Shown here: positions 1-64,000 of the stretch, piece after piece | Numbering within the stretch: the first letter of the stretch is position 1 | How the letters are laid out: the number at the start of each line of letters is the position of its first letter | NCBI GenBank assembly: GCA_963782055.1 | Contig: CAWAIF010000003.1 | Span: 3,392,001 to 3,456,000 of the forward strand | Length of the DNA stretch: 64,000 bases | Origin: an uncultured delta proteobacterium | GTDB lineage: Bacteria > Myxococcota_A > Polyangia > Polyangiales > Polyangiaceae | Direction of reading: 5' to 3' | The notes under the pieces: model-generated | What the model was told of the DNA's origin: nothing | Database searches by the model: none | Seen by the model: the letters and a program-made list of their open reading frames with translations, nothing else | Translations under genes and position numbers: made by a program

Positions 1-3
1 GGC

Positions 4-2247
4 TCAGGGAAGGAGGGCGCCACCAAGCTGGGCGATGGTGTCGCGGAAGAGCTGGGCCTCGTGGTCATGACCGCGGTCGCGCGCCTCGCGCTCCAGCCGC
101 GCCAGCACGTCGAGCTGGAAGGGGAGGAGCTCCGCGCGGCGCGCCGGCGTCGCGTCCTCCAGGCGGCCCGCGAGCATGGCGAGCAGCTCGTGGCTCCGGC
201 CGAGGCGCATGAGCACGCCGGAGAGCTCGTCGACGACCCCGTCGTCGTCCGGGCTGGCGCGGAAGCGCGAGAGCAGCTCCTCGGCGCGCGCCTCGTCGTC
301 GGCATCGTCGCTCCGGGCCTCGTCGTCATCCGCCGGGATGCCGTCGGGCGGCATCGTCCTGGGGCCGACGGTGCTCGGCGCGGTGCCTCCCTCCGCCTCG
401 GCGTACGCCGCCTGCACCTCCGGATCCCGAGGGAAGAGGCGCGCGGCCACCGCGAGGTGTGCCAGCGCGCCCTCCAGATCGTGGCGGGAGCGCCGCTCGA
501 AGGCGGCGGCCTCCAGGAGGAAGGGCCGGCGCTCCCCCTCGCCGGCCTCGCCCGCGAGGGCGGCGAGATCGCGCATCTGCGCGTAGGCGAGGGAGGCGCC
601 GGCGAAGTCGCCGAGGTCGGCGCGCCACCGGCCTTCGAGCGCGCGGGCCGCCAGGGCCTCCGGGTCGGCCAGGCCAATCTCCCGCGCCCGGGCGATGGCG
701 GCGGGCTTGTCACCCAGCGTCTCGGCGAGCGCCCGCGCGAGGGCCAGACGGTAGGGCGAGAGCGACGCCGAGGGCGCGCGCGCCGCCTCGCCCAGCTCCA
801 GCGCGCGGGTGAGCAGCGTCACGCCGCGGGCGATCCTGCCTTCCGCCAGCAGAGCGGCGCCCAGACCAGCGGTGGCCTCCGGGTCGTCGGGCAGGAAGCG
901 CAGGGCGCGCTCGAACAGCGGTCGCGCCTCGGCCCCGAACCCCGCCGTGTGAAAGAGCGCGCCCGCCCGGCGCCACACCGCGTGCTTCGCCGCGGCGCCC
1001 GACGCCAGCGCCTCCAGCTCCTCGGCGTCGGCCACCGCGTCGCGCAGCCGCCGGAGCGACAGGCGCATGGCCGCGCGCGACCAGCGCAGCCGCGACGACG
1101 AGGGCACCAGCGCCACGGCGCGGTCCAGCCACTCCAGCGCGTCGTGCCGATCGTTGACCAGCGTGGACACTCGCTCGAGCGCCAGGGCGGCCAGGGCAGG
1201 GTAGCGCTCCCCGTGCGCCGCGCGCAGCAGCGCCGCCGCCGCCGCGGACGAGTCGCCGGACTCGGCGGCGAGCTCCCCCGCGAGAAATCCCGAGGCCGTC
1301 CCGCCGTGCTCGTCGGCGTCGGAGAGGGTCGCTCGCGCGGCCTCCCCGCGCCCCCCCGCGACGCGGTCCAGGTCGGCGATGCGGCGGCACACCTCGGGAT
1401 GGCGGGGCGCGCGCTCCAGGCAGTACAGGTCCAGCACCCGGGCGCGCTCGTGGTCGCCGGCGGCGCGCGCCTCGTCCGCGTCGCGTGTGAGCAGCGCCGC
1501 CTCGCGGGCGCGCACAGCCTCCGCCGGCGTGTCCACCGGAACTGCCCCGACCGAGGCGTGCAGGATCCACGCGTCGGCGGCGCACGTGATCGCGCCGACA
1601 CGGACGTCCTCCGTCTCGGGTGCGCGAGCGCCCGCCTCAGGGAGCAGGCCGCGGCCGATCCGGTCGAAGACGTGGTCCACCACGTAGCGCGCTCCCTCGC
1701 GCCGCGCGGCGCGCCCCAGCGCCGCGTCCATCGCACCCATCGCCAGCGTGACGGCCGGCTTGGGGAGGCCCATGCCGCGGACGTCGAAGAGGGTGAGGCG
1801 CAGCTCCTGCTCGTGCGCGTCCACAGCGACCTCGAAGGCCAGCGCGCGTCCAAGCGCGTCATCGCAGATGCCCACCGTGGCGCCCCAGGGGCGCGACGCA
1901 ATCCACACCGCGGGCGTGCGCGGCCCGAGCAGCCCGCGCAGCCGGGGCGCCATCCAGCGCTCGGCGGCGACCCGCTCCAGCTCCACCGTGAGCCGCTCCA
2001 GCTTGCCGCGCTTGTGCCGGAAGCGCTGCACCCCCCCCGAGACGTCGATGGGGAAACGCGCCGTGGGCAGCGACGCCGCCAGCTCGGTGACGAGCAAGCA
2101 CGCGAGCGGCGCCGGCCCCCCCAGCTCCAGGCCCAGGCCCTTTCGCCCTATCGCCAGCCGCAGCTCCACGACCGGCCGCGTGGCCGGGCGCGCGCCCCTG
2201 GGGGGCGACGCCGCGCGAGCGGGTCGGGAGGAGCGATTCGCCGGCAT
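4..2247 (-). CDS. Large TPR-containing hypothetical protein
   Basis: 747-aa ORF with Ala/Leu-rich helical TPR-like repeats (e.g. LFERALRFLPDDPEATAGLGAALLAEG); TGcTACGAT -10-like box 7 nt upstream of ATG. Confidence 0.7.
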   Translation of the reverse strand: MPANRSSRPARAASPPRGARPATRPVVELRLAIGRKGLGLELGGPAPLACLLVTELAASLPTARFPIDVSGGVQRFRHKRGKLERLTVELERVAAERWMAPRLRGLLGPRTPAVWIASRPWGATVGICDDALGRALAFEVAVDAHEQELRLTLFDVRGMGLPKPAVTLAMGAMDAALGRAARREGARYVVDHVFDRIGRGLLPEAGARAPETEDVRVGAITCAADAWILHASVGAVPVDTPAEAVRAREAALLTRDADEARAAGDHERARVLDLYCLERAPRHPEVCRRIADLDRVAGGRGEAARATLSDADEHGGTASGFLAGELAAESGDSSAAAAALLRAAHGERYPALAALALERVSTLVNDRHDALEWLDRAVALVPSSSRLRWSRAAMRLSLRRLRDAVADAEELEALASGAAAKHAVWRRAGALFHTAGFGAEARPLFERALRFLPDDPEATAGLGAALLAEGRIARGVTLLTRALELGEAARAPSASLSPYRLALARALAETLGDKPAAIARAREIGLADPEALAARALEGRWRADLGDFAGASLAYAQMRDLAALAGEAGEGERRPFLLEAAAFERRSRHDLEGALAHLAVAARLFPRDPEVQAAYAEAEGGTAPSTVGPRTMPPDGIPADDDEARSDDADDEARAEELLSRFRASPDDDGVVDELSGVLMRLGRSHELLAMLAGRLEDATPARRAELLPFQLDVLARLEREARDRGHDHEAQLFRDTIAQLGGALLP

Positions 2248-2325
2248 TCCGTCAATCGTAGCAACTCCTCGCGCCCCGAGGCGACTTCCCCGCCATGGGG
2301 GCCGCTCCAGCCCGGACGCCTCCCA

Positions 2326-2357
2326 CGTCGGACTGTCAGCACGCTTGCAATCCGACG
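2326..2357. repeat. REP-like extragenic palindrome, copy 1
   Basis: CGTCGGACTGTCAGCACGCTTGCAATCCGACG, imperfect palindrome; similar copies at 41812-41847 and 54653-54677. Confidence 0.65.
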
Positions 2358-2465
2358 CGTGGGCCGGATCCGCGAAAGGGGGGCGGGCACCTGGGACCGT
2401 CCGGCCAGGGTCGAGCCACGCCTCGGGAGGGAGCAGGAGGGCGGGATGGAGTAGGCTGCCGGCCG

Positions 2466-5767
<3,302 letters not shown>

Positions 5768-5807
5768 GAGGCCGAGCGGCCGGGGCGGCGCCGTGGGCCT
5801 CCCCCGC

Positions 5808-5840
5808 GCGATTCGGTTGCACGCCACGTGCACGAATCGC
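5808..5840. terminator. Hairpin downstream of eno (possible terminator or operator)
   Basis: GCGATTCG-gt-TGCACG-cca-CGTGCA-CGAATCGC inverted repeat; no U-tract. Confidence 0.35.
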
Positions 5841-5929
5841 GACGCGCCACGGCCGGATCCCGTGCAATTTCGCGCTGCGGCGCGCTCGGGCCGCGCGGGC
5901 ACGATACATGCGTCGACTCCGCAGTCGTG

Positions 5930-6328
5930 ATGGCTTCACACACCGGTGTTCGCGCCCTCGTGGCAGATGATGACCTGGACCTGCTCGACGCGGTCGCGGG
6001 CGCGCTCGAGTATCTCGGGCTGGAGGTGGTGCGCGTACACAGCGGCGGCGAGCTCATCGAGCGCATGGCCGAGGAGGGGGCGTTCGACCTCATCGTCACC
6101 GACGTCGCCATGCCGTGGATGAGCGGGATCCAGGCCTTGCGGGTGGTGCGGACGGCGGGCATCTCGACGCCGGTGATCGTCATGACCGCGCTGACGGACG
6201 ACTGGACGGCCGCGCAGGTCGCGGCCCTCGGCGAGAGCGCCGTCCTCCTGCGCAAGCCGTTCGACCTCAGCCAGCTGGAGGCCGCCGCCGTGCGGCTGCT
6301 CGCGGGGCGACGGAGTGACGTCGCGTGA
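5930..6328 (+). CDS. Single-domain response regulator (REC)
   Basis: LVADDD, IVTDVAMPWMSG (phospho-Asp), VMTA, LRKPF; GTGA overlap with the downstream kinase. Confidence 0.9.
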   Translation: MASHTGVRALVADDDLDLLDAVAGALEYLGLEVVRVHSGGELIERMAEEGAFDLIVTDVAMPWMSGIQALRVVRTAGISTPVIVMTALTDDWTAAQVAALGESAVLLRKPFDLSQLEAAAVRLLAGRRSDVA

Positions 6329-7794
6329 ACGGCGGCGCGCAGCCCGTCGAGGTGACGCACGCCCGCCGCGCCATCGCGCTCTTGCCCCTCGTCGCCGCGC
6401 TCGCCGTCACGTGGGCGATGCGCGGTCTGGAGGAGCCCTACCACCACTGGTTTCTCTTCTACCCGGCGGCCTTCGTCAGCTCGTGGATCGCGGGTCGGCG
6501 GTGGGGCTTGCTCGTCACCCTCCTGGCGACGTCCCTCGTCTGGTGGTTCTTCATCCCGCCGACGCAGTCGATCGTGAAGCCGCCGGGGGAGCTCCTCCCG
6601 GCGGTCGTCTTCGCGGTGATGGGCGTCTTCTTCGCCGTGTTCCACGACCGTCTGAGGACGGTGAACGCGCGCATGAAGAAGCTCCTGGACGAGCGGCGCG
6701 TGTTCTCCGCGCTCATCGAGAACTCCCCCGACTTCATCGGCATCACCGACGCCACCGGCAAGCCGGTGTACGTGAACCCCGCCGGACGCCGCATGGTCGG
6801 CATGGCGCCCGACCACCCCCTCGCCGAGACGACGATCCCGGAGTACTACCCGGCGGAGCAGCGCACCTTCGTGAGCGAGGTGATCCTCAAGGAGATGGCC
6901 GAGCGGGGTCAGTGGCGAGGCGAGACGTACTTCCGCAACTGGAAGACGGGCGAGCCGATCCCGGTCTCCGACGAGCACTTCATCATCCGGGAACCGGAGA
7001 CCGGGCGCGTCATCGGCATGGGCACGGTCACGCGCGACATCTCCGACGTCAAGCGCGCGCGCGACGAGGTGGAGGCGGCCAACCGGAAGCTCGAGCGGGC
7101 GCTCGAGGCGCGGGACGAGGTGCTCGGCATCGTCGCGCACGACCTGCGCAATCCGCTCAACGCGATCGTCATCCAGTCGCAGCTCCTGCGGCGGTCCGGC
7201 GCGGCGGAGCGGCGAAACGTCGCGCCCGTCGAGGGCATCCGGCGGGCCGCGATGCGCATGAACCGCCTGATCCAGGATCTGCTCGACGTCGCGCGCCTGG
7301 AGGCGGGGCAGACGCTCGCGATGAACCGGGCGACGCTCGTGCCGCGGACGGTCGTCAAGGCGGTGCTCGAGTCCCACGGCCCGGCCGCCGCCGCGGCTTC
7401 GATCGAGCTGGTCGCCGACGTCGGGGACTGCGCCGACGTCTGGGCCGACCGCGGGCGATTGCTCCAGGTCTTCGACAACCTGGTGGGCAACGCCATCAAG
7501 TTCACGCCCCCCCACGGGCGCGTCGCGGTGGGGGTCGCGCCGCACGACGGCGACGTGCTCTTCTCCGTCAGCGACACGGGCGTGGGCCTCGCGCCGGATG
7601 CCGCCGAGCGTCTCTTCGACCGCTTCTGGCAGGCGCAGGCGCAGGACCGTCGCGGCGCGGGCCTGGGGCTCTCGGTGGCCAAGGCGCTGGTCGAGGCGCA
7701 CGGGGGCCAGATCTGGGCCGAGTCGCGCGTGGGCGAGGGGACGCGTGTCTGCTTCACCATCCCGGCGGCGACTCCCTCCGCCATCGCGGTCTGA
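6325..7794 (+). CDS. Membrane PAS-domain sensor histidine kinase
   Basis: N-terminal TM segments, PAS (ALIENSPDFIGI..YVNPAG), H-box AHDLRNPL, N-box NLVGNAIKF, DTGVG, GAGLGL. Confidence 0.93.
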   Translation: MNGGAQPVEVTHARRAIALLPLVAALAVTWAMRGLEEPYHHWFLFYPAAFVSSWIAGRRWGLLVTLLATSLVWWFFIPPTQSIVKPPGELLPAVVFAVMGVFFAVFHDRLRTVNARMKKLLDERRVFSALIENSPDFIGITDATGKPVYVNPAGRRMVGMAPDHPLAETTIPEYYPAEQRTFVSEVILKEMAERGQWRGETYFRNWKTGEPIPVSDEHFIIREPETGRVIGMGTVTRDISDVKRARDEVEAANRKLERALEARDEVLGIVAHDLRNPLNAIVIQSQLLRRSGAAERRNVAPVEGIRRAAMRMNRLIQDLLDVARLEAGQTLAMNRATLVPRTVVKAVLESHGPAAAAASIELVADVGDCADVWADRGRLLQVFDNLVGNAIKFTPPHGRVAVGVAPHDGDVLFSVSDTGVGLAPDAAERLFDRFWQAQAQDRRGAGLGLSVAKALVEAHGGQIWAESRVGEGTRVCFTIPAATPSAIAV

Positions 7795-7857
7795 CGCCTC
7801 CCGAGCGGCGCGCAGGCTACCTTCCCCCAGCCGCGCGCCGGCGGATGGAGTGAGGCC

Positions 7858-9441
7858 TCACGCCGCCCGGCGCGCGTAGCGCGGCCAGTCGTCGAGCATC
7901 CGCCGCGCGGTCTTGAGGGAGACGCTCATCACCGCGAGCTGCGAGTTCACCCCGATGCTCGTCGGCAGGACGCTGCCGTCGGAGATGATCAGGTTGTCCA
8001 CCTGCCACGTCTCCCCGGTGGGCTTCACCACGCCGTGGCGGTCGTCGACGCTCATCTTCGCCGAGCCGAGCGGGTGGAACGCCATGCACTCCACCCGCCG
8101 CGCGGACGGCGGGTGCTCGGTGAGGAAGTCCAGGTCCTCCACCTTGTCGATGGGCTCGCTCCCGAACACCGGGAGCAGCACCTGCTTCGCCCCGGCCGCG
8201 AAGGCCATCTGCCCGAGGAGCTGGATGCCCTTGAACATGCGCGCCCGGTCGCGGTCGCTCATGCGGTAGGTGAGCATCGGCTCGCGGGAGATCCAGCGCC
8301 GGACCGCGCCGCCACCGTCGTCGTGCACCATCCCGCCGAAGACGGCGAGGTTGGGGTACTGCTTCATGAGGTCGAGGTGCGGCTTGCCCACGCCGGGGAA
8401 GGCGGCCGCCAGGACGTTGGGCGGGTTGAAGACGCTGACGAAGGTCAGGCCCTCGTCCATGAGGTGATCGCTGTAGACGCTCTGCATCGCGCCGTCCCAG
8501 CCGCCGACGACCTCGTCGAAGGTCGCCGAGACGCGGAAGGCCGGGTGCAGCGTCAGGTGACGCCCCAGGTGCGGCCCGCCCAGGCCGCTGCGCCGGAGCA
8601 AGAGCGGGGTGTGCATCGACCCGCAGGCGACGACGACCAGCTTCGCCTTCACCTCGAAGGGGACGCGCGGCTCGCCCGTCCGCTGGTCCAAAAAGCGACC
8701 GCGCACGCCCACCGCCCGGCCGCCGGCGATGTCCACCCGCTCGACGAGCGCGTCCGCCCACACGCGCGCCCCGGCGGCGTACGCGTCGGGGAGCACCGAG
8801 ATGTCCACGCTCATCTTGGCGCGGTTGGGGCAGCCGAAGGTGCAGCGCGACGCGCCCTTGCAGTGGTGGGTGTTGCGCCGGAGGCTCTTCATCGGGATGC
8901 CGAGCTTCGCCGCGCCCTCGACGAAGATCTGCGTGGAGCGCGAGCGCATCGTCTCCGGCACCGTCTCCACCTGCACAGTCTCCTCCACCGAGGAGAAGTA
9001 AGGGTCGAGCGCCTCCGGCGTCATCCCGGTGAGGCCGAGCCCGGTGGACCAGTGGTGCAGCACCTCCTCCGGGATGCGGAAGCACACCCCGCCGGTGAGC
9101 ACGCTGGAGCCGCCGACGACGCGCCCGGCCATCGAGGCGATGAGCGGCGTGTCGCCAAGCCCGACGGCCGTGTTGAGGCCGCACTCCCGCGCGATGCGCC
9201 GCAGGCTCTGCGAGGGCGGCAGGGCGCCGTACTCCTCCGGCGTGTAGTAGCCGCCCTCCTCCAGCACCAGCACCGAGAGGCCGGCCTGCGACGCCTCGCG
9301 CGCCATGATGGCGCCGCCCGCGCCGGAGCCGACGATCACCACGTCCACCTTCGCGCTCGCCGGGCGGCCAATCTCGCGGCCGCGCGTCACCGCGCCGCGA
9401 GGGACGTCGCGCGTCTCGTACGCGCCGGCCGGCTCGTTCAT
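7858..9441 (-). CDS. GMC-family FAD oxidoreductase
   Basis: VIVGSGAGG FAD motif, GRVVGGSS, C-terminal FHPLGSAKM and DGSVLPTSIGVNSQ. Confidence 0.9.
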   Translation of the reverse strand: MNEPAGAYETRDVPRGAVTRGREIGRPASAKVDVVIVGSGAGGAIMAREASQAGLSVLVLEEGGYYTPEEYGALPPSQSLRRIARECGLNTAVGLGDTPLIASMAGRVVGGSSVLTGGVCFRIPEEVLHHWSTGLGLTGMTPEALDPYFSSVEETVQVETVPETMRSRSTQIFVEGAAKLGIPMKSLRRNTHHCKGASRCTFGCPNRAKMSVDISVLPDAYAAGARVWADALVERVDIAGGRAVGVRGRFLDQRTGEPRVPFEVKAKLVVVACGSMHTPLLLRRSGLGGPHLGRHLTLHPAFRVSATFDEVVGGWDGAMQSVYSDHLMDEGLTFVSVFNPPNVLAAAFPGVGKPHLDLMKQYPNLAVFGGMVHDDGGGAVRRWISREPMLTYRMSDRDRARMFKGIQLLGQMAFAAGAKQVLLPVFGSEPIDKVEDLDFLTEHPPSARRVECMAFHPLGSAKMSVDDRHGVVKPTGETWQVDNLIISDGSVLPTSIGVNSQLAVMSVSLKTARRMLDDWPRYARRAA

Positions 9442-9941
9442 ACAGACACCTCGTCGCGTCGCGCCGCGGCGGAGGGGAGGGGAGCGGCGGCGACGGGGAG
9501 CGAGCGCTTGTAGTGCTCGCGCTCCGGACCGGGGTAGCCGATGGCCCGCTGCCGCGCCTCGTCCTCGAAGAAGGCGATGGTGAGCATGGTCTTGAAGGCG
9601 ACGACGATGAGGGTGAAGGGCACGAAGCGGGAGGCGTCCATCCGCCCGAGCATCTTCACGCGGTCCTCCCGGGAGAGGTCGTCGAACGCGGCGAAGCGCC
9701 CCACGACGAGCAGCGGCAGGAAGCGAAGGATGTCCAGCATGCCCGTCAGGCCGAAGCGCAGCGTCTTGCTCGCCGGGCTCATGAAGCCGTCGGCGCTCTC
9801 GACCAGCGCGTCCAGATCGGCCTCGGCGAGCGGCTCGTCCCCCGTGAACATGGCCTCGCCGAGCGCCCGGACCACGGCGCGGTGGCGCGGCCGGAGGGTG
9901 GTGCGCGCGAAATCGCGCGTCCGGAGCAGCGGCAGCGGCAT
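9438..9941 (-). CDS. Small partner protein of the GMC oxidoreductase (dehydrogenase small-subunit-like)
   Basis: ATGA-coupled to the GMC gene; helical protein ending IGYPGP, as in gluconate-2-dehydrogenase subunit-3-like proteins. Confidence 0.6.
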   Translation of the reverse strand: MPLPLLRTRDFARTTLRPRHRAVVRALGEAMFTGDEPLAEADLDALVESADGFMSPASKTLRFGLTGMLDILRFLPLLVVGRFAAFDDLSREDRVKMLGRMDASRFVPFTLIVVAFKTMLTIAFFEDEARQRAIGYPGPEREHYKRSLPVAAAPLPSAAARRDEVSV

Positions 9942-9969
9942 CGAAGGGTTAGCATAGCGCGCAACACCC

Positions 9970-10572
9970 ATGACTCGACGGCGAAAGTGGATGGCAGGGC
10001 TCGGCGCTCTACTGCTCGTAGGCGGCGCGGCAGGGCTCATCTTCGCGTGCGGCGGCAGCCTCGTGCAGCGGCCGGACGGCGGCAAGGGCCTGCTCCCGGT
10101 CGGGGCGTCCGCGCCAGACTTCACCGCCACGACGAAGGCGGGGGAGCCGGTGCGGCTCTCCTCGATGCACGGCGAGCCCGTCGTCGTCTACTTCTACCCC
10201 AAGGACGGCACCCCCGGCTGCACCAAGGAGGCGTGCTCCTTCCGTGACGCGTGGCAGAAGTACGCCGCGCACCACGTGGGGATCGTGGGCGTCTCGGCGG
10301 ACAGCGAGGAGAGCCACCGCAAGTTCGTCAAGGAGCACGATCTGCCGTTCCCGCTCGCCTCCGACGAGAGCGGAGCGATCGCGAAGAGCTACGGCGTGCC
10401 GCAGCACCTGGGCATGGACTCGCGCGTCTCCTTCTTGCTCACGGCCGACGGCAAGGTGGCGAAGGTGTGGCCGAGCGTGGACCCCGGCGTCCACGCCGAC
10501 GAGGTGCTGGCCGCCGCCGCCCCGCTCGCGCCCGCCCCCGCCGCTCCCGCGGCGAGCAGCGCCGCGCCGTAG
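9970..10572 (+). CDS. Peroxiredoxin, BCP/PrxQ family, with N-terminal signal or lipobox
   Basis: YFYPKDGTPGCTKEACSFRD motif; hydrophobic leader ending LIFAC. Confidence 0.92.
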   Translation: MTRRRKWMAGLGALLLVGGAAGLIFACGGSLVQRPDGGKGLLPVGASAPDFTATTKAGEPVRLSSMHGEPVVVYFYPKDGTPGCTKEACSFRDAWQKYAAHHVGIVGVSADSEESHRKFVKEHDLPFPLASDESGAIAKSYGVPQHLGMDSRVSFLLTADGKVAKVWPSVDPGVHADEVLAAAAPLAPAPAAPAASSAAP

Positions 10573-10583
10573 CTGTCGTGCAC

Positions 10584-10624
10584 AAAAACGAAAGAGGCGC
10601 GACGTCCGCAGACGCCGCGCCTCT
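10584..10624 (-). terminator. Rho-independent terminator between convergent genes
   Basis: AGAGGCGCG/CGCGCCTCT stem followed by a T-rich tail on the minus strand. Confidence 0.6.
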
Positions 10625-10645
10625 CCGTCCCCGTGGGTGGATCGC

Positions 10646-12238
10646 TCAGAGCTGGCAGACGCCGTTCGGGCTGGTGTACGTGAGGATCACCATCCCGCCG
10701 TTGCCGCCCTGTCCGGAGACCTTGCCTCCGGCGCCGACCGCGGCGCCGAGGGTGGTGGACTTCCAGGTGTTGGCGCCCACGCCGCCCGGCGTGGGTGTCG
10801 CGTTGGCCGCCGTCGCGCCGTTGCTCCCGCCAGCAGTCGGCTTCGCGCCGTTGCTGTTGTTGTAGCAAGCGCCGCCGCCGCCGCCGAAGCCCGCGCCGCC
10901 GCCGCCGCCGTTCCACACGGTGGCGCCAGCGCCGCCGGTGCCCGCGTTGCCACCGGCGGCCTTGGTCGTCCCGCCGGCCGTGCCGCCCTTCATGCTGGCG
11001 CCGCTACCGGCGCCGTTGACGCCGACGCCGCCCGTGTTGGTGCCGCCCGCCGCACCGGAGGACCCGGCGCCCAGGGCCTCTCCCCCGGCGCCGCCGAAGT
11101 AGCCGCTGCCGCCGCCGCCACCGTAGTCCCAGCCCCCGCCGCCGCCGCCGCCGCCCGAATACACGTCCAGCTGGGCGCCGGGGTCGATGCTGAACGTCCC
11201 GGTGACGATGGCCCCGCCAGCACCCGCGGTGACCGAGCCGCCTTCCTTGCCGCCGGCGCCTCCGGCGGCATAGGCCACCTCGGCGCTGGCGTTGACGATG
11301 CCGCTGCTCCCGCCGCCGCCGCCGGTCGACCAGTAGTTGATGCCGCCGCCGGCACCGCCGCCGCCGCCCGCCATCGCGTAGCTGACGGAGATGGAGACGT
11401 TGTAGGCGTTGGTCTCGCTGAGTGACGAGGTGACGACGGTGGTGCACTTGCCGTCGGGATCGGCGAGTCGCACGCAGGCACCCTCGCTGCAGGCATAGCC
11501 GTCGCCGCACTTCACGCCGCAGGCGCCGCAGTTCTGGTTGTCGCTCTGGATGTTCGCGCAGTACGGGTAATTGACCGTCTGGCCGGCGTCGGCGTCGGCG
11601 CCGCCATCATCCGAGGCGTCCGCCGAGGCGTCGTCTGCGGCATCGTTCGAGGCATCGTTCGAGGCGTCGCTCACCCCACCGTCGGGGGGGGCGGGCGTGT
11701 TGCAGAGCGTGAAGCCCACCTGGCAGGAGCCCGCGCACTGGCCCGCGCTGCAGACCTCACCGGCGCCACACGCAGTGCCGCACGAGCCGCAGTTGTTCGG
11801 GTCGGTCTGCGTGTCGACGCACGTGTCGTTGCAGACCGTCTGCGACGCGCCGCAGGTGCTGGCGCACTTGCCGGCCGCGCACACCTGGCCCGCCGCACAC
11901 GCGCTGCCGCAGGAGCCGCAGTTCTGCGGATCGTTCTGGGTGTTGGTGCAGGACTGCCCGCACGCAGTCTCGCTGGAGCCGCAGCTCGTAGCGCACTGGC
12001 CCTGCGAGCACACCATGCCGGCGCTGCACGCCGTGCCGCATGCGCCGCAATTGGAGGGATCCTTCTGCAGGTTGGCGCACTCCGAGCCGCAGAGGCTCTG
12101 CGTGGAGGGGCAGACGCTCGCGTCGCCGCCGTTGCCGTTGTTGGCGTCGCTGGAGCAGCCCTCGACGGCGATGGCTCCCACGAGCCCGACCGCGCCTGCC
12201 ACGATGAGCGTGGACCAGTTTCTCAAGTGTCGAAGCAT
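10646..12238 (-). CDS. Secreted or lipid-anchored protein with myxobacterial Cys-rich repeats and a Gly-rich C-terminal domain
   Basis: Leader ending EGC; four repeats of C.D/N.Q.D..NCG.CG..C..G..C..G.C; DASNDAS linker; long poly-Gly domain. Confidence 0.8.
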   Translation of the reverse strand: MLRHLRNWSTLIVAGAVGLVGAIAVEGCSSDANNGNGGDASVCPSTQSLCGSECANLQKDPSNCGACGTACSAGMVCSQGQCATSCGSSETACGQSCTNTQNDPQNCGSCGSACAAGQVCAAGKCASTCGASQTVCNDTCVDTQTDPNNCGSCGTACGAGEVCSAGQCAGSCQVGFTLCNTPAPPDGGVSDASNDASNDAADDASADASDDGGADADAGQTVNYPYCANIQSDNQNCGACGVKCGDGYACSEGACVRLADPDGKCTTVVTSSLSETNAYNVSISVSYAMAGGGGGAGGGINYWSTGGGGGSSGIVNASAEVAYAAGGAGGKEGGSVTAGAGGAIVTGTFSIDPGAQLDVYSGGGGGGGGWDYGGGGGSGYFGGAGGEALGAGSSGAAGGTNTGGVGVNGAGSGASMKGGTAGGTTKAAGGNAGTGGAGATVWNGGGGGAGFGGGGGACYNNSNGAKPTAGGSNGATAANATPTPGGVGANTWKSTTLGAAVGAGGKVSGQGGNGGMVILTYTSPNGVCQL

Positions 12239-12424
12239 TCTTCCTCCTTGGGTAGATCGGCCACCCATAGACCCTGCGCCACGACATCACAAGCGGGAAC
12301 TGTGAGGCTTGCAGTCGCCGCGGCCAGTCAGAGGTCGAAATGCACGGCTTGCCGGCGCGAGTCGCAGCGGCTCTGCGGCACCTCGGGATGGACTCGCGCG
12401 CCCTCTGCCGTCACCCGGATCAGG

Positions 12425-12859
12425 TCACTTCGGCACGCAGACGTTGGGGACCGACGCGTCGTCGCCGAAGCCGGCGTCGCCTGGCAGGAACGCGGTCCCG
12501 CAGGTGTAGTTGCACGGGCACGGATCGCCGCAGCCGCACACGTAGTACCGCAGGGTGCCGCTGAAGTTCTGCTCGATCCTGACGCGGGAGACGCCGGCGT
12601 CGCTGACGCAGGTCGTTGGGTCCTCGGTGAAGAGGCCGCCCTCGGCGGTCTTGCAGGCGGGGTCGCTCGCGGGGTCGATGGTGCCCGCGTCGGACGCGTC
12701 GGAGGCGCTGCCTGCGTCCCCGCCGTTACCGCCCGAGTCGGCGGTGGTGCCCGCGTCGGTCGTGGTGGTGGTGCTGTCGCTGCACGCGGAGCCGAGGGCG
12801 AGGGCACCCAGGAGCAGGCCGCCGAGTCCGATCCCGCCCGTGAGTCGCCATCGCGTCAT
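12425..12859 (-). CDS. Small Cys-rich lipoprotein
   Basis: Signal peptide with GSAC lipobox, Thr/DAG-rich linker, several C-terminal Cys; TGcTACGCT box 7 nt upstream. Confidence 0.7.
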   Translation of the reverse strand: MTRWRLTGGIGLGGLLLGALALGSACSDSTTTTTDAGTTADSGGNGGDAGSASDASDAGTIDPASDPACKTAEGGLFTEDPTTCVSDAGVSRVRIEQNFSGTLRYYVCGCGDPCPCNYTCGTAFLPGDAGFGDDASVPNVCVPK

Positions 12860-12928
12860 GTCGCCGAGCGTAGCAACGTCCAGCCCGCCCAGGAACCCAC
12901 CGCGAGCACCGACGCGAGAGGCGAGCCG

Positions 12929-14629
12929 CTACTTGCGCAGGTAGTCCCGCCCCATCTTCTCGAGGAACTCGTCGTACCGACCCCCGAAGTCGTCGAGCAC
13001 CGTGCAGTGCTGGTCCTCGGCGTTCTTGCCGTGCTGCAGCTCGATGACGCGGGTGCAGAGCTCGCCGACGAAGTGGCGGTCGTGGCTGACGACGACGACG
13101 GTGCCCTTGAAGAGGTTGAGGCCGTCGAGGAGGCCCTCGATGGACTCGATGTCCAGGTGGTTGGTGGGCTCGTCCAGCACCAGCACGTTGTGGCGCTGGA
13201 GCAGGAGCTTGCAGAGCAACAGGCGCGCGGCCTCGCCGCCGGAGAGCGACTCGGTCTGCTTGAGCGCTGCCTCGCCGGAGAAGAGCAGGCGCCCCATGAT
13301 GCTGCGAATGGCCTCCTGCGGCGCGTTCTTGTCGAACTGGTAGAGCCAGTCGAACGCGGTCATCCCCTTGGCACGCTCGCCGAGCGCCTCGTGGTGATCC
13401 TGGGCGAAGTAGCCGACCGAGGTGTCGTGGCCCCAGCGGATCTCGCCCTTCTCCGCCTGGAGGGTCTCCTCCCTGGTCTCGGCGTCGACGCCGGGGGAGC
13501 CGCCCACCATCAGCTTGAGGAGCGTCGACTTGCCGATGCCGTTCGGCCCGATGACGGCGACCTTGTCGCCCCGGTTCACATTGAGCGAGGCGCCCTCGAA
13601 GATGCGCTTGCGGCTGCCGTCGGGCTGGTCGAACCCCTTGACGATGTCCGTCATGCGCAGCACGTCGCGGCCGCTGGGCTTGTCGATCTCGAAGCGGATG
13701 AACGGCCGCACCAGGCTGGTGCGCTTGCTCCCGCGCGCCTCGATCTGCTCCTCCAGCTTCTCGATCTGCTTGAGGCGGCTCTGCGCCTGGCTGCTCTTGG
13801 ACTTGTGCGCGCCGAAGCGCTGCACGAAGCCCTTCAGCTCGCCCACCTTCTTCTGCGCGGCGGCGTTCTGCGCGTCGGCGCGCTGCTTCTGCTCGTACTT
13901 CTGCTCGACGAAGTCGTCGTAGCCGCCGGTGTAGATGGTGATGGTGCGGTAGTCGATGTCGGCGATGTGCGTCGCGACGGCGTTGAGGAAGTGGCGGTCG
14001 TGGGAGACGCACACCAGGGTGCCGCGGTACTCGTCGATGAGGAAGCGCTCCAGCCAGCGGATGGACTCCAGGTCGAGGTGGTTCGTCGGCTCGTCGAGCA
14101 GCAGCACGTCCGGGTTGCCGAAGAGCACCTGCGCGATGAGCACGCGCAGCTTGTAGCCGGCGGGCAGGGTGCTCATGGCGTCGGTGTGCTTCTCGGCCGG
14201 GATGCCCAGGCCCTCCAGGAGCTTGGCGGCCTCCGGCTCGGCCATGTAGCCGTTCTCCTCGGCGATGACGCCCTCCAGCTCGCCCAGGCGCACGCCAATC
14301 TCGTCGGTGATCTCCCCGGCGAGCAGGCGCTCCTTCTCCTGCAGCACGTCCCAGAGCACCTTGTTGCCCATGAGCACGGTGTCGAGGATTCGCTCCTTGT
14401 CGTACTCGTAGTGGTTCTGCTTCAGCACGCCGAGGCGAAGCGACCCGGGGATCTCAATCGTCCCGGTGTCGGTGTCCTCGTCGCCGCCGAGCATCTTCAC
14501 GAGGGTGGACTTGCCGGCGCCGTTGGCCCCGGTCAGGCCGTAGCGTTTCCCGGGGTCGAACTGCATCGAGACGTTCTCGAAGAGGACCGTGGGACCGAAG
14601 CGCTTGGTGACCTTGTCGAGCAGAATCAC
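12929..14629 (-). CDS. ABC-F family ATPase (ribosome-associated, YbiT-like)
   Basis: Two ABC domains (GANGAGKST, GPNGIGKST; LLLDEPTNHLD twice; LSGGE), no TM segments. Confidence 0.93.
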   Translation of the reverse strand: MILLDKVTKRFGPTVLFENVSMQFDPGKRYGLTGANGAGKSTLVKMLGGDEDTDTGTIEIPGSLRLGVLKQNHYEYDKERILDTVLMGNKVLWDVLQEKERLLAGEITDEIGVRLGELEGVIAEENGYMAEPEAAKLLEGLGIPAEKHTDAMSTLPAGYKLRVLIAQVLFGNPDVLLLDEPTNHLDLESIRWLERFLIDEYRGTLVCVSHDRHFLNAVATHIADIDYRTITIYTGGYDDFVEQKYEQKQRADAQNAAAQKKVGELKGFVQRFGAHKSKSSQAQSRLKQIEKLEEQIEARGSKRTSLVRPFIRFEIDKPSGRDVLRMTDIVKGFDQPDGSRKRIFEGASLNVNRGDKVAVIGPNGIGKSTLLKLMVGGSPGVDAETREETLQAEKGEIRWGHDTSVGYFAQDHHEALGERAKGMTAFDWLYQFDKNAPQEAIRSIMGRLLFSGEAALKQTESLSGGEAARLLLCKLLLQRHNVLVLDEPTNHLDIESIEGLLDGLNLFKGTVVVVSHDRHFVGELCTRVIELQHGKNAEDQHCTVLDDFGGRYDEFLEKMGRDYLRK

Positions 14630-14757
14630 GGGGTCGCGTGTGTAGCACACGAGGCTGCTCTTCGCACCGTGGCTGAGGCCACTGCGGCTCCGGTCGACCG
14701 GCGCCCGGCGCCCAAGGTCTTTTACCCATCAAGCATTTCGCCGTATCGTGGAAGACG

Positions 14758-17700
14758 ATGCGCGGCGCGTACGTCGGGGGGCTTCTGGACTTGCCCGGAC
14801 TCTCGGGCAACGACGAGCGTCGGGCGGTCTTCCGGCAGTCGATGGCGGAGCTCGCCCGGGCGTGCACCGAGGACGGGCCGGGCCCGCTGGAGGGCCTGCA
14901 CCCCGAGGCGGTGCTCTCCGGCGTGAAGGTCGCGCTCGCGGACGGGCTCTTCAATCGGCTGGACTGGCTGGCGCCGCCGGCGGCGGGCGCCGCCCTCTAC
15001 GAGGTGGCCTCCGCCATCCCGCTGGGCGCCGAGCAGCGCGAGCTCGGCCGGCACGTGCTCTCCTCAATGCTCGGCGGCAGCGCGGAGACCTTCGCCTCCA
15101 TCGCCACCCGCATGGCCCTCGGCAACGGCAAGGGGCTGGGCTCCCAGGGGGCGCGCGCCCGCGTCTCCTTGCTGGTGGAGCTGCCCATCGCCGCCGGCGT
15201 GGCCGACGGACCGCTGGCGCTGGCGCTGGTCGCGCGGCGGCAGCTGGTGCGCGACTTCGTCATCCGACCGTCGACCGAGTCGCTGCCCTCCCGGCGCCTG
15301 GCCGCGCGCCTGTTCGAGCGCGCCGCGCGCGAGGCGGCCCGGCGGGCGCAGCAGGGCGACTCGCACCCGCTGCGGGCCTTCGTCGCCGACGGCGTGAACG
15401 CGGCGTTCGAGCGGCTCCTCTTCGACCGCGAGCCGCTGGTGTGGCGGCACGTGGCCATCGCGCGGGGGCTGCTCGCGCCGTGGGTGACCGGCCACAACGA
15501 CGCCGTGGCCGGCGGCCTGGACACGAAGCTCTCGCCCACCGAGTGGCGGCGCGCCGCGACGAGCATCGCGGCCATGACGGCGGTGAGCCCGGAGGAGGCG
15601 CAACGGTTGACTCGTCAACTGTTCGGCGCGGCGGGCGTCTTCGAGCGCGACCGCGGCGCGGCGAGCGCCTTCGTGTGGGGCCTCGGGCGCGCGGCGGAGG
15701 CGGAGCCCGACGCCGCGGGGGAGGCGCTGGCCGACGTGGTGGAGCGCGCCCCGATGGAGGTCGCCGAGGCGGTGGCGGAGCTGGGGACCGAGTACGGCGC
15801 GGCGGCGGCGTTCGAGCGGCCCATCACCCGCCTGCTGGCGCACCTGCGCACCGCACCCGCCGCGCAGGGCGGGGACGACGGGCAGGCCGTGCTGCTGCGC
15901 GAGGTCATGACGGACATCGAGCGCATCCCCCGCCGGCGGGTCTCCCTCTCCGACGCCGAGCCGGTCGCCCAGGACGGGCCGCTGCGCGTGCAGGTGCAGC
16001 GGGCGCTGGACGCCTTCGCCGCCGAGGGCGCGCGCGCCGCGTACGGCATGGCGAAGGAGGCGCTCTCGTCCATGAGCGGGGCGATCGACACGCTGCTCGC
16101 CGTCGCCGAGGAGGAGACGAGCGACGACCAGGCGGGCGCGCTCGCGCGTCGCACCGCGCTCTCGGTGCTGCGCGACGTCGACGCCAGCCTGCTCGAGCGC
16201 GGCACGCTGCTCGAGCTGCTGCGCCTGGGCCCCGTCGCCGGCGACGTGCGCGGGCACGAGGACGCCGTGGACGCCGCCCGCGAGACCATCGCCGAGTGGA
16301 TCCTCGCCCGCGACGCGGAGGTGCCCGCCGCCAAGGTGGACGCGCACCGCACGCTGCGGATGCGCCGGCTGCGCGCGCTCTTGCACCTGGTGGACAGCGA
16401 CGTGGGCGACGAAGACCCCGCGCGCGCGGCGAAGCTGCGCCGCCGCTTCTCCCGCGTGGCGGCGGTGCTGCTCGGCCGCCTGGAGAAGGGCGTCCCGCCG
16501 TCGCTCCGACGCGCCACCTCCGCCGCGCTGGCGCGCGCCCTCGACGCCCTGGTGCGCGCGCAGGCGCTGGACCCGGCCGACGCGCTCTTGCAGGTGGCGC
16601 GCGTCATCGTGGACCCGGCGGAGTACCAGGTGCTGGCCGAGGCCTCGATGGACCCCGAGCTGCGCCACGCCTTCTCGCGCTACGCGGCGTTCGTCGGGGC
16701 ATGGTCGGACCCCGGGCTGGGCGGTCAGGACCGCGTCCGGGCGATGCTGGAGGCCTTCGAGGCCTGGACCGAAGACCTCTTCGTCGACCCCTCCAGCCGC
16801 GCGGAGGCGGTCCGCACGATGATGGTGCGCATCCACCAGGCGCTGCGTGTCGTCGCCGAGACGCCGTCGCTGGTGGGGCTGTGCAGCGAGGGGGAGACCG
16901 AGCCGGACGTGCTCGCGTCGATGGAGTCCTCGCTGCTGTCGCTCGGTCAGCTCACCGTGGGCTCGCGCGCGCGACTGATGGCGGACCCGGTGCGCACCGT
17001 GCCCGCGCACGCCGGCGCCTCCATCGCCATCGCGACCTCTCGCGTGCTCTCCGGCGCCGAGCCGGAGCTGGACGAGCGCGTCTTCGACGCCAGCGTGGCC
17101 GAGCTGGTGCGGGAGGTGCCGCGCGCGGTGGCGGTCGTCGTGCGCGAGTGCCTGGCGCGCCTCCCCGGCCTGCCGCGTCGCGCCGCCGAGATGTCCGGCG
17201 CGGTGCGCGTGAGCGAGCAGCTCCCGCCCTGGCTGCCCGCCCGGCGCACCCTCGGCGGCTTCTACGTCATCCGCGCCCTCGGCAGCGGCGCGGTGGGCAG
17301 CGTGTTCGTCGTGTGCCGCGTGGAGGAGCGCCACGACAATCAGGCCGAGCACTTCGCCCTCAAGGTGCCGGACTACTCCGGTGGCGCGGCGCGCAGCGTC
17401 TCGGAGACGGAGTTCCTCCAGATGTTCCGGCAGGAGGCGTCGGCGCTCATGTCGCTGCCCGCGCACAAAAACCTCGCCAACTTCGTCACCTTCGACACGG
17501 CCGCCCGGCCGAAGCCCATCCTGGTGATGGAGCTGGTCGAGGGCACGACGCTGGAGCACGTCATCGAGTCGCGCGCCATGACGACCGCCCGCGGCCTCCA
17601 GGTCCTCGATGACGTGCTCGCCGGGCTGGAGGCGATGCACGCGGTGGACGTCGGCCACCTGGACCTCAAGCCCTCCAACGTGATGCTCCGCGGCGGGCAC

Positions 17701-18114
17701 GAGGCTGTGCTCGTGGACTTCGGCCTCGCCGGCCGCCACATCCGGCCGGGGTGCGCCACAGGCCCGTACGGCGCGCCCGAGGTGTGGGGGGCGGAGGTGC
17801 CGGGCGCCAAGCCCACGCCGGCCAAGGCGGACGTCTACGCCTTCGGCTGCCTGGCGTTCGAGGCGCTGACGGGTCAAACCCTCTTCATGGCCGACAACGA
17901 GCTCGCGCAGATCTCGATGCACCTGGCGCACGACGGCTTCCCCGACAAGCTGCGCGGCCTGGCGGCGCGGCCGGAGCTGCAGCCCCTGGCCGAGCTGCTC
18001 TTCTCCACCCTCCGGCGGGATCCCGCGAAGCGCCCTGTCGCTGCCACCCTCCGCGCCGAGCTGCGCAAGCTCGGGCCCAGCCTGGCGCAGGCGCGCTGGC
18101 CGCTGGGGGCGTGA
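14758..18114 (+). CDS. Ser/Thr protein kinase with C-terminal kinase domain and large N-terminal helical region
   Basis: LGSGAVG, ALKV, HLDLKPSN, VDFG, APE, ADVYAFG motifs in the last ~290 aa. Confidence 0.9.
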   Translation: MRGAYVGGLLDLPGLSGNDERRAVFRQSMAELARACTEDGPGPLEGLHPEAVLSGVKVALADGLFNRLDWLAPPAAGAALYEVASAIPLGAEQRELGRHVLSSMLGGSAETFASIATRMALGNGKGLGSQGARARVSLLVELPIAAGVADGPLALALVARRQLVRDFVIRPSTESLPSRRLAARLFERAAREAARRAQQGDSHPLRAFVADGVNAAFERLLFDREPLVWRHVAIARGLLAPWVTGHNDAVAGGLDTKLSPTEWRRAATSIAAMTAVSPEEAQRLTRQLFGAAGVFERDRGAASAFVWGLGRAAEAEPDAAGEALADVVERAPMEVAEAVAELGTEYGAAAAFERPITRLLAHLRTAPAAQGGDDGQAVLLREVMTDIERIPRRRVSLSDAEPVAQDGPLRVQVQRALDAFAAEGARAAYGMAKEALSSMSGAIDTLLAVAEEETSDDQAGALARRTALSVLRDVDASLLERGTLLELLRLGPVAGDVRGHEDAVDAARETIAEWILARDAEVPAAKVDAHRTLRMRRLRALLHLVDSDVGDEDPARAAKLRRRFSRVAAVLLGRLEKGVPPSLRRATSAALARALDALVRAQALDPADALLQVARVIVDPAEYQVLAEASMDPELRHAFSRYAAFVGAWSDPGLGGQDRVRAMLEAFEAWTEDLFVDPSSRAEAVRTMMVRIHQALRVVAETPSLVGLCSEGETEPDVLASMESSLLSLGQLTVGSRARLMADPVRTVPAHAGASIAIATSRVLSGAEPELDERVFDASVAELVREVPRAVAVVVRECLARLPGLPRRAAEMSGAVRVSEQLPPWLPARRTLGGFYVIRALGSGAVGSVFVVCRVEERHDNQAEHFALKVPDYSGGAARSVSETEFLQMFRQEASALMSLPAHKNLANFVTFDTAARPKPILVMELVEGTTLEHVIESRAMTTARGLQVLDDVLAGLEAMHAVDVGHLDLKPSNVMLRGGHEAVLVDFGLAGRHIRPGCATGPYGAPEVWGAEVPGAKPTPAKADVYAFGCLAFEALTGQTLFMADNELAQISMHLAHDGFPDKLRGLAARPELQPLAELLFSTLRRDPAKRPVAATLRAELRKLGPSLAQARWPLGA

Positions 18115-18503
18115 GGGTGCCCTCCCCGCTCCTCGGCCCGCCGGACCCCGGCGGCGGCGATTGCGTTTCGTGCGGCCGGTGCTGCCACCACGGCCCGGAC
18201 ACCGTCCACCTGCTGGAGGAGGACGACGCGCGGCTGGGTCCCGATTTACTTGCAGAATACACCGTTCTGGATCGCCGCCCGCCCGGGTGGCGCTTCATGA
18301 AGAACGAGGGCTCTCGCTGCGGTGCGCTGGACGTCTCGGTGCCCGGGCGCTTCCCGTGCGCCGTCTACGAGCTCCGTCCGGAGGACTGCCGCATCGTGGA
18401 GCCCGGCTCGCCGTGCTGCCTGGAGGCGAGGCGGCTCGGCCACCTGGGCACCTCGGTGGCGTTTCGACGAACCCCTGCGCCGCGCGCGGCATCCCACGAG
18501 TGA
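18111..18503 (+). CDS. YkgJ-family cysteine-cluster (Fe-S/Zn) protein
   Basis: CVSCGRCC...RCGAL...CAVYELRPEDCR; GTGA overlap with the kinase stop. Confidence 0.85.
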   Translation: MRVPSPLLGPPDPGGGDCVSCGRCCHHGPDTVHLLEEDDARLGPDLLAEYTVLDRRPPGWRFMKNEGSRCGALDVSVPGRFPCAVYELRPEDCRIVEPGSPCCLEARRLGHLGTSVAFRRTPAPRAASHE

Positions 18504-19357
18504 TGCGCGCCGCCCTGCTCCTGCTCCTGGCCCCGCTCCTGGCCCCCTGCGGCTGCGCCGGTCCGGTGGAGGCGATCAAGGTGGCCTCGCCCGGGGAGGC
18601 CTCGGGCGCCAACGGCACGCCGCTCCACGCGGTGGCCATCCTGCGCGGCGATCAGCGCGCCGGCCTCCCCGCCGAGGGCGTCACCGTGCAGGGGAACGAG
18701 GTGCTCATCGCGCGCCCGGGGACCTTCACCTACCGCCTGGATCCCGGCGAAGACGTCGGCGTCGACGAGCAGGGAAGGGTGGCGGCGGTACGCACCCCCG
18801 GCAACCCGCCGACCATCACGTACTTCGTCCCCGGCACCGCGGTGCACGTGGGCAACGAGGTGCGCGGGGAGCTGAAGGGGCACCAGGAGCACGTCCCGCT
18901 GCTCCCCTCCGACAAGCTGGAGATGCGCGGCACCTTCGCGCCGGGGGAGACGATCCCGCTCGGCGGCGAGGTGGAGGTGCAGCGCGCCTGGTCGGCGCTC
19001 ATCTTCGGCGGGTCGCTCTTCGCGCTCGGCTACATCCCGTCGGTCGCCGTCGCGGCCGGCTCCCCACACGATTACGACCGGATGCTCTACCTGCCGCTGT
19101 TCGGCCCGTGGGTGGACCTGGTGCAGCGCGACAACTGCACGCCGGACCCCATCGATCCCACCAAGTGCTTCGCCGACGGGACGGCGCGCATCGGCCTCAT
19201 CGTGGACGGCATCGTGCAGGACACCGGCCTGCTGCTGATGCTGGTGGGGCTGCCCAGCTACGCGGTCGTGGAGTGGGGGAAGAAGAAGCAGGCGCGGGTG
19301 CGTGTCGGGCCGACGTTCGGGCGGGTGAACGGCGTGGGCGTGCAGGGATCATTCTGA
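18503..19357 (+). CDS. Hypothetical lipoprotein or membrane protein
   Basis: TGATG coupling; signal peptide MRAALLLLLAPLLAPCGC; C-terminal hydrophobic segments, ends GVQGSF. Confidence 0.7.
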   Translation: MRAALLLLLAPLLAPCGCAGPVEAIKVASPGEASGANGTPLHAVAILRGDQRAGLPAEGVTVQGNEVLIARPGTFTYRLDPGEDVGVDEQGRVAAVRTPGNPPTITYFVPGTAVHVGNEVRGELKGHQEHVPLLPSDKLEMRGTFAPGETIPLGGEVEVQRAWSALIFGGSLFALGYIPSVAVAAGSPHDYDRMLYLPLFGPWVDLVQRDNCTPDPIDPTKCFADGTARIGLIVDGIVQDTGLLLMLVGLPSYAVVEWGKKKQARVRVGPTFGRVNGVGVQGSF

Positions 19358-19738
19358 GCCGCGACGGGTCAACGCGGTCGCCGCCTCCGTCTCGAGGAAG
19401 CGGAGGAGGGGCGCGCAGGCGTCGACGAGCTCGCTGGAGGTGGGGGCCTCGATGCGCAGGACCATCGGTTTGCCTCCCGGGGTGTGCGCGTCCTCGAAGG
19501 AGACGAGCACGCGGCGGGTGCGCAGGTCGATGGAGAGGGCGCGGAGGGCGACGCCGGGCTGTCGCGCGCAAAGCCAGGCGATCGCCGGCTCCGCGAGCCG
19601 GAACGCCTCGCGCGCCGGCTCGCCGCGGAGGTCGACGCCGGGCCCGGTGAAGGGACGGCTGGCGAGATCGGTCGCCGGCAACAGACGAACGTGGCCGTCG
19701 GCGAAGCGGAGCTTCACGGTGGCGAGCTGGCAGCGCAC
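19349..19738 (-). CDS. Hypothetical protein
   Basis: 129-aa ORF with GAGG RBS, downstream of the glutaredoxin-like gene. Confidence 0.55.
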   Translation of the reverse strand: MRCQLATVKLRFADGHVRLLPATDLASRPFTGPGVDLRGEPAREAFRLAEPAIAWLCARQPGVALRALSIDLRTRRVLVSFEDAHTPGGKPMVLRIEAPTSSELVDACAPLLRFLETEAATALTRRGSE

Positions 19739-19756
19739 CCCGGGCTGGCCCTCACC

Positions 19757-20254
19757 TCACCCGTCCAGCATGCGGGCGAGGTCCCCGCTCACGTCCGCGC
19801 GCACCAGGTCCTCGTAGCCGCCCACCACCTGATCCCCGACGAAGACGACCGGGAGATCGTCCTCCTCGCAGCCCGCCTTGCGCGTGACGAAGGTCATCGT
19901 CGCCTCGTCGCCGGAGACATCCAGCTTGGTGAAGGCGAGGTCCTTGCTCTGCAGCAGCTCCTCCGTCCGCGCGACGAGGCGGGCGTTGCGCTGCCGGTCG
20001 AAGTACAGGGTGATGGGCGCGCGCGCCTTCTTCGCCTCGGGCGCCGGCGAGGACACCTTGCCGCCCCCGCGCAGCGACCCCAGCCGCTCCGTCGCGGCGC
20101 GCCGCCGGCCCAGCTCCTCCGCTGAGCAGAGCGGGGTGCCGAAGGTGACGTTCAGCCGGCGGGCGAGGTCCTTCGGGACGCGGACCGCGCCGATCTCGTC
20201 GCCACGGGGGCTGGTGATCACCGAGTGGAGTCCTGTACGGAGGCGGTCGAGCAT
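19757..20254 (-). CDS. Glutaredoxin-like protein lacking CxxC
   Basis: ITLYF...LLQSKDLAFTKLDV...LPVVFVGDQVVGGYEDL glutaredoxin-fold signature. Confidence 0.7.
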   Translation of the reverse strand: MLDRLRTGLHSVITSPRGDEIGAVRVPKDLARRLNVTFGTPLCSAEELGRRRAATERLGSLRGGGKVSSPAPEAKKARAPITLYFDRQRNARLVARTEELLQSKDLAFTKLDVSGDEATMTFVTRKAGCEEDDLPVVFVGDQVVGGYEDLVRADVSGDLARMLDG

Positions 20255-20307
20255 GGGCGATGGTTTGGCCTCACCGCCGCCGGCCGTCAACCCTTCTGAT
20301 GCGCGCT

Positions 20308-20355
20308 ACTTGGGCGGGGAGGGGCCCCGCCCAATTCACTTGGGCGGGGAGGGGC
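20308..20355. repeat. 18-bp direct repeat with an embedded inverted copy
   Basis: ACTTGGGCGGGGAGGGGC at 20308 and 20338; CCCCGCCCAA (20325-20334) is complementary to both. Confidence 0.75.
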
Positions 20356-20375
20356 GGCGCGTGCCGCCCCTGGGA

Positions 20376-22904
20376 TCAGTGAACGGCCGCCGGGATGGTG
20401 AGGGTGAGCTCGGTGTGGGCGTCGACGTCCGCCTTCGTGAAGGGCATCAGCATGTGCTCGCCCTTGGCCCAGTGATCCTGCTGGTCGGAGAAGTGCTTGT
20501 CGTCAGGGTTTTCGCTGGTGCCCTGGGTGAAGTCCAGCGTGGCGCGCGGGGTGCCGTCGGGGTCGAAGCCGATCACCATCCGGTAGAGGGGGCCGTCGCC
20601 GGCGTAGAAGGCGTCGCGCACGGTGTCCTTGTCGAAGAAGGGCGCGCCGGCGACGTCGATGGTGTCCGGCCCGCCGCCCTTCGGTGTGGGCGCGACGTCG
20701 AGCCGGTTGCCGTACAGCGAGGAGAAGCGCGCCGCCTGCACGTCGCCCAGCTTGAAGGTCGTCGGGTCGAGAGAGCCGAACTTGCTCTGCAGCCACGTGG
20801 CGGCGTCGTCGAGGGACGCCATCAGCAGCGCGTGCACGCCGCCCTGCGGCAGGAGCTGGTCCGACCCGGCGAAGCGGCCGGTCACCACGTTGCGCAGCAG
20901 CGCGAGGAAGTAGGCGGCGGAGGCGTCGTTGATGGCCGCGTAGACGTTCGGCGTGGCGAGCTGCTCGAAGACGCGCTTGACCGCGAACCACTCCATCGCG
21001 AGAAACACCACCGGCTCCCCGCGGTCCTTGTCCATCACGTGGTCCCAGGCGCCGAGCGCGGCCGCGAGGCTCTTCAGGTCGTCGCGGCTGGCATAGGCGG
21101 CCAGGTCCGGCTCGGTGCCGATGGCGGCGACGGCGTCGGCCAGCGGCGGCAGCAGGGTATCCGCCAGCACGCTGTGCTCGTCGAGCTGCATCGTCTCCAT
21201 GTCCTGGCGCGTGATCTTGCTCGGGGACGCCGTCATCGCCGTCAGGTCGTCCTCGATGCGCTGCAGCCGGAAGCCGCTGGCGAAGAAGGAGCCGTAGTAG
21301 AAGGGGTCGTTGTCCACGTTGCCGTCGGCCGTGAAGCCCCACGGGTCGGTGTTGGCGGTGGCGAGGAAGCCCTTCGGTGGGTCGACGATGCGCGGCAGCG
21401 CCGCCTGACCGAGGTCCCCGCGCGTCCAGAGGGTCGCCGCGTCGCTGCCGGGCACCACGCGGTAGGGCATGGGGTGGGTGCCCGGCGTGCCGCGGTCGGG
21501 GATGGCGGCGTGCACGTCGTAGACGATGCTCTTCTGGTCGGCGGCGACGAAGTTGTTGGCGCCCACGTCCAGGAAGGTGTCGGCCGCCTCCACCCCCGCC
21601 ACGTCCTTCGCCCGGTCCAGCCCCAAGAACGCCGAGAACTCGCGCGTGGCGCGGAAGCCGGTCCAGTCGAAGAGGATCGCGTTGCCCTTGACGAGGAAGG
21701 AGTGCGGCACCGGGAGGATGCTGTCGGGCAGCAGCACGCCGTAGCCGGGCACGTCGTAGAGGTCGACCGTCTCGTCGTGGCCGGCGGCGACGGGGTAGCC
21801 GTCGTCGCGGACGCGGATGGTCTCGGTGCGCGTCACGACGTCGTGCGCGCCGTCGCCCAGCGTCACGTGCGCCATGTCGGGGTCCACCGTCACGTCCCAC
21901 AGGTCCATCACGTCGGCGAAGTTCGTCGTCGCCGTCCACCCCACGTGCGCGTTGTGCCCGATCTCCACCGTCGGCGTGCCGGTGAAGGCGAAGCCGATCA
22001 CGTCCAGCGTGCCGCCCCCGGCGGTCGAGCTCATGGCGAGCGGGTAGAGGCGCGTGGGCTCGGTGTACGCCTGGTGCGGATCACCGCAGACGTACGGCAT
22101 GCCGGTGTCGGTGAAGGCGCCGGAGACCGCCCAGTTGTTGGACGCGAAGTGGCGGGCCGGCCACGGCGGCGGCCGGAGCAGGCGCGCGACGTCCAGCGGG
22201 GCGCTGGGCGTGACGATCGGCGGCGCGGGCGGCGGCTTCGGCACCGGGGCGGGCTTGGTCTGGTCCACCATCGGGAAGGCGTCGTACGCGGGCTGCAGGA
22301 TGGGCACCTTCGCCACCATGTCCGGCGCCAGGTTGCCGAGGAGCGTGGCGAGGAGCTCGGCGTCGAGGGTGTTGGAGTTACCGAAGGCGAGCGCCTTGGC
22401 GATGGCGAACCCGTCCTGCGCCGTGAAGGGCGCCGGGACGTAGTTCAGCTCCCCCGGTCCGAGACCGTACGGGCGCAGGGCGGTCCCCGCCTCCACCTCG
22501 TGGATGCGCTTGTTGACGCCGTCCACCCACGCGTCGACCAGCTTCGCCTCGTCGGGGCTCTCCTGCTGGAGCCGCGCCCAGTCGGCGGCCCCCAGCCTGG
22601 CGAAGTCGAAGGTTCGCGACGCGATGTCGTCCTGGAGCTTGGAGGCGCCGAAGACCTCCGAGAGCGTCCCGTCCGCCTGCCGTCGCGCCAGGTCCATCTG
22701 GAAGAGGCGGTCGCGGGCCATCGTGTAGCCCGCGCCGAAGAAGGCGTCGGGATCGTTCTGCGCGTAGACGTGGGTGATCCCGAGGTCGTCGGTCACCAGG
22801 GTGATGGGCTGGGTCGGGTAGGGCGAGGTCCGGTCCGGCTCGCCCTGGAGCGAGCAGGCCACGACAAGCACCACGCACGAGCTCACCGCAAGAAAGCGCC
22901 TCAT
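20376..22904 (-). CDS. Penicillin acylase-family Ntn-hydrolase (lipoprotein)
   Basis: DDLGITHVYA, GYTMARDRLFQMDL, beta-subunit start SNNWAVSG, GDPH; lipobox VVAC. Confidence 0.92.
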   Translation of the reverse strand: MRRFLAVSSCVVLVVACSLQGEPDRTSPYPTQPITLVTDDLGITHVYAQNDPDAFFGAGYTMARDRLFQMDLARRQADGTLSEVFGASKLQDDIASRTFDFARLGAADWARLQQESPDEAKLVDAWVDGVNKRIHEVEAGTALRPYGLGPGELNYVPAPFTAQDGFAIAKALAFGNSNTLDAELLATLLGNLAPDMVAKVPILQPAYDAFPMVDQTKPAPVPKPPPAPPIVTPSAPLDVARLLRPPPWPARHFASNNWAVSGAFTDTGMPYVCGDPHQAYTEPTRLYPLAMSSTAGGGTLDVIGFAFTGTPTVEIGHNAHVGWTATTNFADVMDLWDVTVDPDMAHVTLGDGAHDVVTRTETIRVRDDGYPVAAGHDETVDLYDVPGYGVLLPDSILPVPHSFLVKGNAILFDWTGFRATREFSAFLGLDRAKDVAGVEAADTFLDVGANNFVAADQKSIVYDVHAAIPDRGTPGTHPMPYRVVPGSDAATLWTRGDLGQAALPRIVDPPKGFLATANTDPWGFTADGNVDNDPFYYGSFFASGFRLQRIEDDLTAMTASPSKITRQDMETMQLDEHSVLADTLLPPLADAVAAIGTEPDLAAYASRDDLKSLAAALGAWDHVMDKDRGEPVVFLAMEWFAVKRVFEQLATPNVYAAINDASAAYFLALLRNVVTGRFAGSDQLLPQGGVHALLMASLDDAATWLQSKFGSLDPTTFKLGDVQAARFSSLYGNRLDVAPTPKGGGPDTIDVAGAPFFDKDTVRDAFYAGDGPLYRMVIGFDPDGTPRATLDFTQGTSENPDDKHFSDQQDHWAKGEHMLMPFTKADVDAHTELTLTIPAAVH

Positions 22905-22920
22905 GCGGACATCCTACGCC

Positions 22921-23679
22921 TCAGTCTTCCGAGCGTCTAAGCCCCAGCCGCTTGCGGAGCTCGCGCGCCGCCTGCCGCGACACCTCCACCGCGTGCCCGC
23001 GCGTCGTGCGCGCCACGTACCCGCCCGTCTCCAGCGGCTCGAGCCGCGTCACGTGCGCCAGGTTGAGCAGCGCGCGCCGGTGCACGCGCGAGAGGCGCGG
23101 CAGCTTCGCCTCCAGCTCGCCCAGGGAGAAGTCGGTGACGTACTCGGCGTCGGTGGTGACCACGCTGACCAGCGCGCCGTCGAGCACCGCGTGCGTCACG
23201 CGCTCCGGGTCCACCAGCACGATCCCTTGCCGCGTCGCGATGGCCAGGCGTTCGGGCGGGGCGGGCCGCGTCTCTGCGCGACCCGCCGCCGGTCGGGCGG
23301 CCTCCACGCGCTCGCGCGCCCGCGCCACCGCCTTCTTCAGCCGCCCTAGCTCGATGGGCTTGAGCAGGTAGTCGACCGCTCCGCCGTCGAAGGCGGACAC
23401 CGCGTGGTCGGCGTGCGCGGTGCAGAAGACCACCGCCGGACCGCCCTGCATCATGGCGAGCGCGTCGATGCCGGAGAGGCCGGGCATGTGGATGTCCAGC
23501 AGCGCCACGTCCACGCCCCCCGCGCGCACGCGCTCCAGCGTCTCCTCCGTGTTGGTGCACTGCGCCACAATCTCCACGCCCTCCACCTCGGTGAGGAGGC
23601 GCGCCAGACGCTTGCGCGCCAGCAGCTCGTCGTCGGCGAAGAGCACGCGCAGCGGGCGGGCGGGAGGCGGCGTGCTCAT
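22921..23679 (-). CDS. LytTR-family response regulator
   Basis: ADDELLAR, LLDIHMPGLSG, DYLLKP; C-terminal RVHRRALLNL...VSR LytTR motif. Confidence 0.93.
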   Translation of the reverse strand: MSTPPPARPLRVLFADDELLARKRLARLLTEVEGVEIVAQCTNTEETLERVRAGGVDVALLDIHMPGLSGIDALAMMQGGPAVVFCTAHADHAVSAFDGGAVDYLLKPIELGRLKKAVARARERVEAARPAAGRAETRPAPPERLAIATRQGIVLVDPERVTHAVLDGALVSVVTTDAEYVTDFSLGELEAKLPRLSRVHRRALLNLAHVTRLEPLETGGYVARTTRGHAVEVSRQAARELRKRLGLRRSED

Positions 23680-24737
23680 GCGGCCAGCCGCGGCCCCCGC
23701 GCGGGCAGATCGATCTCCGCGCGCGTCGTGTCCCCGTGCTGCGCGACGCGCACCGCCGCGCCGCCCTCGTAGGCGAGCGCCAGCCGCTTCTCCACCGTGG
23801 GCAGGCCGTGGCTGCCGGCGCGCGGCCCGGCGTAGGCGCCCGGGTTCTCTACCGTCACCCGCACCGCGTCGCGCCCGCGCTTCGCGCTCACCGCGATGGT
23901 CCCGCGGTGACCCTTCGCCGGCCCGTGCTTCACCGCGTTCTCCACCAGCGGGAAGAGCAGCATGGGGGGCACCTCCACCTGCAGCGCGGCGGCGTCCACC
24001 TCCCAGGAGAGGACGAAGAGCTCCGGATCGCGCAGCTGATGGAGCGACAGCAGCGTCCGGCACAGCGCGAGCTCGCGCTCCAGCGGCCAGGAGGTCTGCT
24101 TGACGCCGCCCAGCACCCCCCGCAGCAGCGCGGAGAGCTCCAGCACCGCCTTCTCCGCCGTCTCGCCGTCCTCCCGGCACCACTCGGCGATGGCGTTGAG
24201 GGCGTTGAAGAGGAAGTGCGGGTCCAGGTGCGCCTTGAGCGCGAGGAGCTGCGCCTGCTCCGCCTCGAAGGCGAGCCGCTCGGCGCGGCGTCTGGCGCGC
24301 GCCAGGCTCGCTTCCATCCCGATGTCGCGCCCCAGGCCCCACCCGCCGACGAGGAAGAGCGCCACGTCGATGATCAGGCTGGTGCGCGCGGTGAGGAACG
24401 TCTGCGTGATCCCGAAGACGAGGCGCGGCACGTACACCCCCACCGTGAGCACCGCGCCGGCGCCGATGCCCACGTAGAGCAGGAGCCGCACCGCGCCGTG
24501 GCTGAGGTCCAGGCCCTCCGGGAACAGGACCCGGTAGGAGACCGGCGCGACGAGCACGAAGGTGGTGCACAGCGCCAGGCCCACCCACACCGCCTCCGGG
24601 TTCCGGCTGTAGCTCCGCTGCGCGAAGAGCAGGGGAATGGTGACGCACAGGATGGGCAGCGCCCGCTTCGGCGCGAGCAGCGCGAGCAGCGTGCGGCGCA
24701 CGATGGAGCCCTCCGGGGGCGCGAGGAGGCCGGTCAC
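23676..24737 (-). CDS. LytS-type sensor histidine kinase
   Basis: N-terminal TMs, LKAHLDPHFLFNALNAI, PLVENAVKHG, SHGL; ATGA coupling to the LytTR gene. Confidence 0.92.
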   Translation of the reverse strand: MTGLLAPPEGSIVRRTLLALLAPKRALPILCVTIPLLFAQRSYSRNPEAVWVGLALCTTFVLVAPVSYRVLFPEGLDLSHGAVRLLLYVGIGAGAVLTVGVYVPRLVFGITQTFLTARTSLIIDVALFLVGGWGLGRDIGMEASLARARRRAERLAFEAEQAQLLALKAHLDPHFLFNALNAIAEWCREDGETAEKAVLELSALLRGVLGGVKQTSWPLERELALCRTLLSLHQLRDPELFVLSWEVDAAALQVEVPPMLLFPLVENAVKHGPAKGHRGTIAVSAKRGRDAVRVTVENPGAYAGPRAGSHGLPTVEKRLALAYEGGAAVRVAQHGDTTRAEIDLPARGPRLAA

Positions 24738-24920
24738 GAGGGGATCATACGGCGGCGAGGCGCGTTTCGCCCCGCGGACGGCGTGAGCGGTCGGCCGGCG
24801 CCTTCCAGCGGTCGCGGCGGAAGGGCGCGAGGCCGCTCGGTGTGCTTCGTGAGGCGAAACTACCCGTCGCCGCCTTGAGCGCCCCACCACCCGGCGACGA
24901 ACGCTCGCATCCAAACCGGC

Positions 24921-25712
24921 GTGCGATACGTCGGAGCCCGCGCATCCATTGCGACTCGCGCTCTCGCGAGCCTCGCCGCGCTCGCCGCGCTGCTCGTGGC
25001 GTCGCGGGCGCGCGGGGGCCCCCCCTACGTCACCGACAATCCCGAGCCCGTGCCCTACCGGCACTGGGAGCTGTACCTCGCCTCGCAGGGGTCTCACGAC
25101 AGGGACGGCTGGAGCGGAACGGGCCCGCACGTCGAGGTCAACTACGGCCCGGTGCCGAACCTGCAGCTCCACCTCATCACGCCCCTCGCGTACGCCGCGC
25201 CAGACGGCGCGCCGAGCACGTACGGCTACGGCGACACCGAGCTGGGCTTCAAGCTCCGCTTCGTCCAGGAGCGGAAGTGGTTGCCGATGATCGGCATCTT
25301 CCCGCTGCTCGAGGTCCCGACCGGCAGCGTGGCGGACGGCCTGGGCAACGGGAGCACGCAGGTCTTCGTCCCGGTGTGGCTCCAGAAGTCCTTCGGCAAG
25401 TGGCAGACGTACGGCGGCGTCGGCGTGTGGATCGACCTCGGAGACCGCGATCGCCACTGGTGGCTGTTCGGCTGGCAGGTGCAGCGCCAGATCACCTCGT
25501 GGCTCACCCTCGGCGCGGAGGTCTTCCACCAGACGCCGGACCACCCCGGCGGGGAGGGGGACACCCGCTTCGACATCGGCGGACAGATCGACTTCAGCGA
25601 CGTCCACCACCTGCTCTTCTCCGCGGGCCGGGGCTTCGGCGGGCCGAACCTGTTCCAGTACTACGTCGCCTATCAGGCCACCTTCGGCCCGCGGGAGGTG
25701 CCCCGCCCATGA
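24921..25712 (+). CDS. Secreted or outer-membrane beta-barrel-like protein
   Basis: Signal peptide ending ARG-GPPYVTDNPEP; GYGDTELGFKLRF; alternating beta-strand pattern. Confidence 0.65.
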   Translation: MRYVGARASIATRALASLAALAALLVASRARGGPPYVTDNPEPVPYRHWELYLASQGSHDRDGWSGTGPHVEVNYGPVPNLQLHLITPLAYAAPDGAPSTYGYGDTELGFKLRFVQERKWLPMIGIFPLLEVPTGSVADGLGNGSTQVFVPVWLQKSFGKWQTYGGVGVWIDLGDRDRHWWLFGWQVQRQITSWLTLGAEVFHQTPDHPGGEGDTRFDIGGQIDFSDVHHLLFSAGRGFGGPNLFQYYVAYQATFGPREVPRP

Positions 25713-25771
25713 GCGCTCCCGCGCGCCCGGTCCGTCAGGCGGCGGCGGGTCTCGCGCGTCGGATCCTGGGT

Positions 25772-27262
25772 CTACCCGGCGGGCAAGCCGTGGTAGTAAG
25801 GCGAAGCTTCTCCGGGCTGATAGCTCAGTTGGTAGAGCTGCGGACTTTTAATCCGTAGGTCGCGGGTTCGAGTCCCGCTCGGCCCACCACGGGAAACCCG
25901 CCCCGGAGTCGTCGCGGAGGCCAGGGCGGAAGAGGGCGGAGCGCCCCCCATTGGCACGCCCATTGGCACGGGCCTCCGGCCCCCGGTGCCGCCCTTCGGG
26001 TGAAGTTCGGGGATCGCTTCGTCCAGCGGAGCGAACCATCCGAGGCCGAGCTCCGCGGCGGTCCGGCTCGCGCGCTTGTAGCGGTAGATCATCACCGACG
26101 ACTTGTGCCCGGTGCGGTCGGTCACCCACGCTTCCGTGCGCCCGCTGGCGAGGGCGAGGGTCACGAACGAGCCGCGCAGGTCGTGGGCACGAAGGAGCAG
26201 GCGCCCGGCCTTCGGCTTCGTGAGCTCCGGCCGGTCGACGCCGGCCAGGGCGAGCCCTTCGCGTAGGTGGTGCGCGTAGTCCCCACGATCGCCCAGGAGC
26301 GCCTTGGGGAAGATGGCTGGCACCTTCGTAGCCTTCGCCCCGCGGAGCTTCTTCCAGGCGCCCAGGGCGCGCACCACGTCCTCGCCCAGCGCCCACGAGC
26401 GCGGGTCCTCGGTCTTGTTGGTGTCGAGCCGCACGACGCCGCGCACAAGGTCCACGTCCGCCCACGTCAGGCCGAGAGCTTCGCCGGTGCGCATGCCCTC
26501 CCTGGCCAGGAAGCCGAAGAAGAGGCGGCGGGCTAGAGGCACCTCGCGGCACTGCATGAGGGCGAGGTCCTCGCTCGGGTAGACGTAGGACTTCGCCGCG
26601 TCGCTCCGGTTCTTCGGGAGCCAGCCTTGGGGGATCGGGATGTCCTGCCGGAGCCGAAGCGGGTAGCGCCCGTACACCAGCAGCTTGCGGATCGCCTGCG
26701 CGTACTGGCGCCGCGCCGCCGCCGTGCGCGTCGTCTCGGGCAGGTGTCCCATGAGGTGATCGCAGTCGTCCAGGGTGACGCTGGCCACCGGGCGCGCGCC
26801 GAAGGTGGTCCCGTCCGGCATGCGCACCTTGTTCAGCCAGGCGAAGATCCGCGCATCGTCCTTGCTGCTCTTCTTCACGCGCACGTGGTCCGGGTAGGAC
26901 TTCGCGAGCTCGCCGGAGCTCCACGCGGCGGCGAGCTCCTCCACGGTCATCCCGTCCTTGCGGAGCCCGCCGGCGCCGGAGAGCCCGGGCGCCTTGCCGG
27001 CGAGGATCACGGCGGCCGCCTTCCGGATGGCGGCGAAGCCCTCCGCGTCGGCGGCCGCCGCTTCCTGGATCAGCCTCGGGAGCACCCCCGTGTGGCCCGC
27101 GTCCCGGAGGCGGTCGACGAGTGCGCCGATCGCGTCCTTCCGCTTGAGGGCCTCCGCCTCCGTCTTGCACGACGTCAGGAGGGCGCCCTTGCGCTGCTTC
27201 CCGGAGCCGATGACGTACCGGACGAAGTACCCGCCGGGCGTGGTGGTGAGGGTGCCGGACAT
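25772..27262 (-). CDS. int: Tyrosine recombinase/integrase; C-terminus reads through attL antisense to the tRNA
   Basis: GMRTGEALGLTWADVD (R), NKT (K), HDLR (HxxR), TGHKSSVMIYRY (H, Y). Confidence 0.93.
   Translation of the reverse strand: MSGTLTTTPGGYFVRYVIGSGKQRKGALLTSCKTEAEALKRKDAIGALVDRLRDAGHTGVLPRLIQEAAAADAEGFAAIRKAAAVILAGKAPGLSGAGGLRKDGMTVEELAAAWSSGELAKSYPDHVRVKKSSKDDARIFAWLNKVRMPDGTTFGARPVASVTLDDCDHLMGHLPETTRTAAARRQYAQAIRKLLVYGRYPLRLRQDIPIPQGWLPKNRSDAAKSYVYPSEDLALMQCREVPLARRLFFGFLAREGMRTGEALGLTWADVDLVRGVVRLDTNKTEDPRSWALGEDVVRALGAWKKLRGAKATKVPAIFPKALLGDRGDYAHHLREGLALAGVDRPELTKPKAGRLLLRAHDLRGSFVTLALASGRTEAWVTDRTGHKSSVMIYRYKRASRTAAELGLGWFAPLDEAIPELHPKGGTGGRRPVPMGVPMGGAPPSSALASATTPGRVSRGGPSGTRTRDLRIKSPQLYQLSYQPGEASPYYHGLPAG
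25814..25889 (+). tRNA. tRNA-Lys (anticodon TTT)
   Basis: 76-nt cloverleaf: GGGCTGA acceptor, D-arm TAGCTCAGTTGGTAGAGC, anticodon loop CTTTTAA, GGTTCGAGTCC T-loop, encoded CCA. Confidence 0.97.
25845..25891 (+). repeat. attL core (47 bp, 3' half of tRNA-Lys)
   Basis: CTTTTAATCCGTAGGTCGCGGGTTCGAGTCCCGCTCGGCCCACCACG identical to 36074-36120. Confidence 0.95.
25948..25970. repeat. Putative integrase arm-type sites, left end
   Basis: Tandem CCATTGGCACG x2; reverse-complement tandem pair at 35962-35983. Confidence 0.75.
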
Positions 27263-27297
27263 GCCGAAAGACTACTCCGCCTCGGCCTCGCGGGCGT

Positions 27298-27783
27298 TCA
27301 CTTGCGGACCCGGCGCTTGGCGGGCTTCGCCGTGGGCTCCACGGCGATAGAGAGGGACGCGACGGCGTTGCGGACGAGCATCCGAAGCACCGCGCTCGTC
27401 GGCATCTCGTAGTGACGCGCGAGCGCCTCCAAGCGCGCCACGTCCACGTCACCCACACGCATCCGCACCACCTGCCCCTTGGTCTCCAATTCGGTCTGCA
27501 TCGGCTTCACCCTGATCCTTCCTGACGGGTCCGCTTCGATTGTAGCCACAACGGGGCGACTGTCAACGGCCGAGCCCATGAGTGCCGCCACGTCCACACC
27601 CAACACCGCGGCGACCCTGGCCAGCCATTCCACGGTGGGCGTGGCCTCGGCCCTCGTCACCCGGTAGATCTGCGCGCTGCCCACGTCGGCCGCCACGGAC
27701 AGTTGGTAGAGGGACAGCCCCCGCTCGGCCGCAACGGCCTTGATGTTCGCTGCGATGCGTCGGCGGAGCTCCCGGTCGGTCAT
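27298..27783 (-). CDS. XRE-HTH regulator in frame with a ribbon-helix-helix domain (RHH possibly also made alone from 27510/27501)
   Basis: RIAANIKAVAAERGLSLYQLS...IYRVTRAEATPTVEWLARVAAVLGV (XRE); QVVRMRVGDVDVARLEALARHYEMPTSAVLRMLV (RHH/CopG-like). Confidence 0.75.
   Translation of the reverse strand: MTDRELRRRIAANIKAVAAERGLSLYQLSVAADVGSAQIYRVTRAEATPTVEWLARVAAVLGVDVAALMGSAVDSRPVVATIEADPSGRIRVKPMQTELETKGQVVRMRVGDVDVARLEALARHYEMPTSAVLRMLVRNAVASLSIAVEPTAKPAKRRVRK
27539..27566 (-). promoter_or_regulatory. sigma70-type promoter inside the HTH ORF, facing RHH-int
   Basis: TTGACA-N16-TACAAT on minus strand; overlapped by TGTAGCCACA (27541-27550); AGGAAGGA RBS before GTG 27510. Confidence 0.65.
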
Positions 27784-27805
27784 CCCCCGATGGTACCGGG
27801 GAGGC

Positions 27806-27848
27806 TTGCGTTTCTCTCGATCGCCTCTTACGATCGCGTGTAGCTACA
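27806..27848 (+). promoter_or_regulatory. sigma70-type promoter plus palindromic operator for the rightward operon
   Basis: TTGCGT-N17-TACGAT (27806-27834), then perfect palindrome TGTAGCTACA (27839-27848); AAGGAGA RBS before ATG 27909. Confidence 0.6.
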
Positions 27849-27908
27849 GAAACGAAACGGCCCGGCGAGGCGCAAACCTCCCGGGCCAGGCCACCAAGGA
27901 GATTACCC

Positions 27909-28241
27909 ATGGCGACGACAAGCAATGTGGACGTAGTGCGAGCGCTCGGCAAGCTGGACGACGCGATCATCGACGGCAAGCGGCTCCTGCGGGCCGAACG
28001 CATCGGGCAGCTACGAGCCCTCGCGTACGAGGCGGTGGGCATGGCTCGCCACGACACGCGCACCGGCGAGGGCGTAGGCCCCGACGATGCGGACGTGGTG
28101 TTTTTGATGTACGGCCCCGAAGGGCTGGACATGGTGGAGCGCGACGTGTTCATCAGGCACGCCAGGGCGGCGCTGGCGCCCCCGGTGCCCCTGTCCCCCT
28201 GCGACGTGGCCCGCGTCGCCCTGCGCCGGGTGCCGCGATGA
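27909..28241 (+). CDS. Element hypothetical protein
   Basis: 110-aa ORF with strong RBS; ATGA-coupled to the next ORF. Confidence 0.7.
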   Translation: MATTSNVDVVRALGKLDDAIIDGKRLLRAERIGQLRALAYEAVGMARHDTRTGEGVGPDDADVVFLMYGPEGLDMVERDVFIRHARAALAPPVPLSPCDVARVALRRVPR

Positions 28242-28474
28242 TCGGCTACGAGGCGGCGGGCTCGGTCTGCGGATCATGTGGCCACCACCACCGGACGATC
28301 GCCACGGCGTACGCCTGCGCGGACGCGCACGGGCGGGCCATCGGGCGCGCCTACCCGAGCACGTTCCCCACGCGGGCGTACAGCGATCGGGTCGTCTGCC
28401 GTCTAGACGGCGAGCCGCTGTCGGAAGCGGAGCAGGACGAGCTTGTGCAGGCGGCCGAAGCCGCGGACGAGTAG
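28238..28474 (+). CDS. Small putative metal-binding protein
   Basis: 78 aa; CGSCGHHHRT....AC motif; ATGA overlap. Confidence 0.65.
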   Translation: MIGYEAAGSVCGSCGHHHRTIATAYACADAHGRAIGRAYPSTFPTRAYSDRVVCRLDGEPLSEAEQDELVQAAEAADE

Positions 28475-28481
28475 CACCGCA

Positions 28482-28832
28482 TCACCTCGCAGTACGAGAG
28501 GGCTCCGCGGCTTCGGCTGCGGGGCCCTTCGCTTTGGCCCGCAGCTCCCGCACCTCTTGAAGTAGCTCCGTGCACCGCGCCTGCGTGCGCGTGAGGGCGT
28601 CGGCCACCGCGGACCGCTCCCCGGCGAGCTTGCCGATCGCTTCGTACACCAGCGCGTCAAGCATCTCGGCGCGAAGCTCCGCGGTCCAGTCGCGCGCGTC
28701 CTGCGCGATGCGGAGCTCCCCGTACTGGCGCCGCCCGGTCGCGAGCCGATCCGCAATCATGCAGAGTACACGCACCTCGTCCGGGCCCAGCGTCGCCACG
28801 ATGGCGCCCAGGCGATCCGCAGGGCTCACCAC
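28482..28832 (-). CDS. Phage-type hypothetical protein
   Basis: GRRQYGEL...RDW..E...EMLDALVY helical motif plus C-terminal coiled coil. Confidence 0.6.
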   Translation of the reverse strand: MVSPADRLGAIVATLGPDEVRVLCMIADRLATGRRQYGELRIAQDARDWTAELRAEMLDALVYEAIGKLAGERSAVADALTRTQARCTELLQEVRELRAKAKGPAAEAAEPSRTAR

Positions 28833-29068
28833 GGGGACTCGTCCTCGCGCTGCCTCTGGAAGTAGTCCGGCGAGTGCGGCTTCGCGATGTCATGAGCCGC
28901 GGCAAGGCGCCCGGCCTCGTCCAGCCGCAGCGTGGGCATGTCGCGCGGGCGCTCGGGGCTTGGCGCGCCCGCGTCGCGCGGGACGATCGTCCCGTCATCG
29001 ATCAACGCGGCGCGGAGCTCGCGCGCGAAGGCCCGCCGTGCGCTGGAGTGCGTCGTCAGATCACCCAT
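28826..29068 (-). CDS. Element hypothetical protein
   Basis: 80-aa ORF overlapping its neighbours in the minus-strand chain. Confidence 0.5.
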   Translation of the reverse strand: MGDLTTHSSARRAFARELRAALIDDGTIVPRDAGAPSPERPRDMPTLRLDEAGRLAAAHDIAKPHSPDYFQRQREDESPW

Positions 29069-29361
29069 GCTTTGTCTCCGCGCATGCGCACCACGACCCG
29101 AGCGGACTGGACGAGGCCTCGGTCGTGAACCGTGACGAACCGGCCGTGCCCCAGCCGAACTGTGGCGGTGCCGTCGTCGCAGTGCACGACCGTGCCGTCG
29201 AGCGCAGAAAGCGGCGGGTGGGCGCGCCGCAGAAAAGGAGGCCTTCCCCTCTGCGGCGCCGAGAGGGGAGCCAGCCCTCGCGCGCGGGAGGTGGATGGCC
29301 TCCCGCGGCCCGAGGCGAGGCGGCGGGATGGCGCCGCCGCATCGCCTACTACATCCTTCAC
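29056..29361 (-). CDS. Element hypothetical protein (frame uncertain)
   Basis: GTGA coupling at 29358-29361; beta-rich C-terminal half. Confidence 0.35.
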   Translation of the reverse strand: MKDVVGDAAAPSRRLASGRGRPSTSRARGLAPLSAPQRGRPPFLRRAHPPLSALDGTVVHCDDGTATVRLGHGRFVTVHDRGLVQSARVVVRMRGDKAWVI

Positions 29362-29777
29362 GGCGCCCGCCACAGATCGGGCGCGGCCTCTTCCGGTGCG
29401 GGGCGGACCATGGTGGCCACCTCGTACTTCGCGATCGAGGTTGTGATCGGGAGCATGATCAGCGCCCACCGATGCGTCCAGGGAAGGGGGCCGAAGTCTG
29501 GAGCGTCCCGGGCGATGATCGCTTCGACGTTCCCGCGCATCGTGCGCCCGGCGATCTCCGCGCCCCCGTCGTCGTCGCCCGGCCACATGACCACCGTGTC
29601 ATCCACCCGCGAGAGGAAGGCATCGCGGTCCGCGAAGGCGACATGGCGCGCACGGAAGACCATGTGCCCGCCGACCGTCGCGCCGCCGAGGGCTACGAAG
29701 TGATCGGTGGGGCAGTCGGCGAGCCCGGCGCGCAGCGCATCGATCAGCGCGTCGACGGTGGCGTCGCCGGTGCTCAC
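29358..29777 (-). CDS. Element hypothetical protein
   Basis: 139-aa ORF, GTGA-coupled at both ends. Confidence 0.6.
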   Translation of the reverse strand: MSTGDATVDALIDALRAGLADCPTDHFVALGGATVGGHMVFRARHVAFADRDAFLSRVDDTVVMWPGDDDGGAEIAGRTMRGNVEAIIARDAPDFGPLPWTHRWALIMLPITTSIAKYEVATMVRPAPEEAAPDLWRAP

Positions 29778-30124
29778 GACTCACCCGCGGCGAGGGCGAG
29801 ACGCGCGACCTTCGCCGCGTCTTCGGCCGACTGCGCCCGCACGCTGGCCAGGTGTCGACGCGCCTGCTCCGGCGTCATGTTCAGCTCGTATCGCCCGTGG
29901 ATGAAGGTCACGCCGGACCCCTGCGCGGACATGCCCATGCGCGCGGCGATGCGCGCGGCTTCGGGGCTCTTCGTCGAAGGCTTGCCGACTCCGCGAGCGA
30001 GGATCTGCCGGGCCTGCTCCCGCGTGATCGGGCCCAGCTCGTAGCGCCCGCCCTTGAAGCTCGCGACTGCGGGCGCCTCGCCGTGGAAGACGCCCATCCT
30101 GAGGTTGATCTCGTTCTTTGTCAT
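29774..30124 (-). CDS. Element hypothetical protein with an internal repeat
   Basis: 116 aa; GRYEL..(I/M)T.EQAR..LA occurs twice; ATGA/GTGA coupling. Confidence 0.65.
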   Translation of the reverse strand: MTKNEINLRMGVFHGEAPAVASFKGGRYELGPITREQARQILARGVGKPSTKSPEAARIAARMGMSAQGSGVTFIHGRYELNMTPEQARRHLASVRAQSAEDAAKVARLALAAGES

Positions 30125-30933
30125 CTCAGCAACTCCCTCTCCGCGCTGGTGCGCTTGAGATCCAAGGCCGCAACCTCGGAGTCATCCGCCGGCGCCTGGC
30201 GCCTCCCGCGCGGCGGCGCGGGGGACGCGGGGGCGCGTGCAGCCTTTTCCGCATCGATCTGCGCGGCGCGCCTCTTCGCGATGAGCGCGGCCTCAGCGTC
30301 GCGGGCCGCGGCGTACCCATCGACGCGGCACACGCGCGAGCGCAGCGACTCTCCGCGAGCGCGCACGATCTCGGGGTCGATCGAAGCGTGGAGCCGAACG
30401 ACTGCGCGCTCCACGGCTCGCTCGAGCTCCGCCACGGAGTCGCCGAACTCGAGCGGACCGATGTCGCCGCGACCGACGCGGGCGAGCAAGCTCTCCGCCA
30501 GCGGGCCCGCGTGGTCGGATTCGTACTGCGTGAACGCCGGCGACCCGTGCATCGCGACCCGCTCGTCGCCGTGCGCCACCGCTGCGATCAGGTGCCAGGA
30601 CGAGAATTCGCCGCCGAGCTCCTCGCGAGCGCGCACGATGACCGCGCCGGCGGTCCGGATGACCTCCGCCCAGCTCGTACGCTTGCCGTCGCACGTGGCG
30701 ACGGCCTCGCGCCAGTCGGAGACGAGCGCGAGGATCTCCGCTTCCTGCCGCGCGCGGGCGGCGGCGGCGGCGGCCTCGGCGTCTTTGATCCGGGCGGAGT
30801 GATTGCTCGTCATCGCGAGCCGCGCACCCCGGTGATCGTGGTCGAGTGCGGCGAGCTCGTCCAGGCACGAGCGGGTGAGGGCGTCGAGCGCGCGAGCGCG
30901 TTCGGCGTGCGAGGTGTGGGTCACGTCGGTCAT
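30121..30933 (-). CDS. Element hypothetical helical or coiled-coil protein
   Basis: 270 aa; ATGA coupling at both ends. Confidence 0.6.
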   Translation of the reverse strand: MTDVTHTSHAERARALDALTRSCLDELAALDHDHRGARLAMTSNHSARIKDAEAAAAAARARQEAEILALVSDWREAVATCDGKRTSWAEVIRTAGAVIVRAREELGGEFSSWHLIAAVAHGDERVAMHGSPAFTQYESDHAGPLAESLLARVGRGDIGPLEFGDSVAELERAVERAVVRLHASIDPEIVRARGESLRSRVCRVDGYAAARDAEAALIAKRRAAQIDAEKAARAPASPAPPRGRRQAPADDSEVAALDLKRTSAERELLR

Positions 30934-31181
30934 GCGGACACCCTGCTCCCGTCGGAGTCTACAGTTGTGGAATTCGTCGGAGGCGCGAGCCACGACGCGG
31001 GCGCGATGGCGTACACCTCGGCGAGGCGAACGGCGACGCGGAGCCCGGGCAGTCGCGTCCCCGCGAGAAGGGAGTAGAGGGTCGCGCGCTTGATCCGTGT
31101 GTGGTGCAGGACGAGCGTCAAGCCGTCGCGCGCGACCACGGCGGCGAGCGCCTCACGGCCTGCACTTCGCGCGGGGGTCAC
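30930..31181 (-). CDS. Small XRE/Cro-like HTH protein
   Basis: TRIKRATLYSLLAGTRLPGLRVAVRLAEVYAIAPASW. Confidence 0.65.
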   Translation of the reverse strand: MTPARSAGREALAAVVARDGLTLVLHHTRIKRATLYSLLAGTRLPGLRVAVRLAEVYAIAPASWLAPPTNSTTVDSDGSRVSA

Positions 31182-31342
31182 GGCTCGTTGCCCTCCGGCG
31201 CGGGCGCCGGCGCGCGCGAGGGCTCCGCGGCGGGGCGCGGGGCTCCGCACGTGGGGCACCGCCCCTTCTTGCGGGCGAGCTCCGCCAGTAGGCGCCTCGC
31301 GAGCGACGCCGCCGGCGAGCTCGGGGGGTCGGGCGCCCTCAC
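31178..31342 (-). CDS. Small protein with a CPTC zinc-knuckle motif
   Basis: GTG at 31342 overlaps TGA 31339-31341; LARRLLAELARKKGRCPTCG. Confidence 0.4.
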   Translation of the reverse strand: MRAPDPPSSPAASLARRLLAELARKKGRCPTCGAPRPAAEPSRAPAPAPEGNEP

Positions 31343-31927
31343 GGCTTCATGCCCTCCAGCGCCGCAGCAACGGCCCCCATCGCCTCCGGGTAAGGCTCGA
31401 GCGCATCGCCGATCGCGACCTGGATCCTCGCAAACGTGGGCGTGCTCAAGAATCCGCCGGTCGAGCGCGGCGCCGTCGATCTTGTCCAGGATGGCGAGCG
31501 ATGCGCAGCACGAAGACACGAGCCGCGCCTTGGCGGAGGGCGGGAGGCCCGCGGCTCCCTTCGCGCGCAGCTCACCAAGCAAACCCGCGATCGTCTGCCG
31601 GAGCTCGCGCGCCACCGCGTCGACGTCGAGCTCGTCGCCCGCGTCGCCCCCGGCGGCGACGGGATGGTCACCCTCCGAGGCGCGTACCGGCGGGGCCTGG
31701 ACGGCCCCAGGAAGCGCCGGGCCGCACGCCTCGTCCCAGGACGCTACCGGGATGGCGTAAGCGGCCTCCAGGCGCGCCCTGGCAGCCGCGCCGGGGCGGG
31801 AGCGCCCCTTTACCCAGTGGTGTGCCGAGGTGACGGAAGCGCCGGCCGCCGTCGCAATCTCCTCCAGGGTGAGGCCAAGCCGGGAGAGCAGATCGGCGCC
31901 GGGGCTCATCTTCGCGTGTCGGGTCAT
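31339..31927 (-). pseudogene. XRE-HTH protein with helical C-terminus, apparent +1 frameshift near 31441
   Basis: N-terminal HTH (LGLTLEEIATAAGASVTSAHHWVKGRSRPG); removing one base gives ...RRILEHPTFARIQVAIGDALEPYPEAMGAVAAALEGMKP* and restores GTGA coupling. Confidence 0.55.
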
Positions 31928-32060
31928 GTAGTTTCACCTGTGAAGGTTTCAGATTTTCGGGGCGGAAAATTACAAGCAGAGCACTTGTCGGTGTTGCGCT
32001 CCCTATGACTGTTGAAGGGGGGTCATGGTCACCAGGGCGGGCCACGGCGGCGCAGTCGAA

Positions 32061-32186
32061 GCGTGGGCGTGTGGGCAACGTGGGTACCCACGCCGTGTGC
32101 CCACCCGTCCACGCCCCAAGCGTGGGCGTGGGCACGCAGGGGGGGTATGGGGGGGAGTTGCCCACGCCCACGCTCTTGCCCACGGG
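32061..32186. other. Putative replication origin (iteron-like GTGGGC/GCCCAC cluster)
   Basis: Many GTGGG(C) units in both orientations; 16-bp inverted repeat 32119-32134 / 32159-32174; palindrome CGTGGGTACCCACG; directly downstream of the primase-helicase. Confidence 0.65.
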
Positions 32187-32191
32187 CAGGG

Positions 32192-34288
32192 TCAGAGACA
32201 CCTTGTCACCTCGTCGGGCAGGCGCGTCCGGTCGATGGTCAACGCCGTGCTGCCCTTGTGCTTGGCCTGGAGCAGCGCCGGGCCGAGGCAGGCCACCGCC
32301 GGTGCCCACCGCCGAGAGTTGTCCGCCACGGTGGCGAGCCGCGCCTCCCGGACGCTGCAGCCGTCGTGAGCCAGGACGTACGCGGCGACGGCGCCGGCGT
32401 CGGCGGTGATCTTCGCGACCTTCGCCTGATCCTTCCGGGCCGCCTTCTCCTCGCGTTCGGCGGCGCGCCGGTCCTGCGCCTCGGCCCACGCCGACACGAT
32501 GCGACCGCCGCGGTCCTCCGGCTCCCGGTAGGAGAAACCGGTGAAGCGCAAGGGCGACCAGGACGCGCCGGTCGCGCGGCCCTTCGCGGTCGCGAAGATG
32601 ACGTCCACCCCCTGCCCTTCGACGAAGGTCTCCGACACCTTGAGCAGCATCGAAACGCTGTCCGCGCTGAACTCGATCTCGCCGGATTCCTTGGCCGTGC
32701 CGACCAGCACGTCCGGGTTGCGCAGGCGGCGGCGGATCGGCGCGCCGTGCTCGTCGGCGTCGAAGTCGAGCCCGGCCGAGGTGATCAGCCTGTCGGTGTC
32801 GTACTGCGCACGCCCGATGCTGGAGACGACCAGCACCACCGCGCCGAGGCGCACCGCGACGTCACGGGCGAAGTACGCGGCCCGCCCGATACGCTCCCGC
32901 AGGTCGAGCGCCCGACCGTCGCGGGTCTCCTCCCCGATGATCTGCAAGAAGTCGAGCACGACCAGGAACGGACGCGAGCCAGGCCCTTTTGCCTCCGGGT
33001 ACTTCGCGCGCATCGCCTCGGCCACGCGGCCGAGCTCCGACACGGGCCACCCCTGCGGCCTGGAGAAAACGAAGTGCAGCGGGAGCCCTTCGAGGCGAGG
33101 CGCGACGGCGCGGATGCTCTCCAGGTACTTCGGCCCGGCCTGCCCGGTGTAGACCTTCGACCAGGGCACGCGGGCTTCCTCCCCGAGCAGCCGTAGGGCG
33201 ACCTGGAGCTCCTCCAGCTCCAGGGTGATGTACGCGGCGGGGAAGCCTGCGCGCGCCCCGTGTAGCGCGACCTGGAGCCCGAGCGCGGTCTTTCCAAGAC
33301 CGGTCCCGGCGTTCAGGAAGTGCACGCCCGACCAGAGTCCGCCGCCGAAGTGCGGGAGCAGGCTCGGCCACGGGAGTGGGATCGGCTTCTCGTCGCCGTT
33401 GGCCCGGCGTTCCGCGCGGACCAGCGCGTCCGGGATGATCTCCTCCAGCGTGACCAGCGCCGGCGGCGGTGCCTCGTCCAGGTACGCGCGCCCGGTCGGG
33501 GGGTGCGGCTCGCACTCGTCGGTCTCGCCCTCCAGCCCGACGAGCTGCTCGAGCGTGCCGCCGGCGGCGAGCAGGTCGGAGACGTCCTTGTGTGGCGAGG
33601 GGCACTCGAGCACCGACACCGAAAGGGCCGCGCCATCGAGCGAGGCGGCCACCTGGCGCGCATGGTCGCGCCCCGGCGTGTCGGCGTCGGCGATGATGAT
33701 GACGGCGCGTCCTGCGAGCACCTGGCGAGCGTGTGTGGCAACGAAGCGCCATTTGCCCGCGCCCATGGCGGCAGTCGTCGCGGTGTAGCCCTTGGCGGCG
33801 AGCGCGTCGGCGTCCTTCTCGCCTTCGACGATGTACACCGGCCGGTCGCCGTCATCCTCGAGCAGCTCGGGAAGGCGGTAGAGCACGCGCTCCACGTCGC
33901 CCAGCGAATGGATCCAACCCCCGGCGCCGTCCGGCTTGCGCTGGCGGAAGTCCTTCGGCTCGTAGCGCACGGCCTGGTAGAGCAACTCGCCGGCCGCGTT
34001 GCGGTAGTCGTACGTCTTGACAATCTGCCGAATCTGCGAAACCCGAGCGGCACCATGCGACGTGCCGCACTTGCAGCTCCCGTGCATCCGATGGGCGTAG
34101 GTCGGCGGCGTCGCGTTGCTCGCGTCGAGGCTGCCCGCGTGCTCGTCGCTTGTACAATGCACGTAGTCACCATCGGCCGACGTGAAGCCGGCGCAGCGCT
34201 TGCCCTTTCCGCGCGGGTCGCCTTCGGCGCCGTCGCAGATCGGGCAACGGTTCGTCTTCGTGTGCCGCAGCCTTGCCGGAACGCTCAT
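32192..34288 (-). CDS. Primase-helicase (Zn-binding, TOPRIM and DnaB-like SF4 helicase domains)
   Basis: CPIC...C...C N-terminus; IVEGEKDADAL and IADADTPG (TOPRIM); AGTGLGKT Walker A, VVLDFLQII, KESGEIEFSAD (DnaB-type). Confidence 0.88.
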   Translation of the reverse strand: MSVPARLRHTKTNRCPICDGAEGDPRGKGKRCAGFTSADGDYVHCTSDEHAGSLDASNATPPTYAHRMHGSCKCGTSHGAARVSQIRQIVKTYDYRNAAGELLYQAVRYEPKDFRQRKPDGAGGWIHSLGDVERVLYRLPELLEDDGDRPVYIVEGEKDADALAAKGYTATTAAMGAGKWRFVATHARQVLAGRAVIIIADADTPGRDHARQVAASLDGAALSVSVLECPSPHKDVSDLLAAGGTLEQLVGLEGETDECEPHPPTGRAYLDEAPPPALVTLEEIIPDALVRAERRANGDEKPIPLPWPSLLPHFGGGLWSGVHFLNAGTGLGKTALGLQVALHGARAGFPAAYITLELEELQVALRLLGEEARVPWSKVYTGQAGPKYLESIRAVAPRLEGLPLHFVFSRPQGWPVSELGRVAEAMRAKYPEAKGPGSRPFLVVLDFLQIIGEETRDGRALDLRERIGRAAYFARDVAVRLGAVVLVVSSIGRAQYDTDRLITSAGLDFDADEHGAPIRRRLRNPDVLVGTAKESGEIEFSADSVSMLLKVSETFVEGQGVDVIFATAKGRATGASWSPLRFTGFSYREPEDRGGRIVSAWAEAQDRRAAEREEKAARKDQAKVAKITADAGAVAAYVLAHDGCSVREARLATVADNSRRWAPAVACLGPALLQAKHKGSTALTIDRTRLPDEVTRCL

Positions 34289-34473
34289 GCGGCCCCCGCG
34301 CACGGCACGCACAGCACGACGACGGGCCGGTCCTCGGCGTCGACCACAAGCGCCCGGTGCGCAGGGCACAGGCGCTCGCCGCAGGCGGCGCACCGGCCAC
34401 CCTGCAGTAGCGCCAGGCGGGCCACGGGCGCGCGGAGAGAGGCAGCATGGGCACGGCGGGCGGCGCGGTTCAT
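34285..34473 (-). CDS. Small Zn-finger protein (degenerate endonuclease VII/HNH-like)
   Basis: LQGGRCAACG...LVVD...LCVPC; ATGA coupling at both ends. Confidence 0.6.
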   Translation of the reverse strand: MNRAARRAHAASLRAPVARLALLQGGRCAACGERLCPAHRALVVDAEDRPVVVLCVPCAGAA

Positions 34474-34808
34474 CGGCTCGCCCCCAGGCGGCGGAGGGCG
34501 CGCTCTACGTCGGCCTCGCCCTCCACGGGCGCCACCACCCGCGGGCCGCGGGCGCGGAGCCACGCGTCGACGGAGGCGCGTGGGGCGAGCCACCGGCGGC
34601 CGACGCGGACCGCGCCGCCGATCTCCCCTCGCCGGCAAAGGCTGTAGAGTACACGTTTCGACGCGGGCACCTCTCGCGCCACGTCGACGAGCTCGTCGCG
34701 CGGGGACAGGAGGGCGGCGACGCGCGGAGCGAGGGCGGCGGCGAGCGCGTCGAGTGCGACGGCGGCCGGGTCGGACGCGGGCGGCGGAGGAGCGGCGCGG
34801 AGGCTCAT
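34470..34808 (-). CDS. Excisionase-like winged-HTH protein
   Basis: SKRVLYSLCRRGEIGGAVRVGRRWLAPRASVDAWL (Xis/HTH_17 pattern). Confidence 0.75.
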   Translation of the reverse strand: MSLRAAPPPPASDPAAVALDALAAALAPRVAALLSPRDELVDVAREVPASKRVLYSLCRRGEIGGAVRVGRRWLAPRASVDAWLRARGPRVVAPVEGEADVERALRRLGASR

Positions 34809-35026
34809 CTCGCCCTCGCGAGGTGGATCACCTGCGCCCCCGGTCGGCGCGCGATGGCGGCGGCCGCCGTCTCGATCCAGTAGCGGGTCGTCGGTCGCGC
34901 GTCCCCGGTGAGGTAGGAGCGCAGCGTGGACGGGACGACGGCGAGCTCGCGGGCGGCGGCGGCGGTGCCCAGGCGCCGGGCGAGCTGCACGACGTCGCGG
35001 GCGGGCTCGTAGGTGGTGGCATGCAT
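34805..35026 (-). CDS. Small Cro-like HTH protein
   Basis: LGTAAAARELAVVPSTLRSYLTG; ATGA coupling to the xis-like gene. Confidence 0.65.
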   Translation of the reverse strand: MHATTYEPARDVVQLARRLGTAAAARELAVVPSTLRSYLTGDARPTTRYWIETAAAAIARRPGAQVIHLARAR

Positions 35027-35060
35027 CGACGCGGAGCATGCATCCGCGTACCCACGTAGG

Positions 35061-35089
35061 GGGGGCGTCCGCGGAGGACGCCCCCTTTT
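35061..35089. terminator. GC-rich hairpin inside the element
   Basis: GGGGGCGTCC-gcgga-GGACGCCCCC-TTTT, immediately after the stop of 35088..35753. Confidence 0.55.
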
Positions 35090-35753
35090 ACTCGGCGTTT
35101 TTGCGCATCTTCTGGACGCGCCGCTTCGCGTCTTCCGCCTTCACCACGACGCCAATCTCCCTGCAGACTTGCTCGAGCACGTTCCACTTGCTCAGTCCGG
35201 GGCCGGGGACGAAGGACTCCACCAGCGCGTCAGCCGACTTCAAGGTGAGCTTCTCCGCGTGCTCCGGGTAGTGCTCCGCGAACTCCAGGCGCAGGATCCG
35301 CCCGAAGGATCCGAGTTGCTGCGCAGCGCTCAAGAGGGCGGCCGCTCCCTCGCTCGGATGGTCGCTGCACTTCGCCTCGGCGGCCAGGGCTAGCGCGTGC
35401 TCCGCACACACGGCGAGCCGCGCGGCGATCGCGGTGGGGCTGTCGCCGGCCTCGGTGAACAATCGGTTCGCGGCCGCTACGACTTCGAGGGCCTCCTCCG
35501 CGTAGTCCTCGCCGCGCTCGCCCAGCGCCCGGCGGACGTAGGCGATCCTCGCCTCCAGCATGTCGAGTTGCTCCCTCGCCAGCGATGCGGTGCGGCCCCT
35601 GCTCCTCTCGTAGTTCTGCACGCGTTCCACCAGGCGCGCAGCGCGAGCCGGCGGCGGCGCGCGCGCGATCTCGTCCCGGAGCCGCTGCGCTGTCTGCTCG
35701 CGCGGTGCCCCTGTCGCGTTGCCGACATCCGCCTTCTTCGCTACTCTTCGCAT
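35088..35753 (-). CDS. Element hypothetical helical protein
   Basis: 221-aa ORF upstream of the replication module. Confidence 0.6.
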   Translation of the reverse strand: MRRVAKKADVGNATGAPREQTAQRLRDEIARAPPPARAARLVERVQNYERSRGRTASLAREQLDMLEARIAYVRRALGERGEDYAEEALEVVAAANRLFTEAGDSPTAIAARLAVCAEHALALAAEAKCSDHPSEGAAALLSAAQQLGSFGRILRLEFAEHYPEHAEKLTLKSADALVESFVPGPGLSKWNVLEQVCREIGVVVKAEDAKRRVQKMRKNAE

Positions 35754-35820
35754 GTCGAACCTCGTCCGTTCGTCCTGCGCCAGGGGGCTTGCCGGCCCGC
35801 CTGGCGCTTCCTTTTGGAGC

Positions 35821-36073
35821 CTACGTCTTCCGTCGCGCGTCAGCCAACACGGCCACCGTGGCCCGCTTCGTGCTCCGCCGCACTTCGATCAAGGCGAGGG
35901 CGCGCGCGTCGTCGCCCTCGTCCAGGGCGAGCTTGATCGCCACCACGAGGGCGTCGTCTGCCGTGCCAATGGCGTGCCAATGGGGGTCCCGAGGCGTCCC
36001 CACCGTCCCGACGGTAGGCGAAAAAGCCCGAGTAAACGGCACTTCGGCACCTGCCGGTACACCCTCACTTCGG
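35821..36073 (-). other. Displaced 3' segment of the integrase gene (83 codons plus stop), in frame with int after excision
   Basis: Open frame from the attR core to TAG 35821, in the same phase that int uses across attL. Confidence 0.75.
35962..35983. repeat. Putative integrase arm-type sites, right end
   Basis: CGTGCCAATGG x2, reverse complement of the left-end repeats. Confidence 0.75.
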
Positions 36074-36120
36074 CTTTTAATCCGTAGGTCGCGGGTTCGA
36101 GTCCCGCTCGGCCCACCACG
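36074..36120 (+). repeat. attR core (47-bp duplicate of the tRNA-Lys 3' half)
   Basis: Identical to 25845-25891; the tRNA 5' half is absent here. Confidence 0.95.
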
Positions 36121-36123
36121 CGC

Positions 36124-36747
36124 TCACTTGAACCCGGTCAAGTGCACGACGTACCACTCGCCGCGCCAGGAGATCATCGAGCTGACCCCCAGCACGCGCG
36201 GGCGGCCGTCCACCTCGTAGCGCAGGCGCGTGCCGTAGACGCGCCAGTAGCCGAGCTTGTTGCCCTCCTCGCCGGGGTCCACCCACCGCGCCAGATCGGG
36301 CACGTCGATGCCCACCAGCTTCGCCTCGGTGGCGTCGCGCCCGAGCTTGGCGTGCGCGGCGTGGATGTCGCGCGCGAAGTTGGCGACGAGGCGGTGCTTC
36401 CAGTCGGAGTCGGGGTAGGGGATGGCCTTGACCTGCTCGTACGCCGTCTTCGGGAAGAAGAACGCCATCGCGCGCGCGGGGTCGTCGTTGACGACGCCCT
36501 CCCAGAGCGCCTCGACGCGCGCGTGGAACGCCGGCGCGGCGGCGGACGGGCGCTCGCGCGTCTGCGGCAACACCCCCGGATCCACGTCCGGCGCCGCGTC
36601 GTGCGCGGCGTCCGCGACGCCCGCCTCCCGGACCGCCGGCGGGGGCATCGGTGACACGGAGTCGGCCCCCGCCTGGCCGTGCCAGGTGGGTGGGTCCCCG
36701 CGGGAGCAACCCACGAGAATCACGGCGAGAAAGAAATGGAAACGCAT
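36124..36747 (-). CDS. Hypothetical lipoprotein
   Basis: MRFHFFLAVILVGC lipobox; DAA linker; globular C-terminal domain. Confidence 0.75.
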   Translation of the reverse strand: MRFHFFLAVILVGCSRGDPPTWHGQAGADSVSPMPPPAVREAGVADAAHDAAPDVDPGVLPQTRERPSAAAPAFHARVEALWEGVVNDDPARAMAFFFPKTAYEQVKAIPYPDSDWKHRLVANFARDIHAAHAKLGRDATEAKLVGIDVPDLARWVDPGEEGNKLGYWRVYGTRLRYEVDGRPRVLGVSSMISWRGEWYVVHLTGFK

Positions 36748-36837
36748 AGACCGCGGGGTGCCCCGTCCAACTGTAAGAGTCGTTGACGTTGGGCGTTTGG
36801 ACCGATAGCACTTCCAAGCGCCCTGGAGGACTTCCCC

Positions 36838-37293
36838 ATGAAGAGGCTCTTTTCGACGGTCGTTGTGGCGATGGTGGTGGTCGGCGTCACGGCGACGGCC
36901 TGCAAGCACGAGGATGACACCGCGGCGGCGGCCACGCCGAGCGCCAGCGCGAGCGCGTACCCCGGGTACCCGCCGCCGCAGCAGGGCTACCCGCCGCAGC
37001 AGGGGCAGTACCCGCAGCAGGGCTACCCGCCGCCCCAGCAGGGCTACCCGCCGCAGCAGGGTACGGTGGCGCCCCCGCCCACCGCCACCGCCCCCGCGCC
37101 CTCCGCGACGATGGCCGTCCCCAACCAGATGGCCTTCCCGTGCTCCAGCGACGCCAACTGTGGCCTCGCGCACTGCAACACCCAGTACGGCAAGTGCGCG
37201 TTCCCCTGCGTCAACTCCGACGTGGACTGCATCTCCGGCGCGCAGTGCAACACCGCGACCGGCCTCTGCGTCCCGAAGGTCGGCGGCCAGTAG
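36838..37293 (+). CDS. Lipoprotein with GYPPQQ repeats and Cys-rich C-terminus
   Basis: GGAGG RBS, ATAC lipobox, tandem PPQQGY repeats, seven C-terminal Cys. Confidence 0.8.
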   Translation: MKRLFSTVVVAMVVVGVTATACKHEDDTAAAATPSASASAYPGYPPPQQGYPPQQGQYPQQGYPPPQQGYPPQQGTVAPPPTATAPAPSATMAVPNQMAFPCSSDANCGLAHCNTQYGKCAFPCVNSDVDCISGAQCNTATGLCVPKVGGQ

Positions 37294-37297
37294 ACGG

Positions 37298-37338
37298 CCT
37301 CACCCCCGGCCCCCTCTCCCCGCGAGGGAGAGGGGAGA
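37298..37338. repeat. REP-like hairpin between convergent genes
   Basis: CCTCACCCCCGG-CCCCTCTCCC-cgcga-GGGAGAGGGG. Confidence 0.55.
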
Positions 37339-37350
37339 AGCGCGGAGGGG

Positions 37351-38928
37351 CTAGTAGCTGGTGATGAAGGAGTCCATCTTCGGGTTGGCTGGCCACACCA
37401 GCTGGCGGACGGAGCGGTCGACGCACGCCGCCATCCCGGAGTTGGGCGGCGTGGTGTAGACGCTCACGCCCACCGCGCGGCCCATCTTGATCGCCACCTT
37501 CACGGTGACGTGCATGCTGTCGGGCACGCCGCACGAGTTGAGGAAGCCGCCGTTCTTCATCGGGCCGGCGAGCTGCGTGTCGGTGAGATCCGGGCCGCCC
37601 TGCGGGCCGCCGATGTTGATCTCCTGGTTGTTCTTGGAGAGCGCCGCCTCGTAGCTCAGGCCCCCGGGGAAGCCGCCCCCGCCGCCGTGGCCGCCGCCCG
37701 CGTGGTGCCGCTTCTGGCCCTTGATGCTGCCCGCCGGATCCAGGGCGAGGGCGTTGTTGTCGTCGGCGATCTTGATCTTGTCGTTGCGCGCGCCCACCGC
37801 CTTGAAGATGAAGACGCCCACCACCGCCACCAGGGCGACGACGATGGCGATGCCGATCGTCGACTTGGCGACGCCGGCCGTCTTTTCCTCCTGGGCGACC
37901 CGCGCCACTTCCTTCTTCTCGGCGACAATCTCGCGCTTGAGCGCGGCCTGCTCGGCGAAGGGGGCGAACTCCTCCCAGTCCTTGATGGGGTGCGACTGGC
38001 CGGAGATCTCGTCCCGCAGGCCGTGGTCGAGCGTGAACGTGTTGGAGGTGATCTGCTGGAGCAGCTCCACGGCGGTGAAGGGGCCGTGGTCCATCTTGTC
38101 CTTGCTCACGACGTAGCGAGGGCGCGGGTCGCTCTCCAGGCGCTCCTTCAGCACGCCGAGGCGCTGGGTCGGATCGTTGTTGGACTTGGGCTGCGGCGCC
38201 GACGGGCGGACGTTGCCGAAGGGGTCGGAGGTGTCGATGTTGGGCAGGCGCGCGGGCTGCGGGATGCCGGGCACCTCCGGCGCGGCGTCCAGCGCGGGCG
38301 CGGCCTCCGACGGGGGGAGCATGGAGAGGCGGATGTCGACGTCGAAGCTCTCAGTGTGGTCCAGCCGGGAGGTGTCGACGTCCGGCGGCGGGATGCTCTT
38401 CATCGGCGCGACGTGGTGCATCGCGGAGGCGAGCGCGCCCAGATCGTCCGGGCGGTGGGCGGGATCGCCCACCAGGGCCTTCGCCAGCAGTCCCTCCATC
38501 GCGTCGGGGATGGTGGGGTCAATCTCCTTGGGGCGGCGCATGGCCGGGCCGATGTGCTCGCCGGTGACCAGCTCGTAGAGCAGGGCGCCCAGGGAGAAGA
38601 CGCTGGCGCGGGCGTCGCCCGGGGCGAGGGTCTGCTGGAGCTCGGGCGCCATGCACATGCGGTCGCGCGGGTTGGTCGGCACGAGCGCGAGCGCCGGCTC
38701 GAGGCGGGCCAGGCCGTCGGGTCCCGGGGCGATGGCCGAGGGATGGACGTAGTGCTTCTCCCCTCTGTCGTGCCGTACCTTGAGGTCGAGACACAGGGGG
38801 ACGATGATCGCGATGGCCTCATCGAGCGAGAAGCGACGTCCTTCGCCTTTGCGCTGATCGAGGAGGGTACGAAGGGTCACCGTGGGCGCTGCGCCGCGGG
38901 CGCTCGACGCCACAGTCGCTGCTGTCAT
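37351..38928 (-). CDS. Membrane protein: truncated pseudokinase, GYF-like domain, TM, TonB-C/AgmX-like C-terminus
   Basis: MAPE, SVFSLGALLYELVTG (kinase C-lobe only); YVV...HGPFTAVELLQ; one TM; C-terminal SC...CV...LVWP. Confidence 0.7.
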   Translation of the reverse strand: MTAATVASSARGAAPTVTLRTLLDQRKGEGRRFSLDEAIAIIVPLCLDLKVRHDRGEKHYVHPSAIAPGPDGLARLEPALALVPTNPRDRMCMAPELQQTLAPGDARASVFSLGALLYELVTGEHIGPAMRRPKEIDPTIPDAMEGLLAKALVGDPAHRPDDLGALASAMHHVAPMKSIPPPDVDTSRLDHTESFDVDIRLSMLPPSEAAPALDAAPEVPGIPQPARLPNIDTSDPFGNVRPSAPQPKSNNDPTQRLGVLKERLESDPRPRYVVSKDKMDHGPFTAVELLQQITSNTFTLDHGLRDEISGQSHPIKDWEEFAPFAEQAALKREIVAEKKEVARVAQEEKTAGVAKSTIGIAIVVALVAVVGVFIFKAVGARNDKIKIADDNNALALDPAGSIKGQKRHHAGGGHGGGGGFPGGLSYEAALSKNNQEINIGGPQGGPDLTDTQLAGPMKNGGFLNSCGVPDSMHVTVKVAIKMGRAVGVSVYTTPPNSGMAACVDRSVRQLVWPANPKMDSFITSY

Positions 38929-39035
38929 GGTAGCTGAGACTACGGCAGCCCGGGCGTTCCCTCAATGGCGACCGAGCGCTTTTCGGAGCGTTTCGCTCGG
39001 CGAAATCGGCTGCTCCTGCACGATTGCGCTCGTGC

Positions 39036-39060
39036 AAAAAAAAGGGGCGGCCTTCGGCCG
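39036..39060 (-). terminator. Rho-independent terminator of the DEAD-box gene
   Basis: CGGCC-gaa-GGCCG stem then CCCC and T8 on the minus strand. Confidence 0.65.
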
Positions 39061-39064
39061 GAGC

Positions 39065-41134
39065 TCAGGCCTTGGGCTTGGCGGGCTCGGCGATGACCGT
39101 GCGGCCTCCGATGACCTGCCCGGCGAGGGCGCCGATGGCGCGCTGCAGGTCCTCCGGCCGGACGCCCACGAAGGAAATGCGGTCGCGGATGCGGATGCGA
39201 CCGGTGTCCTTGCGCTCGATGCCGGCGTTGTCGGTGAGGAGGCGCTGCAAATCGGAGGCGCGGGCGCCATCGCGGCGGCCGATGTTGACGAAGATCTGGG
39301 TGAAGCCCTCCTCGGCCTCCGGCTCGGCGCCGCGCGAGCGCTCCTCGCGGTGCGCCTTGCCCTCTCCCTCGGGCCTGGGGTCGCGGGGGGCGCGCTTGAG
39401 GGTGACGGGCTCGGAGTCGGCCGACTCCTCGCGGTAGCTCGGCAGGGGCGGGGGCTCCTGCTCCACCTTGCCGAGGATGGGCTTGTCGTCGTCCTGCTCC
39501 GGCGGGGGCTCCCACTCGGTGTAGGAGGCGTGGGGGGCGCGGCGCTCGCCGCGGCGATCGGTACGGCCGCTGGAGGACCGCAGGGCGGGCGCGGCGCGCG
39601 GGCGCTCGCCGCGTCCTTCGGCAGGCGTGCGGGCCTCGTGCTCGCGCGGCCGGCGGGGCTCGTGCTCGCGCGGCGGGCGGGCCTCGCGCTCGCGCGGCGG
39701 GCGGGCCTCGCGCTCGCGGGTGGCGCGGGGCTTCTCGACCTGCACCGGCGGGGGGTTCTTCGCGCGGCGGGCCTCGGCCGCGGCGACGCGAGGGTCGTCC
39801 TTGCGGGCGCCCAGGTGGTCGCGGAGCAGGCCGGCGACGATGACCTCGCCGTCGGCGTGGGTGAGCAGGCGGCGGGCGAGGGCCAGGTCGTCCGGATGCA
39901 CCGGTCGCGCGCCGTACGCCTCCGAGAACATGGCGACGAGGTCCGCCTCCTCCCGCGTCTTCATCTCCATCGCGGAGGGGAGCTGCTTCTCGATCGGGCG
40001 GATCTTGTAGGTGAGGCGCATCAGGTAGAGCGCGCCCATGTCCTTCGGGCCGATCATGCTGATGGCGGTGCCGGTGCGGCCGGCGCGGCCGGTGCGGCCG
40101 GTGCGGTGCACGTAGTACTCGGCCGACTCGGGGAAGTCGGCGTTGATGACGTGCGTCAGGTGCGAGATGTCGATGCCGCGGGCGGCGACGTCGGTCGCCA
40201 CCAGGAAGCGCAGCTTGCCCTCGCGCGTGCGCTGCATGATGCGCTCGCGCTCCTTCTGCTCCAGGTCGCCGTTGAGCCACTCCGCCTCGTAGCCGTTGCT
40301 CTTGAGCAGCTCGGCCAGGCGCTCGGTCTCGTCCTTGGTGTTGCAGAAGATGATCGCGCTCTCCGGGTCCTCGACCTCCAGCACGCGAACCAGCGCGCCC
40401 CGCTTGTCGCCGCCGGGGACCAGATAGACGAAGTGCTGGATCTGCAGCGCGCCGACCTGATCGCTGGAGAGGGTGATGAACTCCGGCTCCCTGAGCTTGT
40501 TGTTGGCGAGGCGCTCGATGTCCGGGGGGATGGTGGCGCTGAAGAAGAGGCCCTGCCGCTCCTTGGGGAGCGACTCGACGATCTCCGACAGCTCCTTGGC
40601 GAAGCCCATCGAGAGCATCTCGTCCGCCTCGTCCAGGACGAGGATCTTGATGTTGGAGGTGTCCAGGGTGCCGCGGCGGATGTGGTCCAGCACGCGGCCA
40701 GGCGTGCCGGAGACGATCTGCGCGCCGCCGGCGAGGGCCTCGACCTGCGGACCCATGGCGGCGCCGCCGTAGATGGCGATGAGCTTGGTGCCGCGGAACT
40801 GGGCGAGCTGCTCCAGCTCGCGCGTGACCTGCAGGGCGAGCTCGCGCGTGGGCGTGAGGATGAGCGCCTGCACCGCGGCCAGGTTCTTCTTCACGAGGCA
40901 GTCCAGGATGGGCAGCCCGAACGCCGCTGTCTTGCCGGTGCCGGTGCGGGCCTGCACGACGAGGTTCTTGCCGCGCGTGGCCGGCTCGAACACCGCGAGC
41001 TGCACGGGCGTGGGGTGGACGTAACCCATGGCGTCCACAGCCTTGCGGATGTCGGCGGAGAGGGGCAGCTCGTCGAAGGTGGGCGCGGTGGCGCTCTGGG
41101 TGGTCTGGGTGGTCTCGGTGGTCTCGGTGATCAT
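39065..41134 (-). CDS. DEAD-box RNA helicase with DbpA-type RNA-binding C-terminus (DeaD/CsdA-like)
   Basis: ARTGTGKT, PTRELA, TPGR, DEAD, SAT, ARGID, HRTGRTGR; IFVNIGRRDG C-terminal domain. Confidence 0.95.
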   Translation of the reverse strand: MITETTETTQTTQSATAPTFDELPLSADIRKAVDAMGYVHPTPVQLAVFEPATRGKNLVVQARTGTGKTAAFGLPILDCLVKKNLAAVQALILTPTRELALQVTRELEQLAQFRGTKLIAIYGGAAMGPQVEALAGGAQIVSGTPGRVLDHIRRGTLDTSNIKILVLDEADEMLSMGFAKELSEIVESLPKERQGLFFSATIPPDIERLANNKLREPEFITLSSDQVGALQIQHFVYLVPGGDKRGALVRVLEVEDPESAIIFCNTKDETERLAELLKSNGYEAEWLNGDLEQKERERIMQRTREGKLRFLVATDVAARGIDISHLTHVINADFPESAEYYVHRTGRTGRAGRTGTAISMIGPKDMGALYLMRLTYKIRPIEKQLPSAMEMKTREEADLVAMFSEAYGARPVHPDDLALARRLLTHADGEVIVAGLLRDHLGARKDDPRVAAAEARRAKNPPPVQVEKPRATREREARPPREREARPPREHEPRRPREHEARTPAEGRGERPRAAPALRSSSGRTDRRGERRAPHASYTEWEPPPEQDDDKPILGKVEQEPPPLPSYREESADSEPVTLKRAPRDPRPEGEGKAHREERSRGAEPEAEEGFTQIFVNIGRRDGARASDLQRLLTDNAGIERKDTGRIRIRDRISFVGVRPEDLQRAIGALAGQVIGGRTVIAEPAKPKA

Positions 41135-41300
41135 CAGGTGTGGTCGTCTCGGGATGGGCTCTGCAGCGGCTCCGGGCTCCGGCGGACTGTTCGGCGGTCG
41201 GCCTCGATTCCTGCGGCGGCCTCGGGGTCATAGCGCGAAGAAGCCCGCCGATACAGGTGTACTTCTGGTGGAAGAGGCAAAATCGCGCTAGTTGGGCTGC

Positions 41301-41750
41301 ATGGCCGAGGAGGAAGCTGCCCGGCGGGGGCGGCGCTACCGCAACATCGCGAGCATGGTCGTCCTTGCGGTCGCGGTGGCGTTCGTCATCTCGACGGCGT
41401 GGCAGATCACCGCCTCCCTGTTCGGTCTGACGGACGAGCGGGTGGCGCCTCACGGCCCGCCCGCGGCCTGCGTCGAGGGGATCCGGGGGCTCGCCGCGGG
41501 GCTGGACCGGGCGTCGGTCGCGGCGGCGAGCGCGCGGACGGAGGAGGAGGCGCGCCAGACGTTCGCCACGTCGGTGAAGGCGCAGTGGACGGGGGCGCCG
41601 GCCGTGGAGGCGGCGTGCGCGGCGGACCGCCACGGGACCGACGCCTACACCGCGCTGCTCCGGCTGCGGCGGGTGATGGAGACGGAGACCGGGGACGGCG
41701 CGCGGGCGGTGGCCCCGCTGCGGGCGGAGCTGGAGGGCAGGCTCCACTAG
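41301..41750 (+). CDS. Hypothetical single-TM protein
   Basis: N-terminal TM helix followed by a helical domain with two Cys. Confidence 0.65.
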   Translation: MAEEEAARRGRRYRNIASMVVLAVAVAFVISTAWQITASLFGLTDERVAPHGPPAACVEGIRGLAAGLDRASVAAASARTEEEARQTFATSVKAQWTGAPAVEAACAADRHGTDAYTALLRLRRVMETETGDGARAVAPLRAELEGRLH

Positions 41751-41811
41751 CCGGTCGGTAGGGCCGGCGGCCAGACGGGGCAGGGGCCTCTCCCCGCGAG
41801 ATCTTGCCTCC

Positions 41812-41847
41812 AGCGTCGCATTGCAAGCATGCGTGCAATCGGACGCT
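41812..41847. repeat. REP-like extragenic palindrome, copy 2
   Basis: AGCGTCGCATTGCAAGCATGCGTGCAATCGGACGCT. Confidence 0.65.
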
Positions 41848-41992
41848 TGGGCCGTGGCGGGGTGGCTTGACGGGTGGGAGGCTTCTCCTACATAGTCTTC
41901 AAAACATTTTGAAGGATTCGAGCGCGAGCCGTCGGCGCGCCCGAAGGACTGGAACCGACCCAGGCCGACGCGGCGGGAAGGTCGTGCACTCG

Positions 41993-43030
41993 ATGGAACC
42001 TGCCCTGGGCGCCAGCACCCTCCGCGACACCGCTACGCTGGAACGCGTGGGACCCCGGACGGCCATGCGCCTGGCAGAGGTGGCGGAGCTCTTCGCAGCC
42101 GACATGGCGTACGTGGAGACGGCGCTGCGCGCGGAGGCGCGCGAGGGCCTCTCGCCGGCGGTCGACGCGGCCTCGCACCTGCTCGAGGCGGGCGGCAAGC
42201 GCGTGCGGCCCCTCTGCGTCCTGCTCGCCGCCGCGTGCTTCGGCGATGTCCTGCCGCCCGCCACGCGCGACCTGGCGCTCGCCTCCGAGATGGTTCACCT
42301 CGCCACGCTCCTCCACGACGACGTGGTGGATGACGGGCAGGAGCGTCGCGGTCAGGCGACCGCCCGCCGGCTCTGGGGCAACGCCGTGAGCGTGCTCGCG
42401 GGCGACCTGCTGCTCACGCACGCGCTCGAACGCACCGCCGCGGCGTCGCCCGGCCCGACGCTGGACGACCTCTTCAAGACGCTGCGCCGCCTGGTGGACG
42501 GCGAGATCGTCCAGCTCCGGGGCCGCACCGAGCTGGATACGCGCGAGGCGACCTACTTCACCATCGTGCGCGACAAGACGGCGTCGCTCTTCGCGTGGGC
42601 GGCGCGCTCCGGCGCGCGCGCGGCGGGGGCGCCGGAGGCGGCGGTGGCCGCGCTGGGCGATTTCGGGTCGCACCTGGGCGTGGCCTTCCAGCTCGTCGAC
42701 GACGCGCTCGACTACGCCGGCGAGGCGCGTCACACCGGCAAGTCCCTGCTCGCCGACCTGCACGAGGGCAAGCTGACCCTGCCGCTCCTGCGCGCCGTGC
42801 AGGCAGCGCCGGCGCTGTTGCCGCTGCTCTCCGCCGCGCGCGGGGGCGACGAGGTCGCCTCGGCCCGCCTGCTCTCGGCCGTGCGCGAGTCGCGGGGCGT
42901 GGAGGAGGCCAAGACGCTCGCGCGGAAGGAGACGCAGGCGGCCCTCGCCGCCCTCGCGCTCGTCCCCGCCTCGCGGGCGCGCGAGCTGCTCGCCTGCGTC
43001 GCGGAGGAGCTCGCCGGCCGCATTGCTTAA
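41993..43030 (+). CDS. Polyprenyl diphosphate synthase (IspB-like)
   Basis: GGKRVRP, LHDDVVD..RRG (FARM), KTASLF, FQLVDDALD (SARM), DLHEGKLTLP. Confidence 0.93.
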   Translation: MEPALGASTLRDTATLERVGPRTAMRLAEVAELFAADMAYVETALRAEAREGLSPAVDAASHLLEAGGKRVRPLCVLLAAACFGDVLPPATRDLALASEMVHLATLLHDDVVDDGQERRGQATARRLWGNAVSVLAGDLLLTHALERTAAASPGPTLDDLFKTLRRLVDGEIVQLRGRTELDTREATYFTIVRDKTASLFAWAARSGARAAGAPEAAVAALGDFGSHLGVAFQLVDDALDYAGEARHTGKSLLADLHEGKLTLPLLRAVQAAPALLPLLSAARGGDEVASARLLSAVRESRGVEEAKTLARKETQAALAALALVPASRARELLACVAEELAGRIA

Positions 43031-43075
43031 GTGTGGTCCGGGCGAAACGGGCGCGTGTATCTTGCACCCAGGCTC

Positions 43076-43663
43076 ATGAGCCACGACAAGCGCGCGCTTT
43101 GGCCCAGCGAGGTGCTGGTGACCGACATCGTCGGCCGCCTCATCGAGTTCTGGGGCTTCAAGCGAAACATGGGGCGGGTGTGGGCGATGCTCTACCTGTC
43201 ACCGGACCCGCAGAGCGCGGAGGATCTGCGCCACGCCCTGCGGCTGTCCAGCGGCGCGGTATCCATGACCCTCTCCGAGCTCTCGCGCTGGGGGGTGGTG
43301 CGAAAGGTGTGGCTCGCGGGCGAGCGCAAGGACTTCTACACGGCGGAGGTGCAGCTTTGGAAGATGATCTCCCGCGTGTTCAACGAGCGCGAGAAGGCGG
43401 AGATCGACGTGGCGATCGAGTCGTTCGAGGAAGCGCTGGAATCGCTCGCGGCGATGCGCGACCAGGCGACGCGCAAGCACGGGGCCGAGCGCGCGCAGCT
43501 GCTCGCGCGCATCGACCTGCAGCGCGAGCGCATCGAGCACCTGCTGGAGCTGGCCCGGCTGGGCAAGCGACTGCTGGACGCGCTGCTCTCCACCGCCAAG
43601 CTGGACGCCGAGCCGCTCGTGCGCTTCTTGCTGGGGCGGCAGCAGCGCTCTCCCTCGCGCTGA
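43076..43663 (+). CDS. GbsR/MarR-family transcriptional regulator
   Basis: WGFKRNMGRVWAMLYLS...LRLSSGAVSMTLSELSRWGVVRKV...GERKDFY. Confidence 0.85.
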   Translation: MSHDKRALWPSEVLVTDIVGRLIEFWGFKRNMGRVWAMLYLSPDPQSAEDLRHALRLSSGAVSMTLSELSRWGVVRKVWLAGERKDFYTAEVQLWKMISRVFNEREKAEIDVAIESFEEALESLAAMRDQATRKHGAERAQLLARIDLQRERIEHLLELARLGKRLLDALLSTAKLDAEPLVRFLLGRQQRSPSR

Positions 43664-45045
43664 CGACGACCCTCGCGCGCGCCGACCCGCCGCCCATCAC
43701 CGACAACCACTACTCCATCGAGCTGTTCCAGGGCCCGGTGCTCGCCTCCTCGCGCATCCTCGGGCTCGGCGGCGCGTACGTGGGCGTCGCGGAGGGCGAG
43801 GACGGCACCGCGTCCAACGTCGCCGCCCCCGCGGTGCGCGAGGCGTACAGCGTGCACCACGTCGAGCTGGAGCCGGAGGGGAGCGTGTACTTCCCGGGCG
43901 CCTTCGCCGGGACCGACTTCGAGAACCGCGGGTCGGTGGCCTCGCGCCGGGCGGCGGGCGTGGAGAACTTCCTCTACGTCGGCGGGGGGATGCTGCTGCA
44001 GGTCGGGCCCTTCGGCGCCGCCGCGACGCTCGACTACCAGCGCTACGACGTCATCCCGCCCTCCGGCGGCACCGCCCTCGGCCTGGAGGTGCTGCGCGGT
44101 CACCTCATCGCCGCGTGGGGCTTCTTCCATCACCAGCTCGCCCTGGGCGCCGGGCTGCACGTCGTGACGATGTCCCTCTCGCAGACCGGGCTGCCGCTCT
44201 CCCCCCCGAGCGGCGTGGGCCCGGAGGTGGGCGCGTTGCTGCGCCTCGACGGGCAGCCATGGCGCCTCGGCGCGACGCTGCGCGGCCCGGTGCAGGGCAG
44301 CTTCGGCGCGAGCGGCACCGCCGGCGCCGACGGCATCCGCCGGTCCGACGGCTACGTGCTGCCCGACGCCGTGGTGGTCCCCGCGCAGCTCGAGGTGGGC
44401 GTGGCGGTGCAGCTCGGGCCGCGCCCGCTCAACCCGCCCTGGACCGATCCGGCGGATCTCTCGGCGCCGGTGCGCGCGCGTATCAACCGCGACCGCGAGG
44501 CCCGCCAGGCGAAGCGCGACGCCGAGCTCGCCCGCGTGCAGGACCCCGACGCGCACGAGGCCCTCGCGCGGGAGCTGGAGGAGACCGAGCGCGCCATTCG
44601 CGTCGTGGAGGACGCCCGCATCGACGCCGAGGAGGCGAGGCTGCTCGCGCAGGCGCGCGCGCGCTACGCCAACTGGCCGCGCCCGCACGTGCTCGTCGTC
44701 GCGAGCGTGCTGGCGACGGCGCCGGTGGGCGACGCCGTGGCGGTCTCCAGCTTCCTCGACCAGGTGCGCGAGCCGTACGGCCGCGGGTGGACCGCCTCGG
44801 TGCGCTACGGCATCGAGGGCGAGCCGATCCCCGATCGCTTTCGCCTGCGATTCGGCGGCTACCTCGAGCCCTCCCTCTTCGAGGACGGCGGCGCGCGCCA
44901 GCACTTCACCTTCGGCGGCGACGTGAAGCTCTTCTCCTTCGACCTGTTCGGGATCCTGGCGCCGACGGTGTGGCAGCTGAGCTTCGCCGGCGACGTGGCG
45001 CCGCGCTACTCCAACTGGGGCCTCAGCCTCGGCGTCTGGCATTAG
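43619..45045 (+). CDS. Outer-membrane beta-barrel protein (FadL-like N-terminus); start codon unresolved
   Basis: Signal-peptide-like AAAALSLALTTTLARA, SRILGLGGAYVGVAEG...NVAA, beta-strand pattern, ends WGLSLGVWH. Confidence 0.65.
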
Positions 45046-45108
45046 CGGTCTGCCAACGAGTCTCCCGCGTGGAGGGTCGCTCTCGCCGGAGAGCCCGTGC
45101 CCCGCCAA

Positions 45109-46140
45109 TCAGTTCAGGGCGCTCGTCGCGCGCTTCACCTCGGCGTCAGGCTCGAGGAAGACCGCGGTGATCTCCCGCTCCAGCGCCGCCAGCAGCTCGT
45201 CCTCGAGGTGCTCGACCGCGCCGGCCGCGCGCTCCACGTTGCGCTGGTAGACGAAGATGCGGCAGCGGCGCGCGTCGGGCGAGCCGCCGAGCGTCGCCTC
45301 CTGAAGGGCGTCCGGCGGGGGAGGGGAGTCGATGATCATGAGCGCGCGCGGGTCGACGCCGTCGACCACCAGCTCGGCCCCGGGGACGTCGACGACGTAG
45401 ACCTCTGCCTCCCGCACGTAGCGGCCGAGCAGCGCGTCCAGCTTGCGCAGCGTGCCCTCCACCAGCGTGGCGAAGGTCTCCGGCGAGGGCGCCCACGCGG
45501 GGCCCTCGCGGCCGACGTCCAGCGCGCGCGCGCGGAGGAAGGCCTCGGTCGCGCCGCGGGTGTCGCCGCGCTCGTCCCGCACCAGCCCCAGGTAGTACTG
45601 GGCATCGGCGTGGGCAGGGTCGCGGTGGGCGGCGTCCTCGATGAGGGGGCCGGCGCGCTGCATGTCGCCCAGCTCGTAGTAGGCGCGGCCGATGAGGAAA
45701 GTGTAGTTGGCGTTGTCGAACGGCCCCTCGGGCAAGAGCTTCATGATCCGCTGCGCCTCCTCCATGTCGCCCTTGGTCATCAGCGCGTCCACCTTCAACA
45801 GCAGGCAGTCGGCGATCTCTTCGGGGGTCTCCGCCAGCTCGTACGCGTCGTCGCACATCCGCACGGCCTCGTCCCAGTCGCCCATCGGGTGCATGAGCAC
45901 CTCCGCGGCGTTGAGCATGGCCTCGAAGTAGGTCTCGTCGAGGGCGATGGCCTGGCGGTAGTGGTCAAGCGCTTCCTCGGCGTCCCCGGCGAGGGCGGCG
46001 GTGTAGCCGAGGAGGTTGTGCACCTCCGGCGACTGCGGGTCCAGCTCCAGGGCGCGCTTGGCGCAAGCGGCGGCGCCGACCGCGTCCCCCTTCTGGGCGA
46101 GGTCCCAACCGCGATCAAGCGTGGCGCTGAGCTGGTCCAT
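45109..46140 (-). CDS. TPR protein with C-terminal degenerate zincin-like domain
   Basis: Multiple TPRs; IFVYQRNVER...ELLAALEREITAVF (no HExxH). Confidence 0.8.
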   Translation of the reverse strand: MDQLSATLDRGWDLAQKGDAVGAAACAKRALELDPQSPEVHNLLGYTAALAGDAEEALDHYRQAIALDETYFEAMLNAAEVLMHPMGDWDEAVRMCDDAYELAETPEEIADCLLLKVDALMTKGDMEEAQRIMKLLPEGPFDNANYTFLIGRAYYELGDMQRAGPLIEDAAHRDPAHADAQYYLGLVRDERGDTRGATEAFLRARALDVGREGPAWAPSPETFATLVEGTLRKLDALLGRYVREAEVYVVDVPGAELVVDGVDPRALMIIDSPPPPDALQEATLGGSPDARRCRIFVYQRNVERAAGAVEHLEDELLAALEREITAVFLEPDAEVKRATSALN

Positions 46141-46208
46141 CCCCGCTGCCGCTTACATTTCGCACTCTAGGCGTCGCGTCAAGCCCGCGTTTCGCCCCCG
46201 CAGTGCGA

Positions 46209-46572
46209 TCACCGGTAGGGCGCCTGCGGCACGGCGGCCCGCAGGGCGTCGACCCAGGCGTCGCGGTCCTGCACCACGAAGCGCTCCCGGCGGCCGTCGC
46301 GCATGAGCACGACGAGCTGGTTGGGGACGATCGCACAGCGAGCGGCCACCCTCCGTCGCGGCGACGTGCTCCAGACGCAGGCTGGTGTCGCCGCCGCGGA
46401 CGTTGACCGCGTGCGGACGGAAGTGCAGCCGCCGGTTGGTCAGCGTGAGCCACCCGCCGACGGCCTCCATGCCGCGCCAGTGGTTGGCGGGGCCGGCGTG
46501 GAGGACGAGCTCGTCCGCGGGAAAGGAGGGCAGGGCCCCGCCGAGCATGTGGAAGCGGTCGGCGCTCATCAC
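46209..46572 (-). pseudogene. GRAM/PH-like small protein with apparent +1 frameshift near 46335
   Basis: ANHWRGMEAVGGWLTLTNRRLHFRPH continues in another frame as IVPNQLVVLMRDGRRERFVVQDRDAWVDAL...*. Confidence 0.65.
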
Positions 46573-46642
46573 GGCGTGAGCTTGCCACGCGCGCCGCTGG
46601 CCGCCCAGCCCGGCGTCGGGTCGCGCAACAATCGCGTGGGGC

Positions 46643-48367
46643 CTACTCGTCGTGCACGACGACGCGGGTGCCGGGGTGCTCCGGCGTCGCCCAGACCGCG
46701 TGCCAGCCCTGCGGGAGCTGCGGCTCCGTCCAGTTGAACAGGGCGCGCGCGTCGTCGGGCGAGAGGTTCACGCAGCCGTGGCTCTTCTCGTGGCCGAAGC
46801 TGTTGTGCCAGAAGGCGCCGTGCAGCGCGTAGCTCTTGTTGAAGTACATGATCCACGGCACGTCCTCGATCGAGTAGGGGCCGTCGCTCGCGACGTCGCC
46901 GTCCATCGTCGCGGCGATGTGCTTCTCGCGGATGCGGAAGGAGCCAGCCGGCGTCTTGTGGTCCTTCTCCTTGTCCTTCTTGTCTTCCCTGCCGGTGGAC
47001 ACCAGGGTCGCGTAGACCGGCTTGTCGCCGATGAAGGCCACGAGGGACTGGTTCTTCAGGTTGACGTCGATCCACTTCTCGCCGGGGGCGAGGTCGCTCG
47101 GCGGCGGGCCGGGGTGCATCACCACAATCTCCCGCTCGCGCAGCCAGTAGCCCTGATCGGTCTCCTGGTAGTAGACGCCGCCGACGTTCTTGCGCTGGCC
47201 GGTGAGGCCCACCGGCGTGTAGCGCGAGACCTGCTCGTCGGAGCGCTTGGCGTGCTCGAAGTCGTCGCTCAGCGTGTACTTGTGCGCGTGCACCCAGGAG
47301 ACGAAGGCGAGCGGCAGGTGCGTCGGCGGCTTGTCCACCCAGTACGGCGGGGCGGCGCCGCCGTCCTGCGCGACCGCGGGTGGGTAGGAGGGCGGGGTGT
47401 CGGTGTTCAGCCACACGCCGTGGAAGTCGGTGAGCTGCTTGGCGACGAACATCCGGTTGTACGGCGCGACGAAGCCGTAGGTGGTCTTCCACCACCGGAC
47501 GTGATGGACCTTCATCTGCTTGTCCAGGCTCACGTAGAAGCCCTTGACCATGCGGCGCACGATGATGGGGTCCTCGCCCTTGAGATCATCGAGGGTGACC
47601 TGAGGCTTGCCGCCGTCCCAGTCGCGCAGGTACCAGGGCACGCCCGCGTCGTCGTCGTCCTCGTCGATCCCGAAGGCCACGCCGAGCGCGCTGCCCTGGT
47701 TGTTGACCGTCGGGTCCACACCGGCGTCGTAGTCGACGTAGGGGTTGTCCTCCTCGATCTTGGGCTTGGGCTTCTTGACCAGCCACGGCTCGTACTGCAG
47801 CCGCTGCTCGCGCGACGGCACGGTCCGGTAGAGCGGCGTGCCGTTGCGGACGTTGTAGGCGTAGTCGTAGGGCAGCCCGCGATCGAGGAAGGGCGGGTGG
47901 GGGGCGTTGAGCAGGCGCGGGTGGTTCAGGTCCATCGACGCGTACTTGGCGCAGACGAAGCCGCCCTGCACCAGCTCGTACCAGCCCTCCTTGCACTTGG
48001 AGTTGACGTGCGGCTCGGGGAAGACGGGGACCTTGGCGCCCTGGCGGAGGTAGCCGATGCGCATCGGCCCCTGCGGGCGATCGTCGTGGCGGCGCCGCTC
48101 TTCCTCCTCCTTGGTGGGCCAGTCCATCTCGCTCATGATGGGCGTCTGCATGAAGAGCGCGCCGATGAGCGGGTAGGTCTCGCCGGCGTCCGCCGGGGCC
48201 GCGACGTGGTGGATGACCGCCGTCGTCGCGGCGGTGGTGGGGGCCGCGCCCGCGTCGCTCGCCCGGGGCGGCGGGGCGGGCGGCGCGCCTCTGGAGTCGG
48301 TGCAGCCCTCCGCCAAAGCGACGGCGGCGAGCATTCCGAGAGTGCAGAACACGAGCGAACGGGACAT
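46643..48367 (-). CDS. L,D-transpeptidase (YkuD domain) lipoprotein
   Basis: WIDVNLKNQSL, VSTG, TPAGSF, ALHGAFWH...SHGCVNL; leader ending AEGC. Confidence 0.92.
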   Translation of the reverse strand: MSRSLVFCTLGMLAAVALAEGCTDSRGAPPAPPPRASDAGAAPTTAATTAVIHHVAAPADAGETYPLIGALFMQTPIMSEMDWPTKEEEERRRHDDRPQGPMRIGYLRQGAKVPVFPEPHVNSKCKEGWYELVQGGFVCAKYASMDLNHPRLLNAPHPPFLDRGLPYDYAYNVRNGTPLYRTVPSREQRLQYEPWLVKKPKPKIEEDNPYVDYDAGVDPTVNNQGSALGVAFGIDEDDDDAGVPWYLRDWDGGKPQVTLDDLKGEDPIIVRRMVKGFYVSLDKQMKVHHVRWWKTTYGFVAPYNRMFVAKQLTDFHGVWLNTDTPPSYPPAVAQDGGAAPPYWVDKPPTHLPLAFVSWVHAHKYTLSDDFEHAKRSDEQVSRYTPVGLTGQRKNVGGVYYQETDQGYWLREREIVVMHPGPPPSDLAPGEKWIDVNLKNQSLVAFIGDKPVYATLVSTGREDKKDKEKDHKTPAGSFRIREKHIAATMDGDVASDGPYSIEDVPWIMYFNKSYALHGAFWHNSFGHEKSHGCVNLSPDDARALFNWTEPQLPQGWHAVWATPEHPGTRVVVHDE

Positions 48368-48583
48368 CGTACGGCCGAGTCTTCCTAGTACCCCCCTTAC
48401 GACCTGTCGATCCAGTTCTTGGCAGACAGACCGGGGGCGGCGAGCGGGGCGGGCAATTGATGTGGGCGTTGGGGGGCTGGGCATGGCAGGCTACCGCCGT
48501 GCTTGCGACGGCCGTGCCCGCGGGCGACAAGGAACATCCTGGGGATTTCGACGGTCCTTGGGGTGTGACGTCAAGAGGCAGGC

Positions 48584-50029
48584 GTGTCTGAACGGACGCA
48601 GCCCGTGGGTGAGGGAGGGCGGGAGCGCAGTCCTTTCGCCGTCGCGGAGGGGGCCGCCTCGACCGCGCCCACCGCTCCCCACGCCACGCCCTCCGACGAC
48701 CCCGCAGCCCAGCAGACGGGGCCTGCGCGCTTCTGGAGCAAGCGGCAGGTGCGGCGGGGGATGGTCCTCGGCATCGTGCTGTCGGCGGTGTTCCACTACC
48801 TCATCAGTCCCTTCTCGGTGATGCCCGACGGCCCGCCCATCGACCTGCACGATCAGGAGGGCGAGCTCAGCATTCCGGTCGAGATCCTGGAGGACACCCC
48901 GCAGAAGGCGGAGACGCCGGCGCCCACGGCGACGGGCACGACGAGCAGCGTGGTGAAGGGGCCGGGGGACGCAGGGATCGACCGGGAGGTGCCCGACGCG
49001 CAGCCGGACGTCGTCGCCAACGCCGTGCTCGACGCGGGCGCGCCGCGCGACGCCGCCCCCGAGGACGCGGCTGTGGACGCCGAGGAGGCGGATGGCGCGG
49101 CGGTGGCCCTGGGCGGCGACGGCGGGGCGGGGACCGTCGCCGGACGGGACCCGCGGGCGATCCTCGGGGTCGTCGGCGCCGTCTCCAGCGACCCGGCGAA
49201 CGTCACGGTGGCCATCAACTTCCAGGTCATCCGCAAGCACCCCGAGGCGGCGCGGCTGGCGCCCATCCTGGGCGCCATCCCGCAGTGGCGCCAGTTCATG
49301 TCCGCCAGCGGCGGCACCGCGCTCCTCGACCCGCTGCACGACGCCGACTGGATGACCATCTGGGGGCCCTCCTTGCTGCACACCGAGCGCGACGCGGTCT
49401 ACGTGCAGTACTCCGCGCCCGACGCGGTGGTGGACGGCGTCATCGCCAAGGTGGCCAAGGGCTACGAGAAGGGCGGCCCGATCAACCTCCACGTGCGCGG
49501 GGTGAAGGCGTGGAGGGCCTACGCCGATCGCGCCGAGCGTGTCTTCATCCGGCCGCGCTCGCACGTGGCGATGATCGTGCCGTCCTCCCACGCCGCGGCC
49601 TTCGCCCGGGCCATCGCCGCGCACCCGGTCAACGCGCACTTCCGTCCCGGCGAGGCGCTGAGCTTCCGCGCGCTGCGGCCCGGGGGCTCCACCAACCTCA
49701 TTCCCTCCAGCATCTCCGAGCTGCGGATGTGGATCGTGCCGCGCAACGCCGACAGCGGCGCCGATCTCTACATCGAGGGCGACTGCCCCGACGCCGCCTC
49801 CGCGCAGCAGGCGGCGGAGAGCCTCAAGAACACCCTCCGGCAGAAGAACTCCTTCGGCGTGCGCATGCTCACGGCGGGCCTGCTCAACAACGTGGAGTTC
49901 TCCAGCGACGGCGCGATGGTCAAGGGGCACCTCTCGGCGTCCAAGGATCAGATCGACGCCATCCTCGGGCTGGCGGCGGGGCAGGTGGGCGCCACGCTCC
50001 CTCCGCCCGCCCCCGCCGCGTCGCATTGA
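48584..50029 (+). CDS. Hypothetical membrane-anchored periplasmic protein
   Basis: One TM (GIVLSAVFH), Pro/DAG-rich linker, globular C-terminal domain. Confidence 0.7.
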   Translation: MSERTQPVGEGGRERSPFAVAEGAASTAPTAPHATPSDDPAAQQTGPARFWSKRQVRRGMVLGIVLSAVFHYLISPFSVMPDGPPIDLHDQEGELSIPVEILEDTPQKAETPAPTATGTTSSVVKGPGDAGIDREVPDAQPDVVANAVLDAGAPRDAAPEDAAVDAEEADGAAVALGGDGGAGTVAGRDPRAILGVVGAVSSDPANVTVAINFQVIRKHPEAARLAPILGAIPQWRQFMSASGGTALLDPLHDADWMTIWGPSLLHTERDAVYVQYSAPDAVVDGVIAKVAKGYEKGGPINLHVRGVKAWRAYADRAERVFIRPRSHVAMIVPSSHAAAFARAIAAHPVNAHFRPGEALSFRALRPGGSTNLIPSSISELRMWIVPRNADSGADLYIEGDCPDAASAQQAAESLKNTLRQKNSFGVRMLTAGLLNNVEFSSDGAMVKGHLSASKDQIDAILGLAAGQVGATLPPPAPAASH

Positions 50030-50033
50030 GAGG

Positions 50034-50684
50034 ATGGGAATGAATTCAGCCCTCCGCTCCGTGCGCGCGCCGATCCTGGTGCTGGTGGCCCTGGCGGCGA
50101 TCGCCCTTCCGCGCGCCGCGCGGGCGGCCACCTCGTGCGAGGAGCTGGTGCGCTCCGGCCGCGCGCACGAGGCGGCGGGCGAGCCGGAGGTCGCCCTGCG
50201 GCGCTACACCGAGGCGGTCACCCTGGATGCCACGTGCGGCCCCGCGTACCTCGGCCTGGGATCGCTCCGGCTGCGCATGGGGGACGCGCGGGAGGCGGAG
50301 CACGTCTCCGACGTGGCGCTGGAGCACGTCCCGGCCCTGCGTGGCGCCTTCGAGCTGCGCGCCCGCGCGCGCTGGGCGCAGGGCCGGCAGGACGACGCCG
50401 AGTCGGACATGCTCGCCTACGCCGAGCGGGCGAGCGACCCGCGCCAGACGGTCGCCGCGCTGGTGGAGCTCGCCGCCTGGTACGACAAGACGCGGCGAGT
50501 CCCGGCGGAGCTGGCGTGCTGGCGGCGCATCCTGGCGACGGTGCCCCCGGACGACGCGGCGATGGTCGCCCGCGCCCGGACGATGGTGCGGGCCCTGGAG
50601 ATCTTCCTCGGCCCGGCCGACCCGGTCACCAGCCCCTCCCGGCGCGATCTGGTGCGGTCGGTCGTCGCCGCCGCGGCGCGCTGA
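50034..50684 (+). CDS. Secreted TPR protein
   Basis: Signal peptide ending ARA; TPR-like ALRRYTEAVTLDATCGPAYLGLG. Confidence 0.75.
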   Translation: MGMNSALRSVRAPILVLVALAAIALPRAARAATSCEELVRSGRAHEAAGEPEVALRRYTEAVTLDATCGPAYLGLGSLRLRMGDAREAEHVSDVALEHVPALRGAFELRARARWAQGRQDDAESDMLAYAERASDPRQTVAALVELAAWYDKTRRVPAELACWRRILATVPPDDAAMVARARTMVRALEIFLGPADPVTSPSRRDLVRSVVAAAAR

Positions 50685-50691
50685 GGCCTCG

Positions 50692-50838
50692 CTACTTCTT
50701 CTCCGGCTCGGCGTCCGGCGGCGGGGAGAGATCCTCGCGCGTCGGCGCCTTGGCGAGCACCCACGCCACCCAGATCACCAGCGCGCCGATGACGGCGGAG
50801 ACGACGTAGTAGAGGGGACGCGGGTCGGCGGGGAGCAT
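50692..50838 (-). CDS. 48-aa single-TM small protein (not in the ORF track)
   Basis: MLPADPRPLYYVVSAVIGALVIWVAWVLAKAPTREDLSPPPDAEPEKK*; nearly all codons end in G/C. Confidence 0.65.
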   Translation of the reverse strand: MLPADPRPLYYVVSAVIGALVIWVAWVLAKAPTREDLSPPPDAEPEKK

Positions 50839-50884
50839 GGGATTGCCATACCACGATGCCCGCGGGAGGGCACCGCAGCGCGCG

Positions 50885-51343
50885 CTACTTGACGTCGACG
50901 AGCTCGATCTCGAACTTCAGCCCGGCGTTGGGCGGGATGCTCGGCGGCTGACCCTTCTCGCCGTAGCCGAGGTACGCCGGGATGGTCAGCTCGCGCTTGC
51001 CGCCCACCTTCATGCCGGCGACGCCCTGCACCCAGCCCTTGATGACGCTGCCGTCGGCGAGCTTGAACTCCGCCGGCTTGCCGCCGTGGTCCTTGGAGCT
51101 GTCGAACTTGCGGCCGTTCATCAGGGTGCCGGTGTACTGCACCGAGACGGTGTCGCCGACGTGCGCCTCCTTGCCGGTGCCCACGACGACGTCCTTGATC
51201 TCCAGCTTGGCCGGCCCGGGCGGGAGGGGCTCGCCCTCGGCCGGCTTGAAGTCGCTGTTGTTCAGCTCGTCGACCTTCTTGGAGCAGCCCGCGAGCGCCA
51301 GCGTGAGCGCGGCGAGTGTCGTGAGCAACAGGAGTCTTCGCAT
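50885..51343 (-). CDS. FKBP-type peptidyl-prolyl isomerase lipoprotein
   Basis: LAGC lipobox; YTGTL..G.KFDSS, VIKGW, GMKVGGKRELTIP, IPPNAGLKFEIEL. Confidence 0.95.
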   Translation of the reverse strand: MRRLLLLTTLAALTLALAGCSKKVDELNNSDFKPAEGEPLPPGPAKLEIKDVVVGTGKEAHVGDTVSVQYTGTLMNGRKFDSSKDHGGKPAEFKLADGSVIKGWVQGVAGMKVGGKRELTIPAYLGYGEKGQPPSIPPNAGLKFEIELVDVK

Positions 51344-51428
51344 GGCCGCCTTAAAGCACGGACGGCCGCCACCGCAAGCCCGCTGTGCCGGGCATCGTGC
51401 CCCACGGCCGCGACGGGCGGCGTCTCGC

Positions 51429-53267
51429 CTACACGCTCTGCGCTTCCTCGATCGCGTCGCTGCGGCGCGGGCGCTTGTTGATGGAGAGGATGGCCTTGCG
51501 CACCCGGACGGCGTCGGGCGTCACCTCCACCAGCTCGTCGGCGTCGATCCACTCCATGGCGGTCTCGATGGTGAGCACGCGCGGGGGCGCGAGCAGCACG
51601 TTCTCGTCCTTGCCGTGGTTGCGGACGTTGGTGAGCTTCTTCTCCTTGATGACGTTGACGTCGGCGTCGTTGGGGCGGTTGTGCTCACCCACGATCATGC
51701 CCTCGTAGACATCGACGCCGGTGCCGAGGAAGAACTCGCCGCGCGGCTGCAGGTGGTGAAGCGCGTAGGGCGTGGAGACGCCAGCGCGATCCGACACGAT
51801 GGCGCCGGACTGGCGCTTCATCATGGGGCCGCCCCACGGCTCCCAGCCCTCGAACATGGTGTTGAGCAGGCCGGTGCCGCGCGTGGCGGTGAGGAACTCC
51901 CCGCGGAAGCCGATGAGGCCGCGGCTGGGCACCCGGTACTCCAGCCGCGCGCGGCCGTAGCCGGGGTTGGACATCTTGACCATGCGGCCGCGGCGCTCGC
52001 CGAGGCGCTCGGTCACCACGCCGATGAACTGCTCCGGCACGTCCACCACCACCAGCTCCACCGGCTCGTGCGGGGCGCCGTCGATGGTCTGCGTGACCAC
52101 CTCCGGGTTGCCGAGCTGCATCTCGTAGCCCTCCCGGCGCATCGTCTCGACCAGGATGGCGAGCTGCAGCTCCCCGCGCCCGAGCACGACGAAGGTGTCC
52201 GGCGAGTCGGTGTCCTGCACGCGGATCGCCAGGTTCCTGCGTGTCTCGCGCTGCAGGCGCTCGCGCAGGTGGCGGCTGGTGAGGAACTTGGACTGCTTGC
52301 TCTTGCCCGCGAACGGCGAGGTGTTGACGCCGATCTTCATCTTGATCGTCGGCTGCTCGACGTGGATGCGCGGGAGCGCGCGGGTCTCCCAGCCGGGGTC
52401 CTGGTCGACGATGGTGTCGCCGACGTAGACCTCCTCGATCCCGGCGATGCACACGATCTCGCCGGCGCGCGCCTCCTGCACCGGGGTGCGCTTGAGGCCC
52501 TCGAAGACGGAGAGGACCTTGATCGCGCCCTTGACCGTGTGGCCGTCCTTCAGCACACCCACCGGCTGGTTGGCGCGCGCGGTGCCCGCCACGACGCGGC
52601 CGACGGCGAGGCGGCCGGTGTAGTCATCGTGATCCAGGTTGTTGACCAGGACCTGCAGCGGCGCGGTGTCGTCGCCCTTGGGCTCCGGCACCGTCTTCAG
52701 GATGAGGTCGAAGAGCGGCTCCAGCGTGGTGGAGGGGTCCTCCAGGGAGGACTTCGCCACGCCCTGCTTGCCGATGGCGTAGATGACGGGGAAGTCGGTC
52801 TGCGTGTCGCTCGCGTCCAGATCGCAGAAGAGGTCGAAGACCTCGTTGAGGACGTCGTTCGGCCGGGCGTCGGAGCGGTCGATCTTGTTGATGACCACGA
52901 TGACGGGGAAGCCGAGCTCGAGGCACTTGCGCAGCACGAAGCGTGTCTGCGGCAGCGGGCCCTCCGCCGCGTCGACCAGCAGCAGCGCGCCGTCGGCCAT
53001 GAGCAGGGTGCGCTCCACCTCCCCGCCGAAGTCGGCGTGGCCGGGGGTGTCGACGATGTTGATCTTGGTGCCCTTCCACCGGACGCTGGTGTTCTTGGCG
53101 AGGATGGTGATGCCGCGCTCGCGCTCCAGATCGTTGGAGTCCATCACGCGCTCGGCGACCACCTCGTTGTCGCGGAAGGTGCCCGCCTGGCGGAGCATGT
53201 GGTCGACGAGCGTCGTCTTGCCGTGGTCGACGTGGGCCACGATGGCGACGTTGCGGATGGAAGGCAT
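51429..53267 (-). CDS. typA: Translational GTPase TypA/BipA
   Basis: NVAILAH-like [65 protein letters not shown]. Confidence 0.97.
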
Positions 53268-53357
53268 GGCGCGCAGCTTGTAGCCGCCCGCCCCGGGTCG
53301 CGCAAGCGCGCGATCGGGCAAGGGCGTCACGGCCGAGGTGCCGCGAGGGCTACCGGG

Positions 53358-54533
53358 TCAGGGGTAGCTCGGGATGGGCGGGTCGTTGGGGAAGGCCAGG
53401 ACGTGGAGGCCGTAGCCGTCCACGCCTGCGTCGGACAGGAAGGCCTTCTGCGGGTCGCCCACCACCACGAAGGTGTAGTTGGAGTTGGCGGTGAAGTACT
53501 GGTCCGCACCGACCAGCTGCCCGGTGGTGCTCGCGTAGATGAAGGTGAAGGGCACCGGGAAGGTGGCGATCGGGGCGCCACCGTCGGGGTTGACCGCGCT
53601 CAGCACCAGCGCCGCGTTGCTGGCGGGCGGCAGGCTCAGGGAGGCCGCCGGCGCAGGCTTCAGCTGGGCGTAGTTGACCGGCGCGTTGTTCGGCGTGATC
53701 GGCTCGTAGACCACCCCCGCGTCGCTGCCGGCGTCGATCTCGGTCACGCCGGCGAGCAGGCCGGTGAAGAGCTTGGGAGACAGGTGCGCGACCTGGGCCC
53801 CGGACTTCTGCGTGTCGGCGATGATACGGTCGAGGTCGAAGATCTTGATGGCGACGTTCCCGAGGGTGCTGTCGTAGTCGGCGCCGCACGCGATGACGTT
53901 GGCGTTCGGGTCGGCGCTGGTCGGGAGGCAGCCGGTGGCGGCCAGGAGCAAGGTCTTGCCGGGCATGAAGGTGCCGGATGGGATGGGCGGCAGCTTCATG
54001 TAGTCGACGTTGGCGGTGAGGCCGCCGTCGCCCTGGAGCAGGGTGTCGCAGGCCACGGGGGCCACGCCGCCATCGGCGGGGGCCACGTCGCTCGCCACCT
54101 TGGACGCGATGATCACGTAGGGGACGATGACCTTCTGCGAGAGGTCCGCGCCGAGATCGGGGAGGGGCCCGCCGGTGCCTGGAAAGAGGCCGGGGAAGGG
54201 CAGCGAGCCCTCCGTCTTGTCCGGCAGGGGCGGGAAGGGCGCGATGACGGCGTCGGAGCCGTCGGACTTGGTGCCCACGGCGAAGCAAATGCGCACGGGG
54301 GGCACGTCGGGGGAGGCATGGACGACCAGGATCTTGGCGCGAGCCGGGCCGGCGTCAGCGGCGTCGCTGCCGGTGTCCGTGCCGGTGTCCGGGACGCCGT
54401 CGTCGATGACGTTCATGTCCGACCCGGCGTCCTGCGGGGTGGAGGTGTCGTCGCCGCTGCAGGCGGCTGTCCCTGCGGTCGCCGCCCCCGCCACCGCCGC
54501 CACGAAGCCCCACGCAAGCCACTTGTTCTTCAT
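53358..54533 (-). CDS. Lipoprotein with DUF4397-like beta domains
   Basis: TAAC lipobox, DAG linker, ILVVHASPDVPPVRIC and VAHLSP. Confidence 0.75.
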   Translation of the reverse strand: MKNKWLAWGFVAAVAGAATAGTAACSGDDTSTPQDAGSDMNVIDDGVPDTGTDTGSDAADAGPARAKILVVHASPDVPPVRICFAVGTKSDGSDAVIAPFPPLPDKTEGSLPFPGLFPGTGGPLPDLGADLSQKVIVPYVIIASKVASDVAPADGGVAPVACDTLLQGDGGLTANVDYMKLPPIPSGTFMPGKTLLLAATGCLPTSADPNANVIACGADYDSTLGNVAIKIFDLDRIIADTQKSGAQVAHLSPKLFTGLLAGVTEIDAGSDAGVVYEPITPNNAPVNYAQLKPAPAASLSLPPASNAALVLSAVNPDGGAPIATFPVPFTFIYASTTGQLVGADQYFTANSNYTFVVVGDPQKAFLSDAGVDGYGLHVLAFPNDPPIPSYP

Positions 54534-54652
54534 CGGTCCTCTTCCCACGCGGCGAGAGCTGGTGCTCCCCGCCAAGGTTGAGCTGGAGCCATAGCGCAAG
54601 TGTTGCCAACCTGCTATCGGGTTGTTCCAACCACCCCCACCCTGAACGCACC

Positions 54653-54677
54653 ATTGCAAGGGTGCTTGCACTCCGAC
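54653..54677. repeat. REP-like extragenic palindrome, degenerate copy 3
   Basis: ATTGCAAGGGTGCTTGCACTCCGAC, continuing to G at 54678. Confidence 0.5.
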
Positions 54678-54841
54678 GATCGGCGGCCGACCGGCGGGGA
54701 GGGGCCAGCGCGGCTGGGAGTCGGCAGGCGTGTTCCGGCGCCGTCGTGGTTGCTCGTACACGCGCCGTGTCGGCAGGCCCGCGACCCACCCCGGAATCAC
54801 TGGCCTTTTTCGGCGGCACGGGACTTGATGAGGCACTGACC

Positions 54842-57800
54842 ATGCGAGGTGTGCGCGTCGGATTCGTCCTCATGGGGCTGGTGCTGTTCACGAGCTGCCT
54901 GCAAGGCAGCCCCGGCGTCGTGCCTCGGGCCCCACGGACGCTGGGCCTGGGCACTGAGGATCCCGACCTGCCCTCGCGGAGGCCGTTCGGGGTGACCTTC
55001 GCCGGCCCGAAGGGACCGACCGTCGATGCCTCGGTCGTGACTGTGCTCTTCAACCGGCCGATGCATGCGCTGGAGATCGCGGAGGAGGCGTCCCCGCCGC
55101 CGATCCACATCGAGACCGCCGCAGGGGGGAAGGTGGCGGGGACCTGGCGATGGGTCGGCACCCACGCGGCCCGCTTCAGCCCCGTAAAGGCCCTGCCCCG
55201 CGCGACCGAGTTCCACGTGACGGTGCCCGCCGGCACCCGGGCGGTGGACGGGGCGACGATGAAGGACGCCTACGCCTTCTCCTTCTCCACGCCCCGCCCA
55301 GAGCTCGTCAATGTCTCGCCGTCGAGCGACCACCTGTCGCCCTCCGCCAGCTTCGAGCTGCGCTTCAACCAGCCGGTGGATGTCGCCGAGGCGCGGGGCC
55401 ACGTGAGCCTGCTGGTCGCGGGCAAGTTGCGCGCGTTCTCCGTCCGCCGGCCGCAGCCGGACGTGCCGGAGCTGGTCCAGCTCTCCCCCACCGCCGCGCT
55501 GCCCCTGGACACCGACGTGGATGTGGTGGTCAGCCCCGCCCTCGTCGGGATGGAGGGGCCGCTGACGGCGGGCACCCCCCACACCGTGGAGATGCGCACC
55601 TATGGCCCGCTGGAGATCAAGCGCCACACCTGCTCCACCGATACGCCACACGGCCGCTGCGCGGCGTTCTCCGGCGTGAGCATCGAGCTCACCAACGACG
55701 TGCCGGGCAAGGAGTTCGCCGCGCACGCGCGCATCGAGGGGCCGACGGTCGCCCGCGTGCACCACGCGCCCGACTACAGCTCCACCTACTGGACGCTGGG
55801 CAACGACCTTCGTCCCGCCGCTTCCTACCGCCTGGTGATCAAGGCCGGCATGAAGGACATCTACGGCCAGAAGCTCGCCCACGACGTGGTGTGGCCCTTC
55901 CAGACCGACGACGAGTGGCCGGCGCTGGACGTGGGCCTCACCGGCGGCACCTTCGAGGCGCGCGGGACCCACGCGGTGCCCGTGACCTCGCTCAACGTCG
56001 CGAAGTACGACCTGCTCACCGTGCCGCTCGACGAGGCCGGCCTGATGCACCTCCTCTTCACCGACCGCTCCTCCGGCCTCTACGACGTGGCGCGCGGGCT
56101 GCCGGGTGCCAAGGTGCAGACCATCGCGCCGCGCGCGGCCACCAACGCCGGGAGCACGCGCTCGGTCGCCCTCGACCACGTGCCGCCGCACGGGCGAGGC
56201 CCGATGGCCTTCGGTGTGCGATGGCCGTCGCGCGGCGGCTCGAGGGACGACCTGCGCCTGGTGACCATCACCGACCTCGCCATCACCGCCAAGATGAGCC
56301 GCTTCGGGGGCCTGGTCTGGGTGACCCGCCTCTCCGATGCCCGGCCCGTCGCCGGCGCCAGCGTCTCCATCCGCACTCCCAGCGGCGAGGCGTTCGGGGG
56401 CAAGACCGGATCGGACGGCGTGCTCGCGGTGCCCGCCGACAGGTACGCCGCCGTCGACGCCGAGGGCCGCGTGGACGAGGATGCCGTGATCGTGGTGCGT
56501 GACGGCGACGACTGGGCGTACCGCCGCATGAACGACGACGTGAGCCCGTGGTCGACCGGCGTGTACACCGACCTCACCGGCGCCACCGACCCCTTCGGGA
56601 TGCTCTTCGCCGACCGCGGCATCTACCGGCCGGGAGACACCGTGCGCCTCAAGGGGCTGGTGCGCGTGCCGGAGCCGCGCGGCACGAGCACGCCGCGCGG
56701 GCGGGAGATCGGCGTCACGGCGACCGACTCGCAGGGGCAGAAGCTGCTGGACACCAAGGTCAAGCTCGGGGCCTTCGGCGACTTCGCGCTGGATATCCCG
56801 ACGGCGCGCTCGACGCCGCTCGGGTACCTCGACATCCAGGCGATCACGCCGGACGCCCCGCGGAACCGCTGGGGCGGCTCCACCGGCCACATCGCCTCGA
56901 CGTCGGTGCGGCTGGCCGAGTACCAGCCCTCCGAGTTCAAGGTGGGCGTGGAGACGAGCAAGCCCTCCTACGTCCGCGGTGACCCGGCGAGCTTCACCGT
57001 CCACGGCGACTACCTCTTCGGCGCGCCGATGGGCGGCGCCGGCACGCGCTACACCGTGACGCGCGGGGAGACCAGCTTCACCCCGCCCGGCGCCGAGGAC
57101 CTCGTCGTCGACGACGGCACCTACTACGACGGCCTGCCCGACGCGCCGTCGCGCGCCACCGAGCTGGACGCCAAGGAGGTCAAGCTGGACGCCAAGGGCA
57201 CCTTCGGCGCGAACATGGCGCTGGCGCTCCCCGGTCAGCGCGGCCCGGAGGTCGTCACCGTGGAGGCGGAGGTCACCGACCTGACCCGCCAGAGCATCGC
57301 CGGCCGCTCCAGCGTGGTGGTCCACCCGGCGGACTTCTACGTCGCCGAGGAGCCGCTCGACGGCTACTTCTTCGACAAGGGCAAGCCCATTCGCGTCGGC
57401 GTCGCCGCGATCACGCCGGAAGGCGCGCACCGCGCCGGGACGAAGGTGGACGTGGTCCTCATCCGCCGCACCTGGCGCACCATCCTGCAGCGCACCGGCG
57501 ACACCGGCGCGCGCTACGACTCGCACGCCGTCGACGAGATCGCCGGCCGGTGCAGCGTCACGACGACCGCCAAGCTCGCCGGGTGCGCGGTGACGCCGCG
57601 CGCGGGCGGCTACTACATCCTTCGCGCCGTCGCGAAGGACGCGAAGGGCAACACCGTCGGCGCCAGCCAGTCGGCGTACGTCCTGGGCGACGAGGGGAGC
57701 ATCGGCTGGGACACCGACGACGCCAACGTGGTCAAGCTCACCCCCGACCGCAAGTCGTACGAGGTCGGGCAGACCGCGCGCATCCTGGTCAAGAACCCCT

Positions 57801-60529
57801 TCCGGGCCGGCCAGGCGCTCGTGACCGTCGAGCGCACAGGCGTCTACACCCGGCGCACCGTGAAGCTGGTGGGGCCGATGCCGACCATCCGCGTGCCCAT
57901 CACCGCCGACCTGCTGCCCAACGCCTTCGTCAGCGTGCAGCTCGAGCGAGGCCGGGTGGCGCCGCGCCGCGGGGGGGCCGACGTCGGGGCCCCGCAATTT
58001 CGTGTAGGATACACGGAGCTGAGCATCGATCCCTCGTCGCGCCGCCTGAAGGTGGCCGTCACACCGTCGACGAGGCAGGCCCACCCGGGCGACCAGCTCG
58101 ACGTGGCGCTGCGCGTCGCCGACGCCGCGGGCAAGCCGGCGCGCGCCAGCGTCACGCTCTATGCCGTCGACGAGGGCGTGCTCATGCTCACCGGCTACAA
58201 GACGCCCGACCCCTTCCCGGTCTTCACCGCGCCCCGCCCGCTCGCCGTCTTCACCCTGGAGTCGCGGCAGGACCTGGCAGCGGTGTTCCGCTCCTCGCTT
58301 GGCCAGGGCGGTGGCGACAAGGGCGGCGACGGCGGCGGCGGCGGTGACGACGGCACGCCGGTGCGCTCCGACTTCCGCACCACCGCGCTCTTCCTGCCCA
58401 GCCTGGTCACCGGCGACGACGGCGTGGCGCACGCCCGGTTCAAGCTGCCCGACGGCCTGACGACCTACCGCATCATGGCGGTGGCCGCGGGCGAGGACGA
58501 TCGCTTCGGCTTCGGGCAGTCGAGCGTCACCGCGAGCCGCCCGCTGATGGCGCGCCCGTCGCTCCCGCGCTTCATGCGCGCCGGCGACACGCTGCAGGCG
58601 GGCGTGGTCGTGAGCTCCAAGATGCCGAAGGCCGCCGGCGTGGACGTGACCATCGACGCCAAGGGCGTGCAGCTCGCCGAGCCGGCCACCAGGCACGTCT
58701 CGCTGCCCGCCTCCGGCAGCACGGAGGTGCGCTGGAACCTGGCCGCGCCCACCGCCGGCCGCGCCACCTTCGCCTTCACGGTGAAGGGCGGCGGCGAATC
58801 CGACGCCGTGCGCGTCACGCGCGAGATCTCCACGCCGACGGTCATGGAGGCGGTGGCGCTGTACGGCGACACCGAGAGCTCCGCCGGCGAGCGGCTGGGC
58901 GACCTCTCCTCGGTGCGCAAGGACGTGGGGGAGCTGGACCTGCGCCTCTCCTCCACCGCGCTCGTGGGGCTGGACGACGGCGTCGAGCAGCTCGTGCAGT
59001 ACCCCTACGGGTGCACCGAGCAGCTCACCAGCCGGCTGGTGCCGCTGGTGGTGCTGCGCGATCTCGCCAGGGACTACGGCATCAAGCTCCCCGGCGACGT
59101 GGACGCCCGGTCGGACGAGGCCGTCGCCAAGATCCTGAAGAACCAGCGGCCGGACGGCGGGTTCGGCTACTGGCCGGACTCGCCGGAGTCCAGCCCGTGG
59201 CTCACCGCCTACGCGCTCTGGGGCCTTTGGCTGGTGCAGCAGCACGGGCACGTCGTGCCCGCGAAGGCGATCGAGGCGGCGAAGGCCGCGCTCGGCCGCG
59301 ATCTCCAGAGGTGGGACGGCATCTGGCTCGCGGCGGACGCCTTCGTCCTGGACGTGCTGGCCGAGACCGGCTCGCCGGATCCAGGCGCGATGAACCGCCT
59401 CTACGACTCCCGGGACACGCTCCCGCTCTTCGCGCGCGCGCTGCTCGCCCACGCGATGCTCGTCTCGAGCACCTCGCCGGACTCGGCGAAGGAGCTGCTG
59501 CGCGGTCTGGAGAACCACCTGCGCGTCGACGGTCCGGGCGCGACGGTCGCCGAGAACCTCGGCGATCGGTACGCGCCGCTGCTCGACTCGGAGGCGCGCA
59601 CCACCGCCATGGTGCTGCGCACCCTGCTCACCGAGGACCCACGGCACCCGCTCGCGGCCCGGCTGGCCAAGGGCCTGCTCGCCATGCGCAAGGGCGGCAC
59701 CTGGCGCTCGACGCAGGAGACGGCGTGGGCGCTCATCGCGCTGGACCAGTACCGCAAGGACCAGGAGAAGAAGGCGCCGGACTTCACCGCCAAGGTGCTC
59801 ATGGGCGGCCGGCAGGTCGCCTCCGGCGAATTCCACGGGCGCAGCCTGGCGGCGCCCAGCACGTCGGTGGCGATGGGCCAGCTGCTGGCGAGCTCGGCGG
59901 GCGGCGAGATGCTGGGCTTCCAGGTGCAAGGCGACGGCCGCCTCTTCTACGAGGCTCGCTTGCACTACGCGCGCAAGGACATGCCCACCACGCCGCTGGA
60001 CCGCGGCTTCGCGGTGACCAAGGCGATGCGCAGCCTGCGCCCGGAGGACCTGCGCGCCGCGCTGGCCACGGTACCCAGCAAGGGCGTGAGCGCCGCGCGC
60101 GCGGGGGACCTTGTGCTCGTCGACCTGGTCGTCGTCTCGGCGGACCCGCAGGAGAACGTCGTCATCGACGACCCGTTGCCCGCGGGCCTGCAGGGCGTCG
60201 ACACCTCCCTCGAGACGACGGCGTCGGACATGGGCGCCGCGGTCGACGCCGGCGGGGAGGGAGACCAGGTGGACCAGGACGACGCCACCTACGACCACGT
60301 CGCCGCGGGGAACGCCTTCGGCTCGGTCTGGTACCACCGCGAGATGCGCGACGACCGCGTGCTCACCTTCGTGGAGCACATGCCCGCCGGCATCTTCCAC
60401 TTCCGCTACCTCGCGCGCGCCGTGACGCCCGGGCGCTTCCTCGTGCCGCCCACCAAGGCGGAGGACATGTACGCGCCGGAGGTGTTCGGGCGCACGGCTG
60501 GCGCGGTCTTCCAGGTGGCCGCGCCGTGA
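54842..60529 (+). CDS. Bacterial alpha-2-macroglobulin (lipoprotein, N-terminal Ig-like domains)
   Basis: FTSC lipobox; DRGIYRPGD (MG2), VRSDF, LPDGLTTYR, thioester YPYGCTEQ, WRSTQE, AEDMYAPE. Confidence 0.95.
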   Translation: MRGVRVGFVLMGLVLFTSCLQGSPGVVPRAPRTLGLGTEDPDLPSRRPFGVTFAGPKGPTVDASVVTVLFNRPMHALEIAEEASPPPIHIETAAGGKVAGTWRWVGTHAARFSPVKALPRATEFHVTVPAGTRAVDGATMKDAYAFSFSTPRPELVNVSPSSDHLSPSASFELRFNQPVDVAEARGHVSLLVAGKLRAFSVRRPQPDVPELVQLSPTAALPLDTDVDVVVSPALVGMEGPLTAGTPHTVEMRTYGPLEIKRHTCSTDTPHGRCAAFSGVSIELTNDVPGKEFAAHARIEGPTVARVHHAPDYSSTYWTLGNDLRPAASYRLVIKAGMKDIYGQKLAHDVVWPFQTDDEWPALDVGLTGGTFEARGTHAVPVTSLNVAKYDLLTVPLDEAGLMHLLFTDRSSGLYDVARGLPGAKVQTIAPRAATNAGSTRSVALDHVPPHGRGPMAFGVRWPSRGGSRDDLRLVTITDLAITAKMSRFGGLVWVTRLSDARPVAGASVSIRTPSGEAFGGKTGSDGVLAVPADRYAAVDAEGRVDEDAVIVVRDGDDWAYRRMNDDVSPWSTGVYTDLTGATDPFGMLFADRGIYRPGDTVRLKGLVRVPEPRGTSTPRGREIGVTATDSQGQKLLDTKVKLGAFGDFALDIPTARSTPLGYLDIQAITPDAPRNRWGGSTGHIASTSVRLAEYQPSEFKVGVETSKPSYVRGDPASFTVHGDYLFGAPMGGAGTRYTVTRGETSFTPPGAEDLVVDDGTYYDGLPDAPSRATELDAKEVKLDAKGTFGANMALALPGQRGPEVVTVEAEVTDLTRQSIAGRSSVVVHPADFYVAEEPLDGYFFDKGKPIRVGVAAITPEGAHRAGTKVDVVLIRRTWRTILQRTGDTGARYDSHAVDEIAGRCSVTTTAKLAGCAVTPRAGGYYILRAVAKDAKGNTVGASQSAYVLGDEGSIGWDTDDANVVKLTPDRKSYEVGQTARILVKNPFRAGQALVTVERTGVYTRRTVKLVGPMPTIRVPITADLLPNAFVSVQLERGRVAPRRGGADVGAPQFRVGYTELSIDPSSRRLKVAVTPSTRQAHPGDQLDVALRVADAAGKPARASVTLYAVDEGVLMLTGYKTPDPFPVFTAPRPLAVFTLESRQDLAAVFRSSLGQGGGDKGGDGGGGGDDGTPVRSDFRTTALFLPSLVTGDDGVAHARFKLPDGLTTYRIMAVAAGEDDRFGFGQSSVTASRPLMARPSLPRFMRAGDTLQAGVVVSSKMPKAAGVDVTIDAKGVQLAEPATRHVSLPASGSTEVRWNLAAPTAGRATFAFTVKGGGESDAVRVTREISTPTVMEAVALYGDTESSAGERLGDLSSVRKDVGELDLRLSSTALVGLDDGVEQLVQYPYGCTEQLTSRLVPLVVLRDLARDYGIKLPGDVDARSDEAVAKILKNQRPDGGFGYWPDSPESSPWLTAYALWGLWLVQQHGHVVPAKAIEAAKAALGRDLQRWDGIWLAADAFVLDVLAETGSPDPGAMNRLYDSRDTLPLFARALLAHAMLVSSTSPDSAKELLRGLENHLRVDGPGATVAENLGDRYAPLLDSEARTTAMVLRTLLTEDPRHPLAARLAKGLLAMRKGGTWRSTQETAWALIALDQYRKDQEKKAPDFTAKVLMGGRQVASGEFHGRSLAAPSTSVAMGQLLASSAGGEMLGFQVQGDGRLFYEARLHYARKDMPTTPLDRGFAVTKAMRSLRPEDLRAALATVPSKGVSAARAGDLVLVDLVVVSADPQENVVIDDPLPAGLQGVDTSLETTASDMGAAVDAGGEGDQVDQDDATYDHVAAGNAFGSVWYHREMRDDRVLTFVEHMPAGIFHFRYLARAVTPGRFLVPPTKAEDMYAPEVFGRTAGAVFQVAAP

Positions 60530-62979
60530 ACGCGCGGCGCGCACTGGACCTGCTGCGCGCGGCGTCGCGCGCGCGGCTCGGACCGCGGGGGCGGCGCGCG
60601 GCCCGCGCGGTGTGCGGGGTGCTGCTCGCGCCGGTGCTCGCGCTGATCGTCGCGGCGGCGCTCACCCCGCTCCCGCGCGAGCTCTCCGTCGCGGAGTACG
60701 GACCGTCCCTGGAGATCGACGCGCGCGACGGCTCGGTGCTCAGGGAGATCCGCGCTGACGACGCCACGCGCGCCCGCTGGGTCCCCCTCGCGGAGATGGG
60801 CCCGGAGGTGCCGCGTGCGATGATGGCGGCGGAGGACCTGCGCTTTCGCTCGCACCCGGGCGTCGACCCGCTGGCGGTCGCGAGGGCGACGGCCGGGACG
60901 GTCCTCGCCGGGCACGTCGTCTCCGGGGCGTCGACGCTCACCATGCAGCTCGCGCGGCTGGTGCGACCGCACCCGCGCACGCTCGCGGGCAAGCTGGGCG
61001 AGATGGCCCTCGCGCTGCGGATCGAGGCGTCGCTCTCCAAGGACCAGATCCTGGAGCAGTACCTCAACCGCGCCCCCTTCGGCCCCGAGCTCCGCGGCAT
61101 CGACGCGGCCAGCCGCCACTACTTCGGGAAGGCCCCCGCCGAGCTCTCCCTCGCCGAGGCGTGCGCCCTGGCCGCGATGCCGCGGGGCCCGACGCTCTAC
61201 GACATGGACCGTCACCCGGAGCGGGTGCGGCGGCGGCGCGACCGGATCCTGGACCGCATGTTCGGGGCGGGGCTGGTCGACGCCGACCACTACCACCGCG
61301 CCAAGACCGAGCCGCTGGTGGTGCGCGGCGCGCGCAGCCACTTCGGGGCGCCACACTTCGTCCGCGCGGTGGCCGACGGCAAGCTCGGCGGTGGGGTGGC
61401 GCTCGGGCGCGCCAGCCGCGTGGTCACCACGCTCGACCCCGGACTGCAGGGGGAGGCGGAGCGCGCGGTCGCGCGCGTCGTCACCGGGCTGAGGAGCCGG
61501 CACGTGACCGCCGGCGCCGCGGTGGTGCTGGACAACGAGACCGGGGAGATCCTGGCGTACGTCGGCTCGCCCTCGTGGACCGACGACGCGCACGGCGGCA
61601 AGAACGACGGCGTGCGGGCGCTCCGACAGCCCGGCTCCTCGCTCAAGCCCTTCCTCTACGGCCTGGCGATGGACCGCGGGGCCCTGACCACCGCCTCGGT
61701 GCTGGACGACACGGCGCTTCGCATCGCGACGCCCGGCGGCGGGGACTACGTCCCGCACAACTACGACCAGCGCTTCCACGGCCCGGTGCGCCTGCGCGAG
61801 GCGCTCGCCAACTCGTACAACGTGCCGGCGGTGCGGACGCTGCTGCTCGTGGGCGATCAGGCCGCGCTCGACGAGCTGCACGCCTTCGGCTTCGCCTCCC
61901 TCACCGGGCGGGCGGACGACTACGGTCCGGCGCTGGCGCTGGGGGACGGGGAGGTGACGCTGCTGGAGCTGGCCGGCGCCTACGCCACCCTGGCGCGGGG
62001 CGGCATCACGCGGCCGGTGGTCGCGGTGCGCGAGGTCGACGGCGCGCCGGTCACGCCTCCCGGCGACTCGCGGCGGGTGATGCCGCGGGCGGTGGCGGAC
62101 GTGATCACCGACATCCTGGCGGACCGCGACGCCCGGCTGGCGTCCTTCGGCGAGCGGAGCATGCTGGAGCTGCCGGTGCCGGTCGCGGCGAAGACCGGCA
62201 CCTCCAAGGGCTTTCGCGACAACGTGGCGGTCGGCTTCACGCGGCGGGTCACCGTGGCGGCGTGGGCGGGCAACTTCGACGGCAGCGCGATGGCAGGCGT
62301 GAGCGGCATCACGGGCGCCGGCCCCATCTTCCACGAGGTGATGGAGGCGGCCTCGCGGCGCTACCCGGAGCGGCCGGGGGAGCGCCCGCTGCGCCTGCAG
62401 CCGGGCCGGGCGCCCGGGCTCGTGCGCGTCAAGGTGTGCGCCCTCTCCGGCAAGCGCGCCGCGCCGGACTGCCCGCACGCGATCGAGGAGTGGCTGCCGG
62501 CGGCGAAGGCGGACGCGCTGGACACGTGCACCATGCACCAGATCGTCGGGGTCGATACGCGCAACGGCCTGCGGGCCGGCCCCGCGTGCCCGCGAGGCGT
62601 CGTCGCCGACCGCGTCTTCGAGGTGTTCCCCCCCGAGCTCGCGGGGTGGGCCGCGGCGGCGCACCGCGAGAGCGCCCCGCGCGACTTCTCGCCGCTCTGC
62701 GGGCCGTCGCCCCGCGGCGGCGCGGCGGACGTGGCGGTGCGCATCGCCGAGCCGCTGGACGGCTCGCGCTACGTGCTGGACCCCGACGCGCCGCGCGAGC
62801 GGCAGGCCCTCACGGTGCGTCTCGTCGCGCCGGCGGGGAGGGCGCGCGTCCTGGTGGACGGTCGTCCGGTGCCGACGCAGGACCTCGTGGCGCGCTGGTC
62901 GCCGACGCCCGGAGAGCACGTCCTCCGGGCGGAGGTCGGGGGCGTGCGGAGCGAGGCGGTGCACGTCCACGTGGAGTGA
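60526..62979 (+). CDS. pbpC: Penicillin-binding protein 1C
   Basis: Transglycosylase EDLRF..HPGVD, GASTLTMQL; transpeptidase SSLK, SYN, KTGT; GTGA-coupled to A2M. Confidence 0.93.
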   Translation: MNARRALDLLRAASRARLGPRGRRAARAVCGVLLAPVLALIVAAALTPLPRELSVAEYGPSLEIDARDGSVLREIRADDATRARWVPLAEMGPEVPRAMMAAEDLRFRSHPGVDPLAVARATAGTVLAGHVVSGASTLTMQLARLVRPHPRTLAGKLGEMALALRIEASLSKDQILEQYLNRAPFGPELRGIDAASRHYFGKAPAELSLAEACALAAMPRGPTLYDMDRHPERVRRRRDRILDRMFGAGLVDADHYHRAKTEPLVVRGARSHFGAPHFVRAVADGKLGGGVALGRASRVVTTLDPGLQGEAERAVARVVTGLRSRHVTAGAAVVLDNETGEILAYVGSPSWTDDAHGGKNDGVRALRQPGSSLKPFLYGLAMDRGALTTASVLDDTALRIATPGGGDYVPHNYDQRFHGPVRLREALANSYNVPAVRTLLLVGDQAALDELHAFGFASLTGRADDYGPALALGDGEVTLLELAGAYATLARGGITRPVVAVREVDGAPVTPPGDSRRVMPRAVADVITDILADRDARLASFGERSMLELPVPVAAKTGTSKGFRDNVAVGFTRRVTVAAWAGNFDGSAMAGVSGITGAGPIFHEVMEAASRRYPERPGERPLRLQPGRAPGLVRVKVCALSGKRAAPDCPHAIEEWLPAAKADALDTCTMHQIVGVDTRNGLRAGPACPRGVVADRVFEVFPPELAGWAAAAHRESAPRDFSPLCGPSPRGGAADVAVRIAEPLDGSRYVLDPDAPRERQALTVRLVAPAGRARVLVDGRPVPTQDLVARWSPTPGEHVLRAEVGGVRSEAVHVHVE

Positions 62980-63014
62980 GGTCGGCCCGAGGTCGAGGCT
63001 GCTATGATGCGAGG

Positions 63015-63659
63015 ATGGCTCGCTTCTCTCCTTTCTTTCTCCTCTTGGCGCTCTCCGCGTGCGGGGGGGTCGTGGTCGACTCCTCCTCCGACGGCGGCCC
63101 GGACGCCACGCCGAAGGACGGCGCGCTGACGGACGGGACGGCGCTGACCGACGGGTCTTCGTCCGACGGCGGCACGACGGTCACCGTCGGCTGCCCCGCG
63201 GACGCGCCCGCCCCGGGGACCGCGTGCGCACCGCCCGGCGCGCTGTGCGAGTACGGCACCGCCTTCTGGACGCAGTGCGACGACGTCTTCAAGTGCAACC
63301 CGAAGACCGACACCTGGTTCGCCCGCCCGAAGGACACGTCCCTCTGCGCGGCCGACTCGCAGTCGTGTCCGGCCACCTTCAAGGAGGCGAAGGGTACCTG
63401 CACGCCCTTCATGGACTGCGACTACCCCGAGGGATACTGCGAGTGCGTCGTGACCTGCGGTGGTCCACCGGGCGGTCCGCAGGACTACTTCGCGTGCGCG
63501 CATCCTTACCAGGGCTGCCCCTACCCGCGACCGCGCCTCGGCACCGCGTGCTCGAACGAGGGCCAGCAGTGCAACTACCAGGTGTGCTGCACCGGCACGA
63601 ACATGACGTGCAAGGGCGGCACCTGGCAGGGCCTCATCCTGGACCAGCCCTGCCCCTGA
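63015..63659 (+). CDS. Cys-rich lipoprotein
   Basis: LSAC lipobox, DGG/DG linker, repeated CP...P..GTAC...G..C.Y modules. Confidence 0.8.
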   Translation: MARFSPFFLLLALSACGGVVVDSSSDGGPDATPKDGALTDGTALTDGSSSDGGTTVTVGCPADAPAPGTACAPPGALCEYGTAFWTQCDDVFKCNPKTDTWFARPKDTSLCAADSQSCPATFKEAKGTCTPFMDCDYPEGYCECVVTCGGPPGGPQDYFACAHPYQGCPYPRPRLGTACSNEGQQCNYQVCCTGTNMTCKGGTWQGLILDQPCP

Positions 63660-63671
63660 CGCGCGCGCGGG

Positions 63672-64000
63672 CTACTTGAAGCCTAGCCGCGTGCGGGCCT
63701 CGGCGTAGCCGTCGCTGACGGTGAAGGCGATGAGCTCCTTCACCTCCGGCATGCGCGCGATCCATCCGGCGCGCGCGTCGCCCGCGGGGGGCGGCTCGCC
63801 GCGGCCGGTGGCGAAGGCGACGGCTTCCATCGCGGCGTTTGGATCGCCCACAGCGAGCAGCGCGGCGTGGTTGGCCCACGCGAGCACCGCGCCGCCGAGC
63901 GCCCCGATCTGCGGGCCCAGCGCGCCGATGACCTCCAGCGCCATGCTCCCGGTCGCGGGGTCGATCTGGCGAGGCATCGCGGACTGTACCCTGCGCGTCG
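63672..64000 (-). CDS. 3' end of a large protein running in from beyond the window
   Basis: Open frame ending ELIAFTVSDGYAEARTRLGFK*; resembles C-termini of large myxobacterial TPR proteins. Confidence 0.55.
   Translation of the reverse strand, partial: TRRVQSAMPRQIDPATGSMALEVIGALGPQIGALGGAVLAWANHAALLAVGDPNAAMEAVAFATGRGEPPPAGDARAGWIARMPEVKELIAFTVSDGYAEARTRLGFK

Follow-up and report, generated by a model that had tools for sequence, protein, structure and literature searches.

Comparison with related elements shows, at the level of sequence, that a tyrosine integrase whose gene (int) spans its own attachment site (attP) is fused beyond that site to a helical hairpin, and that this fusion is under selection across the integrase family while the linker joining the two parts is not. 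The gene belongs to a 10.2-kb integrative, satellite-like element residing in tRNA-Lys of a Polyangiaceae-type myxobacterium, which was analysed within a window (the whole stretch of DNA) of 64,000 nucleotides. Integration exchanges 83 element-encoded C-terminal residues for 23 host-encoded ones and leaves the catalytic core whole. The exchanged tail very likely belongs to the functional enzyme of the free form, and it probably biases direction or activity in favour of integration.

The attachment site within the integrase gene

The 47-bp core repeat is perfect and cannot be extended on either side; it runs from the anticodon loop of tRNA-Lys(TTT) to 2 nt beyond the tRNA end, and its only two full-length copies in the genome are those listed in Table 1. 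In the integrated form, the in-frame core begins after residue 457 of Int. All catalytic residues (R258, K283, H360, R363, H386 and Y395) were found in Int, which thus has both the R-K-H-R-H/W-Y set and the fold of a tyrosine recombinase. The core starts 62 codons past Y395, so that attP does lie inside int as originally predicted, in the integrase frame and behind the catalytic tyrosine. Joining the element ends in silico yields a protein of 556 aa composed of 473 common residues and the 83 of the tail, with the stop at 35821-35823; recomputation returned exactly the figures proposed earlier for the core (47 bp), the two proteins (496 and 556 aa) and their ends (23 and 83 residues). As the joined form shows, the gene order across attP is catalytic domain, arm repeats, core, arm repeats and hairpin module.

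Table 1. Features of the element and its target gene
Feature	Position	Strand	Remarks
tRNA-Lys(TTT)	25814..25889	+	target gene; element supplies the 3' part
att core copy within the tRNA	25845..25891	+	int reads through antisense, in frame
23 host-encoded C-terminal residues and stop	25772..25843	-	antisense to tRNA 5' half and DNA upstream
Tyrosine integrase, integrated form, 496 aa	25772..27262	-	PF00589, E 4e-13
Arm-type repeat pair, CCATTGGCAC x2	25948..25969	+	12-bp period, within int; one end of the inverted segment; putative arm role
Cro/C1-type HTH repressor-like gene	27298..27783	-	immediately upstream of int
Toprim primase and DnaB-like helicase	32192..34288	-	
HTH_17 excisionase-like gene	34470..34808	-	E 1.7e-8; phrog_66; candidate directionality factor
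221-aa ORF	35088..35753	-	no known family; first gene after the tail, downstream of int in the circle
Terminator-like hairpin inside the element, facing the tail	35790..35806	+	weak: 1 found vs 0.5 expected
83-codon tail	35821..36072	-	joined to int in the circular form alone; linker of ~38 residues spanning attP arm DNA, followed by the module
Conserved helical hairpin with basic end	35824..35961	-	VxxL..RR type
Inverted arm-type repeat pair	35963..35983	-	11-bp period, directly ahead of the hairpin; bounds the inverted segment on its other side
att core copy at far end	36074..36120	+	displaced tRNA 3' fragment

The element's gene set comprises integrase, repressor, excisionase-like HTH protein and primase-helicase. 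A scan of 15 element ORFs against Pfam and PHROGs found no structural gene, in keeping with the earlier description of the element as capsid-less, and 9 of the 15, not counting the tail, had no PHROG family. The int strand carries every gene from 35753 to the primase-helicase, all of which follow the tail in the circle. Contigs of one soil run (share 0.07; contigs only) held no core-core joint and are uninformative on the circle.

Four of the five genome copies of the CCATTGGCAC 10-mer flank this core. Compared with its nearest kin, the element carries the 236-bp attP segment bounded by the inverted arm-type repeats in the opposite orientation; the int frame survives in both orientations, and a second flipped pair exists. 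As far as sequence comparison reaches, this shows that an inversion between the outer arm repeats took place in this lineage with the frame kept, whereby int changed from tRNA-distal and sense-reading to tRNA-proximal and antisense-reading; a single event within the gene can change the orientation of int relative to the tRNA. It seems doubtful that arm repeats and core together form a cassette that still inverts within the coding gene, through recombination between the inverted repeats in the circular state. Both states of such a cassette would encode the full 556-aa tailed integrase, and the state would set the direction of insertion, the host-encoded end of the integrated enzyme, and whether or not the tRNA promoter lies ahead of the tail and the replication genes. 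If true, invertible cassette, core exchange and tail exchange would give a single integrase family a general means of retargeting among tRNA genes with the catalytic domain untouched.

Conservation of the integrase-tail fusion in relatives

An 83-codon frame was open from 46% (element) or 52% (window) of sampled frame starts; because about half of the frames are equally open, the open tail frame is no evidence when taken alone, and the question is settled by the relatives, which conserve the fusion. Among 26 other elements having both ends, 21 contained a tail match (at least 15 bits), of which 20 lie in the int frame (19 open throughout) and 1 and 0 in the other two, although the elements are related to each other and the counts therefore overstate independence. 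The expectation that relatives would conserve the post-attP frame was thus borne out. The set covers no fewer than seven types of tRNA, in three geometries, and 19 of its members rebuild into an open integrase-linker-helical-hairpin fusion, while three have no tail near the core and two have a broken one; in L072 the tail sits after a stop. Three further elements in the genome that carries this one rebuild likewise. Read-through into the tRNA-derived stretch was seen in 97 of the 108 integrases having a detectable one, some integrase clades stop ahead of att and have no fusion, and the best phage match, virus Rctr16k, has a short Int without the tail.

Naturally intact genes were found at 5 of 86 loci (L123, L139, L141, L163 and L176). 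That of L176 lies on a circular 15-kb phage contig with a 127-nt terminal repeat and phage genes; judging by this assembly, intact tailed genes occur in free circular relatives. The intact gene of L215 belongs to a different Int clade and has a C-terminus of this element's tail subfamily (57% identity). The tail studied here is itself divergent, scoring 15.8 bits against the first profile (E 0.25 genome-wide) and 3.7 bits, equalled by 96 of 1997 shuffles, against a broader profile that excludes it, and its family membership depends on the subfamily found by using it as query; rebuilds of that subfamily gave 4 in frame, 2 out of frame and 3 unclear. Its last 45 codons have a GC content by codon position of 0.76/0.47/0.93, similar to that of the int core (0.69/0.51/0.95) and indicative of a coding pattern, which int residues 400-457 (0.74/0.68/0.81) do not display.

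In AF2 models the integrase core is well folded, the linker has a pLDDT of 31-37 and the hairpin one of about 90, with the last helix the lowest-confidence part of the full-length model. The earlier suggestion of a helical segment as a possible functional module is supported as regards the conserved frame and the folded hairpin at the end, but the module is confined to the final ~45 residues of the tail's 83; the ~38 before them result from reading through the arm DNA of attP. Searches in Pfam and PHROGs, and by PDB sequence and by fold, assigned the tail to no family and returned only short ankyrin-like matches; Foldseek gave nothing at E 0.001, and the best VIA and Atlas scores were Z 5.9 and 0.89, respectively. 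The UVR (UvrB/C) hairpin had no Pfam match in 31 tails or in the tRNA-Thr variant, and the best fold score (Z 5.9) lay among generic hairpins.

Possible roles of the tail

The explanation that we favour, with reasonable though far from full confidence, is an Mx8-type switch in which the hairpin favours integration. The hairpin, held on a disordered tether of 60-160 residues, would serve as a protein-contact module that aids assembly of the attP x attB complex, and the tailed free-form enzyme would integrate. Integration leaves the core intact and swaps the 83-residue tail for the 23 host-encoded residues; the resulting tail-less enzyme would be a weak integrator, yet could excise together with the Xis-like protein, as for Mx8.

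Alternatively, the basic end of the tail may act as a degradation or remodelling tag that recruits a protease or unfoldase, such that free Int would be short-lived or the product complex dismantled, and integration would stabilise the enzyme. The repressor of phage BPs, with attP in its gene and an ssrA-like tag that is lost, provides a precedent (in an excerpt of PMC4557955). In 114 of 146 tails we found a VxxL-type motif, mostly 7-12 residues from the end and followed by basic residues, and the last helix is the least confident piece of the model, both as might be expected of a tag. However, the tails do not end in the di-alanine type but mostly in R, S, K, P or G (R in 57 of 146, A in 8), the conserved two-helix hairpin would be superfluous, and L139, L141 and L046 keep the hairpin without the motif; we therefore regard a tag as unlikely. 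The terminal motif may resemble an alphaproteobacterial SspB tether; the host SspB has a different end motif, and the idea was rejected.

It is improbable that, instead of or besides being part of Int, the tail is translated from the orphaned end of the integrated element as a small protein in its own right, for instance a directionality factor, with the fusion being secondary. Gene callers do give stand-alone ORFs (631 clusters at E<=1e-10, the top 150 nearly all short), an in-frame GTG at 36042 opens a 73-aa ORF here, the tail frame of L039 adjoins the tRNA though its Int ends before att, and two subfamily members are out of the Int frame. Nevertheless, the start is not conserved: 6 of 21 tails have no ATG, GTG or TTG between core and hairpin, a start with a Shine-Dalgarno-like word is present in 4 of 21, and many annotated starts fall within tRNA-derived codons. 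Moreover, a separate gene has no need of the int frame, yet the three frames are used 20:1:0. In a word-index search the 73-aa ORF matched itself alone.

We consider it highly improbable that the overlap is an expression switch, by which int transcription in the circle would run on into the excisionase and replication genes, with the tail merely carrying ribosomes over attP. The genes from 35753 to the primase-helicase are indeed suitably placed, and in L176 and Mx8 the next gene is close behind int, but in this element the next start codon lies 67 nt beyond the stop of the tail, and ribosome carriage requires no conserved fold. Finally, neutral read-through in GC-rich DNA, with a functionless tail or a decaying copy, is hardly credible here and is largely refuted for the family as a whole: open frames are common at 72% GC, the linker is unconserved and this tail scores low against the main profile, yet the frame bias, the hairpin conserved behind variable linkers, the natural intact genes, the coding GC pattern, the intact catalytic residues and the perfect core repeats all argue against it.

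The integrase family is present in 198 of the 383 genomes of the host's bacterial family, which makes attP-in-int, until now a curiosity of two phages, the standard architecture of a whole family of integrases, and hundreds of short "hypothetical proteins" beside tRNA fragments can be read as severed integrase tails. The hairpin of 45 residues that these tails conserve is a well-delimited, unstudied module. Should tailed enzymes integrate one way only, the family would yield integration tools for Sorangium-type hosts that are self-contained and can address many tRNA genes.

Comparison with known systems

In the literature covered, mainly papers outside subscription journals, we found no description of this integrase family, its tail or an attP inversion inside int. 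In size (~10 kb), tRNA site and gene content (integrase, repressor, excisionase-like gene and primase-helicase, no virion genes) the element resembles PICI-like satellites; neither a packaging or capsid-size gene nor a helper was identified. Lambda Int, Tn1549 Int and XerA are matched by the model of a full-length relative. Common to the lambda type and the integrase described here are an N-terminal three-strand-plus-helix domain and paired repeats flanking the core on both sides; an extra two-helix insert after the N-terminal domain and the translation of arm repeats and core set the latter apart. Among full-start genes (about two lineages), the insert was scored in 56 of 69 read-through and 6 of 14 stop-before-att integrases. 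The tail as a duplicate of this insert was rejected (best score 7.7 bits).

Archaeal suicidal integrases (SSV1, pTN3, pT26-2) likewise combine att inside int with tRNA targets, and exchange of gene parts between elements has been proposed for them (an excerpt of PMC8371274). In these enzymes the split runs between Int(N) and the catalytic Int(C) and is considered to be inactivating, whereas here all catalytic residues precede the core, and the split does not fall ahead of the catalytic domain. In mycobacteriophage BPs, attP lies within the repressor gene and integration strips an ssrA-like tag, by the portion of PMC4557955 cited above; both systems lose a C-terminal segment of a protein whose gene spans attP, but here the protein is an integrase with a folded hairpin, and an ssrA-like free-form tag is absent judging by the final residues of 146 tails, though a tag of another class may be present.

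The closest parallels are Mx8 Int (IntP) and Mx9, from the same phylum as the host, with attP within the 3' part of int as here. The Mx8 Int core is homologous to that of the element (hhalign 98.6%, 26% identity, 277 columns), although tblastn at E 1e-3 did not match Mx8. Integration of Mx8 creates a new int 3' end and changes specificity and efficiency without inactivating Int, in an excerpt of PMC6070905, where the original proposal spoke of lowered activity, and the C-terminal segment is dispensable for excision, according to the title of Tojo and Komano 2003. The original proposal of the same switch as in Mx8 holds for the architecture only, since no similarity was detected between the tails (probability 0.2%, one Mx8 sequence compared), and because of this their function cannot be transferred from Mx8. 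Mx8 is a 49.5-kb phage, whereas this is a small element in which no structural genes were found. Further differences from Mx8 are the many tRNA genes targeted here, the three geometries and the inversion of the attP segment. Cumulatively, the attP-in-int switch known from Mx8 occurs here as a variant with a different, very widespread tail and a flipped attP segment.

Two forms of the integrase and the frame in its relatives

The element extends from the anticodon loop of tRNA-Lys(TTT) to position 36120 and carries a perfect 47-bp repeat at both ends. On the minus strand, int encodes the catalytic tyrosine Y395, continues for 62 codons and then crosses the att core in frame. As originally predicted, the integrated form comprises 496 aa, of which the last 23 are host-encoded, and in the circle form the same frame gains 83 residues (the tail) up to a stop at 35821, giving 556 aa. 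The element was also expected to be capsid-less, and no virion gene was found among the 15 ORFs scanned with Pfam and PHROGs, which named the integrase, a repressor-like HTH protein beside it, a primase-helicase, an excisionase-like HTH_17 protein and two weaker HTH proteins. Five short contigs of low depth from a soil run match element DNA (window 27460-34016) without differences, and this run may represent the source sample. The host flanking gene ends in a stop codon (36124-36126) that lies in the frame of the tail, 3 nt away from the far core. If this stop were read through, the host protein would be fused to the orphan tail; chance, at one in three, suffices to account for the placement.

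Read-through into the tail might be neutral. About half of the sampled frames in this 72% GC DNA are open over an equal length, and the case for the tail must therefore rest on relatives. Named relatives are Polyangiaceae and Labilithrix. At E 1e-40, members of the integrase family were detected in 198 of the host family's 383 genomes, the studied one among them. The family sample consisted of 60 genomic regions of at most 20 kb round high-scoring matches, long contigs being favoured, from the 150 listed; the best 80 of 211 metagenomic loci; 13 viral loci, three strong ones of which were analysed; and three further genome loci with one phage record. A tRNA-derived stretch was detectable downstream in 108 of 139 distinct integrases. 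The integrase frame stopped short of this stretch in 11 and entered it in 97, reading it antisense (58, including the studied one), in sense into the 3' fragment (25) or in sense into the 5' half (14).

A first tail profile, for which 18 of the 120 homologous proteins were chosen by eye and the studied tail was left out, was applied to 26 other elements with both att copies, whose attP was rebuilt and whose targets include Lys, three Leu, Ser, Phe and Gln tRNAs. At least 15 bits were reached in 21 of the 26, with 20 matches in the integrase frame, one in the second and none in the third, counts that include kin, related elements not being independent. The frame from the core to the helical hairpin that ends the tail was open throughout in 19 rebuilt elements. 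L066 rebuilt to an open frame with a tail score of 14.8-16.5, L047 to a frame that is tail-like by look and without a profile score; the tail is broken in L064 and L132, and no tail was found near the core in the rebuilt attP of L036, L056 and L062. Since between 63 and 162 residues separate the catalytic domain from the start of the hairpin, length is variable and the frame is kept. Relatives thus conserve the frame beyond attP, as the original prediction required, and at the level of sequence the int-tail fusion is shown to be conserved in the family.

In lineages stopping before att (L063, L086, L088, L115, L133, L146, L153, L039, L040), a two-helix insert after the N-terminal domain tends to be absent, and this insert is a possible partner of the tail. 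The short integrase of L039 has an end of its own resembling the last motif of the tail, and a tail-like frame directly behind tRNA-Leu (L039:8038-8214) may be either a relic or a stand-alone form. L053, L068, L093 and related loci form a tight clade in near-complete genomes; they have no tRNA-derived stretch after int, and tail-like frames lie near int, several in tandem in L093.

Structure, subfamilies and spread of the tail

A helical segment had been anticipated in the tail, and the studied tail folded alone was indeed predicted as two helices (mean pLDDT 86). Integrase, core and tail occurred in a single frame, without a whole tRNA, in 5 of 86 loci. One intact gene lies on L176, a viral contig of 15,001 bp that has a terminal repeat of 127 nt and encodes head, terminase and tape-measure proteins, indicating that the design is common to small phages too. 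At 14.9 kb, L176:1-15001 appears as a very small circular genome of a tailed phage, and it also has a helicase gene beside the intact tailed integrase. In the AlphaFold2 model of the intact L176 integrase, an N-terminal domain of three strands plus a helix is followed by an insert of two helices and then by the core-binding and catalytic domains; after these come a disordered linker (pLDDT 31-37) and the hairpin, with pLDDT about 90. This model matches lambda Int, XerA and Tn1549 Int. At E 1e-10 the tail profile matched 631 clusters, including a small number of long repeat proteins. Among the best 150, short ORFs with the module at the end make up nearly all; many start in tRNA-derived codons, and some are integrase ends. 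No family was found for the module in Pfam, PHROG or PDB.

On the first profile the studied tail scored 15.8 bits (E 0.25), rank 5 among 95,581 genome segments; on a broader profile built without it, 3.7 bits, a score that 96 of 1997 shuffles reached. Used as a query, this tail matched 18 of 382 other genomes. By eye, 16 of 20 matched loci were judged to carry real tails, which form a distinct subfamily; five of them lie directly behind antisense tRNA fragments of 43-45 nt. Among subfamily loci with a partner repeat in hand, rebuilding placed the tail in the frame of a tyrosine integrase in four (L225, L230, G184 and, on a 15-bp repeat, G306); L221 and L227 rebuilt out of frame and three others were ambiguous. 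Judged from these matches, the studied tail is a divergent family member. Its best subfamily match (57% identity) forms the end of an intact integrase gene from a different clade, and because the nearest integrase kin bear a different tail variant, clades seem to have exchanged the module. At L227:435-3400 a single integrase is surrounded by tails of two different subfamilies in tandem, a possible route for such exchange.

Three other elements of this genome (tRNA-Gly, tRNA-Ser and a tRNA-Thr remnant) also rebuild to in-frame tails. The tRNA-Gly(CCC) element has a distant integrase (27% identity), which rebuilding of attP places in frame with a tail of the same terminal motif. The repeat of the tRNA-Ser(GCT) element connects both ends, brings back an in-frame canonical tail and suggests how contigs C2 and C3 join. 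The tail variant of the tRNA-Thr element is UVR-like by eye, yet gave no Pfam match.

Features of the studied element (window positions) and of further elements in this genome (G000, contigs C2 and C3)
Feature	Coordinates	Location	Remarks
tRNA-Lys(TTT)	25814-25889		target gene of the studied element
10-bp repeat pair	25948-25969	inside int	12-bp period
10-bp repeat pair	35963-35983	ahead of the hairpin	11-bp period
Second element, ~10.4 kb	G000:C3:3576586-3587096	at tRNA-Gly(CCC)	21-bp repeat
tRNA-Ser(GCT) element	G000:C3:1809-3151 and C2:26129-26440	ends on two contigs	24-bp repeat
tRNA-Thr element	G000:C3:4707920-4718053		perfect 47-bp repeat; integrase a short remnant

Inversion of attP within int

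A 10-bp repeat occurs as two pairs, one on either side of the core and in inverted orientation, and these four repeats are four of its five copies in the genome. In the nearest relatives the repeat periods are swapped and the tRNA is read in sense; in a 14-row clade of the integrase tree (SH-aLRT 91, from a quick search and not starred), the studied int is the sole antisense row, beside 12 sense rows and one without assignment. The related locus L075 shares the same tRNA-Lys core. When reverse-complemented, the tail-side arm of the studied element aligned to the int-side arm of L075 with a score of 48 (shuffles 16.0 +/- 2.3; 0/300). Arms compared in the same orientation stayed at shuffle level (33/300 and 160/300), and the remaining inverted comparison was not significant (58/300). 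Turning back, in silico, the 236-bp segment bounded by the outer repeats left the 556-aa frame open, with the core and tail-side repeats reading as in kin. The same type of flip separates the sister rows L036, which has no tail match, and L051 (99% support). Inversion between inverted repeats preserves length by itself, so that frame retention is no proof of selection; the lack of stops in both orientations lends modest support to selection.

Proposed mechanism and known systems

Judged from the rebuilt frames, integration is shown to take the hairpin off int and to leave the catalytic core in place. In tyrosine recombinases such as XerA and Cre, C-terminal segments exert control via contacts in trans. 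Carried on a long tether, the hairpin may act as a contact module and favour the integrative complex; the tail-less enzyme, together with the HTH_17 protein, would carry out excision. Alternatively, transcript coupling might explain the overlap of int and tail. Were the tail an independent small protein, a conserved start codon would be expected ahead of the hairpin, and this is absent. A degradation tag is disfavoured by tail ends that are not ssrA-like.

In the Myxococcus phage Mx8, according to PMC6070905, attP lies within int and integration gives a new 3' end, altering specificity without inactivation; the Islander paper (PMC4383910) likewise has the Mx8 and SSV integrases extend over attP. 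The proposed Mx8-type switch holds in part: attP lies inside int and the core is homologous to Mx8 Int, but likeness between the two tails is not detectable by sequence. Archaeal suicidal integrases are split ahead of the catalytic domain (PMC8371274), whereas the studied int keeps its catalytic core, and the swapped part is a repressor tag in BPs (PMC4557955) but an integrase hairpin here. The accessible portions of PMC8138268 and bioRxiv 10.64898/2026.09.14.751636 make no mention of the arrangement of the studied int. As far as sequence comparison reaches, an int with a swapped tail is real; the principle has been known since Mx8, and what is new is the widespread, unrelated tail module and the inversion of attP within the gene.

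Follow-up and report, generated by a model that had tools for sequence, protein, structure and literature searches.

A probable capsid-less, PICI-like phage satellite in a tRNA-Lys gene of a Polyangiaceae bacterium

Introduction

What kind of mobile element has entered the tRNA-Lys gene of this genome, from a soil bacterium that is likely a member of the Polyangiaceae, and by which route could it move on? An initial annotation of the window, i.e. the whole 64,000-nucleotide stretch analysed here, had proposed a capsid-less phage satellite that may represent a poorly described myxobacterial family. A literature search returned no paper on phage satellites of myxobacteria, and a 2026 study that surveyed 3,229 genomes of myxobacteria reports, in the parts consulted, plasmids, prophages, IS and 10 ICE/IME, and no satellites.

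Our preferred answer, which we hold with moderate confidence on the strength of sequence comparison, is an integrated capsid-less PICI-like satellite that would excise, replicate itself, and likely use a helper-type TerS and the site upstream of it to enter the particles of a temperate phage, 40-44 kb in size, of the host family. It has no recognisable shell genes and carries a likely packaging gene common to 40-44-kb prophages, and is therefore probably a phage parasite.

Results

Borders and gene content of the element

The integration target is a complete tRNA-Lys(TTT) gene (25814..25889, plus strand, ARAGORN). The initial annotation's intact att repeats were confirmed: a 47-nt core on the tRNA side (25845..25891, plus strand) recurs with 100% identity, at a spacing of 10,229, as a tRNA 3' fragment at the distal end (36074..36120, plus strand). 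A blastn search with the element found no third copy of this repeat in the 7.58-Mb genome. Just inside each border there are two copies of a 10-mer, at 25948..25969 (plus strand) and as an inverted pair at 35963..35983 (minus strand). A genome-wide 10-mer count gives five copies, four of them inside the element, and these are likely arm-type sites of the integrase.

The genes lie nearly all on one strand, as had been noted, with 17 of the 19 called ORFs on the minus strand. Profile searches for capsid, portal, TerL, tail and relaxase families gave no match among the 19 ORFs (18 of the 19 in one further search), nor in 101 of 103 six-frame stop-to-stop frames of at least 60 aa, the two others being int and the primase-helicase; the earlier statement that structural, large-terminase and conjugation genes are missing thus holds at the level of family matches. 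PADLOC gave weak HTH matches only. Also borne out were the integrase (PF00589, E 4e-13), the Xis-like gene (HTH_17, E 2e-8) and the SF4-type primase-helicase (TOPRIM and DnaB_C in one 698-aa ORF), while the proposed Cro-like gene has a match that is weak (HTH_31, E 0.014). In the integrase, primase and helicase we found motifs that we take to be of catalytic type.

An integrase that spans the attachment site

In its integrated form the tyrosine integrase (25772..27262, minus strand; PF00589 and frame analysis) has 496 aa, and its frame runs through the att core and the antisense of the tRNA. On the reconstructed circle it has 556 aa, and attP lies inside int. The alternative C-terminus is a promoterless frame at the other end of the element (35821..36073, minus strand) that ends in a conserved helix-pair tail, so that excision would give the integrase a conserved helical tail. 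An integrase frame that crosses att was found in 18 of 19 elements and in 4 of 4 further ones; the count excludes two broken remnants (L048 and L069), whose integrase frames end before att.

The element's own tail gained no score with a profile built from 10 relatives. A wider profile did not pick it out either, as 92 of 200 shuffled sequences reached an equal score; a direct search placed it in a second subfamily. Open frames of 84 codons are frequent in this DNA (49%), and at 2 of 14 loci an integrase motif is followed, in the same frame, by a relative of the tail. A protein-database search with the tail and a direct IMG/VR scan with the integrase found nothing.

A comparable arrangement is described for phage Mx8 (and Mx9), where the recombination site lies within int, integration creates a new 3' end, and the two integrase forms of Mx8 differ in recombination activity (PMC6070905, consulted in part). 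As in Mx8, integration here replaces the integrase C-terminus; unlike in Mx8, the int-internal attP belongs to satellite-sized elements with many tRNA targets. Mx8 is absent among the phage matches of the element's integrase, and the Mx8 C-terminus does not score against the tail profile.

Replication, regulation and small ORFs

The first gene after the distal att encodes 221 aa (35088..35753, minus strand, ORF call); it has no homologue among the fetched loci, and in many relatives an ORF of 190-260 aa occupies the same slot. It is followed, all on the minus strand, by the weakly matched 73-aa Cro-like HTH (34805..35026), the Xis/AlpA-like HTH_17 protein, likely an excisionase or activator (34470..34808), a Cys-rich ORF of 62 aa with no assigned role (34285..34473), and the 698-aa protein, in which a Zn-binding/TOPRIM primase is fused to a DnaB-type (SF4) helicase (32192..34288). 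The two halves of this protein match different relatives, and an IMG/VR scan with the primase gave TOPRIM-level relatives only.

Towards int, after the TerS-like region treated below, come a 270-aa all-helical protein (30121..30933, minus strand) and five coupled ORFs of 116, 80, 101, 139 and 116 aa (28482..30124, minus strand), the first of which has homologues in three other elements. Two plus-strand ORFs of 110 and 78 aa (27909..28474) have no family match. Last before int is an XRE-HTH fused to a 67-aa unit, RHH-like by eye (27298..27783, minus strand; ATG at 27501), with a sigma-70-like promoter inside the ORF (27566-27539, minus strand) directed at the RHH unit and int; a small RHH-like gene precedes int in many relatives.

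In relatives the slot of the 270-aa protein is filled by Ala/Glu/Arg-rich helical proteins of 176-421 aa that show no sequence link among themselves. The 270-aa protein has two homology matches, both in this genome; its single-sequence model is of low confidence (pLDDT 59) and gave no Foldseek match at E<=0.001 and no usable Atlas match. No capsid-morphogenesis family matched in the element by profile. That this protein is a capsid-interference factor is a speculative suggestion.

A likely small terminase shared with full prophages

Between the helical protein and the replicase lies a gene that we read as a likely terminase small subunit, with an XRE-HTH, a helical hairpin and conserved C-terminal helices (31339..31927, minus strand; profile A1 in two frames). 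Compared with a sister element in the same genome it has a surplus base at 31451 that shifts the frame, and it continues to 31178 in another frame; with one gene frameshifted, the element is not fully intact. An adjoining 83-aa HTH (30930..31181, minus strand) is related to the N-terminus of the family, which comprises 42 clusters (alignment A1).

In 12 of 20 fetched neighbourhoods a family member is followed by the genes for TerL, the portal and major head proteins, which is why the HTH gene is likely TerS. Judged by this gene order, an HTH family that carries no such annotation is likely a small terminase. Five of these 12 were extended, and each proved to be a prophage of 39.7-43.9 kb between att sites, one of them in the host's genus, with tRNA-Leu, -Phe, -Thr, -Ala and tmRNA as targets. 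A gene of the family without TerL, portal or capsid was found in four other att-bounded elements of 8.0-16.0 kb.

The TerS identity rests on gene position together with weak family matches. DUF1804 is matched by 5 of 34 family members, and the nearest named Atlas clusters of the C-terminal part are T5 TerS, DUF1804 and Mu gp27 (0.85-0.86; leads only). The element's own gene matched no terminase profile. A structure model of the TerS-like protein found XRE HTHs and generic hairpins only (best Z 7.6), and no solved TerS was matched. For the C-terminal part of a prophage TerS with its TerL, complex prediction scored 0.17 against a mark of 0.32. A direct IMG/VR scan with one TerS-like protein found nothing. 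No terminase profile represents the family as such, so that searches by marker genes would probably overlook it.

A motif of a C-run, AACAGT and a G-run (32001..32022, minus strand) lies some 80 nt ahead of the start of the TerS-like gene. It is found upstream in 12 of 29 relatives in its strict form, or in 17 of 29 as RACAGT, against a background of 0.9% and 3.5%, for a pattern picked after inspection of the sequences, the element's own site included; 12 of the 29 relatives lack it upstream of the TerS-like gene. With a matrix built without this genome, the sister's site ranks first genome-wide and the element's fifth. The motif is common to the element and full prophages, and is a candidate pac/cos site or late promoter.

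Next to it lies an inverted GTGGGC/GCCCAC repeat array (32062..32184). The origin-like repeats of the initial annotation are thus real, while their role as an origin is unproven because the array is shared, up to 32147, with the sister, which carries an unrelated replicase. The array is a candidate for either an origin or a TerS/HTH binding array.

These observations could also be read differently: in a satellite packaged via another, unseen site, the HTH protein could regulate late genes or act in interference, with the motif as a late promoter or operator. The N-terminal domain is indeed an XRE/Cro-type HTH, one or two small ORFs separate the gene from TerL in 4 of the 12 prophages, and the distance of the motif from the start, about 60-150 nt, is that of a promoter. 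Since the gene stands directly before TerL in the other 8 and small-terminase families are its nearest named clusters, we regard this as unlikely, and prefer TerS.

The sister element and the question of decay

The sister occupies a tRNA-Gly gene, measures 10,420 against 10,229 for the tRNA-Lys element, and carries an intact TerS-like gene. The integrases and replicases of the two are unrelated, and the TerS-like/small-ORF module is common to both: the two plus-strand ORFs are identical and the five coupled ORFs are shared. Only two copies of the late ORFs are known, and third-position changes lead just slightly.

This pair bears on whether the element is what a deletion has left of a 40-44-kb prophage, now decaying without its structural operon. 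The frameshift would fit such decay, as would the occurrence of the integrase clade (40-41% integrase identity in two of five), the TerS-like gene and the second HTH in full prophages. Two elements of nearly equal size that combine the same module with unrelated integrases and replicases in one genome argue against it; so do the intact att ends, arm repeats, int and replicase, and the ORFs downstream of the TerS-like gene, which have no match in the five full prophages. Together with the relatives described next, this makes decay quite improbable. The initial annotation had named full-prophage homologues, or a hidden capsid or relaxase, as what would speak against it; a TerS-like gene and integrase clade of full prophages were found, and no capsid or relaxase match.

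Small relatives and free circles

Att-bounded relatives of 5-18 kb without detected head genes are recurrent, in a size range biased by the method, as loci were fetched to 20 kb and only elements under about 19 kb could be closed. None of 33 small closed or circular elements (5-18 kb) matched helper-class portal or capsid profiles. Sixteen of the 33 carry packaging-slot genes, either the TerS-like family (6) or another TerS-like/TerL pair (10) and never both, as expected of alternative fillers of one packaging slot and contrary to a regulatory role of the HTH protein. The slot order recurs across genera, which speaks against a remnant. The replicase is exchangeable: the sister has a PrimPol and an AAA helicase, and other relatives have D5, VirE-like or DnaC-type modules, so the SF4 replicase does not mark the family as had been supposed.

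Two relatives are free circles, which is a further point against decay; both are of the TerS+TerL type, not TerS-only. One is a 15-kb circular IMG/VR contig (L335) with an attP-joined integrase. The other, Rctr16k (KX853514), is a 16.7-kb circle that reached depth 219 in a library made from virus particles; it was published as the genome of a virus, in a main text where the word 'satellite' is absent (PMC5099504, seen in part). Its integrase is of the element's clade (48% identity), and the circle has the same order: att, a ~220-aa ORF, Cro-like, Xis-like, replicase, packaging genes, helical protein, RHH-like, int. Unlike the element, it has a different TerS-like gene, a TerL, a head protease and a tape measure, and its integrase ends before att. 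No capsid or portal matched among 17 of its 25 genes that were scanned. If our preferred reading of the element is right, it suggests that Rctr16k, filed as a virus, is a satellite.

No helper prophage was found in the 97%-complete genome, a point that fits decay and equally a helper-independent integrative replicon, moving as naked DNA, in vesicles, or mobilised via an oriT in trans, with phage-like genes as passengers. Such a replicon would use the element's own replicase and integrase, and some relatives carry defence or cargo genes only (e.g. L053). We consider it very unlikely, as there is no relaxase or T4SS match in the element, nearly half of the small elements carry packaging-slot genes, and one relative is abundant in the virus-particle fraction.

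Two helper candidates were rejected: a 58-kb island at tRNA-Gly(GCC), by eye restriction-modification and IS cargo with no structural match, and a phrog_2 match (E 7e-4, 941-aa frame) that was not accepted as TerL. Among public sequencing runs, one DNA run holds a small share of the element and no RNA runs are listed; the attP joint was not seen in that DNA run, which gives few 100%-identical pieces at depth 2-4.

Discussion

With P4-like satellites the element shares a tRNA target, its size and a primase-helicase fusion. The P4 alpha helicase is of SF3/D5 type, unlike the SF4/DnaB-type helicase here, and the core genes of P4-like satellites are Psu, Sid, Delta and Ash, none of which matched in the scanned frames (Pfam, PHROG); the P4-type likeness proposed at first is therefore not retained.

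PICIs of the SaPI type with terS are closer: about 10 kb, att-bounded, with an integrase, an HTH regulator, a fused primase-helicase and likely terS, while structural and lysis genes were not detected. Of the five PICI core functions used by SatelliteFinder, four thus have a counterpart here, those for the regulator and terS being candidates (10.1101/2022.09.14.508007, in the part available). For the regulator (alpA, merR or stl type) there are HTH_17/excisionase and XRE matches and no match to the Phage_AlpA or MerR models. The own capsid, portal and TerL of capsid-forming PICIs were not detected, nor were the relaxase or conjugation genes of ICE/IME.

In PICIs int and the repressor point one way, and xis-pri-rep-ori-terS is transcribed away from int (PMC6092414, in part). 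Here xis and the primase-helicase sit at the far end and are read in the direction of int; the int-regulator-xis-pri/rep-ori order of the initial annotation therefore does not apply, and the whole xis-rep-terS block starts from the distal att. There is no divergent rpr/xis pair beside int, and attP lies inside int. PICIs are further defined by att sites unused by prophages and by exclusive genes; prophages do carry this clade of integrase and the TerS-like gene, at the tRNA-Leu, -Phe, -Thr, -Ala and tmRNA sites named above. The element is likely a PICI-like satellite; what is new about it is the TerS-only type, for which a helper class can be predicted. The idea of a poorly described family is thus upheld by the capsid-less relatives, the free circles, and the likely TerS and motif common to prophages, and not by the reasons first given, gene order and SF4 replicase.

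PICMI is likewise a small capsid-less satellite and packages concatemers; unlike the element, it adjoins fis in Vibrionaceae and has three core genes (PMC10803314, in part). EPIPs, also small and capsid-less, carry terS and tape measure as some relatives do, and differ in their serine integrase and mycobacterial hosts (PMC12822802, in part).

As we picture the cycle, helper infection would turn on the Xis/AlpA-like and Cro-like genes, excision would fuse the integrase to its helical tail and, as in Mx8, alter its activity, and the primase-helicase would multiply the circle. TerS would bind the conserved motif upstream of its gene, or a site close by, and bring in the helper TerL; with the terminase gene frameshifted here, the protein would have to come from the sister or the helper. 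The 1:4 size ratio of element to prophage would allow concatemer packaging as in PICMI, and full-size heads might take about four units (4 x 10.2 = 40.9 kb); equally speculative are small heads shaped by the 270-aa protein. Integration would restore tRNA-Lys.

A wider picture, which we put forward tentatively and hold to be rather doubtful, is that Polyangiaceae host an undescribed satellite family with one chassis (an excision-completed integrase and a swappable replicase) and interchangeable hijack cassettes, which would be either a TerS of helper type plus a packaging site in common with the helper, or TerS and TerL of the satellite's own, to which tape measure and head protease may be added. 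The two satellites here might trade the packaging module by recombination, and the frameshifted tRNA-Lys copy might depend on TerS from the sister in tRNA-Gly, so that one satellite would parasitise the other.

If the preferred reading of a PICI-like satellite is true, its helper class can be named, as 40-44-kb prophages that are present in complete genomes of the family, and an unannotated small-terminase family with a candidate packaging site would make packaging directly testable. For Sorangium-type producers, a tool for transduction and integration could also come of it.

Gene content of the element and its sister

The 47 terminal nucleotides of tRNA-Lys(TTT) (25814-25889), in which the element is integrated, are repeated identically at 36074-36120, and the unit between the two copies is 10,229 nt long. 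Its GC content is the same as that of the host, and 17 of its 19 called ORFs lie on the minus strand. Its products include a tyrosine integrase, a regulator of XRE-RHH-like type, an HTH_17 protein resembling Xis, an HTH with weak similarity to Cro, and a TOPRIM-DnaB (SF4) primase-helicase of 698 aa. The initial annotation described the element as capsid-less, and this holds: in the 19 ORFs and 101 further six-frame frames, neither Pfam nor PHROGs matches capsid, portal, TerL, tail or relaxase families, and local profiles of the relatives' head genes match nothing.

A near-consensus (11/12) sigma-70 promoter is predicted within the XRE-RHH ORF (27539-27566), which may allow separate expression of int and the RHH-like part. 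Just beyond the element, a host lipoprotein-like ORF (36838-37293) has Gly-Tyr-Pro-Pro-Gln repeats and a Cys-rich C-terminus.

A sister element of 10,420 nt, with an intact TerS-like gene, is found in tRNA-Gly(CCC) of the same genome (L001:2640-13080; G000:C3:3576639-3587079). The two have a middle block of 4.3 kb in common, which is 91% identical overall and a mosaic of 100% and 78-89% stretches. The integrases differ, and the sister's replicase is a PrimPol plus AAA helicase; an SF4 replicase is therefore not characteristic of the family. The primase and helicase halves of the element's own protein resemble different relatives. The repeats earlier called origin-like do exist and are common to both elements up to 32147, but this sharing does not single out an origin: a packaging or regulatory role would fit equally well.

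Other tRNA-anchored islands are present in the host genome. A 10-kb relic in tRNA-Thr(CGT) (L002, G000:C3:4707949-4717961) has a broken integrase of the element's clade and, at its other end, a tail frame; its cargo comprises a Ser/Thr kinase, a sigma-54 activator, an HNH protein and an IS. Further islands (L004, L005, L006-L008 and L003) are in tRNA-Val(GAC) (11.5 kb, ATPase/nuclease-like cargo), tRNA-Pro(TGG) (8.7 kb) and tRNA-Gly(GCC) (58 kb, restriction-modification genes), and at the start of contig C3, where an integrase reads into tRNA-Ser.

A terminase-like gene shared with prophages

The HTH ORF at 31927-31178 encodes 249 aa and the sister's gene 194 aa. Compared with the sister's gene, the element's carries a single uncompensated additional base at 31451, and the family profile finds it in two frames. 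The C-terminal 100 residues of the sister's protein have 42 matches among 1.84 billion representatives; these homologues are mostly 170-250 aa long with an N-terminal HTH. The profile matches in 59 of 383 family genomes, partly via the HTH alone.

Among 84 profile matches, we examined the neighbourhoods of 20, picked by score and contig size. TerL, portal and major head genes follow the TerS-like gene in 12, directly in eight, and nine of the 12 also match a head protease; an alignment of the prophage TerL matches solved terminases. Five such neighbourhoods were extended, and each proved to be an att-bounded prophage, 39.7-43.9 kb in size. The other eight neighbourhoods include one with TerL and no adjoining portal, and four att-bounded elements of 8.0-16.0 kb without TerL, portal and capsid.

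Atlas neighbours of the protein are T5 TerS, DUF1804 and Mu gp27, and 5 of 34 family members match DUF1804, which we take to be a TerS-like family. Its structure model (pLDDT 88) matches only XRE HTHs and generic hairpins. By position and by these neighbours, the HTH gene is likely a small terminase. A prophage of 43.4 kb, located in tRNA-Ala of a genome from the same genus (L241 with L343-L345, G005:C31), combines this TerS-like family with a full head module and is the best helper candidate; no helper prophage was found in the host genome.

Upstream of the TerS-like gene, satellites and prophages have in common a C-run/RACAGT/G-run motif. The strict pattern, chosen only after the sequences had been viewed, occurs in 12 of 29 upstream regions against 0.9% of random windows, and the RACAGT core in 17 of 29 against 3.5%. 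With a matrix built from 21 sites, all in other genomes, the sister's site ranks first and the element's (32022-32001) fifth in the whole genome (7.58 Mb). The motif may serve as a pac/cos site or, alternatively, as a late promoter.

A family of small elements

Integrase relatives are present in 18 of 36 genomes of the host's family versus 2 of 24 others, and the named ones are mostly Polyangiaceae and Sorangium records; on these grounds the host probably belongs to Polyangiaceae. We collected 33 elements, 5.4-17.6 kb in size and either circular or closed by att sites. The helper-class portal and capsid profiles, some of which derive from the same elements, match none of them. The element's TerS type occurs in six, a different TerS-like gene together with TerL in ten, and both in none. 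Among 114 of 245 longer proteins scanned from 21 loci, PHROGs identify TerL, head protease and tape measure, as well as some proteins of tail or decoration type, but neither portal nor major capsid. Closure was possible solely for elements below about 19 kb, and in one set of 33 integrase loci 20 stayed unclosed; prophages with this integrase are therefore undercounted.

The element could be a one-off prophage deletion, as its integrase and TerS-like gene are also present in full prophages; however, the recurring layout of the small elements speaks against this. Since the element shares its integrase and TerS-like gene with prophages, descent from a prophage at some depth is nevertheless likely.

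Two family relatives exist as circles. Rctr16k (L199, KX853514), deposited as a virus and carrying TerL, head protease and tape measure, is, according to PMC5099504, a 16.7-kb circle at depth 219 from pooled filtered and DNase-treated virus fractions; it looks like an attP-joined capsid-less member. The other, IMG/VR contig L335, is 15.0 kb long, has a terminal repeat of 127 nt and encodes an integrase that spans attP. The closest integrase (67%) belongs to L039:935-16162, which uses the same tRNA-Lys(TTT) core but is reversed in orientation and has the complete tRNA at its far end; two more loci (L044, L056) show the same flip. Three small elements (L049, L052, L065) have a head-maturation protease and helical proteins, with no match to TerL, portal or capsid, and may represent a third type of hijack cassette.

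The att site lies within the integrase frame, which is 496 aa when integrated and 556 aa on the modelled circle (456 and 501 aa in the sister). Excluding two broken remnants, the frame crosses att in 18 of 19 elements and in 4 of 4 more. Open frames are frequent in such DNA (49%), so the evidence for attP within int is the conserved helix-pair tail. One tail motif is common to ten relatives; the element's own tail does not score against it. Among 12 IMG/VR loci, five have integrase and tail joined in one ORF, and four of these five are 43-55-kb contigs. Relatives of the element's tail are present in 17 of 380 family genomes; in 14 loci examined, a like-sized tail is at the end in ten, stands in frame behind an integrase motif in two, and has a tRNA T-arm motif just upstream in five (background 6.9%). 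The design is already known from Mx8, where attP lies within int as it does here (PMC6070905).

Relation to known satellites

We infer TerS function for a gene that is frameshifted in the element, and one low-depth sequencing run contained no attP joint. In mode the element would resemble a terS-type PICI, with probably four of the five core functions of SatelliteFinder by our reading of 10.1101/2022.09.14.508007, the likely small terminase among them. Its gene order does not conform to that in PMC6092414, and therefore we place it outside PICI proper. Nor does it pass the membership tests for P4, cf-PICI or IME. The openly accessible literature yielded no description of myxobacterial phage satellites or of Rctr16k as a satellite. 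The element is probably a variant among the terS-type PICI-like satellites.
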